32,000 bases of DNA from assembly GCF_004376175.1 (NCBI RefSeq), contig NZ_SNUY01000006.1, positions 1-32,000 of the forward strand, given 5' to 3'. Origin of the DNA: Halalkalibacterium halodurans (GTDB lineage Bacteria > Bacillota > Bacilli > Bacillales > Bacillaceae_D). The first letter of the stretch is position 1. Every line of letters starts with the position of its first letter. Made by a program: the position numbers and the translations under genes. The notes beneath the pieces are model-generated. The model did not search any database and was not told the origin of the DNA. It was given only the letters and a program-made list of their open reading frames with translations. This document shows positions 1 to 32,000 of this stretch, piece by piece.

Positions 1-467
1 TTCGTATCCCCTTTGTAATCATCAATCGCAATCCGAGGAGGAAGGTGATCCACCTTCTTCACGAGGGGGGCCGCCAATTGATCAAACCGGCGCATGGCAG
101 TTGTCACGGACGTTTGGAATTGATTCGCTGTGTCCGTAAAGTTCTTCCCTTGAATGAGCCGTAAGCGAAACGCTTGATTCCATTCCACTGTCTGACGCTG
201 ATATCGCTCTACAAAACAGGCTTTCTCCGCAAACCGCTTCCCGCATCTGCACGCGTACCGGCGCTTTCGATAGAATAGATACACCCACCGTTCAAAGAGC
301 TTGAGATGTTGAACTTTTTGGATGCGGTAATCATGGATTCTCTCGGTTCTCTCCCCGCAGGATGGGCAACGATGAGGCGTTCGCGGCATTTCTACATGGA
401 GCGCGATAAAGTCCTCTCGTTCCTCCATCTTTGTGACCTTCACACCTTTTAATCCGGGCAAATCCAT
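1..467 (-). CDS. ISL3-family transposase, N-terminal 155 codons (partial, continues beyond position 1)
   Basis: This frame is absent from the supplied ORF track because the window edge truncates it. Hand translation from ATG at 467 gives MDLPGLKGVKVTKMEEREDFIALHVEMPRTPHRCPSCGERTERIHDYRIQKVQHLKLFERWVYLFYRKRRYACRCGKRFAEKACFVERYQRQTVEWNQAFRLRLIQGKNFTDTANQFQTSVTTAMRRFDQLAAPLVKKVDHLPPRIAIDDYKGDT, with no stop. The CPxCG...CxCG zinc-finger region and the IAIDxxKG motif are typical of ISL3 transposases. Confidence 0.8.
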   Translation of the reverse strand, partial: MDLPGLKGVKVTKMEEREDFIALHVEMPRTPHRCPSCGERTERIHDYRIQKVQHLKLFERWVYLFYRKRRYACRCGKRFAEKACFVERYQRQTVEWNQAFRLRLIQGKNFTDTANQFQTSVTTAMRRFDQLAAPLVKKVDHLPPRIAIDDYKGDT

Positions 468-600
468 GGTAAAATTCATCGTACACGTAGCTCCTATCCT
501 TTCTTTGTTTCTAGGCAATTCAAGGATAATGGATAAAGGAGCCTGCGTGCATTTTTTTTGCCCTCTTTTGTGCAAAAACCCCAACATTTATTGTAGAGCC
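1..600 (-). mobile_element. ISL3-family insertion sequence, transposase-proximal end (element runs off the window start)
   Basis: An open minus-strand frame 467->1 has an ISL3-type transposase N-terminus. The minus strand at 600..585 reads GGCTCTACAATAAATG, which resembles the GGCTCT-type terminal inverted repeat of ISL3 elements (from memory). The other end is outside the window, so IR pairing and target duplication cannot be verified. Confidence 0.7.
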
Positions 601-635
601 AAGATTAATCACCTGTAACAACAGAGCTCACTGAT

Positions 636-672
636 ATAAAAATAAAGTGGTGCTAGCACCACTTTATTTTGC
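636..672 (-). terminator. Intrinsic terminator of rny
   Basis: Palindrome AAAGTGGTGCTAGCACCACTTT (644-665) overlaps the rny stop codon. On the minus strand it is followed by ATTTTTATAT. Confidence 0.75.
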
Positions 673-2229
673 ATACTCGACCGCTCGGGTTTCGCGAATG
701 ACAGTGACGCGAATATGTCCCGGATAGTCAAGCTCCTCTTCAATTTTCTTCGTAATGTCGCGGGCGAGCTTATGGGCAAGGACATCGTCGACGATATCCG
801 GCTTAACCATAATTCGCACCTCGCGCCCCGCTTGAATGGCGTACGTTTTTTCAACACCATCGAAGGACTCTGAAATCTCTTCAAGTTTTTCTAGGCGTCG
901 GATGTAAGTTTCAAGCGTTTCCCGTCTCGCTCCAGGTCGTGCGGCCGATAATGCATCAGCTGCAGCAACCAATGAAGAGATAATTGATGTGGCTTCTGTA
1001 TCACCGTGGTGTGAGGCAATCGCATTAATGACCACCGGATGTTCCTTGTACTTTGTCGCTAACTCAACACCGATTTCCACATGGCTTCCTTCCACTTCAT
1101 GGTCAATTGCTTTTCCTATATCATGAAGCAGGCCGGCCCGGCGGGCAAGTTTTACATCTTCCCCCAACTCCGCTGCCATTAGTCCTGCTAAATATGCCAC
1201 TTCCATCGAATGCTTTAACACATTTTGGCCGTAGCTCGTCCGGAACTTCAGTCGACCTAAGATTTTGATTAAATCTGGATGGAGCCCGTGGATGCCCATT
1301 TCAAACGTCGTTTGTTCGCCGTATTCTCGAATGGCCTCGTCCACTTCACGGCGAGCTTTATCAACCATTTCCTCAATTCGAGCTGGATGAATCCGTCCAT
1401 CTTGAACGAGCTTCTCTAAAGCGGTTCGAGCAATTTCTCGTCTGATCGGATCAAACCCAGATAAAATAACAGCTTCCGGGGTATCATCAATGATGAGATC
1501 AATCCCTGTTAGCGTCTCTAAGGCTCGAATGTTGCGTCCTTCCCGTCCGATGATACGTCCTTTCATCTCATCGTTCGGTAAATTCACAACAGAGACAGTG
1601 GTTTCCGCTACATGATCCGCAGAGCAACGCTGAATCGCGAGCGACAGAATTTCACGGGCTTTTTTATCCGCCTCTTCTTTCGCTTTTGCTACGCGCTCTT
1701 TGATCAGCAAGGCCGTTTCATGAGCCATCTCCTGCTCGACTTCAGCGCGGATGACTTCACGTGCCTCTTCGCGAGAAAATCCCGAAATTCGCTCAAGCTC
1801 TACTTGCTGCTTGTTCAAGATTTCCTCCACTTTGCTATCCATCTCTTCAATTTGTCGTTGTTTTTTGGTGAGAGATTCCTCCCTTTTATCCAATGATTCC
1901 TCTTTTTTGTCCAAGGTTTCACTTTTCCGGTCTAGAATCTCTTCTTTCTGAACCAAACGATTCTCTTGTTTTTGAATCTCGTTTCTTCTTTCACGAATTT
2001 CGCGCTCCGCTTCTGTTCGAAGCTTATGAACCTCATCCTTCACTTCAAGGATGGCTTCCTTTTTCCCCGCTTCGGCTTCGCGCTTCGCATCTTCAACGAT
2101 TTGTTTCGCAGCATGTTCGGCGCTGGAAATTTTCGCTTCGGCAATCGATTTTCGAACAAGATATCCAACAACTGCACTGACTGCAGAGACAACAAGCAAA
2201 ATGGAGATGAACAAGACGTTAAATTCCAT
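664..2229 (-). CDS. rny: Ribonuclease Y (N-terminal TM helix, coiled coil, KH and HD domains)
   Basis: 521-aa ORF. It has an N-terminal hydrophobic helix ([19 protein letters not shown]), a long E/K-rich coiled coil, a KH-like [19 protein letters not shown] and an HD motif [20 protein letters not shown] lies upstream of the ATG. Position next to recA matches B. subtilis. Confidence 0.95.
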
Positions 2230-2351
2230 GCTCTTTCACCTCCTCTTGCTATCTAATTGTTGGGATTCACATTACAATCATTCATTTTCTCATAATTAAA
2301 CACACGAATGCCACAGAAAAAAATGGTTAACATTTTGTTGCATTCTTCTTT

Positions 2352-2380
2352 ATTCTATCGGTGATACAGGAGATTGTCAA
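2352..2380 (-). promoter_or_regulatory. Sigma-A type promoter for rny
   Basis: The minus strand reads TTGACA (2380-2375), a 17-nt spacer, then TAGAAT (2357-2352). The -35 hexamer contains the TGA stop codon of the upstream 221-aa gene. No terminator lies between that gene and rny. Confidence 0.6.
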
Positions 2381-3042
2381 GTGTTGTCAATTTTAACAAC
2401 TTCGCTGACGCCATCGCGAATGTCAACATGATAGGCTGTGTCCCCTGACTCCGCCAAGTGATGATTATGGGTAATCATTAAGATTTGGCGCCCAAACATC
2501 GTAGCTAATGACCTCAAAAACTCATAAAGAGGCTGGACATATTCCTCGGAGACGTGCTTGCCTGGCTCGTCAAGCAAAATCGGGCCTGGCATGGACGGTT
2601 GTATCGTTTCAAGCAATGCAACCCTAAGGGCGAGAGTGACGATGTCGACTACCCCGCCTCCTCTCGATTCCTGTGGCTTCGTTTTGACTTTTACTCCCTC
2701 GTATTCTGTTAACACGTAAAATTCAGCGACCGCTTTGCTTCCATGCTCTTCAAGTTCAATGTGAAAGGAAAACAATGGTCCAAACACATATTGCAGAGCA
2801 TTCGTTACGAGCGATTCTATTTGTTGCTTCGCTTGCTCCCGTGCATATTCTGCAGACTGTTGCAAGAGAATTCGCGCCTTTTCATAAACATCCCTTGTCT
2901 CACGAAAAGATTCTAGCTGTTTTAGCTTTTCATCCAATTGCTTTAGCAGTAGCTGTCTTGTCGCATCAAGCCGTTGCCACTCTTCATTCGCTTTCTTCAA
3001 TCGTTGCTGGACGCTCGCAAAATGGACAACATACTCACTCAT
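2377..3042 (-). CDS. Rad50/SbcC-like ATPase, C-terminal head piece (short coiled coil plus signature, Walker B and H-loop)
   Basis: 221 aa. The N-terminal ~80 aa are heptad-like (LKKANEEWQRLDATRQLLLKQLDEKLKQLESF). They are followed by SRGGGVVDIVTLALRVALLE (ABC signature-like), GPILLDEPGKHV (Walker B) and LMITHNHHL (H-loop). The ATG overlaps the upstream stop as ATGAGTGA. Confidence 0.8.
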   Translation of the reverse strand: MSEYVVHFASVQQRLKKANEEWQRLDATRQLLLKQLDEKLKQLESFRETRDVYEKARILLQQSAEYAREQAKQQIESLVTNALQYVFGPLFSFHIELEEHGSKAVAEFYVLTEYEGVKVKTKPQESRGGGVVDIVTLALRVALLETIQPSMPGPILLDEPGKHVSEEYVQPLYEFLRSLATMFGRQILMITHNHHLAESGDTAYHVDIRDGVSEVVKIDNT

Positions 3043-3286
3043 CCCGCAACAGTTCCTTTGGAATTAAATCCATCGTTTCCTGGAGGCCTTTTTCGATTTC
3101 CCGCTCCAAGCGTGCAATTTCTCCTTCTAAATCCTCAGGTTTTACGCCAAGCTCCTCCAAATCTTCCAATAGGCGTTTTCGCTGGTTTTCAAGCTCCTCT
3201 AGTTTCGCTTCAGCTCGGTAGCGCATATCCTTTCCTTTTTCAATCGCTTCCTTCATTTTTGCTAGCTGTTGTTCTACTTGTTTCAT
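3035..3286 (-). CDS. 83-aa charged coiled-coil protein (middle piece of the split Rad50/SbcC-like ATPase)
   Basis: The ORF-track frame 3035-3391 is trimmed to the internal ATG at 3286, which is preceded by GGAGGATGG plus 4 nt. Product: MKQVEQQLAKMKEAIEKGKDMRYRAEAKLEELENQRKRLLEDLEELGVKPEDLEGEIARLEREIEKGLQETMDLIPKELLRDE. The discarded 35 N-terminal codons overlap the preceding gene and look non-coding. Confidence 0.6.
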   Translation of the reverse strand: MKQVEQQLAKMKEAIEKGKDMRYRAEAKLEELENQRKRLLEDLEELGVKPEDLEGEIARLEREIEKGLQETMDLIPKELLRDE

Positions 3287-3317
3287 GGTTCCATCCTCCA
3301 AATCTTTACTCAACCGA

Positions 3318-4730
3318 TCAGTGGCGAATCGCCTGACCACAGGTCGGGCACGTACCTTCCTGTAAAAGAAGCTGATGATGGTCATGCTCAAGCTTGATCA
3401 GTTCTTGTTTTGTTTTATGTAAGAAGGCTTGTCCATCGTCCATTCGTTTTCTCACGTGTTCAACTTGTTGCTGTAACTCTTTTAGTTTCCCCAGCTTTTC
3501 GAGCTGGGCGTTTAACTGTCCAATCTGCTCGTTCGCTATGACGGCCCCATTCGATTGATCTTTTTTTTCTTGCCATTGAATCCGCTCTTGTTCATAGTTC
3601 CGCCATCTACGATAGATAGTGTCAAGGTGTTGCTTCCGTTCGTAATAAGCTTGCAGCTTATGAAAGTTGACGATCCGATCTGTTGTGACAAAGGACGTTT
3701 TTTCAAACGCCGCAAAGGCATGATGCTTAACCCTTTCCTGTTCGTCCCAATACCGCTTATGTTTAGATAGGACTTCAAGCCTTCCTTTTAGTTCACTCAT
3801 TCTGTTCAACTGCTCATTCGCTAATGCCATTTGATTTGTTTTCTGAATCCATAAGTGGCACTTTGTCACCTGTGTCTTTAACTCACCTAGTTGGCGATGA
3901 AACTGACGATAAACCGTTAGGCGTGAGAGAGCCGCTTGAATCCGTTCATACCCATGGATCCACTCCTCAAGGTGTTGTACCCGCGTCAGCTGCCTCCGAA
4001 CGTGGGCTTGTTGTTCCCTTTGTTGTTCCAGCGCGCGCTCGAATTCCATAAGCTTTTTCTTTTTTTCCTCAAGCTGGTGAAGCTCGTTCATTTTCTGTTC
4101 CGCTTGTTCAAGCTTCCGCTTATGTAAATCGAGCGATTGAAAAGGAAGCAATTCCCCCTCGATTCGTTGTGCCTCTTCTTCATCATACTTCATTTTTTGA
4201 TTCAATCTCGAGAGGTCTTTCGTCGTATCGCGTATCGCCATGTCCAAAAAGTGTGCACCACTAATTCGACCGATTGCTTTTGCTCGGATCGCTCCTGTCT
4301 GATCAAGGAGAAATGGTCCGTCAAGCTGTTGAGCAACGTGAAGCTGGATTTCATGATCACGGTCAATTCGAAGTGGCTTCATTCCGTGGGCGTCCAGCAC
4401 CTCTTGTGGAACATGAATACCAAATCCCTCTAGGATAAGGTCTTCCTCCTCTGGCCGCTTTATGACATAACGATTCTTCGAAGGAGTACGTTCACGAACA
4501 ATGGTTGTTCCATCAGTAAACGTCACACGAACACGGACAAAATCAGCACCTGCCCTCATGAAGTCCGTCCCTCTTGGCAAATTAAACAAGGCCCAGCGAA
4601 TGGCCCGTAAGATTGAGGTCTTTCCACTGTCAGATTCCCCGACAATGACATTCATCCCTTCGCCAAATTCAATAACCGTATCAAGGTGTGATTGAAAATT
4701 TTCAAGCCTGACCTGATTAATCGTACTCAT
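3318..4730 (-). CDS. Rad50/SbcC-like ATPase, N-terminal head piece plus long coiled coil ending in a CxxC zinc hook
   Basis: Start is set at ATG 4730, with AAAGGTGGGG 4 nt upstream. The track start 4757 lies inside the upstream gene. Features are VRLENFQSH, Walker A GESDSGKTS, then roughly 270-290 aa of E/K/Q/L heptad sequence. The C-terminus is EGTCPTCGQAIRH-stop. Confidence 0.8.
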   Translation of the reverse strand: MSTINQVRLENFQSHLDTVIEFGEGMNVIVGESDSGKTSILRAIRWALFNLPRGTDFMRAGADFVRVRVTFTDGTTIVRERTPSKNRYVIKRPEEEDLILEGFGIHVPQEVLDAHGMKPLRIDRDHEIQLHVAQQLDGPFLLDQTGAIRAKAIGRISGAHFLDMAIRDTTKDLSRLNQKMKYDEEEAQRIEGELLPFQSLDLHKRKLEQAEQKMNELHQLEEKKKKLMEFERALEQQREQQAHVRRQLTRVQHLEEWIHGYERIQAALSRLTVYRQFHRQLGELKTQVTKCHLWIQKTNQMALANEQLNRMSELKGRLEVLSKHKRYWDEQERVKHHAFAAFEKTSFVTTDRIVNFHKLQAYYERKQHLDTIYRRWRNYEQERIQWQEKKDQSNGAVIANEQIGQLNAQLEKLGKLKELQQQVEHVRKRMDDGQAFLHKTKQELIKLEHDHHQLLLQEGTCPTCGQAIRH

Positions 4731-5715
4731 GTTCCCCACCTTTCCAAGCTTCCTCAATGACGGTAATTCTCCTTAATGCCTCTTGTTTCACCGGTTCTTC
4801 CACATTGGACATCGCCGCAATTTCATTGATCACATCATTCATATTTAACGACTGGAATTCGGCATGCTCTTTCACTTGCTGAATAAAGGCATGAAGTTTT
4901 TCTTCTTGATTTACAGACTTTTCTAAAAAGCTCCGATCAAGAACCTCTTCGCCATTTTTCGCTGATTGTAGCGGACGCTCCTTTAAATCAATACCATCTT
5001 TTGTAATCGTCCCTAAAATGACCGTAGGAGTGCGGACAAGCTCTGTCCAGTGGTTGTTAATCCGAGCAATGGCCCCTGGGTTGCATATGTAACGTCCGTC
5101 CTTTTGTTTAATGCCAAAGCCACCGTGAAAATGGCCTGTTAACAACACGTCCGCACTTGTTCCCCATATATGATCGATCAATGTATGTGGAATTCCTTCC
5201 GGCAAGGCTTTCTCAACGAGCATACTATGAACGAGATGGACCATCACATCCGCTTCATGGACATTCACCGGATAATAGTCAAGCTTCGGATCTCGCTGAT
5301 CAATATCGTAATGGTACGGCTGGCCAGAAATTTGGACTTTCACTCCATCTTTTTCAACTAACACGGGCGTTTGTGGATCGATAATGTGAATGATTCCAAA
5401 TGAATGAAGCAATCCAAGCATCGTGCGTGAAATCGTCTCAGGATTATGCCCAAATGTGTCATGATTTCCAGCAATCGCGTAGATCGGCCGTGAGGTTTTA
5501 CGGAAAATTTGCGCAAACTGACCGACAACATTTGGTGAAAGGTCAGGCCGATCAAACACATCCCCCCCATGGAGCAGCATATCCACTTTTTCCGTCTCTG
5601 CGATCTCCATTACTTCATGGAGCTTGTGTTTTAACGTTTCCACGAACGGATCTAACCGATTTTTCGGTGCTGTTCCGCGAATATGTGTATCTGTAAAATA
5701 TAAAAATTTGATCAT
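4717..5715 (-). CDS. Mre11/SbcD-like calcineurin-fold metallophosphoesterase (putative nuclease subunit)
   Basis: 332 aa. Motifs occur in canonical order: FTDTHIRG (DxH), HGGDVFDRPD (GDxxD), IAGNHDTF (GNHD), LTGHFHGG (GHxH). An in-frame TAA five codons upstream fixes the ATG. The SD is weak (GACGAG). The 3' end overlaps the next gene by 14 nt. Confidence 0.8.
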   Translation of the reverse strand: MIKFLYFTDTHIRGTAPKNRLDPFVETLKHKLHEVMEIAETEKVDMLLHGGDVFDRPDLSPNVVGQFAQIFRKTSRPIYAIAGNHDTFGHNPETISRTMLGLLHSFGIIHIIDPQTPVLVEKDGVKVQISGQPYHYDIDQRDPKLDYYPVNVHEADVMVHLVHSMLVEKALPEGIPHTLIDHIWGTSADVLLTGHFHGGFGIKQKDGRYICNPGAIARINNHWTELVRTPTVILGTITKDGIDLKERPLQSAKNGEEVLDRSFLEKSVNQEEKLHAFIQQVKEHAEFQSLNMNDVINEIAAMSNVEEPVKQEALRRITVIEEAWKGGEHEYD

Positions 5716-5782
5716 TTGCTCGTCTGTGGCTTAATCAGAAGCCTTCGCACCTACCTTTCCATTAAACTATGGGATGACCATA

Positions 5783-5821
5783 ACGAAAATCCCCCTATGT
5801 CTATTGTAACGTTAGGGGGGA
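5783..5821 (-). terminator. Intrinsic terminator of recA
   Basis: The minus strand reads CCCCCTA, a 15-nt loop, TAGGGGG, then ATTTTCGTT. It begins 15 nt after the recA stop. Confidence 0.7.
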
Positions 5822-5836
5822 CGTACAGCACGTATA

Positions 5837-6886
5837 TTATTTCAAATCGAGTGGGAGATCTTCAAACTCCTCTTCCGATGGAGCCTCCACCTCAATCTCT
5901 CCGTTCAAACCGTAATGCTCGCGAATTCGGCTTTCAATTTCCTCCGCAGCTTCAGGGTTTTCCTTTAAAAATTGTTTCGCATTCTCGCGCCCTTGACCGA
6001 GACGCTCGTCATTGAAGGAATACCAAGCTCCGCTTTTTTGCACAATATCAAGCTCAGAAGCAATATCTAAAATCGAGCCTTCACGGGAAATCCCTTCACC
6101 GTACATAATATCCACTTCCGCTTGTTTAAACGGAGGAGCCACTTTGTTTTTCACGACTTTAATTTTCGTCTTGTTACCGACCATATCGTTTCCTTGCTTT
6201 AACGTCTCTGCACGGCGCACTTCGAGACGAACAGAGGAATAGAACTTAAGCGCTCTTCCCCCCGGTGTCGTTTCCGGGTTTCCGAACATAACACCAACTT
6301 TTTCACGAATTTGGTTAATGAAAATCGCAATTGTTTTTGACTTATTGATCGCACCTGAAAGCTTCCGAAGCGCTTGAGACATTAGGCGTGCTTGCAAGCC
6401 AACATGGCTGTCACCCATCTCCCCTTCTATTTCCGCTTTCGGTACAAGAGCTGCCACACTGTCGATGACAATGACGTCAATGGCCCCGCTGCGAACTAAC
6501 GCTTCAGCGATTTCCAACGCTTGTTCTCCGGTATCAGGCTGTGACAATAAGAGCTCATCAATGTTTACACCTAGCTTTTTCGCATAAACCGGATCAAGGG
6601 CATGTTCCGCATCAATAAACGCAGCTTGACCACCATTTCTTTGCACCTCTGCAATCGCATGGAGGGCAACGGTCGTTTTACCAGATGATTCTGGACCATA
6701 CACTTCAATAACTCTTCCACGAGGGTATCCACCAACACCCAGGGCGATGTCAAGGGCAAGAGCACCGCTGGAAATGGTAGATACACGTTGTTCTGCTTGT
6801 TCTCCCAGCTTCATGATCGAGCCTTTTCCGAATTGCTTTTCAATTTGTCGTAACGCCATGTCCAACGCTGCTTTACGATCACTCAT
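5837..6886 (-). CDS. recA: Recombinase RecA
   Basis: 349 aa. It has Walker [10 protein letters not shown] plus [19 protein letters not shown] and [15 protein letters not shown]. There is no interruption (no intron or intein). Confidence 0.98.
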
Positions 6887-6954
6887 CTATCATCTCTCCT
6901 CTATTGATACGATCCATTATACAAATAGGCGAATCTATGTTTCGTTCCTTTTCT

Positions 6955-6983
6955 ATCATACAATGTTTTGATCCATTTGCCAA
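6955..6983 (-). promoter_or_regulatory. Sigma-A type recA promoter
   Basis: The minus strand reads TTGGCA (6983-6978), a 17-nt spacer, then TATGAT (6960-6955). Confidence 0.6.
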
Positions 6984-6992
6984 CCATTTTTA

Positions 6993-7006
6993 CGAACATT
7001 TATTCG
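6993..7006 (-). promoter_or_regulatory. LexA (Cheo/SOS) box upstream of the recA promoter
   Basis: The minus strand reads CGAATAAATGTTCG. This fits the Bacillus consensus CGAAC-N4-GTTCG with one mismatch. It has the same GAAT...GTTC form I recall for B. subtilis recA. It lies 9 nt upstream of the -35. Confidence 0.65.
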
Positions 7007-7077
7007 CTTTTTTTATCATAGAAGATGAAGAAAAGGACTGAATGCGCTCAGCCCTCTCCAACGATTATCGTTCGACT

Positions 7078-8697
7078 CTATTTTTGAAATGTTCTTCGCT
7101 GTGATTCCCGCTTTGGACGAGGTTTTGCTGGCTCAAGGTTCACACGAGCACCGTTGATCCTTGAGTAACGAAGCGCTTCATAAACAAACGGAGCCACTTC
7201 TTCAGGCACTTCAACAAACGTGAATTTTTCAAAGATGTCGATTCGGCCGATCGCCTTACCAGGAATGTCAACAAGCTCTGCAATCTCCTCGACAAGAATC
7301 TTTGGACTCATATTCACATTTCTACCAACATTGATAAAGAAACGGACCATGCCTTTGGCACCACCGGTTTCCCCAAAGCTATATCCCGCATCCTCAGGAG
7401 TTGTGTCCATCGCGTAGTTTAATTGAAGGAGAGCAGAGATCACCTCTTTTGAATCGTACTCTGCCATCAACTCTTCAGTCATTTGCTCGAAGAGGTGCTT
7501 TTGGTTAGAGCCTTTCTCAATTCGATGGGCGATTTGTTTCTTCCATGATTCTTTTTGTTTTTCCACCACATCTTCAATCGTTGGCACTTCTTGAGACGGG
7601 ATTGACATTTTAATTTCTTGTTCGATCGAACGGAGATGTTTCATTTCCCTTGGCGTGACAAGCGTAAGTGCAAGCCCTTTACGTCCTGCACGGCCTGTAC
7701 GACCGATCCGGTGAACATAGCTTTCTGGATCTTGGGGAATATCATAATTGATCACGTGAGAGACGTTCCCCACGTCAATCCCTCTCGCCGCCACATCGGT
7801 GGCAATCAAGAATTCAATCGATGAGTCACGGAATTTCCGCATAACTGCATCACGCTGAGATTGTGTTAAATCACCGTGTAATCCATCGGCAATGTAACCG
7901 CGAGCTTGCAATGCTTCCGTTAGCTCTGCCACCCCTTTTTTCGTCCGGCAAAACAAAATTCCAAGATCAATCTGCTCGCTGTCAATAATCCGGCAAAGAG
8001 AATCTAATTTATTCCGCTCTAACACTTTATAATAAAATTGATCGATAGAAGGTGCTGTCACTTCACGTCGATTGATGGATACGGTTTGTGGATCGTTCAT
8101 ATATTTGCGAGATAGCTTTTTAATCGCTGGCGGCATCGTCGCAGAGAAAAGCAAGGTTTGGCGCTCATTTTTCACCTGGCGCAGAATGGACTCGATATCA
8201 TCGATAAAGCCCATATCAAGCATTTCATCAGCTTCGTCTAAAATCACTGTATTAACGTGGTCTAAAATTAACGTTTTCCGACGCAGATGATCGATAATAC
8301 GACCCGGTGTCCCAATGACGACTTGAACTCCTTGTTTTAAAGCTTTGATTTGATGAACAATCGATTGTCCCCCATAAATCGGAAGGGTACGAATTTTTTT
8401 GTGCTTGGAAAGCTTTTGAATTTCTCCTGACACTTGGATTGCTAGCTCTCGTGTAGGTGTTAAGATAAGAGCCTGTACATGGCGGCCCGTCGTCACTTTT
8501 TCCACTACTGGTATGCCAAACGCAGCTGTTTTTCCTGTTCCTGTTTGGGCTTGGCCAATGACATCACCACCTGCAAGGATTGCAGGAATCGCCTTTGCTT
8601 GGATAGGAGATGGCTCTTCAAATCCCATCTCAATAATCGCCTTTTTAATTTCTTCTCCAATTTGTAACTCATTAAACTTTATCATTGCTTCGTTCAT
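7078..8697 (-). CDS. DEAD-box ATP-dependent RNA helicase with DbpA/DeaD-type C-terminal RNA-binding domain
   Basis: 539 aa. Motifs: Q motif FEEPSPIQ, motif I AQTGTGKT, Ia PTRELA, II DEAD, III SAT, VI HRIGRTGRAG. The C-terminal RBD-like block is VRFFINVGRNVNMSPKILVEEIAELVDIPGKAIGRIDIFEKFTFVEVP, followed by a basic tail. An alternative start is ATG 8685. Either start overlaps the cinA 3' end. Confidence 0.9.
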   Translation of the reverse strand: MNEAMIKFNELQIGEEIKKAIIEMGFEEPSPIQAKAIPAILAGGDVIGQAQTGTGKTAAFGIPVVEKVTTGRHVQALILTPTRELAIQVSGEIQKLSKHKKIRTLPIYGGQSIVHQIKALKQGVQVVIGTPGRIIDHLRRKTLILDHVNTVILDEADEMLDMGFIDDIESILRQVKNERQTLLFSATMPPAIKKLSRKYMNDPQTVSINRREVTAPSIDQFYYKVLERNKLDSLCRIIDSEQIDLGILFCRTKKGVAELTEALQARGYIADGLHGDLTQSQRDAVMRKFRDSSIEFLIATDVAARGIDVGNVSHVINYDIPQDPESYVHRIGRTGRAGRKGLALTLVTPREMKHLRSIEQEIKMSIPSQEVPTIEDVVEKQKESWKKQIAHRIEKGSNQKHLFEQMTEELMAEYDSKEVISALLQLNYAMDTTPEDAGYSFGETGGAKGMVRFFINVGRNVNMSPKILVEEIAELVDIPGKAIGRIDIFEKFTFVEVPEEVAPFVYEALRYSRINGARVNLEPAKPRPKRESQRRTFQK

Positions 8698-9934
8698 TCC
8701 ACCTTTTTATTCTGTTCAAGATCTGCTGGCATCCGTGCTTTAATGTGCGCTCACGAATCTGTTCACGGCTGCCAGAAAGTTGAAGGGTGATCGCTTCCGG
8801 CTCGTCATCTCGGAAGCACAAACCGATAAATACCGTACCTGGTTCTTTTCCTTCGGATGGTGACGGTCCAGCTACACCTGTAAAACTGATCGTCACATCA
8901 GCCTTTGTTAGCTTTTTCACTCCTTGTGCCATCGCTATAGCACATTCTGGGCTGACTGCCCCGTGCTGTTCTAACACGTGTGGAGGGACGTTTAGCCAAC
9001 TTTGCTTCATGTCATTAGTATATGTGGTTATCGCGGCAAGAAAACAGGCAGATGCCCCAGGAATATTTGTTATTCTGGCGCCGAATAATCCTCCTGTCAG
9101 GCTTTCTGCACTAGCAAGCGAAAGCCCCGTTTTCGTTAAACACGAAACGAGCTTTTCCATTAAAGAAGTTTCGTCATATCCATAAAAATAGTGACCGACC
9201 CGCTCACGTATCTTCCTCTCTGTTTCATCTAACAGCAGCGCTGCCTGTGTTTCATCATGATGCTTTACTGTTAACCTTAACGTGACTTCTCCTTCGCTGG
9301 CAAGGGGAGCAATCGTTGGGTTCGATTGACCATCTATGAGATCTTCTAGCTCGGTCTCAAGCTTCGATTCTCCGATGCCAAAAAAGCGCAGTACGCGGGA
9401 AATAATTTGCACATCGCCAACATGGCTGCTTAAGAATGGAATGACTTGCTCTGTCACCATCGGTCTCATTTCCCGTGGCGGACCTGGTAAAAGAACATAG
9501 GTGACCCCTTGATGGATCGTCGCCATACCTGGTGCCATGCCATAATGATTTTGAAAAATAGTAGCCTCTTTCAGGACGAGTGCTTGTTTGCGATTGTTTT
9601 CCGTCATTGGCAAGTTTCGTTTCTCAAAAAAGGAAACAATTTGCTCAAGGGCTACTTCATCGATCACAAGCTCTTTGTGAAGAAACGATGCCACAACCTC
9701 TTTAGTCAAATCATCCTTCGTTGGCCCCAGTCCCCCAGTGAGGATGATCAACTCGGAACGTTTACTTGCGATTTCAAGCGTTTCCTGAAGTCTTGTCGCG
9801 TTGTCACCAACGACAGAGTGATAAAAAACGTCAACCCCTGCTTTTGCTAGCTGCTGCGAGAGGAATTGGCCATTTGTATTCGCAATTTGTCCTAAAAGCA
9901 GTTCTGAACCGACAGCAATTACTTCTGCTTTCAT
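8672..9934 (-). CDS. cinA: Competence/damage-inducible protein CinA (MoCF-like domain plus nicotinamide-nucleotide amidase domain)
   Basis: 420 aa. The N-terminus is MKAEVIAVGSELLLGQIANTNGQFLSQQLAKAGVDV. The C-terminal PncC-like half contains SLASAESLTGGLFG. Synteny is pgsA-cinA-recA. Confidence 0.92.
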   Translation of the reverse strand: MKAEVIAVGSELLLGQIANTNGQFLSQQLAKAGVDVFYHSVVGDNATRLQETLEIASKRSELIILTGGLGPTKDDLTKEVVASFLHKELVIDEVALEQIVSFFEKRNLPMTENNRKQALVLKEATIFQNHYGMAPGMATIHQGVTYVLLPGPPREMRPMVTEQVIPFLSSHVGDVQIISRVLRFFGIGESKLETELEDLIDGQSNPTIAPLASEGEVTLRLTVKHHDETQAALLLDETERKIRERVGHYFYGYDETSLMEKLVSCLTKTGLSLASAESLTGGLFGARITNIPGASACFLAAITTYTNDMKQSWLNVPPHVLEQHGAVSPECAIAMAQGVKKLTKADVTISFTGVAGPSPSEGKEPGTVFIGLCFRDDEPEAITLQLSGSREQIRERTLKHGCQQILNRIKRWNERSNDKV

Positions 9935-9952
9935 GTGAAAATTCCCTCAGTC

Positions 9953-10531
9953 CTACTTAGATTTCAACAAAAACTCTTTGTTTTTCAGGAAATAATCGAC
10001 GCCTGAAACAATCGTTAAAATGGTAGCAACCCATAACGCGATTATCATAAAAGGAAAACCTACTGCAGCAAAAGGAACGTTATAAAGCAAGCAGGCAATT
10101 ATCGCCACGATTTGCGAGACCGTTTTCCATTTTCCGAGCTTACTTGCTGCGATCACTGCTCCGTCAGAGGCGGCCACAAGACGAATCCCTGTGACAGCAA
10201 ACTCACGGCTAATGATGATGATGGCCATCCATGCTGGAATTGTTCCAATTTCTACAAGCCCCACTAATGCCGCCGTCACGAGCAGTTTGTCAGCCAGCGG
10301 ATCAAGGAACTTCCCAAAATTAGTTACAAGCTTCCATTTCCTTGCATAATAACCGTCAAGCCAATCAGTAGCAGCCGCTAATACAAACAGAAACAGGGCG
10401 ACTAAATGCGAAACAGGGATTTCCACACCGAACAGCACCGCTGTACCTAACGGAATGGGGGCGAGCAAAAACAGCATAAATAACGGGATTAACCCTATTC
10501 GTGATAACGTGATCTTATTTGGTACGTTCAC
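9953..10531 (-). CDS. pgsA: CDP-diacylglycerol--glycerol-3-phosphate 3-phosphatidyltransferase
   Basis: 192 aa and multi-TM. The CDP-alcohol phosphatidyltransferase motif is DGYYARKWKLVTNFGKFLDPLADKL. Confidence 0.93.
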   Translation of the reverse strand: MNVPNKITLSRIGLIPLFMLFLLAPIPLGTAVLFGVEIPVSHLVALFLFVLAAATDWLDGYYARKWKLVTNFGKFLDPLADKLLVTAALVGLVEIGTIPAWMAIIIISREFAVTGIRLVAASDGAVIAASKLGKWKTVSQIVAIIACLLYNVPFAAVGFPFMIIALWVATILTIVSGVDYFLKNKEFLLKSK

Positions 10532-10567
10532 CGTATTCGACCCTTTCTTTTATGCTATCCTTACGAA

Positions 10568-11062
10568 TTATCGCATATTAACAAACTGTACGGGAAAGTC
10601 CAAGTCTTGCTCTTTCACCAATTGAATCACTTGCTGTAAATCATCGATATTCTTACCCGTTACCCGAATTTGATCGTTTTGGATTTGCGCTTTCACTTTT
10701 AATTTTGAATCACGAATAAGCTTTGTCAGCTTCTTTGCCCGCTCACCTTCAATTCCCGAGAGAAGGGTAACCACTTGGCGAACCGTGCCGCCAGCCGCAC
10801 GCTCAATCTTTCCAAAATCCATCGTCTTTTGTGATAATCCCCGCTTAATAAACTTTGATTTTAAAATGTCGATAACACTTTCTAATTTGTACTCATCGTC
10901 TGAAATGAGGGTAACTTGCTCATCCCCTGTTCGCTCGATTGAGCTTTTTGAGCCTTTAAAGTCATAACGATTCGTAATTTCTTTCATCGCTAAATTAATG
11001 GCGTTATCCACTTCTTGAAGGTTTACCTCTGAGACAAGATCAAAAGAATGCTCTTTTGCCAC
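10568..11062 (-). CDS. yajQ: YajQ-family (UPF0234) nucleotide-binding protein
   Basis: The track ORF is trimmed to GTG at 11062, with GAAAGGA 8 nt upstream. This gives (M)[37 protein letters not shown], the typical family N-terminus. Length is 164 aa. Confidence 0.8.
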
Positions 11063-11159
11063 GTTCATCATCCTTTCATACTGCATTGAAAGCAACGTTT
11101 TTAGGCCTACGTAACATTGTACCATAATATGGACTCATTTCGTAATTTTAAATCACATT

Positions 11160-11190
11160 AAAAGAAAAAAGCTACTGATGAGCCAGTAGC
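11160..11190 (-). terminator. Intrinsic terminator downstream of rodZ
   Basis: The minus strand reads GCTACTG, loop GCTCAT, CAGTAGC, then TTTTTTCTTTT. Confidence 0.7.
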
Positions 11191-11218
11191 CATAGGTCTG
11201 AGCCAGTAGCCATAGGTC
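11179..11218. repeat. Perfect 20-bp tandem duplication (TGAGCCAGTAGCCATAGGTC x2)
   Basis: Copies at 11179-11198 and 11199-11218 are identical. The promoter-distal copy (minus-strand sense) contributes one arm of the terminator stem. Confidence 0.9.
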
Positions 11219-11222
11219 GTTC

Positions 11223-12095
11223 TTAACGTTCTGATGGGTTAAACACAATGTTCACACGTTGATGTGGGGTGTCAAGAGGGAATTCGAATGCCTCGTCATT
11301 AATCGTCAAGTTAACAAAAGTGGAAGCGCCGAAATTAAATTCAATTTCCTCTTCTCCACTAAAGTCATAAGTCTGCTCATCACCTTCTCCGGCATTGGCA
11401 GCAAAAAATGTATTTCCAAGGCCATTCTCAATCGCCACATAAGACGTCCCATCAAATGTAATCTCAACATCAAATCGATCGGTTCCACTCAATTCATAAT
11501 AGGAACGATTGCCAACAGATTCAATGTGAACAAGCTCTGATTCATCAGCCTCTTCCGCTTGCTCGTCTTCGGCAGCATCGCTTCCATTGTCCTCTGGTTG
11601 CTCTTCTTCCTCTTCAACTTCTTCTACGCCGGGATCTTCACCAACTTCCGCTTCCACATCATGCTCTTCTGGCGGTGGCTCTTGTGCCCGATCGTTCCCT
11701 TGTGCAAAATACCAAATGCCGATCGCAAGCAATAAAATCGCCGCTACAGCAGCCACCATCGGCAAGAGGGAAAACAACTTTGATTTTTTCTTTGGCACAG
11801 GTGGTGCGGTACGCTTCATACGTTCACTACGAGCCGGTCGATCTGGCAAATCTTTTTGCGGGTTTGGCAATTCATTCGAAAACTCATCAAATAACTGCTC
11901 AGGATCGAGCCCTACCGCTTCTGCATACGTTTTAATAAAAGCTCTCGCATAAAATACGCCTGGCAGTACATCATAGCGTCCTTCTTCAATCGCAAGTAAG
12001 TAGCGCTTTTGAATCTTAGTTGTTCTTTGTAAATCATCCAGTGATAATTGTTTTTCCTCACGTATTTCTCGCAAACGTTGACCTAATTCTGACAC
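11223..12095 (-). CDS. rodZ: Cytoskeleton protein RodZ (YmfM): HTH, TM segment, acidic linker, C-terminal domain
   Basis: Start is set at GTG 12095, with GGTAGGTG 6 nt upstream, giving (M)SELGQRLREIREEKQLSLDDLQRTTKIQKRYLLAIEEG. TM segment is LFSLLPMVAAVAAILLLAIGIWYF. There is a long D/E-rich linker. Confidence 0.85.
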   Translation of the reverse strand: MSELGQRLREIREEKQLSLDDLQRTTKIQKRYLLAIEEGRYDVLPGVFYARAFIKTYAEAVGLDPEQLFDEFSNELPNPQKDLPDRPARSERMKRTAPPVPKKKSKLFSLLPMVAAVAAILLLAIGIWYFAQGNDRAQEPPPEEHDVEAEVGEDPGVEEVEEEEEQPEDNGSDAAEDEQAEEADESELVHIESVGNRSYYELSGTDRFDVEITFDGTSYVAIENGLGNTFFAANAGEGDEQTYDFSGEEEIEFNFGASTFVNLTINDEAFEFPLDTPHQRVNIVFNPSER

Positions 12096-12111
12096 TTTTA
12101 ACACCTACCAA

Positions 12112-12888
12112 CTAACTAATATCGAAAGAGGAGAATCCAGATTCCACCATATCATATGTAATTTCTTCTCCTTCTTCATTCCGCAGCTCGATTATGCAAT
12201 CGAAATCGTCGAGTTCGTATTCTGTTTCACGAATAAAAATATCTGGGTGTTCCACTACCTTTACAGCTGGCAATCTCATAATGTCGCGAACAAGCATGCG
12301 ATGCTTTTCATTAGCTCTCATCGTTGAAACAATGCCATCGATGATGTAAATATGCTCTTCGCTCAGCTCATCATCCGCCAGTTGACTTCGTACGGTTTGC
12401 CGCAAAAGAGTAGAAGAAATAAACGACCATCGCTTGTTTGCACAGACGCTAGCAGCAACAATTGACTCCGTTTTTCCAACACGCGGCATCCCACGAATAC
12501 CGATTAAATAATGCTCGTTGCGCTTAAACAATTCGGCCATAAAATCAACAAGCAAGCCGAGCTCCATACGAACGAATCGAAACGTTTTGCGGTCGTCTGC
12601 ATCACGTTCAATATAACGACCGTGGCGAATCGCTAACCGATCACGGAGTCGTGGCTCACGAAACTTTGTCACAGTGATATCTTCAATCGTCTCTAAAATC
12701 GTACGAAATCGCAAAATCTGGTCGTCATCGACGCTACGAATTAACATCCCTCGACGCATATCATCGACACCGTTGATTGTCACAATATTACAAGAAAGCA
12801 TTCCGAGTATTGATGAAATATCGCCTAAAAGGCCTGGACGATTTTTATGAATTTGATATTCTAGGTACCATTCTTTCACGCTCATCAA
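12112..12888 (-). CDS. ymfK: YmfK-like protein (DUF3388): ACT-like N-domain plus P-loop-like domain
   Basis: 258 aa. The N-terminus HKNRPGLLGDISSILGMLSCNIVTING is ACT-like. The Walker-A-like motif is GMPRVGKTES. Position between ymfJ and rodZ matches B. subtilis. The start could be TTG 12888 or ATG 12885. Confidence 0.75.
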   Translation of the reverse strand: MMSVKEWYLEYQIHKNRPGLLGDISSILGMLSCNIVTINGVDDMRRGMLIRSVDDDQILRFRTILETIEDITVTKFREPRLRDRLAIRHGRYIERDADDRKTFRFVRMELGLLVDFMAELFKRNEHYLIGIRGMPRVGKTESIVAASVCANKRWSFISSTLLRQTVRSQLADDELSEEHIYIIDGIVSTMRANEKHRMLVRDIMRLPAVKVVEHPDIFIRETEYELDDFDCIIELRNEEGEEITYDMVESGFSSFDIS

Positions 12889-13158
12889 CTGTCATCCCCT
12901 TATGAAGTACAAAGGATCATTCCAAACGCCTAACCGCTTAATTTCACATAAGAAGGGGCTACTTTCTAACAAATGTTAACTAACCTTTATAATAATTCAT
13001 TTTCTACTTATTGAAAAGGGATTTCTGTCATAACCCATAAAATCACACCGAAAAAAGTCGTTTTATGAAAATAGCCCTGGAAATCATCATAAAATCGTAA
13101 ACATTGTGTGAGACTAGAAAGGAAAATTCCTCCTTATTTTCCAGTCTCGGAACCAGAA

Positions 13159-13187
13159 GAAAAAACGCCGCGACTGCGGCGTTTTTG
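13159..13187 (-). terminator. Intrinsic terminator of ymfJ
   Basis: AAAAACGCCGC, loop GACT, GCGGCGTTTTT. This is a perfect GC-rich hairpin with U-tract, 8 nt after the ymfJ stop. Confidence 0.85.
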
Positions 13188-13194
13188 ATTTGTC

Positions 13195-13449
13195 TTATCT
13201 ATAATCGCTACGAACGAGCTTTACCATCATGTTTGCAATCGCATGTTGCTCTTCTTCATTTGCGACTTTCCATAAATCAGCTAAGATGCGCTCTTGCTCA
13301 TTTTGCGGCTCCACTTGCTTCGCCAAATATTCACCAACTTGATAAGCAACATCAGAAATAACACCATCGTTCATTCCTTCGGATTCGGCTTGTTGTAATC
13401 GATCGCCCAAAAAATCTTTCCACTGTTCCCAGTTGTCTAATACAGACAT
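13195..13449 (-). CDS. ymfJ: YmfJ-like small protein (DUF3243)
   Basis: 84 aa. Sequence begins MSVLDNWEQWKDFLGDRLQQAESEGMNDGVISDVAYQVGEYLAK. SD GAGGAGGG lies upstream. Synteny supports the call. Confidence 0.75.
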   Translation of the reverse strand: MSVLDNWEQWKDFLGDRLQQAESEGMNDGVISDVAYQVGEYLAKQVEPQNEQERILADLWKVANEEEQHAIANMMVKLVRSDYR

Positions 13450-13545
13450 GTTGTACCCTCCTCAAATATCAATTTCGTGATTAGTGTGCCAAAGAGGGTG
13501 GAAAATATACACAAAACAGAAGGAAATATTTCTTTGGTCACTTTA

Positions 13546-14274
13546 TTAACAATACCAGCCGCCATTTACGGACAATACGTGGCCATGAATGTAAGTCGCA
13601 CGCTCTGAGCATAAGAACGCGACGGTTTCAGCGACTTCCATTGGAGTTCCTAGTCGGCCTGCTGGGATTTCTTCTGTAAGAGCTAAAACTTCCTCCTCCG
13701 AATAGCTTGAAAGCATGGAAGTGTTAATCGCTCCTGGAGCCACACCGTTCACTTGTATGCCGTTTGGCGCCATTTCTTTTGCTAACGCTTTAACGAAGCC
13801 ATTCATGCCACTTTTCGCAGCCGAGTAGACGACCTCATACGCAGCACCTGTCTCACCCCAAACCGAAGAAACCGCCACTATCTTCCCGTAGCGGTTTCTT
13901 AGCATATGAGGGAGAAATCCCCGAGAGAGTTCCATGAAGCTAAACAAATGTTGTTGGAAAGTTCTCATGATGTCTGACGTGGACGTATCGAGAAACAGCT
14001 TTTCTACGCTTTGTCCTGCGCTATGTACGAACACATCGATCGCCGAGCCGCATTGGGTTAAAAGCTCCTCCACTCCAGCGGCATGGCTAAGGTCAGCCTT
14101 GACTGTGACCACTTCCGCCTGAAGCTGCTCGCAGGCAAGACGAACGTCGTCAATGCTCCGCTCATTTTGATAATAGTGTAAATAGAGGGTCGTATGAGGA
14201 GCGGCTAATGCCTTTGAAATGGCCGCCCCTATTCCCCCCGATGCACCAGTAACTAAAACCCGTCGCTGCTTCAC
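13546..14274 (-). CDS. ymfI: Short-chain dehydrogenase/reductase (YmfI, 3-oxoacyl-ACP reductase-like)
   Basis: 242 aa. It has a Rossmann motif TGASGGIG and a catalytic YSAAK. Its start overlaps the ymfH stop by 4 nt. Confidence 0.85.
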   Translation of the reverse strand: MKQRRVLVTGASGGIGAAISKALAAPHTTLYLHYYQNERSIDDVRLACEQLQAEVVTVKADLSHAAGVEELLTQCGSAIDVFVHSAGQSVEKLFLDTSTSDIMRTFQQHLFSFMELSRGFLPHMLRNRYGKIVAVSSVWGETGAAYEVVYSAAKSGMNGFVKALAKEMAPNGIQVNGVAPGAINTSMLSSYSEEEVLALTEEIPAGRLGTPMEVAETVAFLCSERATYIHGHVLSVNGGWYC

Positions 14275-15569
14275 CCTTCCTCATATCCTTCTGGCTTCAC
14301 TTGGCAAACGGTGAAACGCTCTTTTTGGAAATGATCATGTAAAATGTCGGTTAGCTTCTCTACCGTTAAGGATTCCAACGTAGGAACAACATCAAACAAG
14401 TTCATTTTATTGAATTCATAACGTGTAAATTGGTTGGCAATGAACTCAGGTGAATTAAGGGAGCGTAAAAATCCGCCAATTTTCTTTTTAATGACTCGTT
14501 TTACTGCAGCTTCATCAAGAGGTTGCTCCTTAAACGCTTCGACCATCTCCTCAATACGTTCAGCCAATCGATTAGGTGATTTTGTATCACCGCCCATAAT
14601 CGTAAACCCAAAACCGTATTCAGATGTGTGGTCAAATGAGAACGTATCATTAATGAGCCCTTCATCATCGAGCTGTTCGTATTGTTTTGATCCTTGGCCA
14701 AACATGAGCTCAAGTAAAACATTGATTCCTAGTTCGCGAACGAGTAGATCCTTCCCTTGCCGGACCGGTTGTTTTTCTTTATAACCGACTAAGCACTTTG
14801 GTGTTTGAACCGACATCGAAATCACGCTATGAGGCTTCGCCACCTTCTCAGGCTCTGCTGGGAAAAAGCGTTGAATGTCGCCTGCCGGCTTAAATTCTTT
14901 TTTCCCTTGATTCTCTTTGACTAGTGTCATCATCTCATTTACATCAACAGGGCCGACGATGAATAAGAGCATGTTGGACGGATGGTAAAACGTTTCATAG
15001 CACGTATAGAGCAAATCTTTCGTTATCTTAGAAATAGACGGAATCGTACCTGCAATGTCAATCTTCACTGGATGGTGCTCATACATGTTTTCAATCACAC
15101 CAAAATAATTTCGCCAATCAGGGTTATCATCATACATTGTAATCTCTTGACCGATAATGCCTTTCTCTTTCTCCACCGATTCTTCGGTAAAGTAAGGATG
15201 TTGGACAAAATCGAGCAGTGTCTCTACATTTTTCTTTACGTTTGTCGTGCTTGAAAATAAATAAGCGGTTCGAGTAAAGCTCGTAAACGCATTACATGAG
15301 GCTCCTTGCTTGCTAAAAAGCTGGAACACATCCCCTTCTTCATCCTCAAACATTTTATGCTCTAAAAAATGAGCAATTCCATCGGGAACATGGAGCGCTT
15401 CTTTTTGGTTCAGCGGAATAAATTCTGAATCAATTGAACCATACTTCGTCGTAAACGTAGCATAGGTTTTGTTAAATCCTGTTTTCGGGAGGATGTATAC
15501 GTCTAAACCGTTCGCCAGTTTCTCATGGTAAAGGGTTTCTTGTAATTGTTCAAAAGTTACGTTATTCAC
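14271..15569 (-). CDS. ymfH: M16-family zinc peptidase, catalytically intact subunit (YmfH)
   Basis: 432 aa. The inverted zincin motif HFLEH is present (GIAHFLEHKMFE). It overlaps ymfF by 4 nt. Confidence 0.85.
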   Translation of the reverse strand: MNNVTFEQLQETLYHEKLANGLDVYILPKTGFNKTYATFTTKYGSIDSEFIPLNQKEALHVPDGIAHFLEHKMFEDEEGDVFQLFSKQGASCNAFTSFTRTAYLFSSTTNVKKNVETLLDFVQHPYFTEESVEKEKGIIGQEITMYDDNPDWRNYFGVIENMYEHHPVKIDIAGTIPSISKITKDLLYTCYETFYHPSNMLLFIVGPVDVNEMMTLVKENQGKKEFKPAGDIQRFFPAEPEKVAKPHSVISMSVQTPKCLVGYKEKQPVRQGKDLLVRELGINVLLELMFGQGSKQYEQLDDEGLINDTFSFDHTSEYGFGFTIMGGDTKSPNRLAERIEEMVEAFKEQPLDEAAVKRVIKKKIGGFLRSLNSPEFIANQFTRYEFNKMNLFDVVPTLESLTVEKLTDILHDHFQKERFTVCQVKPEGYEEG

Positions 15570-16861
15570 GCTTGCTCCTCCCCTTTCAAGAAATAAATGG
15601 TATCGAGAACCACTTTGTTAGCCGCAGCTACAACTTGCTCCTTCGTAATCGCATCGATTTCGGCAAGCCACTTCTCCAACGTTCGCTCATGATTACTGAC
15701 GATATTATGATACATCACTTCAATTTGACCCCTAGGAACGTCAGCCGTTTCTAACAATTGATTTTTTAACATGGCTTTCGTTTGCTCAAGCTCTTTATCC
15801 GTAAAACGACCGTTTTTCATTTCTTCGAGCTGTTCTTTAATGATGGTGACCGCTTTTTCGTAATTGGTAAATTCAATCCCTGACATGACGATAAGTAGTC
15901 CTTTATGGCTTTCAAACCTAGAAGCTGCATAATATGCTAAGCTTTCTTTTTCCCTTACATTAATAAAAAGCTTTGAATGAGAGAAACCGCCAAACAAGCC
16001 GTTCATCACTTGCATGGCGACATAATCTGGGTCGCCATACGTTGTATACGCCCGAAAACCAATGTTTAGCTTTCCTTGCTTAACGTCTTGTTTTTCGATG
16101 ACCTCACGAGCTTCCTTCACTTCAGGGCTTGGAATAGAGGCAGGTACACTATCCGTCTTCGCTTCCTTTTGATACGTTGCTAGCTTTGAAAAAGTGTCCT
16201 CCACTGTACTCATGAGCGACGGGTCCCCTTTTTCGCCTAAAACGAACAGGTCGATCCTGTCGGAGTGTAGCATTTGTTCATAATAACGGTAAAGCTCCTC
16301 TGCAGATAGCTGTTCAACCTGCTCACGTGTTCCGTAAACAGATAAACCAAACGGTTCGTCCTTGCACATTTCTTCTGTCACTCGCAGGCTCGAATATCTC
16401 ATCTTGTCATCATAAAGGGATTCAATGCGCTCTAAAAGAGAACGCTTCTCACTTTTGACGACCGCCTCATCGAACTTGTTGCCACTCACCTTTGGTTCAA
16501 GTAATACTTCTGCTAAAAGGGAGAGCCCTTTTTCGAAAAGCGGTGTGGAATCAGAGAGAAACTCTTCATTTGCCACATCGAGGCGGATCGTGATAATGTG
16601 CTGTTCTCCTTTTTTCTGCACATCGGTTGCTAATGTTGCCCCGTACAAATCGTCCAATCGGTTTCGCAGGTCACTCCTCGTTGGACTTTTCGCCGTACTG
16701 TTTTGTAATACGTTCGCAAGCAATGCTCGCTTGGCGACCGTCTCTTTTTCAAGGGGTGCCTTTACCATTAACATGAGCGTGTTTGTTTTATACTTATCCG
16801 TTTTCAATAGATGCACATGAAGCCCGCCAGCTCGGGCATAGCTTTCCTGCAATTCATTCAA
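15566..16861 (-). CDS. ymfF: M16-family peptidase-like protein lacking the HxxEH motif (YmfF)
   Basis: 431 aa with an M16-like fold signature. The expected zinc-motif position reads ALLANVLQ, so the protein is probably a non-catalytic partner. Confidence 0.8.
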   Translation of the reverse strand: MNELQESYARAGGLHVHLLKTDKYKTNTLMLMVKAPLEKETVAKRALLANVLQNSTAKSPTRSDLRNRLDDLYGATLATDVQKKGEQHIITIRLDVANEEFLSDSTPLFEKGLSLLAEVLLEPKVSGNKFDEAVVKSEKRSLLERIESLYDDKMRYSSLRVTEEMCKDEPFGLSVYGTREQVEQLSAEELYRYYEQMLHSDRIDLFVLGEKGDPSLMSTVEDTFSKLATYQKEAKTDSVPASIPSPEVKEAREVIEKQDVKQGKLNIGFRAYTTYGDPDYVAMQVMNGLFGGFSHSKLFINVREKESLAYYAASRFESHKGLLIVMSGIEFTNYEKAVTIIKEQLEEMKNGRFTDKELEQTKAMLKNQLLETADVPRGQIEVMYHNIVSNHERTLEKWLAEIDAITKEQVVAAANKVVLDTIYFLKGEEQA

Positions 16862-16914
16862 TTCATTCAGCTCCTTTGTCTATCTATAGGAAAAGTCGAT
16901 ACGTTTTCTTTAGG

Positions 16915-17643
16915 TTATGCCTTCACACGTTTTCTTACAACGTGGAACGTAAATTTATCTGCACGAAAGTAGTTATAAGAGTAAAGAACGGGTGTATCAT
17001 ATTGGTCATAGTGCATCTGTTTAAGTAAAAGGAGCCCTGTCTCTGCTTCACATTCTAAGATTTCAGATACCTTTTCATGGAAACCAATCGGTTCAATCGT
17101 TGTCACCGCATGGGTGATCATCCGATCAGAGCCAGATTCCAAATGGTCGAGAATGGAGTTGATCTCGTGAACAGAATGCTGCCCGATTAATTCAGCCGGA
17201 AGCTTGTCAAGACAGTAAACAATTGGCACCCCGTCGGCTGTCCGCACTCGTTCAATCATCATGAGCTGGTCTAGGTTATCTGTTTGAAACCTCCGCTTAT
17301 CATCGTCTGTTGCTTCGATCTGATAAGAAGATAAAAAGATCGTCCCAGGCTCCATATCCGCATGGCGTATCATGTCGGTGACACTGTATAATTCCTCAAT
17401 TCCTGCCGAAAAAAGAGGCTTCGTATGGACAAATGTGCCTACCCCGTGTCTACGAACCACAACCCCCTCTTCTTCAAGCAGACGAAGGGCTTCTCGAAGT
17501 GTTGCCCGAGAGACACCTAACTGCTTGGACAGTTCAAACTCAGATGGGAGCTTCTCTCCTTCTTCATAGACACCCGATTCCATATCATGCTTTAATTTAT
17601 CAATGACCTGTAAATACAACGGCCTGTGATCGACTTTAATCAC
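16915..17643 (-). CDS. ymfC: GntR-family transcriptional regulator with UTRA effector domain (YmfC)
   Basis: 242 aa. The N-terminal wHTH is [31 protein letters not shown]. Position next to spoIIIE supports the call. Confidence 0.85.
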
Positions 17644-17693
17644 ATGAATCCCCCCTTGATTCTCCCTCTCAAAAAATACTCCTTATGCAGCCA

Positions 17694-20063
17694 TTAATGG
17701 GACGAAGCTTCATCGTCTTGTGCCTGAACGAGCACCTCTCTCGGCTTACTGCCTTCGTACGGGCCGACAATACCTCTCGCTTCCATCTCATCAATGAGCC
17801 TCGCCGCACGTGTATAACCGATACGGAACCTTCGTTGTAACATGGAAACCGATGCTGAGTTCATTTCAATGACAAGGTTTACTGCATCATCATAGAGCTC
17901 ATCATCCACTTTCTCTGTTACTTTCGTCTCTTCCGTCGGCGTCATTTCTTCAGCATATTGAGCTTTCTGCTGGGCGACGACAAATTCTACGATCGTTTCC
18001 ACTTCTTCATCAGATAAAAAGGCCCCTTGGACACGGGTCGGTTTCGTTGCTCCCATTGGCAAGTAGAGCATGTCTCCACGGCCTAACAGTTTCTCGGCTC
18101 CACCTGTATCTAAAATCGTCCTGGAATCCGTCTGCGAGGAAACTCCGAACGCGATCCTTGACGGAATGTTTGCTTTGATGACACCGGTAATGACGTCCAC
18201 TGATGGACGCTGTGTTGCTAATATCATATGAATACCAGCTGCCCGTGCCATTTGCGCAAGTCGAGCGATGGAATCTTCCACATCGCCTGAGGCAACCATC
18301 ATTAAATCTGCAAGCTCGTCCACAATGACCACAATGTATGGCAACGTCGGTTGCTTTGCATCTTCCTTTTCATTTTGGCGCGTAATCATTTCATTATACC
18401 CTTCAATATTTCGCGTACCTGAATGGGAGAACAAATCATATCGTCTCTCCATTTCCGCAACGACTTTCTTTAAAGCCTGCGATGCTTTTTTCGGTTCAGT
18501 GACAACCGGTGTAAGCAAATGAGGAATGCCATTATAGACATTGAGCTCAACCATTTTCGGATCGATCATCATCAGCTTCACTTCGTGGGGCTTCGCCTTC
18601 AGTAAGATGCTCGTAATGATCCCGTTGATACAAACGCTTTTACCGCTACCTGTCGCACCTGCCACAAGCAGGTGGGGCATTTTGTTTAAAGGGGCAAAAA
18701 CAGGCTCACCAGAAATATCTCGACCAAGCCCAACCGATAATACGTTGCGATCCGCCTTAGCTTGCGGAGAATCAAGCACTTCCCTAAGCGTTACGATCGC
18801 CACTTCTTGATTCGGCACTTCAATCCCAATCGCTGATTTTCCAGGGATCGGCGCCTCGATGCGAATGTCTTTTGCGGCTAGAGCCAAGGCTAAATCATCG
18901 GCTAAGTTGACAATTCTGCTCACCTTCACTCCCACATGGGGATTCACTTCATATTTTGTCACAGCAGGACCTAAGTGTACCTTTGAAACGTGAGCTTTTA
19001 CACCGAAGCTTTCAAGCGTTTTTCTTAGTTTTTCTGCGTTTTTATGTAGCAGTCGTTTCTCCATCGATTGATTTGGATTGTTTGGCAATTTCAATAACTC
19101 AATGGTTGGTAATTGATAATCATCATTCGGTGTTACAGCGGTTGCAAGCGATACAGTTGGCATCTCTTCTCCTTCTTGACCTTGAGATGCTAGCTTATCT
19201 TCCTCAGGTGCCTCTTTGCTCACCTGATCCTCTTGCTTAGCTGGCTTCACCTGCTGCTTAACCGTTGCATCATTTTTCGCTTCATGACTCACCCTCTGAG
19301 AAAAGTCGACGATCTCTAACGGTTGATCGTTTTCTTCTTGAGCAGGGTCTTCGTTACGGCTGCGTTTCGCCGCTTTTTTCTCTTTTCGTTCCTTCAACAG
19401 CTTACGATCTTGCTCCAGCTTTTCTTTTGATTCTTGACGAAATTGCTTCCATTCATTCCATGTCCCTTTGATAAAGTCGACTACCCATAAATACGTACGG
19501 CGGATTGCTTTTCCGAACAAATCTGTGATGGAATGGCCGGTAAGCAAAATCAATCCAGCCATAAATAAAATAAAACATAAAAACAATGTCCCACCGTCAG
19601 CAAATAAAAAATGGCTGGCTGCATAAGCTATCGCTCCGATCATCCCTCCTCCTAGATCGGAATGCTGAACCTCACCATACATATCAAGCCAAAATAAATT
19701 CCACGTGTTACGAATAACGGATTGATCGCTGAATCCTTCGTTTCCTTGGAGTTGTCCAAACAATCCTACATGGCTAAAAAGAAGGGCTGAAAGCAGCATC
19801 AAGTATAGGCCGCCGATCCTTCTTGACCATAGGGGTGGTTTCTCTCGCTTAACCATAATGTAAAGCGCGGCTACAAGCAGCGCAATTGAGAGAACGGCGT
19901 ACCACTCTCCTAGGAAAAAACGAAACAACCGAACGAGCGTTTCACCGACCGTACCTAACTGTGCTAATGCGACTACGGCAATAACCAAAATGCCGAGCCC
20001 TACTAGCTCAAAGGTTAGTTGGGATTGCCATGCAACTTTTTTCTTTTTTTTACGTTTAGCCAT
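17694..20063 (-). CDS. spoIIIE: FtsK/SpoIIIE-family DNA translocase
   Basis: 789 aa. It has an N-terminal multi-TM domain, an acidic/basic linker and a motor with Walker A GATGSGKS and Walker [12 protein letters not shown]. The gamma wHTH is [20 protein letters not shown]. Synteny is tepA-ylzJ-spoIIIE-ymfC. Confidence 0.93.
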
Positions 20064-20152
20064 CGTGTCACCCTCTACTACTTAAACAATCAAGGAGGAT
20101 GCTACATAAGAAGCAGCCATGTTGGCTGCTTCCACCATCCTTGGATGAAATT

Positions 20153-20161
20153 ATTATAGCA
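20153..20161 (-). promoter_or_regulatory. Extended -10 promoter element upstream of spoIIIE
   Basis: The minus strand reads TGCTATAAT (TGnTATAAT). No good -35 is present. It is followed by a 9-bp-stem hairpin in the predicted 5' UTR. Confidence 0.45.
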
Positions 20162-20216
20162 CAGACAAAAACATCACTGCATCCGAGGAAAACGGAAAAT
20201 AGCAAGTTTCCCGTGC

Positions 20217-20438
20217 TTAAAGTTGCGGTTTCGCGTAAATCACCGTTCCGGGTGCGAACCTTGACTCTAAATAGTGACGAGGGTTGCTGCTTATTAAACG
20301 GACTACTCTGTATTCAGATGAGGACATCTCTTCTACGATCACCATCGCTCCGTCTACGTCAATGGTCCGCACATTTCCCGATGGCTGCGTGTCTTCATAG
20401 AAGATCGATTCATATGGAACCATCGTATACAATATCAT
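20217..20438 (-). CDS. ylzJ: YlzJ-like small protein
   Basis: 73 aa starting [13 protein letters not shown]. It has a 4-nt overlap with the tepA stop. Position between tepA and spoIIIE matches B. subtilis. Confidence 0.7.
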
Positions 20439-21205
20439 TGCATCATTTCCCCTTCAGGATGGGGTAGCTGCTGCTTTTCGATGAGTTCCGTTAATTTCTG
20501 CATCGCTTTTCCGATCCCTCCCACTTCATCAATGAGTCCGTATGTTACGGCGTCAGTTCCAATGACGTTTGTCCCGATGTCCCTCGTTAAATTCCCTTTT
20601 GAAAACATGAGCTCCTTAAACTTTTCCTCCGAAATATGAGAATGTTTCGTCACGAAGCTAACGACCCGTTCCTGCATTTTATCTAAATATTCAAATGTTT
20701 GCGGTACACCGATGACAAGTCCTGTTAGCCGGACCGGGTGAATCGTCATCGTCGCAGTCTCAGCAATAAATGAATAATTAGCGGCGACCGCAATCGGAAC
20801 GCCGATCGAATGACCCCCTCCTAATACGAGGGTGACGGTAGGCTTTGACATGGTCGCAACCATTTCGGCGATGGCAAGTCCTGCTTCAACATCTCCGCCC
20901 ACCGTATTTAAAATGATCAGTAATCCTTCAATTTTTTTATTTTGTTCCGCGGCTACAAGCTGTGGAATAATGTGCTCATATTTGGTCGTTTTGTTTTGCG
21001 GAGGTAGCTGCATATGCCCTTCAATCTGACCGACAACCGTTATGCAATGGATATTGGACTGTTCCATTTCTGGAACGTTCGTTTGACCCAATTGCTGAAT
21101 TTTTTCAATAATGCCTGAAGGCTTCCCTTCTTGATTAGGCTCTTGTTGCGGTTGCTCTGGCTGCTGAGGTTGCTCTGGCTGTTCATCTTGTCGTCCGTAA
21201 TCCAT
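20435..21205 (-). CDS. tepA: ClpP-like translocation-enhancing protein TepA
   Basis: The track ORF is trimmed to ATG 21205, with AAAGGAGGATGATC directly upstream. Length is 256 aa. The ClpP/crotonase-like core reads [19 protein letters not shown]...[13 protein letters not shown]. The N-terminal tail is Q/P/E-rich. Confidence 0.8.
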
Positions 21206-21289
21206 GATCATCCTCCTTTTCATCGTGGTGTTAGTATAAACGGCAAGGGAGCATTTCATGCGACAGCGATATTTCTCAGAAGCAAAAGA

Positions 21290-23118
21290 GGCTGGGACAA
21301 AACTAGCCAAAAATAGTAAGTAAAAAGGTTCCAAGCAAATAATAAGTGCTTGGAACCTTTTTTGTGGAGTTTTTCTTATTTCCTGGCCCTATGTCACCGT
21401 TCGTGGCCGTGTACTTTCTCAAGTTCACGGCCATAAATGCAAACCCCAATTCATTTTTCACTTTATCTTTGCCTCTGACGGACATTCGAGTGAAACCCAA
21501 ATTAGCCTTCAGAAAACCGAACACTGGTTCTACTTCAACTTTTCGTTTCCTGTAAATTTCACCAGTTTTCTCGTCTGAAAGCTTCATACGTATATTTTCT
21601 TTTTGAGATTCCCACTTTTCATTAATGTAGACTTTTCGATTGTTGCCTTCTTTTGCTTTCGTGCACAGTTCGCGGAATGGACAGCCTGAACAATCTTCAC
21701 ATTCGTACACTTTAAATTCCCGTGTGAATCCGTACCTGTCTGTTCGTTTGGACTGATGGCTAAACCATACTTTTTGACCATTTGGACATCGGAAAGCGTC
21801 CTCTTCCTCATTATAATCCCAATTGTCTACATGAAAAGCATTGTCTTTGTGTTTCCTTTTCTTTTCCTTTCGATACTGATTGTATGTAATAAGTGGCGTT
21901 CGATTTCGATTCTCAATGATTTCTTCATAGTTCTGTTCGCTTCCGTATCCTGCATCTGCAACGATATATTCTGGTAATTCGAAGAAATCTTCTATCGTTT
22001 GAAGAAATGGAATCAAGGTGCGTGTATCTGTTGGATTTGGAAAAACATCGTAAGCGAGTGCGTATTGACCTTCTGTCGCAAGTTGTACATTATAACCAGC
22101 TTTCAATTGACCGTTCTTCATGTAATCGTCCTTCATCCGCATAAACGTCGCATCAGGATCAGTTTTTGAATAGCTATTGCGTTCGCCGAAAGTCTCCATA
22201 TCTTTTTGATACTTTTGTTTACGAGCAATGAAATCCATGAACTGCTTACGAGCTTGTTTTGGTGCTTTACGTTCAGCGCGAATGTTCTTCCGTTCACTGC
22301 CGACCTCACAAGCTTCAATTTTTTTATCATATTCGCTGACTGTTTCGTCTAACTTTTTGACCACTTCTTCCATTTCTTTAACGGTTAGTTCTTCTTTACT
22401 TTCTCGTTCTATCGCTGGGATAATTTCCTTTTCCAATAATTCATCATACAGTTGGTTGGACTTTTCTATTAATTTTTCACTATATTGTTCGACGGATTTT
22501 CTCCATACAAAGGTAAATTTGTTTGCGTTCGCTTCAATCTTCGTACCATCAATAAAAATTGCTTCTTCTTCAATCAACTCCTTTTCCACGAGTTGATTAC
22601 GGAATTGGACAAAACATTCGCGCAGTAATTTTTCAATAAGTGGATTGGAACGGAAACGATTAATCGTCCGATAGCTCGGCTCATTTCCTTGGGCTAACCA
22701 CATCATCCGAATACTGTCTTGGAGCAACGCTTCTATCTTACGACCAGAAAACACAGATTGTGTATACCCACACAAAATAACTTTTAACATCATACGAGGA
22801 TGATAGGCAGGACGTCCAGTTTGGCGTAAGAAATCTTTGAATGCTTCCTCTGGTATGCTCTCTACAAGGTCATTAATCGCAAAAGCAATATCATTTTCTT
22901 GTAATTTTATTTCTAAATCTAGCGGCAAAACAATTTGATTCATGGTATACTGTTTAAACATAAGGACACCTCCAAAAATTATTGTTTAGTCACTTTAATT
23001 TTATCAAAAGGTGTCCTTTTGGTTTACACAAAATACGAATAAAAAGGCGTGAAGCCTACACTTTTTAGTGTAAGCTCCTACGCCTTATTTTTTTATTTCC
23101 TGGGGTTTTGTCCCAGCC
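21290..23118 (-). mobile_element. IS1182-family insertion sequence, apparently complete (~1.83 kb)
   Basis: The 14-bp terminal inverted repeats are GGCTGGGACAAAAC (21290-21303) and GTTTTGTCCCAGCC (23105-23118). They extend to 16 bp with one mismatch. They flank a single 552-aa transposase ORF. No clear target-site duplication is visible. Confidence 0.8.
21303..22961 (-). CDS. IS1182-family (DDE) transposase
   Basis: 552 aa. The N-terminus [41 protein letters not shown] is typical of IS1182-family transposases in Bacillaceae. SD GGAGGTG lies 6 nt upstream. The stop codon lies inside the terminal repeat. Confidence 0.88.
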
Positions 23119-23125
23119 CCCATTT

Positions 23126-24793
23126 TTATACTTCCATAATAATTGGTAAAATCATTGGCCGACGCTTTGTTTTTTCAAACAAAAACCGACTGAGGACTTC
23201 ACGAACATTGCTTTTCAATGAAGACCATTCGTTCACATTTTCGGTGACACATTTTTTTAACGTCTCGGTCACTAATTCATTCGCTTCTTCAATTAATTTT
23301 TCCGACTCTCGTACGTAAACAAATCCGCGCGAGATAATATTTGGTCCAGAAAGAATCGTTCCTGATTGTTTGTTTAACGTCACAACAACAACAAGGATGC
23401 CATCTTTTGAAAGGAGGCGACGGTCACGAAGAACAATATTTCCCACATCTCCGACACCTAGTCCATCAATAAGGACGTTACCAGATGGGACTTTGCCTGC
23501 CTTTCTTCCTTGACCATTTCGAAATTCAACGACTTCTCCTTTATCGACAAGAAAAATGGCCTCTTCTCTGATCCCTACACTTTTCGCTAACTCTTTATGA
23601 GCATGTTGCATGCGAAATTCACCGTGAATGGGGACGAAAAATTTTGGACGCATGAGGTTCAACATCAGCTTCAATTCCTCGGCGCTTCCATGCCCTGACG
23701 CATGAACCTTTCCATGACCGAAAATGACATCTGCACCAATACGGTGAAGTAAATCAACGATAGTGGATACACTTCTCTCATTTCCTGGAATTGGGGTTGC
23801 GGCGATAATCACCGTATCGTTTTCCGTAATTGTGATTTGACGATGCGCCCCTTTTGCCATCCGCGATAAAGCAGACATTGGCTCCCCTTGGCTACCGGTC
23901 GTAATAATCGCGACCCGTTCATCATCATATTTTGATACTTCCTCAATATCGATAAATAGATCATCCGGAGCCTCTAAGTAACCTAATCGTTCTGCGATCG
24001 AAACGACTTTGACCATGCTTCGCCCTGCTACAGCTAATTTCCGATTCGTTGCAATCGCTGCATGAATCACTTGCTGTACTCGATGGACATTTGACGCAAA
24101 TGTTGTGACGATGATTCGGCCTTTTGTTTGCTCAAAAGCCTCTGCAATCCCCCGACCGACCTCCGTCTCTGACTTCGTCATCCCTGGGCGCTCTGCGTTC
24201 GTACTATCGGAAAGGAGACATAGCACCCCTTTGTGACCAATCGCCGCCATCTTTCCAATCTCAGCTTGCTTTCCATCTACAGGCGTTTGATCGAATTTGA
24301 AATCACCTGTATGAACAATAAAACCTTGTGACGTTTGAATGCAGATTCCTACCGAATCTGGAATGCTGTGATTTGTTCGAAAAAAGGAAACGGGGGTAGA
24401 GCCTAATTTTAAGCGAGAGTTACTATCAATAAGCTTTAACTTTGCTGAACGGATCAAGCCTGCTTCTTTTAGTTTTTCTTCAACTAAACCAAGGGTAAGC
24501 TTTGTTCCATAGACAGGGACATTTAACTTTTGCAATACATATGGCAAGCCGCCAATGTGATCTTCGTGACCGTGAGTGAGCAGGATGGCCCTTACTCGCT
24601 CTTCATTTTCCACTAAGTATGAAATATCCGGGATGACCACGTCAACCCCGAGCATTTCATCATCGGGAAACATTAAGCCTGCATCGATGACGAAAAGGTC
24701 ATCGTCTACTTCTACGACGTACATGTTTTTGCCAATTTCACCTACGCCACCTAAGGCAAAAACACGAATGGATTCTGTTGTTTGCTTTGACAA
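23126..24793 (-). CDS. rnjB: Ribonuclease J (metallo-beta-lactamase / beta-CASP family)
   Basis: 555 aa. It has LTHGHEDHIGG (HxHxDH). The start is TTG, with AGGAGGAACAGAA upstream. The rnjB symbol is assigned only from position between dapA and tepA. The sequence alone does not separate J1 from J2. Confidence 0.85.
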   Translation of the reverse strand: MSKQTTESIRVFALGGVGEIGKNMYVVEVDDDLFVIDAGLMFPDDEMLGVDVVIPDISYLVENEERVRAILLTHGHEDHIGGLPYVLQKLNVPVYGTKLTLGLVEEKLKEAGLIRSAKLKLIDSNSRLKLGSTPVSFFRTNHSIPDSVGICIQTSQGFIVHTGDFKFDQTPVDGKQAEIGKMAAIGHKGVLCLLSDSTNAERPGMTKSETEVGRGIAEAFEQTKGRIIVTTFASNVHRVQQVIHAAIATNRKLAVAGRSMVKVVSIAERLGYLEAPDDLFIDIEEVSKYDDERVAIITTGSQGEPMSALSRMAKGAHRQITITENDTVIIAATPIPGNERSVSTIVDLLHRIGADVIFGHGKVHASGHGSAEELKLMLNLMRPKFFVPIHGEFRMQHAHKELAKSVGIREEAIFLVDKGEVVEFRNGQGRKAGKVPSGNVLIDGLGVGDVGNIVLRDRRLLSKDGILVVVVTLNKQSGTILSGPNIISRGFVYVRESEKLIEEANELVTETLKKCVTENVNEWSSLKSNVREVLSRFLFEKTKRRPMILPIIMEV

Positions 24794-25315
24794 TTCTGTT
24801 CCTCCTACTTCTATTCAAAAAAAATAATCCTACATTTTTCGTGAGCTACACAAGACAAATTTGTCCAATTTTTTCATAACATCCCTATCTTAATTCAGCA
24901 AAAGTTAGTCAGGAGCCGACCTTTCATCCGCTTCCTCTAAATGGATCTCCTTCAAGTCATCACATGGCACCGTCACGATTGTGCATTCTTGAGACTAAGG
25001 AGCGTCCTCATAATGAAATAGTCGCCACCCAATAAAAAGTACCGTTCCATACACACCTTGAAAAAAAGTGACGCCAACGAACGATCGTTGACATACTGTA
25101 TCCGAACTCATCACTTATGCTTAGTATACATGATCTCTCAAGTCGAAAACAAGTCTAGCTGTAAAATTGTGCTACGTTCCATATCCATAGCCTTTTACCA
25201 TGGAATATGTTCTTTCCTTTGCTTGGTTTTTCTGATGGAAGGAAAGTGACGGTTATTATCCTTCTCCACATACTTCCCCCATTCAAAGCTCGTTTCTATA
25301 CTTTTCACATTATGT

Positions 25316-25345
25316 AAAAAAAGCGCCGAGTCCATTCGACGCTTT
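25316..25345 (-). terminator. Intrinsic terminator of dapA
   Basis: The minus strand reads AAAGCGTCGA, loop ATGGAC, TCGGCGCTTT (one G-U pair), then TTTTACAT. It starts at the dapA stop codon. Confidence 0.65.
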
Positions 25346-26232
25346 TACGAGACTTTCAACTGTTCAATCAAAAACTGTAAATGTTGCCGTTGCTCAGATG
25401 TAGGTGGCACGAGCGGTAAGCGGACACCACCTGTATCGAGTCCTTTGATTTGCAAGGCGGCTTTCACACATGTAGGATTTGGCGCAGTAAATAAGCCTTT
25501 CATGATCGGCAAAAGCTTCCGGTGGAGATTTGCTGCATGCTCCACATCTCCACCCCGAAACGCCATCATCATTTGCTGCATTTCAGGTCCTATTATGTGG
25601 GAGGCGACCGACACGACCCCTTTTGCTCCGATGGATAAGGCCGGGAGTGTTAGAGAATCATCCCCACTATATAGATGAAACGTATCAGGGGTTTGTTCGA
25701 TGACCGACACCATATGATCCAAATCACCGTTCGCTTCTTTTAATGAGGTAATATTCGGGATATAAGAGAGTTTCACAATTGTTTCCGCTGATAAATTCAC
25801 AACGGAACGGCTCGGAATATTGTACAACATAACCGGCAAGTGTGTCGCTTCTGCGATCGCTGCAAAGTGAGCGTACATCCCTTCCTGAGACGGTTTATTG
25901 TAATAAGGTGTGACAGCCATAATGCCATCAACTCCAAGAGCCGTCGCTTTCTTCGTCAGTTGGGCGGAGACGTACGTATTGTTCGAACCTGCCCCTGCGA
26001 TCACTGGAACTCGTTTGTTCACAACCGTGACAACTTTTTCAAATAGGGCTAGCTTTTCTTCTTCTCTCAATGTTGGTGATTCACCAGTCGTACCTGCTAC
26101 AACGAGACCCTCTGTCCCATTGGCAAGCAAAAATTCCACAAGTCGTTCCACTTTTTCTAGATCAACATTTCCCTTTGCATCAAAAGGGGTGACCATGGCT
26201 GTAAGGACGTGGCCAAAGTCCATCATCATCAT
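25345..26232 (-). CDS. dapA: 4-hydroxy-tetrahydrodipicolinate synthase
   Basis: ~292-295 aa. Sequence includes TAMVTPFDAKGNVDLEKVERLVEFLLANGTEGLVVAGTTGESPTL. Four consecutive ATG codons follow AGGAG, so the true start is probably the third or fourth (26226 or 26223). Confidence 0.93.
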   Translation of the reverse strand: MMMMDFGHVLTAMVTPFDAKGNVDLEKVERLVEFLLANGTEGLVVAGTTGESPTLREEEKLALFEKVVTVVNKRVPVIAGAGSNNTYVSAQLTKKATALGVDGIMAVTPYYNKPSQEGMYAHFAAIAEATHLPVMLYNIPSRSVVNLSAETIVKLSYIPNITSLKEANGDLDHMVSVIEQTPDTFHLYSGDDSLTLPALSIGAKGVVSVASHIIGPEMQQMMMAFRGGDVEHAANLHRKLLPIMKGLFTAPNPTCVKAALQIKGLDTGGVRLPLVPPTSEQRQHLQFLIEQLKVS

Positions 26233-26351
26233 CTCCTAACAACGGCTGTATTTGCGCGAACAACAAGCGGTTCAGCCTCCTTCCTTAAAGGAAACTGAAA
26301 CCGCCTAGCCTTTATCGTATACTATTCATTTACCCCTTTTTTCGTTTCTTG

Positions 26352-27587
26352 TCAAACTTGTTTTTGTTTCGTTTGCTCCGATTGTTCAAGGTGGAACATG
26401 CGATGAAGCGCATTGACTGCTTTTGTTAAATCGTCTTCGCTGACGAGCACCCAAATCGTTGTATGAGAATCAGCCGATTGTAAGATACGGATGTTCTCCT
26501 GAGAAAGAGCTGCAACAATTTTAGCAGTTACACCTGGGACTCCTGTCATCCCCGCACCAACAGCAGACACCTTAGCACAATGCCGCTTCACTTCTGGATC
26601 AAAACCGAGCTCTCGTAATACTTCGATCGCCCGATCTGCCACTTCATCCATTACCGTATAAACAACACCGGTTAAATTAATGTTGATGAAATCAACGCTA
26701 ATTTTTTCAGCGGCCATCGCCCTGAACACTTTTTCCTGCAAATCAAATTCTCCATCTTTCGCGTGGACTTTGATTTGTGTCACTCCCGACATGTGGGCGA
26801 TCCCCGTGATGATCCGATCTTGGACATCCCTCGCACCAGCTTCCGTCAGCATCGAAGTGACAAGCGTTCCTTTTCCATCGGAGTACGTAGAGCGAATATG
26901 GATAGGGATCTTCGCTTGCATGGCAATTTCAACTGCGCGGGGATGGATGACTTTCGCTCCTTGATATGCCATGTTACACACTTCATTATACGTCATCGTA
27001 TCCAGTGGGCGAGCCTGACTTACGATCCGTGGATCGGCTGTCATGATCCCCTCCACGTCCGTGAAGATGTCAACCCATTCGGCATCCAGGGCTGCCCCAA
27101 GGGCCGTGGCAGACGTATCGCTTCCGCCGCGTCCAAGCGTTGTCGTCTCACCTGTAGGTGATTGACCTTGGAAACCAGCCACGACGACGACATCTTGATG
27201 AACGAGCGTCTTTTTCAAACGATCCACTTTCATATCGACTATTTTTGCATTGGTGAATTCTTCATTCGTCCGGAACCCAGCTTGTGCCCCGGTCATCGCA
27301 GTAGCTTGAATTCCTTTCTTGAGCAAAAGTTCGGTGAAAACAACCGAAGAGATGATTTCACCGCACGAGACGAGAAGATCCTGCTCTCGTTTTGCAATTG
27401 TTTTCGTATCCACTAGCTGTAAAAGGGTATCTGTCGCATAAGGATCACCGCTTCGTCCCATGGCGGAAACGACGACAACGACCTTATATCCACCCTCTAC
27501 GGCTTTTTTGACGTGTTTAGCTGCCATTTCACGTACTTCAGCCGTTTTAACCGAGGTACCACCAAACTTTTGGATGATAATTTTCAT
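26352..27587 (-). CDS. dapG: Aspartokinase I (DAP-regulated type)
   Basis: 411 aa. The N-terminus is MKIIIQKFGGTSVKT, and C-terminal ACT repeats are present. Synteny is asd-dapG-dapA. Confidence 0.92.
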   Translation of the reverse strand: MKIIIQKFGGTSVKTAEVREMAAKHVKKAVEGGYKVVVVVSAMGRSGDPYATDTLLQLVDTKTIAKREQDLLVSCGEIISSVVFTELLLKKGIQATAMTGAQAGFRTNEEFTNAKIVDMKVDRLKKTLVHQDVVVVAGFQGQSPTGETTTLGRGGSDTSATALGAALDAEWVDIFTDVEGIMTADPRIVSQARPLDTMTYNEVCNMAYQGAKVIHPRAVEIAMQAKIPIHIRSTYSDGKGTLVTSMLTEAGARDVQDRIITGIAHMSGVTQIKVHAKDGEFDLQEKVFRAMAAEKISVDFININLTGVVYTVMDEVADRAIEVLRELGFDPEVKRHCAKVSAVGAGMTGVPGVTAKIVAALSQENIRILQSADSHTTIWVLVSEDDLTKAVNALHRMFHLEQSEQTKQKQV

Positions 27588-27594
27588 ATGACAC

Positions 27595-28644
27595 CTACTT
27601 CACGAGACCGAGCTTCACGAGACTCTCTGCAATTTGCACAGAGTTCCATGCAGCCCCTTTTAATAGGTTGTCAGATACGACCCACATATGGTATCCATTA
27701 TCCCGGTCTAGATCACGGCGAAGTCGACCGACGAAGACGTCTGGCTTACCGACCGCATGGATCGCCATTGGATAAAGCTGCTCGCTCGGATTGTCCTGGA
27801 CCGTTATACCTGGAGCTGTTTCTAAAAGTCCTTTTAATTCAGAAACGGAAGCTCCGCCCTGTACGGTTTCAAAATAGACCGATTCAGAGTGTCCCGTTTC
27901 CACCGGAAGACGCACGCACGTGGCAGCTACTTCTAATTCAGGCATGTGCATAATCTTTTTCGTTTCGTTGATCATTTTCATTTCTTCAAATGTAAAACCA
28001 TTGTCTTGGAACAAATCGATTTGCGGGATGGCATTAAATGCGATTTGATAATGCTTTTTGTCCCCACCCACAGGTAAAATCTCTGGGTTTACTTCATTGC
28101 CCTCAAGCACTTCTTTCGTTTGAGTTTTCATTTCTTCAATCGCCTCAAGGCCAGCTCCAGAAACAGCTTGATACGTGGAGACAATCACTTTTTTCAAGCC
28201 GTATTTTTGCCGAATTGGCTCTAAAGCAACAACCATTTGAATCGTCGAGCAGTTCGGGTTTGCGATGACGCCATTATGGCTTTTCACATCTTCTTCATTT
28301 ACTTCCGGTACAACGAGCGGCACTTCTGGATCCATCCGGAACGCACTTGTGTTATCAACACAAATGGCACCACGTTTAATTGCTTCTGGTACAAGCTTCT
28401 TGGAAACAGAGCCACCCGCGCTAAATAAGGCAATTTGCACGCCTTCAAACGCTTCTGGAGTCGCCACCTCCACCGTATATGGTTCACCTTTAAATGTAAT
28501 CGTTTTTCCCGCAGAACGTTTAGATGAAAGTAACTTTAACTGTCCTACTGGAAAATTACGCTCTTCTAACGTTTTTAACATTTGCTGTCCTACTGCGCCT
28601 GTTGCGCCGACAACAGCTACTGAAAAAGTTTGCTGATTGGTCAT
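27595..28644 (-). CDS. asd: Aspartate-semialdehyde dehydrogenase
   Basis: 349 aa. It has [12 protein letters not shown] and [10 protein letters not shown] (active-site Cys). Confidence 0.95.
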
Positions 28645-28763
28645 TTAAGTCGTTCTCCTTCCCCTACAGTCGGTTTCTATTATGAGACGCTTTGAAATCA
28701 CATCTCGACTCTCTTCCTACAACTTTAAGGGAAATTTTTTATTTGCGCAACTCCACTCTGAGG

Positions 28764-29357
28764 CTAATCTCTGAATTTTTCAATTAAAACTGGCTGATAT
28801 TGCTGACCACGTAACGCAGCCTCTATCGTTTCCGGTAATGCTTCCATTCTAGCGACAAGAGAGTTTGGCTTGACCTGCGGATTGTCCTGGCCAAATGGAA
28901 TAAAATAAATATTTTTTGTTGCCATCAATCTCATGATATTTATCCCATTTAGGCCTAGTGCATCGTTCGTAGAAATTCCGACAACGACTGGCTTTCCATT
29001 TCTTAACGTTGCTTTGGCCCCCATGAGAACGGGAGAATCCGTCATAGCATTGGCAAACTTACTCGTTGAGTTTCCTGTCATTGGGGCGATGACCATACAA
29101 TCAAGTGGTGTTTTCGGACCAAATGGCTCAGCTTTCACCATTGAATCAACGATCGGCTCTTCAGTAATCTGCTTGATTTTATTTATCCACTCGCTGCTTT
29201 CACCAAATTTCGTATCTGTCGTTTGCACTGTATGGGTGACGAATGGCGTGACCTTCGCTCCTAACTCTACTAGTCGCTCCATCTGCGGAAGAACTTCATG
29301 ATACGTACAATGAGAACCCGTTAATCCAAATCCAACATGCTTTCCTGCAAAATTCAT
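28764..29357 (-). CDS. dpaB: Dipicolinate synthase subunit B (SpoVFB, flavoprotein)
   Basis: 197 aa. It has GFGLTGSHCTY and MTGNSTSKFANAMTDSPVLM. It follows dpaA. Confidence 0.9.
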   Translation of the reverse strand: MNFAGKHVGFGLTGSHCTYHEVLPQMERLVELGAKVTPFVTHTVQTTDTKFGESSEWINKIKQITEEPIVDSMVKAEPFGPKTPLDCMVIAPMTGNSTSKFANAMTDSPVLMGAKATLRNGKPVVVGISTNDALGLNGINIMRLMATKNIYFIPFGQDNPQVKPNSLVARMEALPETIEAALRGQQYQPVLIEKFRD

Positions 29358-29372
29358 TGATAATCTCCCCCT

Positions 29373-30251
29373 CTAAGATGGTTCAGCTAACAGTTTCACG
29401 AGGACATCAGCTAAAATGCGACCAGCTGTTTTCGGGGCAACAATCCCCGGCAATCCTGGGACGAGCAACGCTTTAATTCCCCGTTTTTCCGCATAACGAA
29501 AATCCGTGCCTCCTGGTTTAGAGGCTAAATCGATCACGAATGTGTGAGAAGGCATTTCGGCTAGCACGTTCGCCGTCACGACAAGTGCGGGAATCGTATT
29601 GATGCACACATCCACATCGCGCAGTTCTTGGGCCGCTTTGGAAATGTGGAATGGCTCCATGCCCATCTCTGCAATCCGGGCAAGCAAGTCAGATTCTCTC
29701 GCACCTACTTTTACTTTCGCTCCCAATGCCGCAAACTTACGTGCAACCGACATCCCGACACGTCCTAAACCGAGAACGGCTACGTTGGCACCATGAATCG
29801 TAAAGTCCGTGTGTTGAATCGCCATCATGATCGTTCCTTCTGCCGTAGGAATGGAATTATATATGGCGATATCATCCCGTTCCATCAGCTTGACAAGGGT
29901 CCGGTTCGTCTTTTTCATACATTGTTTTAAATACGTATTGCTAATTCCCGAGTAGACGACACAATGGTTGGGTGTTTTTTCGATCATTTCTTCCGTTAAT
30001 ACAATCGACTCATTTGAAAAGATTGTATCCACTTTTCCTGCTTCATTTGTTCCACTAATGGGTAAAAGAATCGCATCTACCGTATTCCAGTCCACTTCAT
30101 CGATTCTCATTTTCGTAACACCGATAAAGCCATCATCCAACTGATCGAATCCGACAAGGGATATCTTCGCATCAAAGGTGGACAGCTTTCGAATAATCTC
30201 TAGTTGTCTGGCATCACCGCCGATAATGACGACGTGCTTTCCCGTTAACAT
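29373..30251 (-). CDS. dpaA: Dipicolinate synthase subunit A (SpoVFA)
   Basis: The track ORF is trimmed to ATG 30251, with AAAGGAG 8 nt upstream. This gives MLTGKHVVIIGGDARQLEIIRKL. The NAD-binding motif is VAVLGLGRVG. Confidence 0.9.
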   Translation of the reverse strand: MLTGKHVVIIGGDARQLEIIRKLSTFDAKISLVGFDQLDDGFIGVTKMRIDEVDWNTVDAILLPISGTNEAGKVDTIFSNESIVLTEEMIEKTPNHCVVYSGISNTYLKQCMKKTNRTLVKLMERDDIAIYNSIPTAEGTIMMAIQHTDFTIHGANVAVLGLGRVGMSVARKFAALGAKVKVGARESDLLARIAEMGMEPFHISKAAQELRDVDVCINTIPALVVTANVLAEMPSHTFVIDLASKPGGTDFRYAEKRGIKALLVPGLPGIVAPKTAGRILADVLVKLLAEPS

Positions 30252-30313
30252 CTTGCTGACTCCTTTCTTTTCCCCCATTCATCCAAGGAATGACGGGGTG
30301 CAGCCATTCACGA

Positions 30314-30341
30314 TAGCTTATGAAAAGCCATGACATTCGGT
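30314..30341 (-). promoter_or_regulatory. Sigma-K-type promoter candidate for dpaAB
   Basis: The minus strand reads AC, a 17-nt spacer, then CATAAGCTA. This fits the sigma-K consensus AC-16/17-CATA---TA. spoVF is sigma-K dependent in B. subtilis. Confidence 0.5.
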
Positions 30342-30378
30342 GAATGGTAGATGCGGAGCCTGTCCTTCTTTCTACATT

Positions 30379-30421
30379 AAAAAAGGCTGGTTTCCCCCTA
30401 AATAAAGGAAGGTCACCAGCC
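30379..30421 (-). terminator. Intrinsic terminator of ymxH
   Basis: The minus strand has GGCTGGT...ACCAGCC outer stems with an inner TTCC/GGAA pairing, followed by TTTTTT. Confidence 0.6.
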
Positions 30422-30437
30422 ACTCATAGGAGTCTTT

Positions 30438-30686
30438 TTATGATGACTCCATATGCTCTAGATCAATGATGATCATGTCTTGACCAATTTTTTTGATCTG
30501 ATCCCAATAAACCGTCACTTCTTTTTCCTTTTTACCAAACCCAAACCAACGCATCGTTGGAATGATGAATGCCTCAATTTGCCCATTTTCCTCGTCGATG
30601 ACTAAGTCCGTTTGACCGAGTACCCCTAGACGTTCGCCTCTTTGAAAATCAATAATCTCTTTACCGCTAATTTCACTTAGCCGCAT
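30438..30686 (-). CDS. ymxH: YlmC/YmxH-family PRC-barrel sporulation protein
   Basis: The track ORF is trimmed to ATG 30686, with GGGAGGG 6 nt upstream. This gives MRLSEISGKEIIDFQRGERLGVLGQTDLVIDEENGQIEAFIIP. Length is 82 aa. Confidence 0.85.
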   Translation of the reverse strand: MRLSEISGKEIIDFQRGERLGVLGQTDLVIDEENGQIEAFIIPTMRWFGFGKKEKEVTVYWDQIKKIGQDMIIIDLEHMESS

Positions 30687-30736
30687 CGGCATCCCTCCCG
30701 TACAATTTCCCATAGTTCACATGTATGAGGAAACGA

Positions 30737-30770
30737 ACAAAAAAAGACCAGCGAGGCGCTGATCTTTGTT
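30737..30770 (-). terminator. Intrinsic terminator of mlpA
   Basis: The minus strand reads AAAGATCAGCG, loop CCT, CGCTGGTCTTT (one G-U pair), then TTTTGTT. Confidence 0.7.
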
Positions 30771-30776
30771 TTTCTA

Positions 30777-32000
30777 TTAGTGAATCAATGCTTTTGGAAG
30801 CTCACCGTTTGCATTAATCAAAGAAATGGACGGACTAGCAGATAAGAGTATTTTCGCTAAACGAGACACATCTTGCTTTTGAACTGCATTAATCTGTTCG
30901 ATCATTTCATCCAATGAACGATGTTTTTTTAATAACAGTTCATTTTTCCCATTCCTACTCATGCGGCTATTCGTGCTTTCCAAGCTTAGCATGAGGCTCC
31001 CTTTTAGCTGTTCTTTTCCGTTTTCCAATTCCTTTTCCGTCAAACCCTTTTCGGCCAGGGCTGACGTTGTCTCTTGAATCGAATAAACTAAATCATCTAG
31101 CTGGTCATGGCCTGTTCCTGCATAGATTGTAAGCATACCGCTATCCCGGAACGAAGAATGGTAGGAAAACACGGAGTAACAGAGCCCTCGCTTCTCGCGA
31201 ATGTCTTGAAACAGCCGGCTGCTCATACTACCACCTAAAACATTGTTCAACAACACAAGGGCATACACATCCTTGTCCCCAATCGGAAGTCCTGGATAAC
31301 CGAGACATAAGTGGGCTTGCTCCGTCTCTTTTTTACGTACAATCCGATTCGGAAGAAACATCGGCTTTTCCCCTTGATAGTTATAGGTTGTCGGCTTCAC
31401 CTGACTAAACGTTTCCTTGATTTTATCAATCAGTTCATCATGAACATTTCCCGCAACCGAAATGACGACATAGTCACCGGTATAGAAGCGATCCATATAA
31501 TGACGTAACATTCCCTCATTAAATGAATTTAACGTTTCCACCGTTCCGAGAATCGGATACCCGAGAGAGTGCTTTCCATAGGTTGCCGAGCTTAATAAAT
31601 CGTGAACGATATCGTCTGGCGTATCATCAACCATATTAATTTCTTCAAACACGACCTTGCGTTCTTTTTCCAGCTCTTCTTTTTGAAAAGTAGAGTGAAA
31701 GAACATGTCTGAAAGGGTATCAATAGCCTGTCCGGCATGATCGTCTAGAACTTTCGCATAATAGCACGTATATTCTTTCGACGTAAATGCATTGACTTGA
31801 CCGCCAATCGAGTCAAAAAACTCGGCAATCTCCTGAGCAGACCTCGTATTCGTCCCTTTGAAAAACATATGCTCAAGAAAATGAGAGATGCCGTTTTCTT
31901 CAGCTGATTCATGCCTTGAGCCCGTTCCCACCCATATCCCGATGGATACGGAGCGAACGGTTGACATCTTCTCGGTAATAATCCGAACACCGTTATCTAG
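30777..32000 (-). CDS. mlpA: M16-family zinc peptidase MlpA/YmxG (5' end just outside the window)
   Basis: The frame stays open to position 32000. The codons upstream of the track Met read LDNGVRIITEK, the usual conserved N-terminal strand, so the real start lies beyond the window. The HFLEH zinc motif is present (GISHFLEHMFFKG). Confidence 0.88.
   Translation of the reverse strand, partial: LDNGVRIITEKMSTVRSVSIGIWVGTGSRHESAEENGISHFLEHMFFKGTNTRSAQEIAEFFDSIGGQVNAFTSKEYTCYYAKVLDDHAGQAIDTLSDMFFHSTFQKEELEKERKVVFEEINMVDDTPDDIVHDLLSSATYGKHSLGYPILGTVETLNSFNEGMLRHYMDRFYTGDYVVISVAGNVHDELIDKIKETFSQVKPTTYNYQGEKPMFLPNRIVRKKETEQAHLCLGYPGLPIGDKDVYALVLLNNVLGGSMSSRLFQDIREKRGLCYSVFSYHSSFRDSGMLTIYAGTGHDQLDDLVYSIQETTSALAEKGLTEKELENGKEQLKGSLMLSLESTNSRMSRNGKNELLLKKHRSLDEMIEQINAVQKQDVSRLAKILLSASPSISLINANGELPKALIH

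Follow-up and report, generated by a model that had tools for sequence, protein, structure and literature searches.

The four genes A, B, C and D that lie between recA and rny in the 32,000-nucleotide stretch of Halalkalibacterium halodurans DNA analyzed here (hereafter the window) probably, at roughly 0.7 in our estimate, encode a four-subunit, ATP-driven nuclease of the Mre11-Rad50/SbcCD type that processes DNA ends and DNA structures and has a Rad50 naturally divided at its zinc hook. The tightly packed genes, all on the minus strand, are A (4717-5715; 332 aa), a predicted Mre11/SbcD-like metallophosphoesterase nuclease; B (3318-4730; ATG start, 470 aa), a Rad50-type head N-lobe with a five-module arm and a C-terminal zinc hook; C (3035-3286; 83 aa), a helix-turn-helix subunit; and D (2377-3042; 221 aa), an N-terminal stalk helix joined to a Rad50/SMC head C-lobe. 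Both neighbors are conserved and on the same strand, namely recA upstream (5837-6886; Pfam RecA) and rny, encoding RNase Y, downstream (664-2229; Pfam RNase_Y_N/KH/HD). A and B overlap by 14 nt (ATGAGTACGATTAA), AAGGTGGGG precedes the start of B, a 31-nt gap before C holds GGAGG (3295-3299 in plus-strand numbering) 8 nt from the C start, and the C/D overlap reads ATGAGTGA. The consecutive genes B, C and D each occupy a different reading frame, and each gene has its own start and ribosome-binding site. In some annotations C begins at an upstream TTG and measures 116 aa; the placement of the GGAGG and the onset of orthologue conservation support the 83-aa ATG as its likely start. A promoter-like TTGACA-17-TAGAAT is seen at 2380-2352, on the rny side of the cassette. 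Coordinates and translation confirm the open reading frames, overlaps, gap and motifs given in an earlier sequence-only reading of this DNA, which did not record the minus-strand orientation of the genes.

Translation of A reveals the motifs DTH, GDVFD, GNHD and GHFH, of which GNHD, phosphoesterase motif III (residues 83-86; 5458-5469, minus strand), is invariant in 81 orthologues, as are D9, H11, D52, N84, H85, H163, H195 and H197. A thus keeps every catalytic residue of Mre11/SbcD. This conservation, taken together with a match to Pfam Metallophos (2e-11) and top PDB sequence matches that are all Mre11 (2e-7 with the single sequence, 6e-11 with a profile), upholds the Mre11/SbcD-like identity originally proposed for A. 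Its strong similarity to Mre11 is confined to motifs I-III, and an Mre11-type capping domain is unproven because residues 154-262 match the small phosphoesterase Vps29 equally well. A scores below the NCBIfam SbcD/Mre11 cut-offs, and all four proteins fall below the curated NCBIfam/Pfam cut-offs for SbcD, Mre11 and Rad50.

The N-terminal region of B contains ENFQSH and the Walker A motif GESDSGKT (residues 31-38; 4617-4640, minus strand), in which G31, S33, D34, G36 and K37 are invariant in 75 homologues. B matches AAA_23 (3e-17), NCBIfam Rad50 (5e-20, under the cut-off) and, weakly, AAA_27 (8e-5), which we take to be the YhaN-type domain; its profile recovers the Pyrococcus furiosus Rad50 N-lobe (4e-12), which is also the best Foldseek match (2e-7) of its AF2 model (pLDDT 82, pTM 0.38). 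At the opposite end, six residues from the C-terminus, lies a CPTC zinc hook (residues 461-464; 3339-3350, minus strand) with invariant C461, P462 and C464. The C-terminal part of the B profile matches Rad50 hook structures (2e-4), and in 76 of 76 viral B proteins the CxxC sits 2-28 residues from the C-terminus, all of which bears out the earlier view that the protein ends in a hook. The intervening arm consists of five tandem 47-residue modules (residues 206-440; 3411-4115, minus strand), as detected by autocorrelation, which peaks at lag 47 with a z of 8.6 against shuffles (0/2000), and by hhalign, which aligns 10 of 10 module pairs in register (94-98%). AF2 breaks the helices at 253, 299/300 and 345-353, and the length of B changes between species in steps of exactly +47 or -47 residues. 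It measures 470-495 aa in hundreds of homologues and ranges across species from 321 to 532 aa, equivalent to about 2 to 6 modules and an arm length spread of more than 200 residues; C (84±5 aa) and D (220±6 aa) are constant. Such tandem 47-residue arm modules with a species-variable copy number are new here.

The complementary half of the head is found in D, which carries RGGG, LDEP and THN. The first, an atypical signature-like motif (residues 127-130; 2653-2664, minus strand), is invariant in 67 orthologues, in which the S126 just before it is not conserved; the second, comprising the Walker B motif and the catalytic glutamate (residues 157-160; 2563-2574, minus strand), is likewise invariant. 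A Pfam search returned no family above its cut-off for D. Its AF2 model (pLDDT 85.7), with a long N-terminal stalk helix at residues 2-87, is matched in Foldseek by an SMC C-lobe (5h66_B, 7e-9) and the P. furiosus Rad50 C-lobe (1ii8_B, 2e-8), both with a probability of 1.0. These profile and model matches substantiate the assignment of B and D as the N- and C-halves of a Rad50-type head. In the 120 best-scoring homologues of the window D the protein is 216-229 aa long, and relatives of the clostridial D reach 251 aa.

The split between B and D is widely conserved. Among 80 related genome loci (BLAST E<=1e-3), A is present in 80, B in 79, C in 77 and D in 66, and about 65 have all four as separate genes in the same order; GTDB species genomes contain 339 stretches encoding a B relative. 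At least 98% of the 67-81 orthologues have the motif residues unchanged, and the pattern goes well beyond what chance would produce. B and D are separate in every genome or phage locus having both, in several gene orders that include the phage/viral arrangements B-C-D-A, AB-fusion-C-D and B-A-(C)-D. Proteins that join B-C-D or B-D in one chain are absent from the best 120-150 matches listed per search, and comparison of homologues and loci revealed no orthologous locus encoding a single ATPase of ~770-800 aa. The split is thus, as the sequence-only reading had supposed, a real, conserved multi-subunit design and not the product of two indels.

In the assembly that we propose, B would supply the head N-lobe with Walker A and the Q-loop, and D the C-lobe with the RGGG signature-like motif, Walker B and the H-loop; the long N-terminal helix of D would form an antiparallel pair with the initial helix of the B arm, thereby rebuilding a coiled-coil stalk. 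That a two-chain head is physically viable follows from PDB entries 1f2t/1f2u, 1ii8 and 3qkr, all among the top matches, in which the N-lobe and the C-lobe of Rad50 heads were crystallized as individual chains, A and B. Two B-D heads would come together around two ATP molecules, as Rad50 heads do, and the CPxC at the end of the modular arm would pair with that of a second B via zinc, linking the two arms. A would dock as an Mre11-type nuclease at the head or stalk, with its C-terminus near the B N-terminus; in natural A-B fusions the A C-terminus is joined to the B N-terminus by a linker of about 10-15 residues.

C is a conserved, free-standing helix-turn-helix protein. Its invariant residues are P50, in a GVKPEDL turn, and P76; it is 60-78% identical within Bacillaceae, exceeding the conservation of B; and its 187 representative clusters are nearly all 75-100 aa, with none seen fused to another protein. 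It directly precedes D on chromosomes and on the pCBJ megaplasmid, and does so at most viral loci as well. C would be an obligatory small arm-binding subunit, most simply the hook-side partner strand in short-armed phage versions, in which the arm (~150 residues) is comparable to C plus the D stalk (~140-175 residues). The nearly universal translational coupling of C to D also argues for such a role. The ~265-residue arm of the window B exceeds that span, and the doubt previously voiced over a simple fold-back arm is thereby borne out quantitatively: as the arm varies in length and C and D are constant, a 1:1:1 fold-back fails for long-armed members, and the assembly model is to that extent incomplete. 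The earlier description of C as a piece of the Rad50 polypeptide finds no support, given the invariant central proline, the merely weak resemblance of its first 54 residues to the D stalk helix and the lack of any detected similarity to the B arm modules. That lack of similarity to the modules, along with the constant length of C beside an arm of variable module number and its conserved proline turn where one long helix might be expected, could instead point to a regulator or adaptor, such as an Nbs1/Sae2-like accessory factor or a D chaperone. The long B arm would then be self-sufficient, folding on itself or pairing in parallel with a second B, an arrangement in which module gain or loss is auto-compensating. 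The confident B helices that AF2 gives without a partner agree with this, as do loci lacking C, namely the A-B-D locus of a Mahella MAG, where no C ORF intervenes between the B and D genes, and some viral loci; the pTM of 0.38, however, leaves the packing of the arm unresolved. We consider this alternative possible, though doubtful.

A, B and D find their best matches, by sequence and by fold, in the Mre11-Rad50/SbcCD group. Shared with it are a calcineurin-fold nuclease with five Mre11 motifs, as in P. furiosus Mre11-Rad50, SbcCD and T4 gp46/gp47, the distribution of Walker A and Q-loop to the N-lobe and of the signature-like motif, Walker B and H-loop to the C-lobe, and a helical arm with a CxxC zinc hook. 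Rad50 is, however, a single polypeptide with both arm strands in one chain, whereas B stops 2-28 residues past the hook, the C-lobe resides in a protein of its own whose free stalk spans only ~60 residues, an extra 83-aa subunit is present, the arm is a tandem repeat of variable copy number, and the signature motif is RGGG rather than SGGE/Q. The two-chain PDB entries, whose N-lobe and C-lobe chains rank first in the structural comparisons with B and D, respectively, were truncated in the laboratory and lack arm and hook, unlike the natural, conserved split seen here exactly at the hook. Firmicutes hold, alongside SbcCD, a paralogous Mre11/Rad50-like pair, SbcEF (YhaN/YhaO in B. subtilis), a second pairing of an SMC-like ATPase with a metallophosphoesterase in Bacilli. 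By description, it is set apart by the single ~960-aa chain of YhaN, the lack of any known small C subunit and a different locus.

The context of the cassette favors recombination or repair over defense, on the grounds of housekeeping synteny, native GC content and the absence of defense partners. A follows recA in 58 of the 80 loci, recA-(recX)-ABCD-rny synteny spans two Bacilli families, the alkaliphilic Bacillaceae and the Thermoactinomycetaceae, and several Clostridia likewise have recA upstream. The recA-rny gap had been regarded as a variable slot; in these carrier lineages the cassette is stable there. The only good LexA (Cheo) box in the region, CGAACATTTATTCG, is upstream of recA (6993-7006, no strand assigned); 53 of the 58 recA-containing loci have an equivalent box, CGAATAAATGTTCG, ahead of that gene. 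No such box immediately precedes A in any of the loci compared, so that an SOS link would need read-through from recA.

A role in anti-phage or anti-plasmid DNA surveillance, resembling Lamassu, Gabija or Wadjet and adjoining recA by chance, is unlikely, and this suggestion of the sequence-only reading finds little support. The best PADLOC matches of B are Lamassu LmuB models (1e-19), which share a Rad50-like head and coiled coil; D matches mad3 (4e-9) and LmuB, A weakly matches PDC-S10, and phages and megaplasmids, which carry relatives, also transport defense and counter-defense genes. These matches fall, however, on generic Rad50/SMC head regions. As B corresponds to the N-terminal and D to the C-terminal part of the same LmuB models (~565-1007 positions), LmuB would fit a single chain carrying both lobes. 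LmuB acts with the LmuA effector and LmuC, but the locus contains neither LmuA/LmuC nor a JetABD or GajB partner. The chromosomal cassette retains its housekeeping neighbors across families with no defense island or mobile-element genes, and identity to the window drops with taxonomic distance, as vertical descent predicts.

Phages and megaplasmids commonly carry the four-part family, an occurrence absent from the earlier reading. Family members are found in 109 viral stretches, and B, D and C match PHROG families 16465 (1e-70), 15167 (1e-62) and 18563 (1e-6), respectively; C aligns together with its phage and plasmid counterparts. The phage and plasmid copies adjoin helicase and primase genes and lie in replication and recombination modules, which also speaks against a defense function. 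A and B are sometimes fused, and the Mre11/Rad50 fusion proteins described by Yoshida, Claverie and Ogata (2011) include gp8 of Bacillus phage 0305phi8-36, reported without one of two NTPase segments, which that paper did not locate (PMC3175470). gp8 belongs to the present family (A profile 4e-75, B profile 1e-99), and the missing segment is a separate gene, gp5 (D, 7e-70), with gp7 corresponding to C (3e-14) and an extra gene, gp6, between the two. The window A and B differ from gp8 in being unfused, and Mimivirus-type fusions, reported with full Rad50 domains and both Walker motifs (PMC3175470), differ in kind from the split-Rad50 cassette. That the closest diversity of the family lies in phages, whose forms also vary more in architecture, might suggest that the chromosomal copy derives from a phage recombination module, now domesticated or decaying and of no present use to the host. 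We regard this as very improbable, given that in about 80 species all four genes are intact and their catalytic residues invariant, and given a fixed recA/rny position in two families, no phage genes flanking the cassette in the window, and retention of D even where it is apart from the rest, as in Acetivibrio clariflavus, where D at folD-D-rny and an A-B-C placed elsewhere are both intact.

A pseudogene or assembly artifact, with one SbcC/Rad50 gene broken by two frameshifts into consecutive genes in three different frames, has next to no probability and is already refuted by identical boundaries in eight H. halodurans assemblies and in the ~65 of 80 loci from other species, by separate B and D in phages whatever the gene order, by the lack of fusions among the listed matches, and by the start signals of each gene.

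A search of the literature found no description of this four-part system and no biochemical or genetic data on any member, and its layout is common to many spore-forming bacteria and their phages. The nuclease proposed here would, in phages and megaplasmids, belong to replication and recombination modules, and the chromosomal complex most likely works alongside RecA in recombinational repair, processing broken, blocked or hairpin DNA ends.

Between recA (5837-6886, minus strand; RecA) and rny (664-2229, minus; RNase Y) the window carries a cassette of four minus-strand genes, namely A (4717-5715, 332 aa), B (3318-4730, 470 aa), C (3035-3286, 83 aa) and D (2377-3042, 221 aa). The sequence-only reading of this locus, which proposed a Mre11/SbcD-like nuclease accompanied by a Rad50/SbcC-like ATPase in three pieces, described the gene junctions in a manner that agrees with the window sequence: A and B overlap by 14 nt, a 31-nt spacer carrying GGAGG lies ahead of C, and C and D overlap as ATGAGTGA. 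The motifs that it quoted are also present in the translated genes. The cassette region is ~99.7% identical to that of eight other H. halodurans assemblies, and an identical D protein is encoded in 24 contigs examined, including the chromosome of H. halodurans C-125 (BA000004.3).

Subunit A belongs to the calcineurin-fold phosphoesterases (Pfam Metallophos, 2e-11). In a single-sequence search of solved structures its top match is P. furiosus Mre11 (2e-7) and the best matches are exclusively Mre11/SbcD proteins. A profile built from 22 sequences recovers P. furiosus Mre11 (6e-11) and E. coli SbcD (1.6e-5), as well as the T. maritima, M. jannaschii and eukaryotic versions of Mre11. The confident part of the alignment with Mre11 spans residues 1-117, that is, motifs I-III only, and over residues 154-262 Vps29 scores equally well in the profile search. 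The metal-binding and catalytic residues of the five phosphoesterase motifs shared with Mre11/SbcD, with their characteristic Asp, His and Asn residues (D9, H11, D52, N84, H85, H163, H195 and H197), are invariant across 81 orthologues. These lines of evidence unify A with the Mre11/SbcD-like nucleases, as had been proposed, but at scores below the curated NCBIfam cut-offs: the best model, TIGR00619 (sbcd), gives 37.8 bits against 77.65, and the Mre11 equivalog models give 30-34 bits against cut-offs of 434-600. The C-terminal region of A shows additional conserved positions in the orthologue alignment (D260, R261, F277, E312 and R316), and it is this end that is joined to the N-terminus of B in natural fusions; both observations hint indirectly at a putative capping domain and a putative Rad50-binding helix-loop-helix of the Mre11 type.

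Family scans of B recover AAA_23 (3e-17) and, under its cut-off, the NCBIfam Rad50 model (5e-20); against the curated Rad50 threshold of PRK03918 B scores 71 bits versus 700. The B family profile matches the N-lobe of P. furiosus Rad50 (4e-12), and its last ~70 positions match the Rad50 zinc-hook structures 1l8d and 6zff (about 2e-4). Across 75 homologues the ENFQSH segment, the Walker A residues G31, S33, D34, G36 and K37, the Q-loop glutamine Q135 and the predicted zinc hook C461-P-x-C464 are all invariant. The AF2 model of B (pLDDT 82) displays a β-rich head, followed by helices at 159-252, 254-298, 301-344 and 354-458 and then the hook; in Foldseek searches with this model the N-lobe chains of P. 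furiosus Rad50 rank first (23-31% identity, probability 1.0). The agreement of profile, invariant motifs and fold match thus supports the identification of B as a Rad50-type head N-lobe with a terminal hook.

Subunit D contains no Pfam domain above threshold and scores 31 bits against a curated Rad50/SbcC threshold of 1000. Its AF2 model (pLDDT 85.7) comprises one 86-residue helix followed by an α/β lobe. Foldseek searches pair it with the C-terminal head lobes of SMC from B. subtilis (5h66_B, 7e-9), of Rad50 from P. furiosus (1ii8_B, 2e-8) and of dozens of Mre11-Rad50 complexes, with a probability of 1.0 throughout. The Walker B segment L157-D-E-P160 and the H-loop histidine H192 are invariant, and in conjunction with the fold match they place D as the C-lobe of a Rad50-type head, in line with the sequence-only reading. 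The signature position of this lobe is atypical: at residues 127-130 (window 2653-2664, minus) an invariant R-G-G-G takes the place of S-G-G-[EQ], and the serine preceding it is not conserved. By eye, K-H-V-S follows Walker B at the place of the D-loop aspartate of Rad50, with three of the four residues invariant and the valine nearly so. In light of these two departures the ATP-sandwich chemistry of the B-D head may differ from that of canonical Rad50.

The three-piece layout is conserved in relatives, with ~65 of 80 genome loci retaining the A-B-C-D order; the loci belong to alkaliphilic Bacillaceae, Salsuginibacillus, Thermoactinomycetaceae, Tumebacillus and several Clostridia, and relatives of B are found in 339 stretches of GTDB species genomes. 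Homologues of B are nearly all 470-495 aa among the matches listed (of 540), those of D are 216-229 aa among the best 120 of 888 for the window's D, and relatives of the clostridial D reach 251 aa among the matches listed (of 1557). No B-D or C-D fusion occurs among the D homologues listed, and wherever a genome or viral locus yielded both B and D, each had a gene of its own. Orthologues do not encode the one ~780-aa ATPase that the sequence-only reading had named as the mark of a broken single gene, and a pseudogene or frameshift is ruled out by the conservation of the gene boundaries across assemblies, genomes and viral loci. As judged from these comparisons, the split of the ATPase is both real and ancestral.

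Certain clostridial loci depart from the common arrangement. A radical-SAM gene comes after A-B-C in Acetivibrio and Pseudobacteroides, and BLAST and HMM searches found no D within ±8 kb of A-B-C in loci of this type; loss of D is ruled out, since it is encoded elsewhere in the same genomes. In A. clariflavus D lies directly upstream of rny in the order folD-D-rny-ymdB-spoVS (L092:7001-7681, local coordinates of that locus), with A-B-C elsewhere in the genome beside genes for a rimO-like radical-SAM protein and a pgsA-like CDP-alcohol phosphatidyltransferase. The cassette of this species has been cut between C and D by rearrangement. A Mahella sp. MAG carries an A-B-D variant with 88 nt between B and D (L075:9437-9525) and no C ORF there, and in this lineage C is either encoded elsewhere or dispensable. 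The relocation of D in Acetivibrio, taken together with the C-less locus of Mahella, shows that the subunits are independent of each other.

A tblastn search uncovered relatives of the cassette, with heads 25-36% identical, on Bacillota megaplasmids and in Bacillus phages, the exact cassette being absent from plasmids and phages in this search. In phage 0305phi8-36 gp8 is a 769-aa A-B fusion ending at CPTC, gp7 (92 aa) corresponds to C (3e-14) and gp5 (236 aa) to D (7e-70); the C. baratii plasmid pCBJ shares this layout (A-B fusion of 779 aa, C of 87 aa, D of 212 aa). A phage "Mre11/Rad50 fusion" without half of its ATPase was described in 2011 (Yoshida et al., PMC3175470). The ATPase segment absent from the 0305phi8-36 fusion is the product of the separate D gene, which resolves this oddity. 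Between gp7 and gp5 the same phage encodes gp6 (238 aa; L090:6588-7304), which has no Pfam match, is absent from the chromosomal cassettes and may be a phage-specific accessory subunit. Among PHROGs, 16465 ("exonuclease") matches B (1e-70), 15167 ("ATPase") matches D (1e-62) and 18563 ("unknown") matches C (1e-6).

A scan of viral contigs yielded 109 stretches, from which 80 loci were kept. Their gene orders are B-C-D-A, AB-fusion-C-D and short-B-A-(C)-D, always with B and D as separate genes, and a CxxC motif lies 2-28 residues from the C-terminus in all of the 76 viral B proteins. About 20 of the 32 viral loci scored as A-B-D have a helix-turn-helix ORF of 78-91 aa with a weak match to the C profile directly upstream of D. 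A C gene just ahead of D is thus nearly universal in the family. The B. thuringiensis Bt407 plasmid BTB_502p (L089) encodes an 814-aa A-B fusion and a 102-aa homologue of C, followed in the place of D by three small hypothetical genes (97, 128 and 167 aa). The occurrence of cas3 2 kb downstream indicates a different genomic context for this copy, possibly a conflict-related one.

C had been described as pure charged coiled coil, a characterization that needs revision. An alignment across chromosomes, plasmids and phages reveals a helix at ~3-46, a turn of the form G-[VYF]-x-P-x-[DE]-L with an invariant proline (P50), and a second helix at 51-75 with a conserved P76 after it. An exhaustive search with HMMER across 1.84 billion representative proteins recovered 187 clusters of C relatives, nearly all of 75-100 aa, none of them fused to a B- or D-like protein; comparisons with the PDB returned no credible solved relative. 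A relationship of C to the arm modules of B was rejected at an hhalign probability of 4%. The first 54 residues of C align weakly with the first 54 of D (hhalign 76%, E=2e-5), a score that coiled-coil composition could inflate. Within Bacillaceae identity to the window is 67-79% for A, 64-78% for D and 60-78% for C versus 39-49% for full-length B, and C is therefore under stronger constraint than the arm of B.

The arm of B varies in length in a strikingly regular manner. Where B differs strongly in length between species, the change is always precisely a gain (three loci) or a loss (two loci) of 47 residues, with the lengths of C and D unchanged. Autocorrelation of the 75-sequence profile over B residues 195-455 peaks at lag 47, with z of 8.6 when columns are shuffled and 8.4 when the shuffling preserves heptads; 0 of 2000 shuffles reach the observed value. 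In the window's B this period corresponds to five tandem helical modules at residues 206-252, 253-299, 300-346, 347-393 and 394-440 (window 3411-4115, minus); the breaks between helices in the AF2 model, at 253, 299/300 and 345-353, fall on the first three module boundaries. Pairwise the modules align in 1:1 register (hhalign 94-98%, E=1e-7 to 1e-12), and this register is informative although coiled-coil bias may inflate the scores. The lengths of the viral B proteins cluster near 350, 404, 445, 480 and 525 aa. Over 93 loci B spans 321-532 aa, with C at 84±4.5 aa and D at 220±5.8 aa; the length correlations are r(B,C)=0.17 and r(B,D)=0.5, where the second value comes from a shift of only ~10 residues in D. 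A period of 47 residues is approximately 13 turns of an unsupercoiled α-helix, or ~7 nm, which is close to two turns of B-DNA, a numerical coincidence that may mean nothing.

In short-armed phage members the arm of ~150 residues is about equal to the free stalk of D (~60) plus C (~80), so that a fold-back in trans is arithmetically possible. In H. halodurans, with an arm of ~265 residues, C and the D stalk together fall short by ~90-125 residues, depending on the free part of the D helix. This shortfall, together with the 47-residue steps and the constant lengths of C and D, bears out the mismatch between the arm strands that had been noticed by eye. The extra modules could be accommodated by parallel pairing of two B arms, by several copies of C or by self-folding; helix packing in the AF2 model of B is unreliable (pTM 0.38), so the model does not discriminate between these options. 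We tentatively propose, with a probability of roughly 0.3, that the family is a natural exception to the intramolecular antiparallel arm of Rad50/SMC proteins, in which B, ending at the zinc hook, would carry 47-residue modules whose copy number sets arm length, and the arm would be completed either by parallel pairing of two B chains that zinc clamps at the tips or by several C subunits docked one per module. The complex would then serve as a RecA-linked repair machine in spore-forming Firmicutes and as a core recombination nuclease in many of their phages. With either mode of completion this would represent a new way to build an SMC-like arm.

The genomic neighborhood bears on the likely role. 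The cassette is flanked by pgsA, cinA, a DEAD-box helicase gene and recA on one side and by rny on the other, with ymdB and spoVS after rny in other H. halodurans assemblies. In Thermoactinomycetaceae the order is recA-recX-A-B-C-D-rny, and recA is upstream also in Mahella and other Clostridia MAGs. The GC content of the cassette matches that of its flanks. Homology and synteny point to a role in recombination and repair as the probable function. A defence role appears rather unlikely: the PADLOC matches that might suggest it reflect generic head similarity, and partner genes of known defence systems are absent. Lamassu, in particular, combines a single-chain LmuB with the effector LmuA and with LmuC, whereas the four cassette proteins scanned match, among Lamassu models, those of LmuB only and have recA, rny, cinA and the DEAD-box helicase gene as neighbors. 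The housekeeping flanks, native GC content and lack of defence partners thus favor a repair role over defence.

A LexA box is present upstream of recA (6993-7006), and likewise in nearly all relatives; none occurs immediately ahead of A in any locus compared. The gap from recA to A measures 57-464 nt in Bacillaceae. In the window a promoter-like site (5865-5836) overlaps the end of recA, and the terminator scan found no obvious terminator before A, a hairpin seen by eye after recA missing the T-run rule of the scan. SOS control of the cassette by read-through from recA is possible.

Two further features of the neighborhood were observed. The DEAD-box RNA helicase with a DbpA RNA-binding domain (539 aa; 7078-8697, minus) lies between cinA (8672-9934, minus) and recA, its start overlapping the end of cinA by 26 nt; cinA and recA are adjacent in B. 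subtilis, so that the helicase would be a second insertion in a conserved neighborhood. At the left edge (positions 1-600) the window departs, ~64 nt beyond the rny stop, from each of the eight other H. halodurans assemblies examined, with a 32-nt inverted repeat (~639-670) just before the divergence point. An ISL3 transposase occupies this place in C-125, and in other strains the sequence continues directly into ymdB. This 600-nt segment contains no long ORF, neither it nor the rest of the window has an Rfam match, and it looks like a strain-specific insertion running off the window edge.

The family shares with Rad50/SbcC an N-lobe with Walker A and Q-loop, a C-lobe with Walker B and H-loop and a CxxC hook at the end of the arm, and on the basis of homology and synteny the complex would be expected to work like Mre11-Rad50. 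Two defining structural features of Rad50 are absent, namely the single chain and the matched arm strands. Canonical Rad50/SbcC is one polypeptide, whereas here the B chain stops at the hook and D has its own gene, in Acetivibrio at another locus; the ascending and descending strands of the canonical arm are matched, whereas here the ±47-residue changes in B are uncompensated by C or D. This suggests that the family is a variant rather than a member of the Rad50 kind. To our knowledge textbook SMC/Rad50 proteins all fold back, one chain providing both arm strands and both halves of the ATPase head. In the literature searched, which lay largely outside the subscription journals, neither a hook-split Rad50/SbcC nor the C subunit nor the 47-residue arm repeat is described.

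The A-B-C-D family breaks this fold-back rule and is widespread: relatives of B occur in 339 stretches of GTDB species genomes, and the family is also found in 109 viral stretches and on megaplasmids. Separate, separately mutable proteins carry head, arm, hook and partner strand, and arm length changes in clean 47-residue steps, which renders the roles of the Rad50 arm, its hook and its length directly testable. The analysis also gives names to three families that are now generic or unannotated, including D, which lacks a Pfam domain, and C, which lacks any annotation. For alkaliphilic Bacillaceae, Thermoactinomycetaceae and some Clostridia, it adds a recA-linked candidate to the repair repertoire.

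Follow-up and report, generated by a model that had tools for sequence, protein, structure and literature searches.

Rad50/SbcC and SMC proteins send one chain out along a coiled coil, turn it at a hook or hinge, and use the returning strand to complete the chain's own ATPase head. In Halalkalibacterium halodurans, within a stretch of 32,000 nucleotides that we analysed as a whole (hereafter the window), a reading frame for a Rad50-like ATPase stops shortly past a CxxC motif and a second one opens in another frame. This raises the question of whether the locus holds a broken gene, a gene whose frames are joined during translation, or an enzyme that is naturally made of several polypeptides. 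We consider it likely that the two frames are separated by a true gene junction with translational coupling (3318-3286), which belongs to a conserved four-gene module of Bacillota, A-B-C-D, in which a Rad50/SbcC-type ATPase is distributed over three polypeptides (B, C, and D).

The junction can be read directly on the minus strand (Table 1). The initial annotation had described a 470-aa ATPase piece ending in CPTCGQAIRH and a stop at 3320-3318, and this is what the sequence contains, except that the stop, said to lie five codons after the CxxC motif, is six codons past CPTC (GQAIRH, then TGA). The 470-aa form of B starts at ATG 4730, and the longest reading frame at TTG 4757 (479 aa); the protein is also annotated elsewhere with 470 aa (P0001, 100% identity). 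Its start is overlapped over 14 nt by the stop of A. The reported 31-nt spacer, strong Shine-Dalgarno sequence, ATG at 3286, and change of frame are likewise all seen: GGAGGATGG occupies 3299-3291, with its GGAGG core 8 nt ahead of ATG 3286-3284, and the frame of C is offset by 1 from that of B. Further on, the start of D (ATG 3042-3040) overlaps the stop of C at 3037-3035 (ATGAGTGA). The neighbours of the module in the window are recA and rny, and nurA-herA is absent from it. A search for SOS (Cheo) boxes found none upstream of A, the sole good match being upstream of recA (6993-7006), and Rfam and tRNA scans of the whole window returned no matches.

Table 1. Positions of the module, its motifs, and its neighbours in the window.
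Feature	Positions	Strand	Basis
Gene A, Mre11/SbcD-like metallophosphoesterase, 332 aa	4717..5715	-	Pfam, NCBIfam, structure matches, motifs
Gene B, Rad50-like N-lobe, helical arm, and hook, 470 aa	3318..4730	-	Pfam, NCBIfam, AF2, Foldseek
Walker A / P-loop GESDSGKT, B residues 31-38	4617..4640	-	translation, alignment
CPTC zinc-hook motif (by homology), B residues 461-464	3339..3350	-	sequence, alignment
TGA stop of B	3318..3320	-	sequence
B/C spacer, 31 nt, with Shine-Dalgarno GGAGG at 3299-3295	3287..3317	-	sequence
Gene C, 83-aa helix-loop-helix protein	3035..3286	-	AF2, family search
Gene D, short N-terminal coil and Rad50-like C-terminal head lobe, 221 aa	2377..3042	-	NCBIfam, structure alignment
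Signature-like motif SRGGG, D residues 126-130	2653..2667	-	translation, block conservation
Walker B ILLDEP, D residues 155-160	2563..2580	-	translation, alignment
recA, directly upstream of the module	5837..6886	-	translation
rny (RNase Y), directly downstream of the module	664..2229	-	translation

The products of A, B, and D together carry the parts of a Mre11-Rad50-type system. A matches the Pfam Metallophos profile (2e-11) and, below threshold, the SbcD/Mre11 models of NCBIfam; its best matches among solved structures are P. furiosus Mre11 (2e-7), and its translation shows the motifs DTH, GDVFD, and GNHD. B matches Pfam AAA_23 (2.5e-17) and the archaeal Rad50 model of NCBIfam (5e-20), its profile retrieves Rad50 N-lobes from the PDB at 1.7e-12, and archaeal Rad50 heads top the Foldseek list for its predicted structure. 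In an alignment of 24 sequences (28-47% identity), the Walker A residues G31, S33, D34, G36, and K37 are invariant, and so is Q135 of the Q-loop, which identifies a Rad50-type N-terminal head lobe. Many databases label B as 'Nuclease SbcCD subunit C'. A contig search with B as the single protein query returned only a RecN locus and was uninformative.

The C-terminal head lobe of Rad50/SbcC is also present, on the separate polypeptide D. Residues 20-218 of D match positions 674-869 of the 872 in the NCBIfam model Rad50_Sulf (8e-8), and D aligns with the C-lobe of P. furiosus Rad50 (3qkr_B). The Walker B ILLDEP and the H-loop THN (residues 191-193) are conserved, and the two align with their counterparts in P. 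furiosus Rad50 and LolD. At the signature position D has S-R-G-G-G, not S-G-G-E/Q, in a block with a conservation of 0.91-0.92. The family is large, with at least 1,411 representatives (clusters at 50% identity) at E≤1e-10, and nearly all of the matches listed are stand-alone proteins of 205-240 aa. That B and D are halves of one ATPase is shown by arm-less single-chain relatives (P0298, P0367, P0380, and P0382), in which the B head lobe is joined straight to D: their N-terminal part is 33-44% identical to the head of B and their C-terminal part 34-39% identical to D. These relatives differ from the module in being single polypeptides of 300-403 aa without the long arm, the CPxC motif, or a C-like segment.

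The end of B is homologous to the Rad50 hook. With the C-terminus of B as a profile, the best match among solved structures is the P. furiosus hook (1L8D, E=1.6e-7), and the alignment spans the CPxC motif (CPVC in P. furiosus) and about 16 residues past it. C461, P462, and C464 are invariant in the 24-sequence alignment, and 120 homologues of B (28-48% identical) include 117 with CPxC at 4-57 residues from the C-terminus (median 15), so its placement is beyond chance. The motif, which is flanked by coiled coil, is by sequence a Rad50-type hook and, given this homology, would bind zinc. Loss of the motif among homologues, or relatives reading straight through the junction, would have spoken against a functional split; we found neither, and B homologues stop shortly past the hook. 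A literature search for a split Rad50/SbcC or for an A-B-C-D operon retrieved no relevant description, in line with the earlier remark that a hook at a free C-terminus is not known to have been described.

The division into separate genes is conserved well beyond this genome. The order A-B-C(-D) is kept in nine loci of distant Bacillota (Bacillaceae, Thermoactinomycetaceae, Tumebacillus, Peptoniphilus, Natroniella, Desulfovirgula, and Acetivibrio), with A next to B in all nine and with overlapping or close junctions that carry GGAGG. The stop, ribosome-binding site, and restart proposed for the junction recur in these loci, and at the B/C junction a DNA alignment of the close clade shows the stop, the Shine-Dalgarno sequence, and ATGAAACAAGTAGAACA all retained. 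Beyond the window, recA adjoins the module in loci L004, L007, L008, and L011, and rny does so in these four and in L010. The nurA-herA pair immediately precedes the module in Desulfovirgula (L006); in Tumebacillus (L009) it is found two genes upstream. In Acetivibrio clariflavus, tblastn did not detect D up to a distance of 6 kb from A-B-C, and a 214-aa reading frame downstream, considered as a displaced D, proved not to be one. We sought natural B-C, C-D, and B-C-D fusions among the matches listed for the three proteins and found none; the only fusions seen were the arm-less chains of B head and D.

These observations bear on the two simpler accounts of the junction. Three successive reading frames in different frames that are jointly Rad50-like form the very pattern of a frameshifted pseudogene, as would be left by random decay of a full-length SbcC/Rad50 gene in this genome or by an error of sequencing or assembly. 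We regard this as extremely improbable: all homologues examined, including those with only 28% identity, have the three-piece layout, the intact catalytic motifs, and the coupled junctions, identical proteins are found on several independent contigs, and a full-length relative is absent among the matches listed for B, C, and D. A frameshifted sbcC would not share its break with all the relatives examined while keeping its motifs intact. The initial preference for a functional split gene over decay is therefore borne out by the conserved layout, by the consistently separate C and D, and by the invariant CxxC. Recoding that would fuse B with C, by programmed frameshifting or by readthrough, was rejected as well, because neither the spacing nor the frame offset is constant across species: the two genes overlap by up to 50 nt or lie up to 31 nt apart, and the offset is 1 or 2, never 0, which leaves no conserved recoding site.

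The third polypeptide, C, has no detectable counterpart in Rad50. It is predicted to form a helix-loop-helix (helices at 2-46, 50-74, and 77-82, with the loop at an invariant GVxPE; AF2 pLDDT 90.8) with about 76 helical residues, and A25, L32, P50, I57, L60, and P76 are invariant. Its family comprises 234 matches, all stand-alone and of 79-97 aa, and its conservation far exceeds that of the B arm. A Foldseek search with the C model gave no meaningful match, and its profile, compared with PDB sequences, gave generic coiled-coil matches only and did not match the descending helix of the Rad50 hook.

The lengths of the pieces do not fit a simple cut of Rad50 at its turning point. The arm of B has about 290 helical residues in the AF2 model (helices 169-197, 200-251, 254-343, and 352-458), and the coil of D about 50-70, so that C and D together offer a return path of about 125-150 helical residues, roughly half of the arm. 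From one lineage to another, the length of B also differs by modules of about 47 aa, and no compensating change is seen in C or D, which keep their size. The single polypeptide with a mid-chain hook and a matched-length antiparallel coiled coil, typical of Rad50/SbcC, is thus not found here. Of the initial proposal, the hook at a free C-terminus stands; the idea of two arms simply parted at the apex is not supported in that form, given an ATPase in three pieces, a return path half as long as the outgoing arm, the uncompensated length changes of B, and a helix-loop-helix C with an invariant Pro50.

How the long arm is arranged can be envisaged in two ways. In the first, the arm of B folds back at residues 344-351, and CPxC, instead of forming an apical hook, would sit at an intermediate point of the arm or close to C/D and serve there as a docking knuckle or zinc clasp. 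The AF2 model interrupts the arm there, leaving one helix of 90 and another of 107 residues; B falls into short, medium, and long classes that differ by indels of about 47 aa, which map to residues 309-373, around the break, and are uncompensated in C or D; and a return path covering just half of the arm is consistent with it. We nevertheless find this arrangement unlikely, since roughly the final 65 residues of B can be aligned with the ascending helix, CPVC, and first turn-back residues of the P. furiosus Rad50 hook, which argues for canonical hook geometry, and since the AF2 model is monomeric, with a pTM of 0.34, and cannot show the tertiary packing of the arm. In the second, D and, as an adaptor, C pair with the arm only in its head-proximal half, and the distal 100-150 residues of B form a single helix that associates with that of another B chain in a parallel B-B' coiled coil, with a shared Zn(Cys)4 site at the free C-termini. 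Modules of about 47 aa could then be gained or lost with no change in C or D. We regard this arrangement as a tentative possibility.

Compared with known systems, the module most resembles archaeal Mre11-Rad50 (P. furiosus and M. jannaschii Rad50; PDB 1F2U, 3QKT, and 3AV0; hook 1L8D and 6ZFF). The two share both head lobes, Walker A, Q-loop, Walker B, and H-loop, an equally long N-terminal half (CxxC at about residue 445-460), a GxCPxC hook with similar sequence directly past it, and an adjoining nuclease gene, with nurA-herA too in some relatives of the module. The module differs in having three polypeptides instead of one, a hook at a free C-terminus, a return strand about half as long, the extra conserved subunit C, and a signature GGG in place of SGGE/Q; its scores are also far below the curated NCBIfam cut-offs (71 bits versus 700 for PRK03918; 24.7 versus 920 for sbcc_Staph), which places it on a distant branch. 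Bacterial SbcCD (E. coli SbcC, PDB 6S6V; staphylococcal SbcC) likewise combines an ABC ATPase, a long coiled coil, a CxxC hook, and a calcineurin-like nuclease, but SbcC is a single chain of about 1,000 aa, and the matches to it (sbcc_Staph 5e-6, 6S6V 2e-3) are weaker than those to archaeal Rad50. Engineered split Rad50 heads, co-expressed for crystallography (1F2T/1F2U chains A/B, 3QKR chains A/B), assemble from their halves in trans, and B and D align to the respective two chains; those laboratory constructs have neither arm nor hook, whereas the split of the module is natural and conserved, with arm and hook on one piece only. Judged from these comparisons of sequence, the module is a natural three-piece Rad50, on a distant branch of the Rad50/SbcC family.

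Lamassu LmuB and other SMC/Rad50-like defence ATPases in PADLOC resemble the module in their head and coiled-coil regions, and one could see in it an anti-phage system of a Lamassu-like ATPase and a nuclease, not housekeeping repair. B matches LmuB models (8e-20), D matches LmuB (1.5e-6) and mad3 models, and defence systems are among the operons that contain HerA. These PADLOC matches are, however, limited to generic head and coil regions; A matches PDC-S10 only, and C matches no Lmu model. LmuB-type ATPases are single-chain proteins with other partner genes and no Mre11-like nuclease, whereas the partner here is of Mre11 type, and the LmuA- or LmuC-like gene that marks a Lamassu system is absent. 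The module's place between recA(/recX) and rny, fixed in five loci of four lineages, is unlike that of mobile defence islands and fits a conserved housekeeping locus. A role in defence is for these reasons very unlikely.

We therefore return to the three-piece Rad50. A-B-C-D would be a DNA-end-processing module, usually encoded between recA and rny, in which A would act as the Mre11/SbcD-type nuclease. B has head lobe I (Walker A and Q-loop), the entire outgoing helical arm, and the terminal CPxC zinc hook; D has a short coil and head lobe II (the signature-like GGG, Walker B, and H-loop), and C is a helix-loop-helix. One ABC ATPase head would be assembled in trans from B and D, and two B chains may share a zinc ion through their terminal CPxC motifs, like canonical Rad50. 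Because C and the coil of D would give only part of the return strand, roughly half of the B arm would pair with a second B chain or fold back on itself. Together with RecA and, in some lineages, HerA-NurA, the module probably processes double-strand breaks or hairpins.

It is debated for Rad50 and SMC proteins how signals travel along the arm and whether the chain has to be continuous through the hook. The size of the D family (at least 1,411 clusters) points to a large family in which the chain is cut past the hook, the return strand is halved, and a small subunit is added. The module keeps every catalytic motif and a fixed recA-adjacent place, and so offers a natural system for the study of hook function, arm asymmetry, and head assembly in trans. 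If the parallel pairing of the distal B arms is true, it would also be a natural test of which features of Rad50/SMC arms are dispensable: chain continuity, antiparallel pairing, or matched length. For annotation, B, C, and D would be described as subunits of one enzyme, not as fragments, and the labels 'AAA family ATPase' (B), 'hypothetical protein' (C), and 'ATP-binding protein' (D) dropped. The finding points to an uncharacterised end-processing complex in Bacillota, linked to recA and sometimes to herA-nurA.

The four minus-strand genes that we call A, B, C and D (see table) encode a conserved Mre11-like nuclease and a Rad50-like ATPase made of three polypeptides; the motifs are intact, and the hook, of the Rad50 type, is terminal. 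Pfam places A among the calcineurin-type phosphoesterases (Metallophos, 2e-11), and its best matches among solved structures are to P. furiosus Mre11 (2e-7), better than that to E. coli SbcD (2e-3). B has the SMC/Rad50-type N-terminal lobe (AAA_23, 2.5e-17; archaeal Rad50 model PRK03918, 5e-20), with a Walker A (GESDSGKT) and a Q-loop glutamine that are invariant in the alignment of homologues. A profile of these homologues matched Rad50 N-lobes at 1.7e-12, and the top Foldseek matches to the AF2 model of B were the Rad50 heads of M. jannaschii and P. furiosus. Residues 20-218 of D match positions 674-869 of the 872 of NF041034 (8e-8), i.e., the last ~200 positions of archaeal Rad50 models. 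D can also be aligned to the P. furiosus Rad50 C-lobe chain 3qkr_B, and its signature-like SRGGG, Walker B (ILLDEP) and H-loop (THN) are all highly conserved. Every motif of one ABC-type Rad50 head is present across B and D, on two proteins. Some natural single-chain relatives of 300-403 aa (P0298, P0367, P0380, P0382) have the B head lobe fused straight to D and lack the long arm, the CPxC and any C-like segment; they are a hook-less, arm-less branch of the family. Such fusions confirm B and D as the two halves of a single ATPase. In the databases, B is labelled 'AAA family ATPase' or 'Nuclease SbcCD subunit C', C 'hypothetical protein', and D 'ATP-binding protein' or 'chromosome segregation ATPase'.

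Features of the module and its flanking genes (window coordinates)
Feature	Position	Strand	Description
recA	6886-5837	minus	precedes A
gene A	5715-4717	minus	332-aa ORF
gene B	ATG 4730 to TGA 3320-3318	minus	470-aa ORF
CPTC motif of B	3350-3339	minus	B C-terminus reads ...LLLQEGTCPTCGQAIRH
B/C spacer	3317-3287	minus	31 nt
GGAGGATGG in B/C spacer	3299-3291	minus	GGAGG core 8 nt upstream of ATG 3286
gene C	ATG 3286, stop 3037-3035	minus	83-aa ORF, frame different from B
gene D	3042-2377	minus	221-aa ORF
rny	2229-664	minus	after D

The genes are tightly packed: A and B overlap by 14 nt at the start of B, and C and D overlap through ATGAGTGA. The longest mechanically called ORF of B starts at TTG 4757, and a database protein identical to B (P0001, 100%) is annotated with a length of 470 aa. 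The initial annotation had B ending just after a CxxC and C restarting in a new frame, which is correct in all details except that six codons, not five, separate the CPTC from the stop. A profile of the B C-terminus (the last 70-110 residues in 18 homologues) was searched against all solved structures. The best match was the P. furiosus Rad50 zinc hook (1L8D, E=1.6e-7; 6ZFF, 5.5e-7), in an alignment spanning the ascending helix, the G-x-C-P-x-C and ~16 residues of turn-back (LkelGrCPtCgseieedtverilkel). This homology identifies the CPxC of B as a Rad50-type hook. After the hook, most B homologues have ~15 residues that resemble the first part of the descending helix of P. furiosus; in H. halodurans and its clade, this tail is trimmed to 6-15 residues.

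The split is conserved well beyond this clade. The CPxC lies 4-57 residues (median 15) from the C-terminus in 117 of the 120 best B homologues (28-48% identity), and the other three are truncated entries of 327-410 aa; these relatives thus do not read through this point, and C461, P462 and C464 are invariant among the aligned homologues. Neither of the two refuting outcomes named in the initial annotation was observed. Homologues of D are numerous (888 in a word-indexed search; 1,411 cluster representatives with E<=1e-10 in an exhaustive one) and, among the matches listed, measure 205-240 aa; besides the arm-less fusions, the exceptions are truncated entries and a few proteins of somewhat greater length. 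None of the 234 C homologues (79-97 aa) is fused to B or D. The order A-B-C(-D) is kept in nine loci of distant Bacillota (from H. ligniniphilum, Shouchella, Kroppenstedtia, Peptoniphilus, Natroniella, Desulfovirgula, Tumebacillus and Acetivibrio), where the B/C junction ranges from a 50-nt overlap to a 22-nt spacer, most often preceded by GGAGG. The frame offset from B to C is 1 or 2 and never 0, and the geometry of the junction varies; the two together rule out that recoding occurs at a conserved site. DNA of the close clade can be aligned over the B stop, the SD and the first C codons (ATGAAACAAGTAGAACA). Sequencing error is excluded because proteins identical to those of the window occur on several independent contigs. 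The proposal that the gene is functionally split at the hook, and not decaying, is supported by homologues of B, C and D and by the nine loci, which show a conserved architecture with translational coupling. In Acetivibrio clariflavus (L002:5015-7700), A, B and C are followed by a MiaB-like radical-SAM gene and pgsA; tblastn found no D gene within 6 kb. This species may carry D at another place in its genome, or D may be dispensable there.

The accompanying view of two matching arms on two polypeptides, cut at the apex, is not supported in that form, since the ATPase is in three pieces and their lengths do not match. The arm of B has ~290 residues (AF2 helices 169-197, 200-251, 254-343 and 352-458). 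C forms helices 2-46, 50-74 and 77-82, with a loop at an invariant GVxPE (AF2, pLDDT 90.8), and D has only residues 1-50, 70 at most, outside the conserved head. Because only C and the D coil are available, a return strand could have ~125-150 residues, roughly half of the B arm. Furthermore, B homologues fall in length classes of ~440, 475 and 530 aa (CPxC at ~410, 460 and 505) that differ by ~47-aa blocks mapped to residues 309-373 of B. The sizes of C (79-92 aa) and D (219-225 aa) are constant across these classes, and thus the variable stretch cannot be in register with either. Profile self-alignment of the B arm (residues ~197-460, window 4142-3351, minus strand) gave a ~47-residue self-similarity at offsets of ~47, 93 and 130, and conservation peaks weakly at 251-260, 291-300 and 341-350, both being signals that coiled-coil composition inflates. 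An 'L..T.....A'-like motif recurs near residues 199, 252, 299, 344 and 399, and the length classes of the homologues are one ~47-residue module of this kind apart. Conservation per 10-residue block is 0.5-0.8 in C, the level of globular domains, against 0.23-0.39 in the B arm. C has no detectable resemblance to the descending helix of the Rad50 hook or to any other solved structure (Foldseek of the model; C profile against PDB sequences). Some C homologues have a precomputed match to the recent Pfam entry PF27863, which the C of the window (3035-3286) did not match in the Pfam copy searched. Sources give C homologues various wrong names ('viral A-type inclusion protein', 'Serine--tRNA ligase', 'chromosome segregation ATPase').

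In the assembly that we propose, B and D would form the ATPase head in trans, as do laboratory-split Rad50 heads, to two chains of which B and D align. Two B chains would be joined by Zn, predicted to bind at their CPxC termini, and C and the D coil would cover only part of the B arm. C might lie directly under the hook, as the initial annotation implied, leaving the central variable stretch of B unpaired; this agrees with where the indels lie and with the moderate conservation of the B segment next to the hook. It is similarly likely that C abuts D, with B 175-251 (77 residues) pairing with the D coil, B 254-343 (90 residues) with C (83 residues), and the distal 107 residues with the second B chain. 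A third topology, in which B folds back on itself at 344-351, is less likely than these two because of the hook homology of its C-terminus.

The module lies between recA (at times recA-recX) and rny-ymdB-spoVS in five loci from four lineages. NurA and HerA are the archaeal partners of Mre11-Rad50, and the archaeal mre11-rad50-herA-nurA cluster is mirrored in Desulfovirgula thermocuniculi, with nurA-herA directly upstream of A-B-C-D (L006:1105-3956), and in Tumebacillus sp. BK434, with two unrelated genes in between (L009:1-2505). Archaeal Rad50 and Mre11 are also closer to B and A than bacterial SbcC and SbcD. The setting beside recA and rny, with nurA-herA in some genomes, and the archaeal-type affinity point to a housekeeping role in DNA-end processing rather than defence. 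A Lamassu-like defence system, suggested by the LmuB-type matches of PADLOC for B and D, is disfavoured: these matches are limited to generic head and coil regions, and PADLOC found none of the other Lamassu components.

The neighbourhood has other features. Upstream of recA, at 6993-7006 and beside a promoter-like site, there is a Cheo-box-like SOS operator (CGAACATTTATTCG, with one mismatch); no SOS box was found upstream of A. The gap between recA and A contains a hairpin (CCCCCTA...TAGGGGG, loop of 15 nt) and, after it, ATTTT (~5806-5845), possibly a leaky recA terminator. A DEAD-box helicase whose C-terminal domain is of the DbpA RNA-binding type (7078-8697, minus strand) is encoded between cinA and recA; in Kroppenstedtia (L004) and Shouchella (L011), too, its gene precedes the module by a few genes. 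Farther away, an IS-type DDE transposase ORF of 552 aa (21303-22961, minus strand; DDE_Tnp_1_6, DDE_Tnp_1, DUF772) sits between the gene for RNase J (23126-24793) and one for a ClpP-like protein (20435-21334); it overlaps the mechanically called TTG start of the latter by ~32 nt.

Of the known systems, archaeal Mre11-Rad50 (with HerA-NurA) is the closest, followed by bacterial SbcCD and then by the engineered split heads of crystallography. The family has the motifs, the hook and the partner of Rad50/SbcC. However, it lacks a single chain with matched antiparallel arms and scores 71 bits where the curated cut-off is 700, so it is not a plain member of Rad50/SbcC. We found neither a split Rad50/SbcC nor the A-B-C-D operon described in the literature searched, whose coverage is incomplete. 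Specialists would be surprised by a Rad50 that is natural and widespread, has its hook at a free end and an asymmetric arm, and includes one more conserved subunit; its assembly and biological role are here inferred. This split family offers a direct handle on the function of the arm and the hook.
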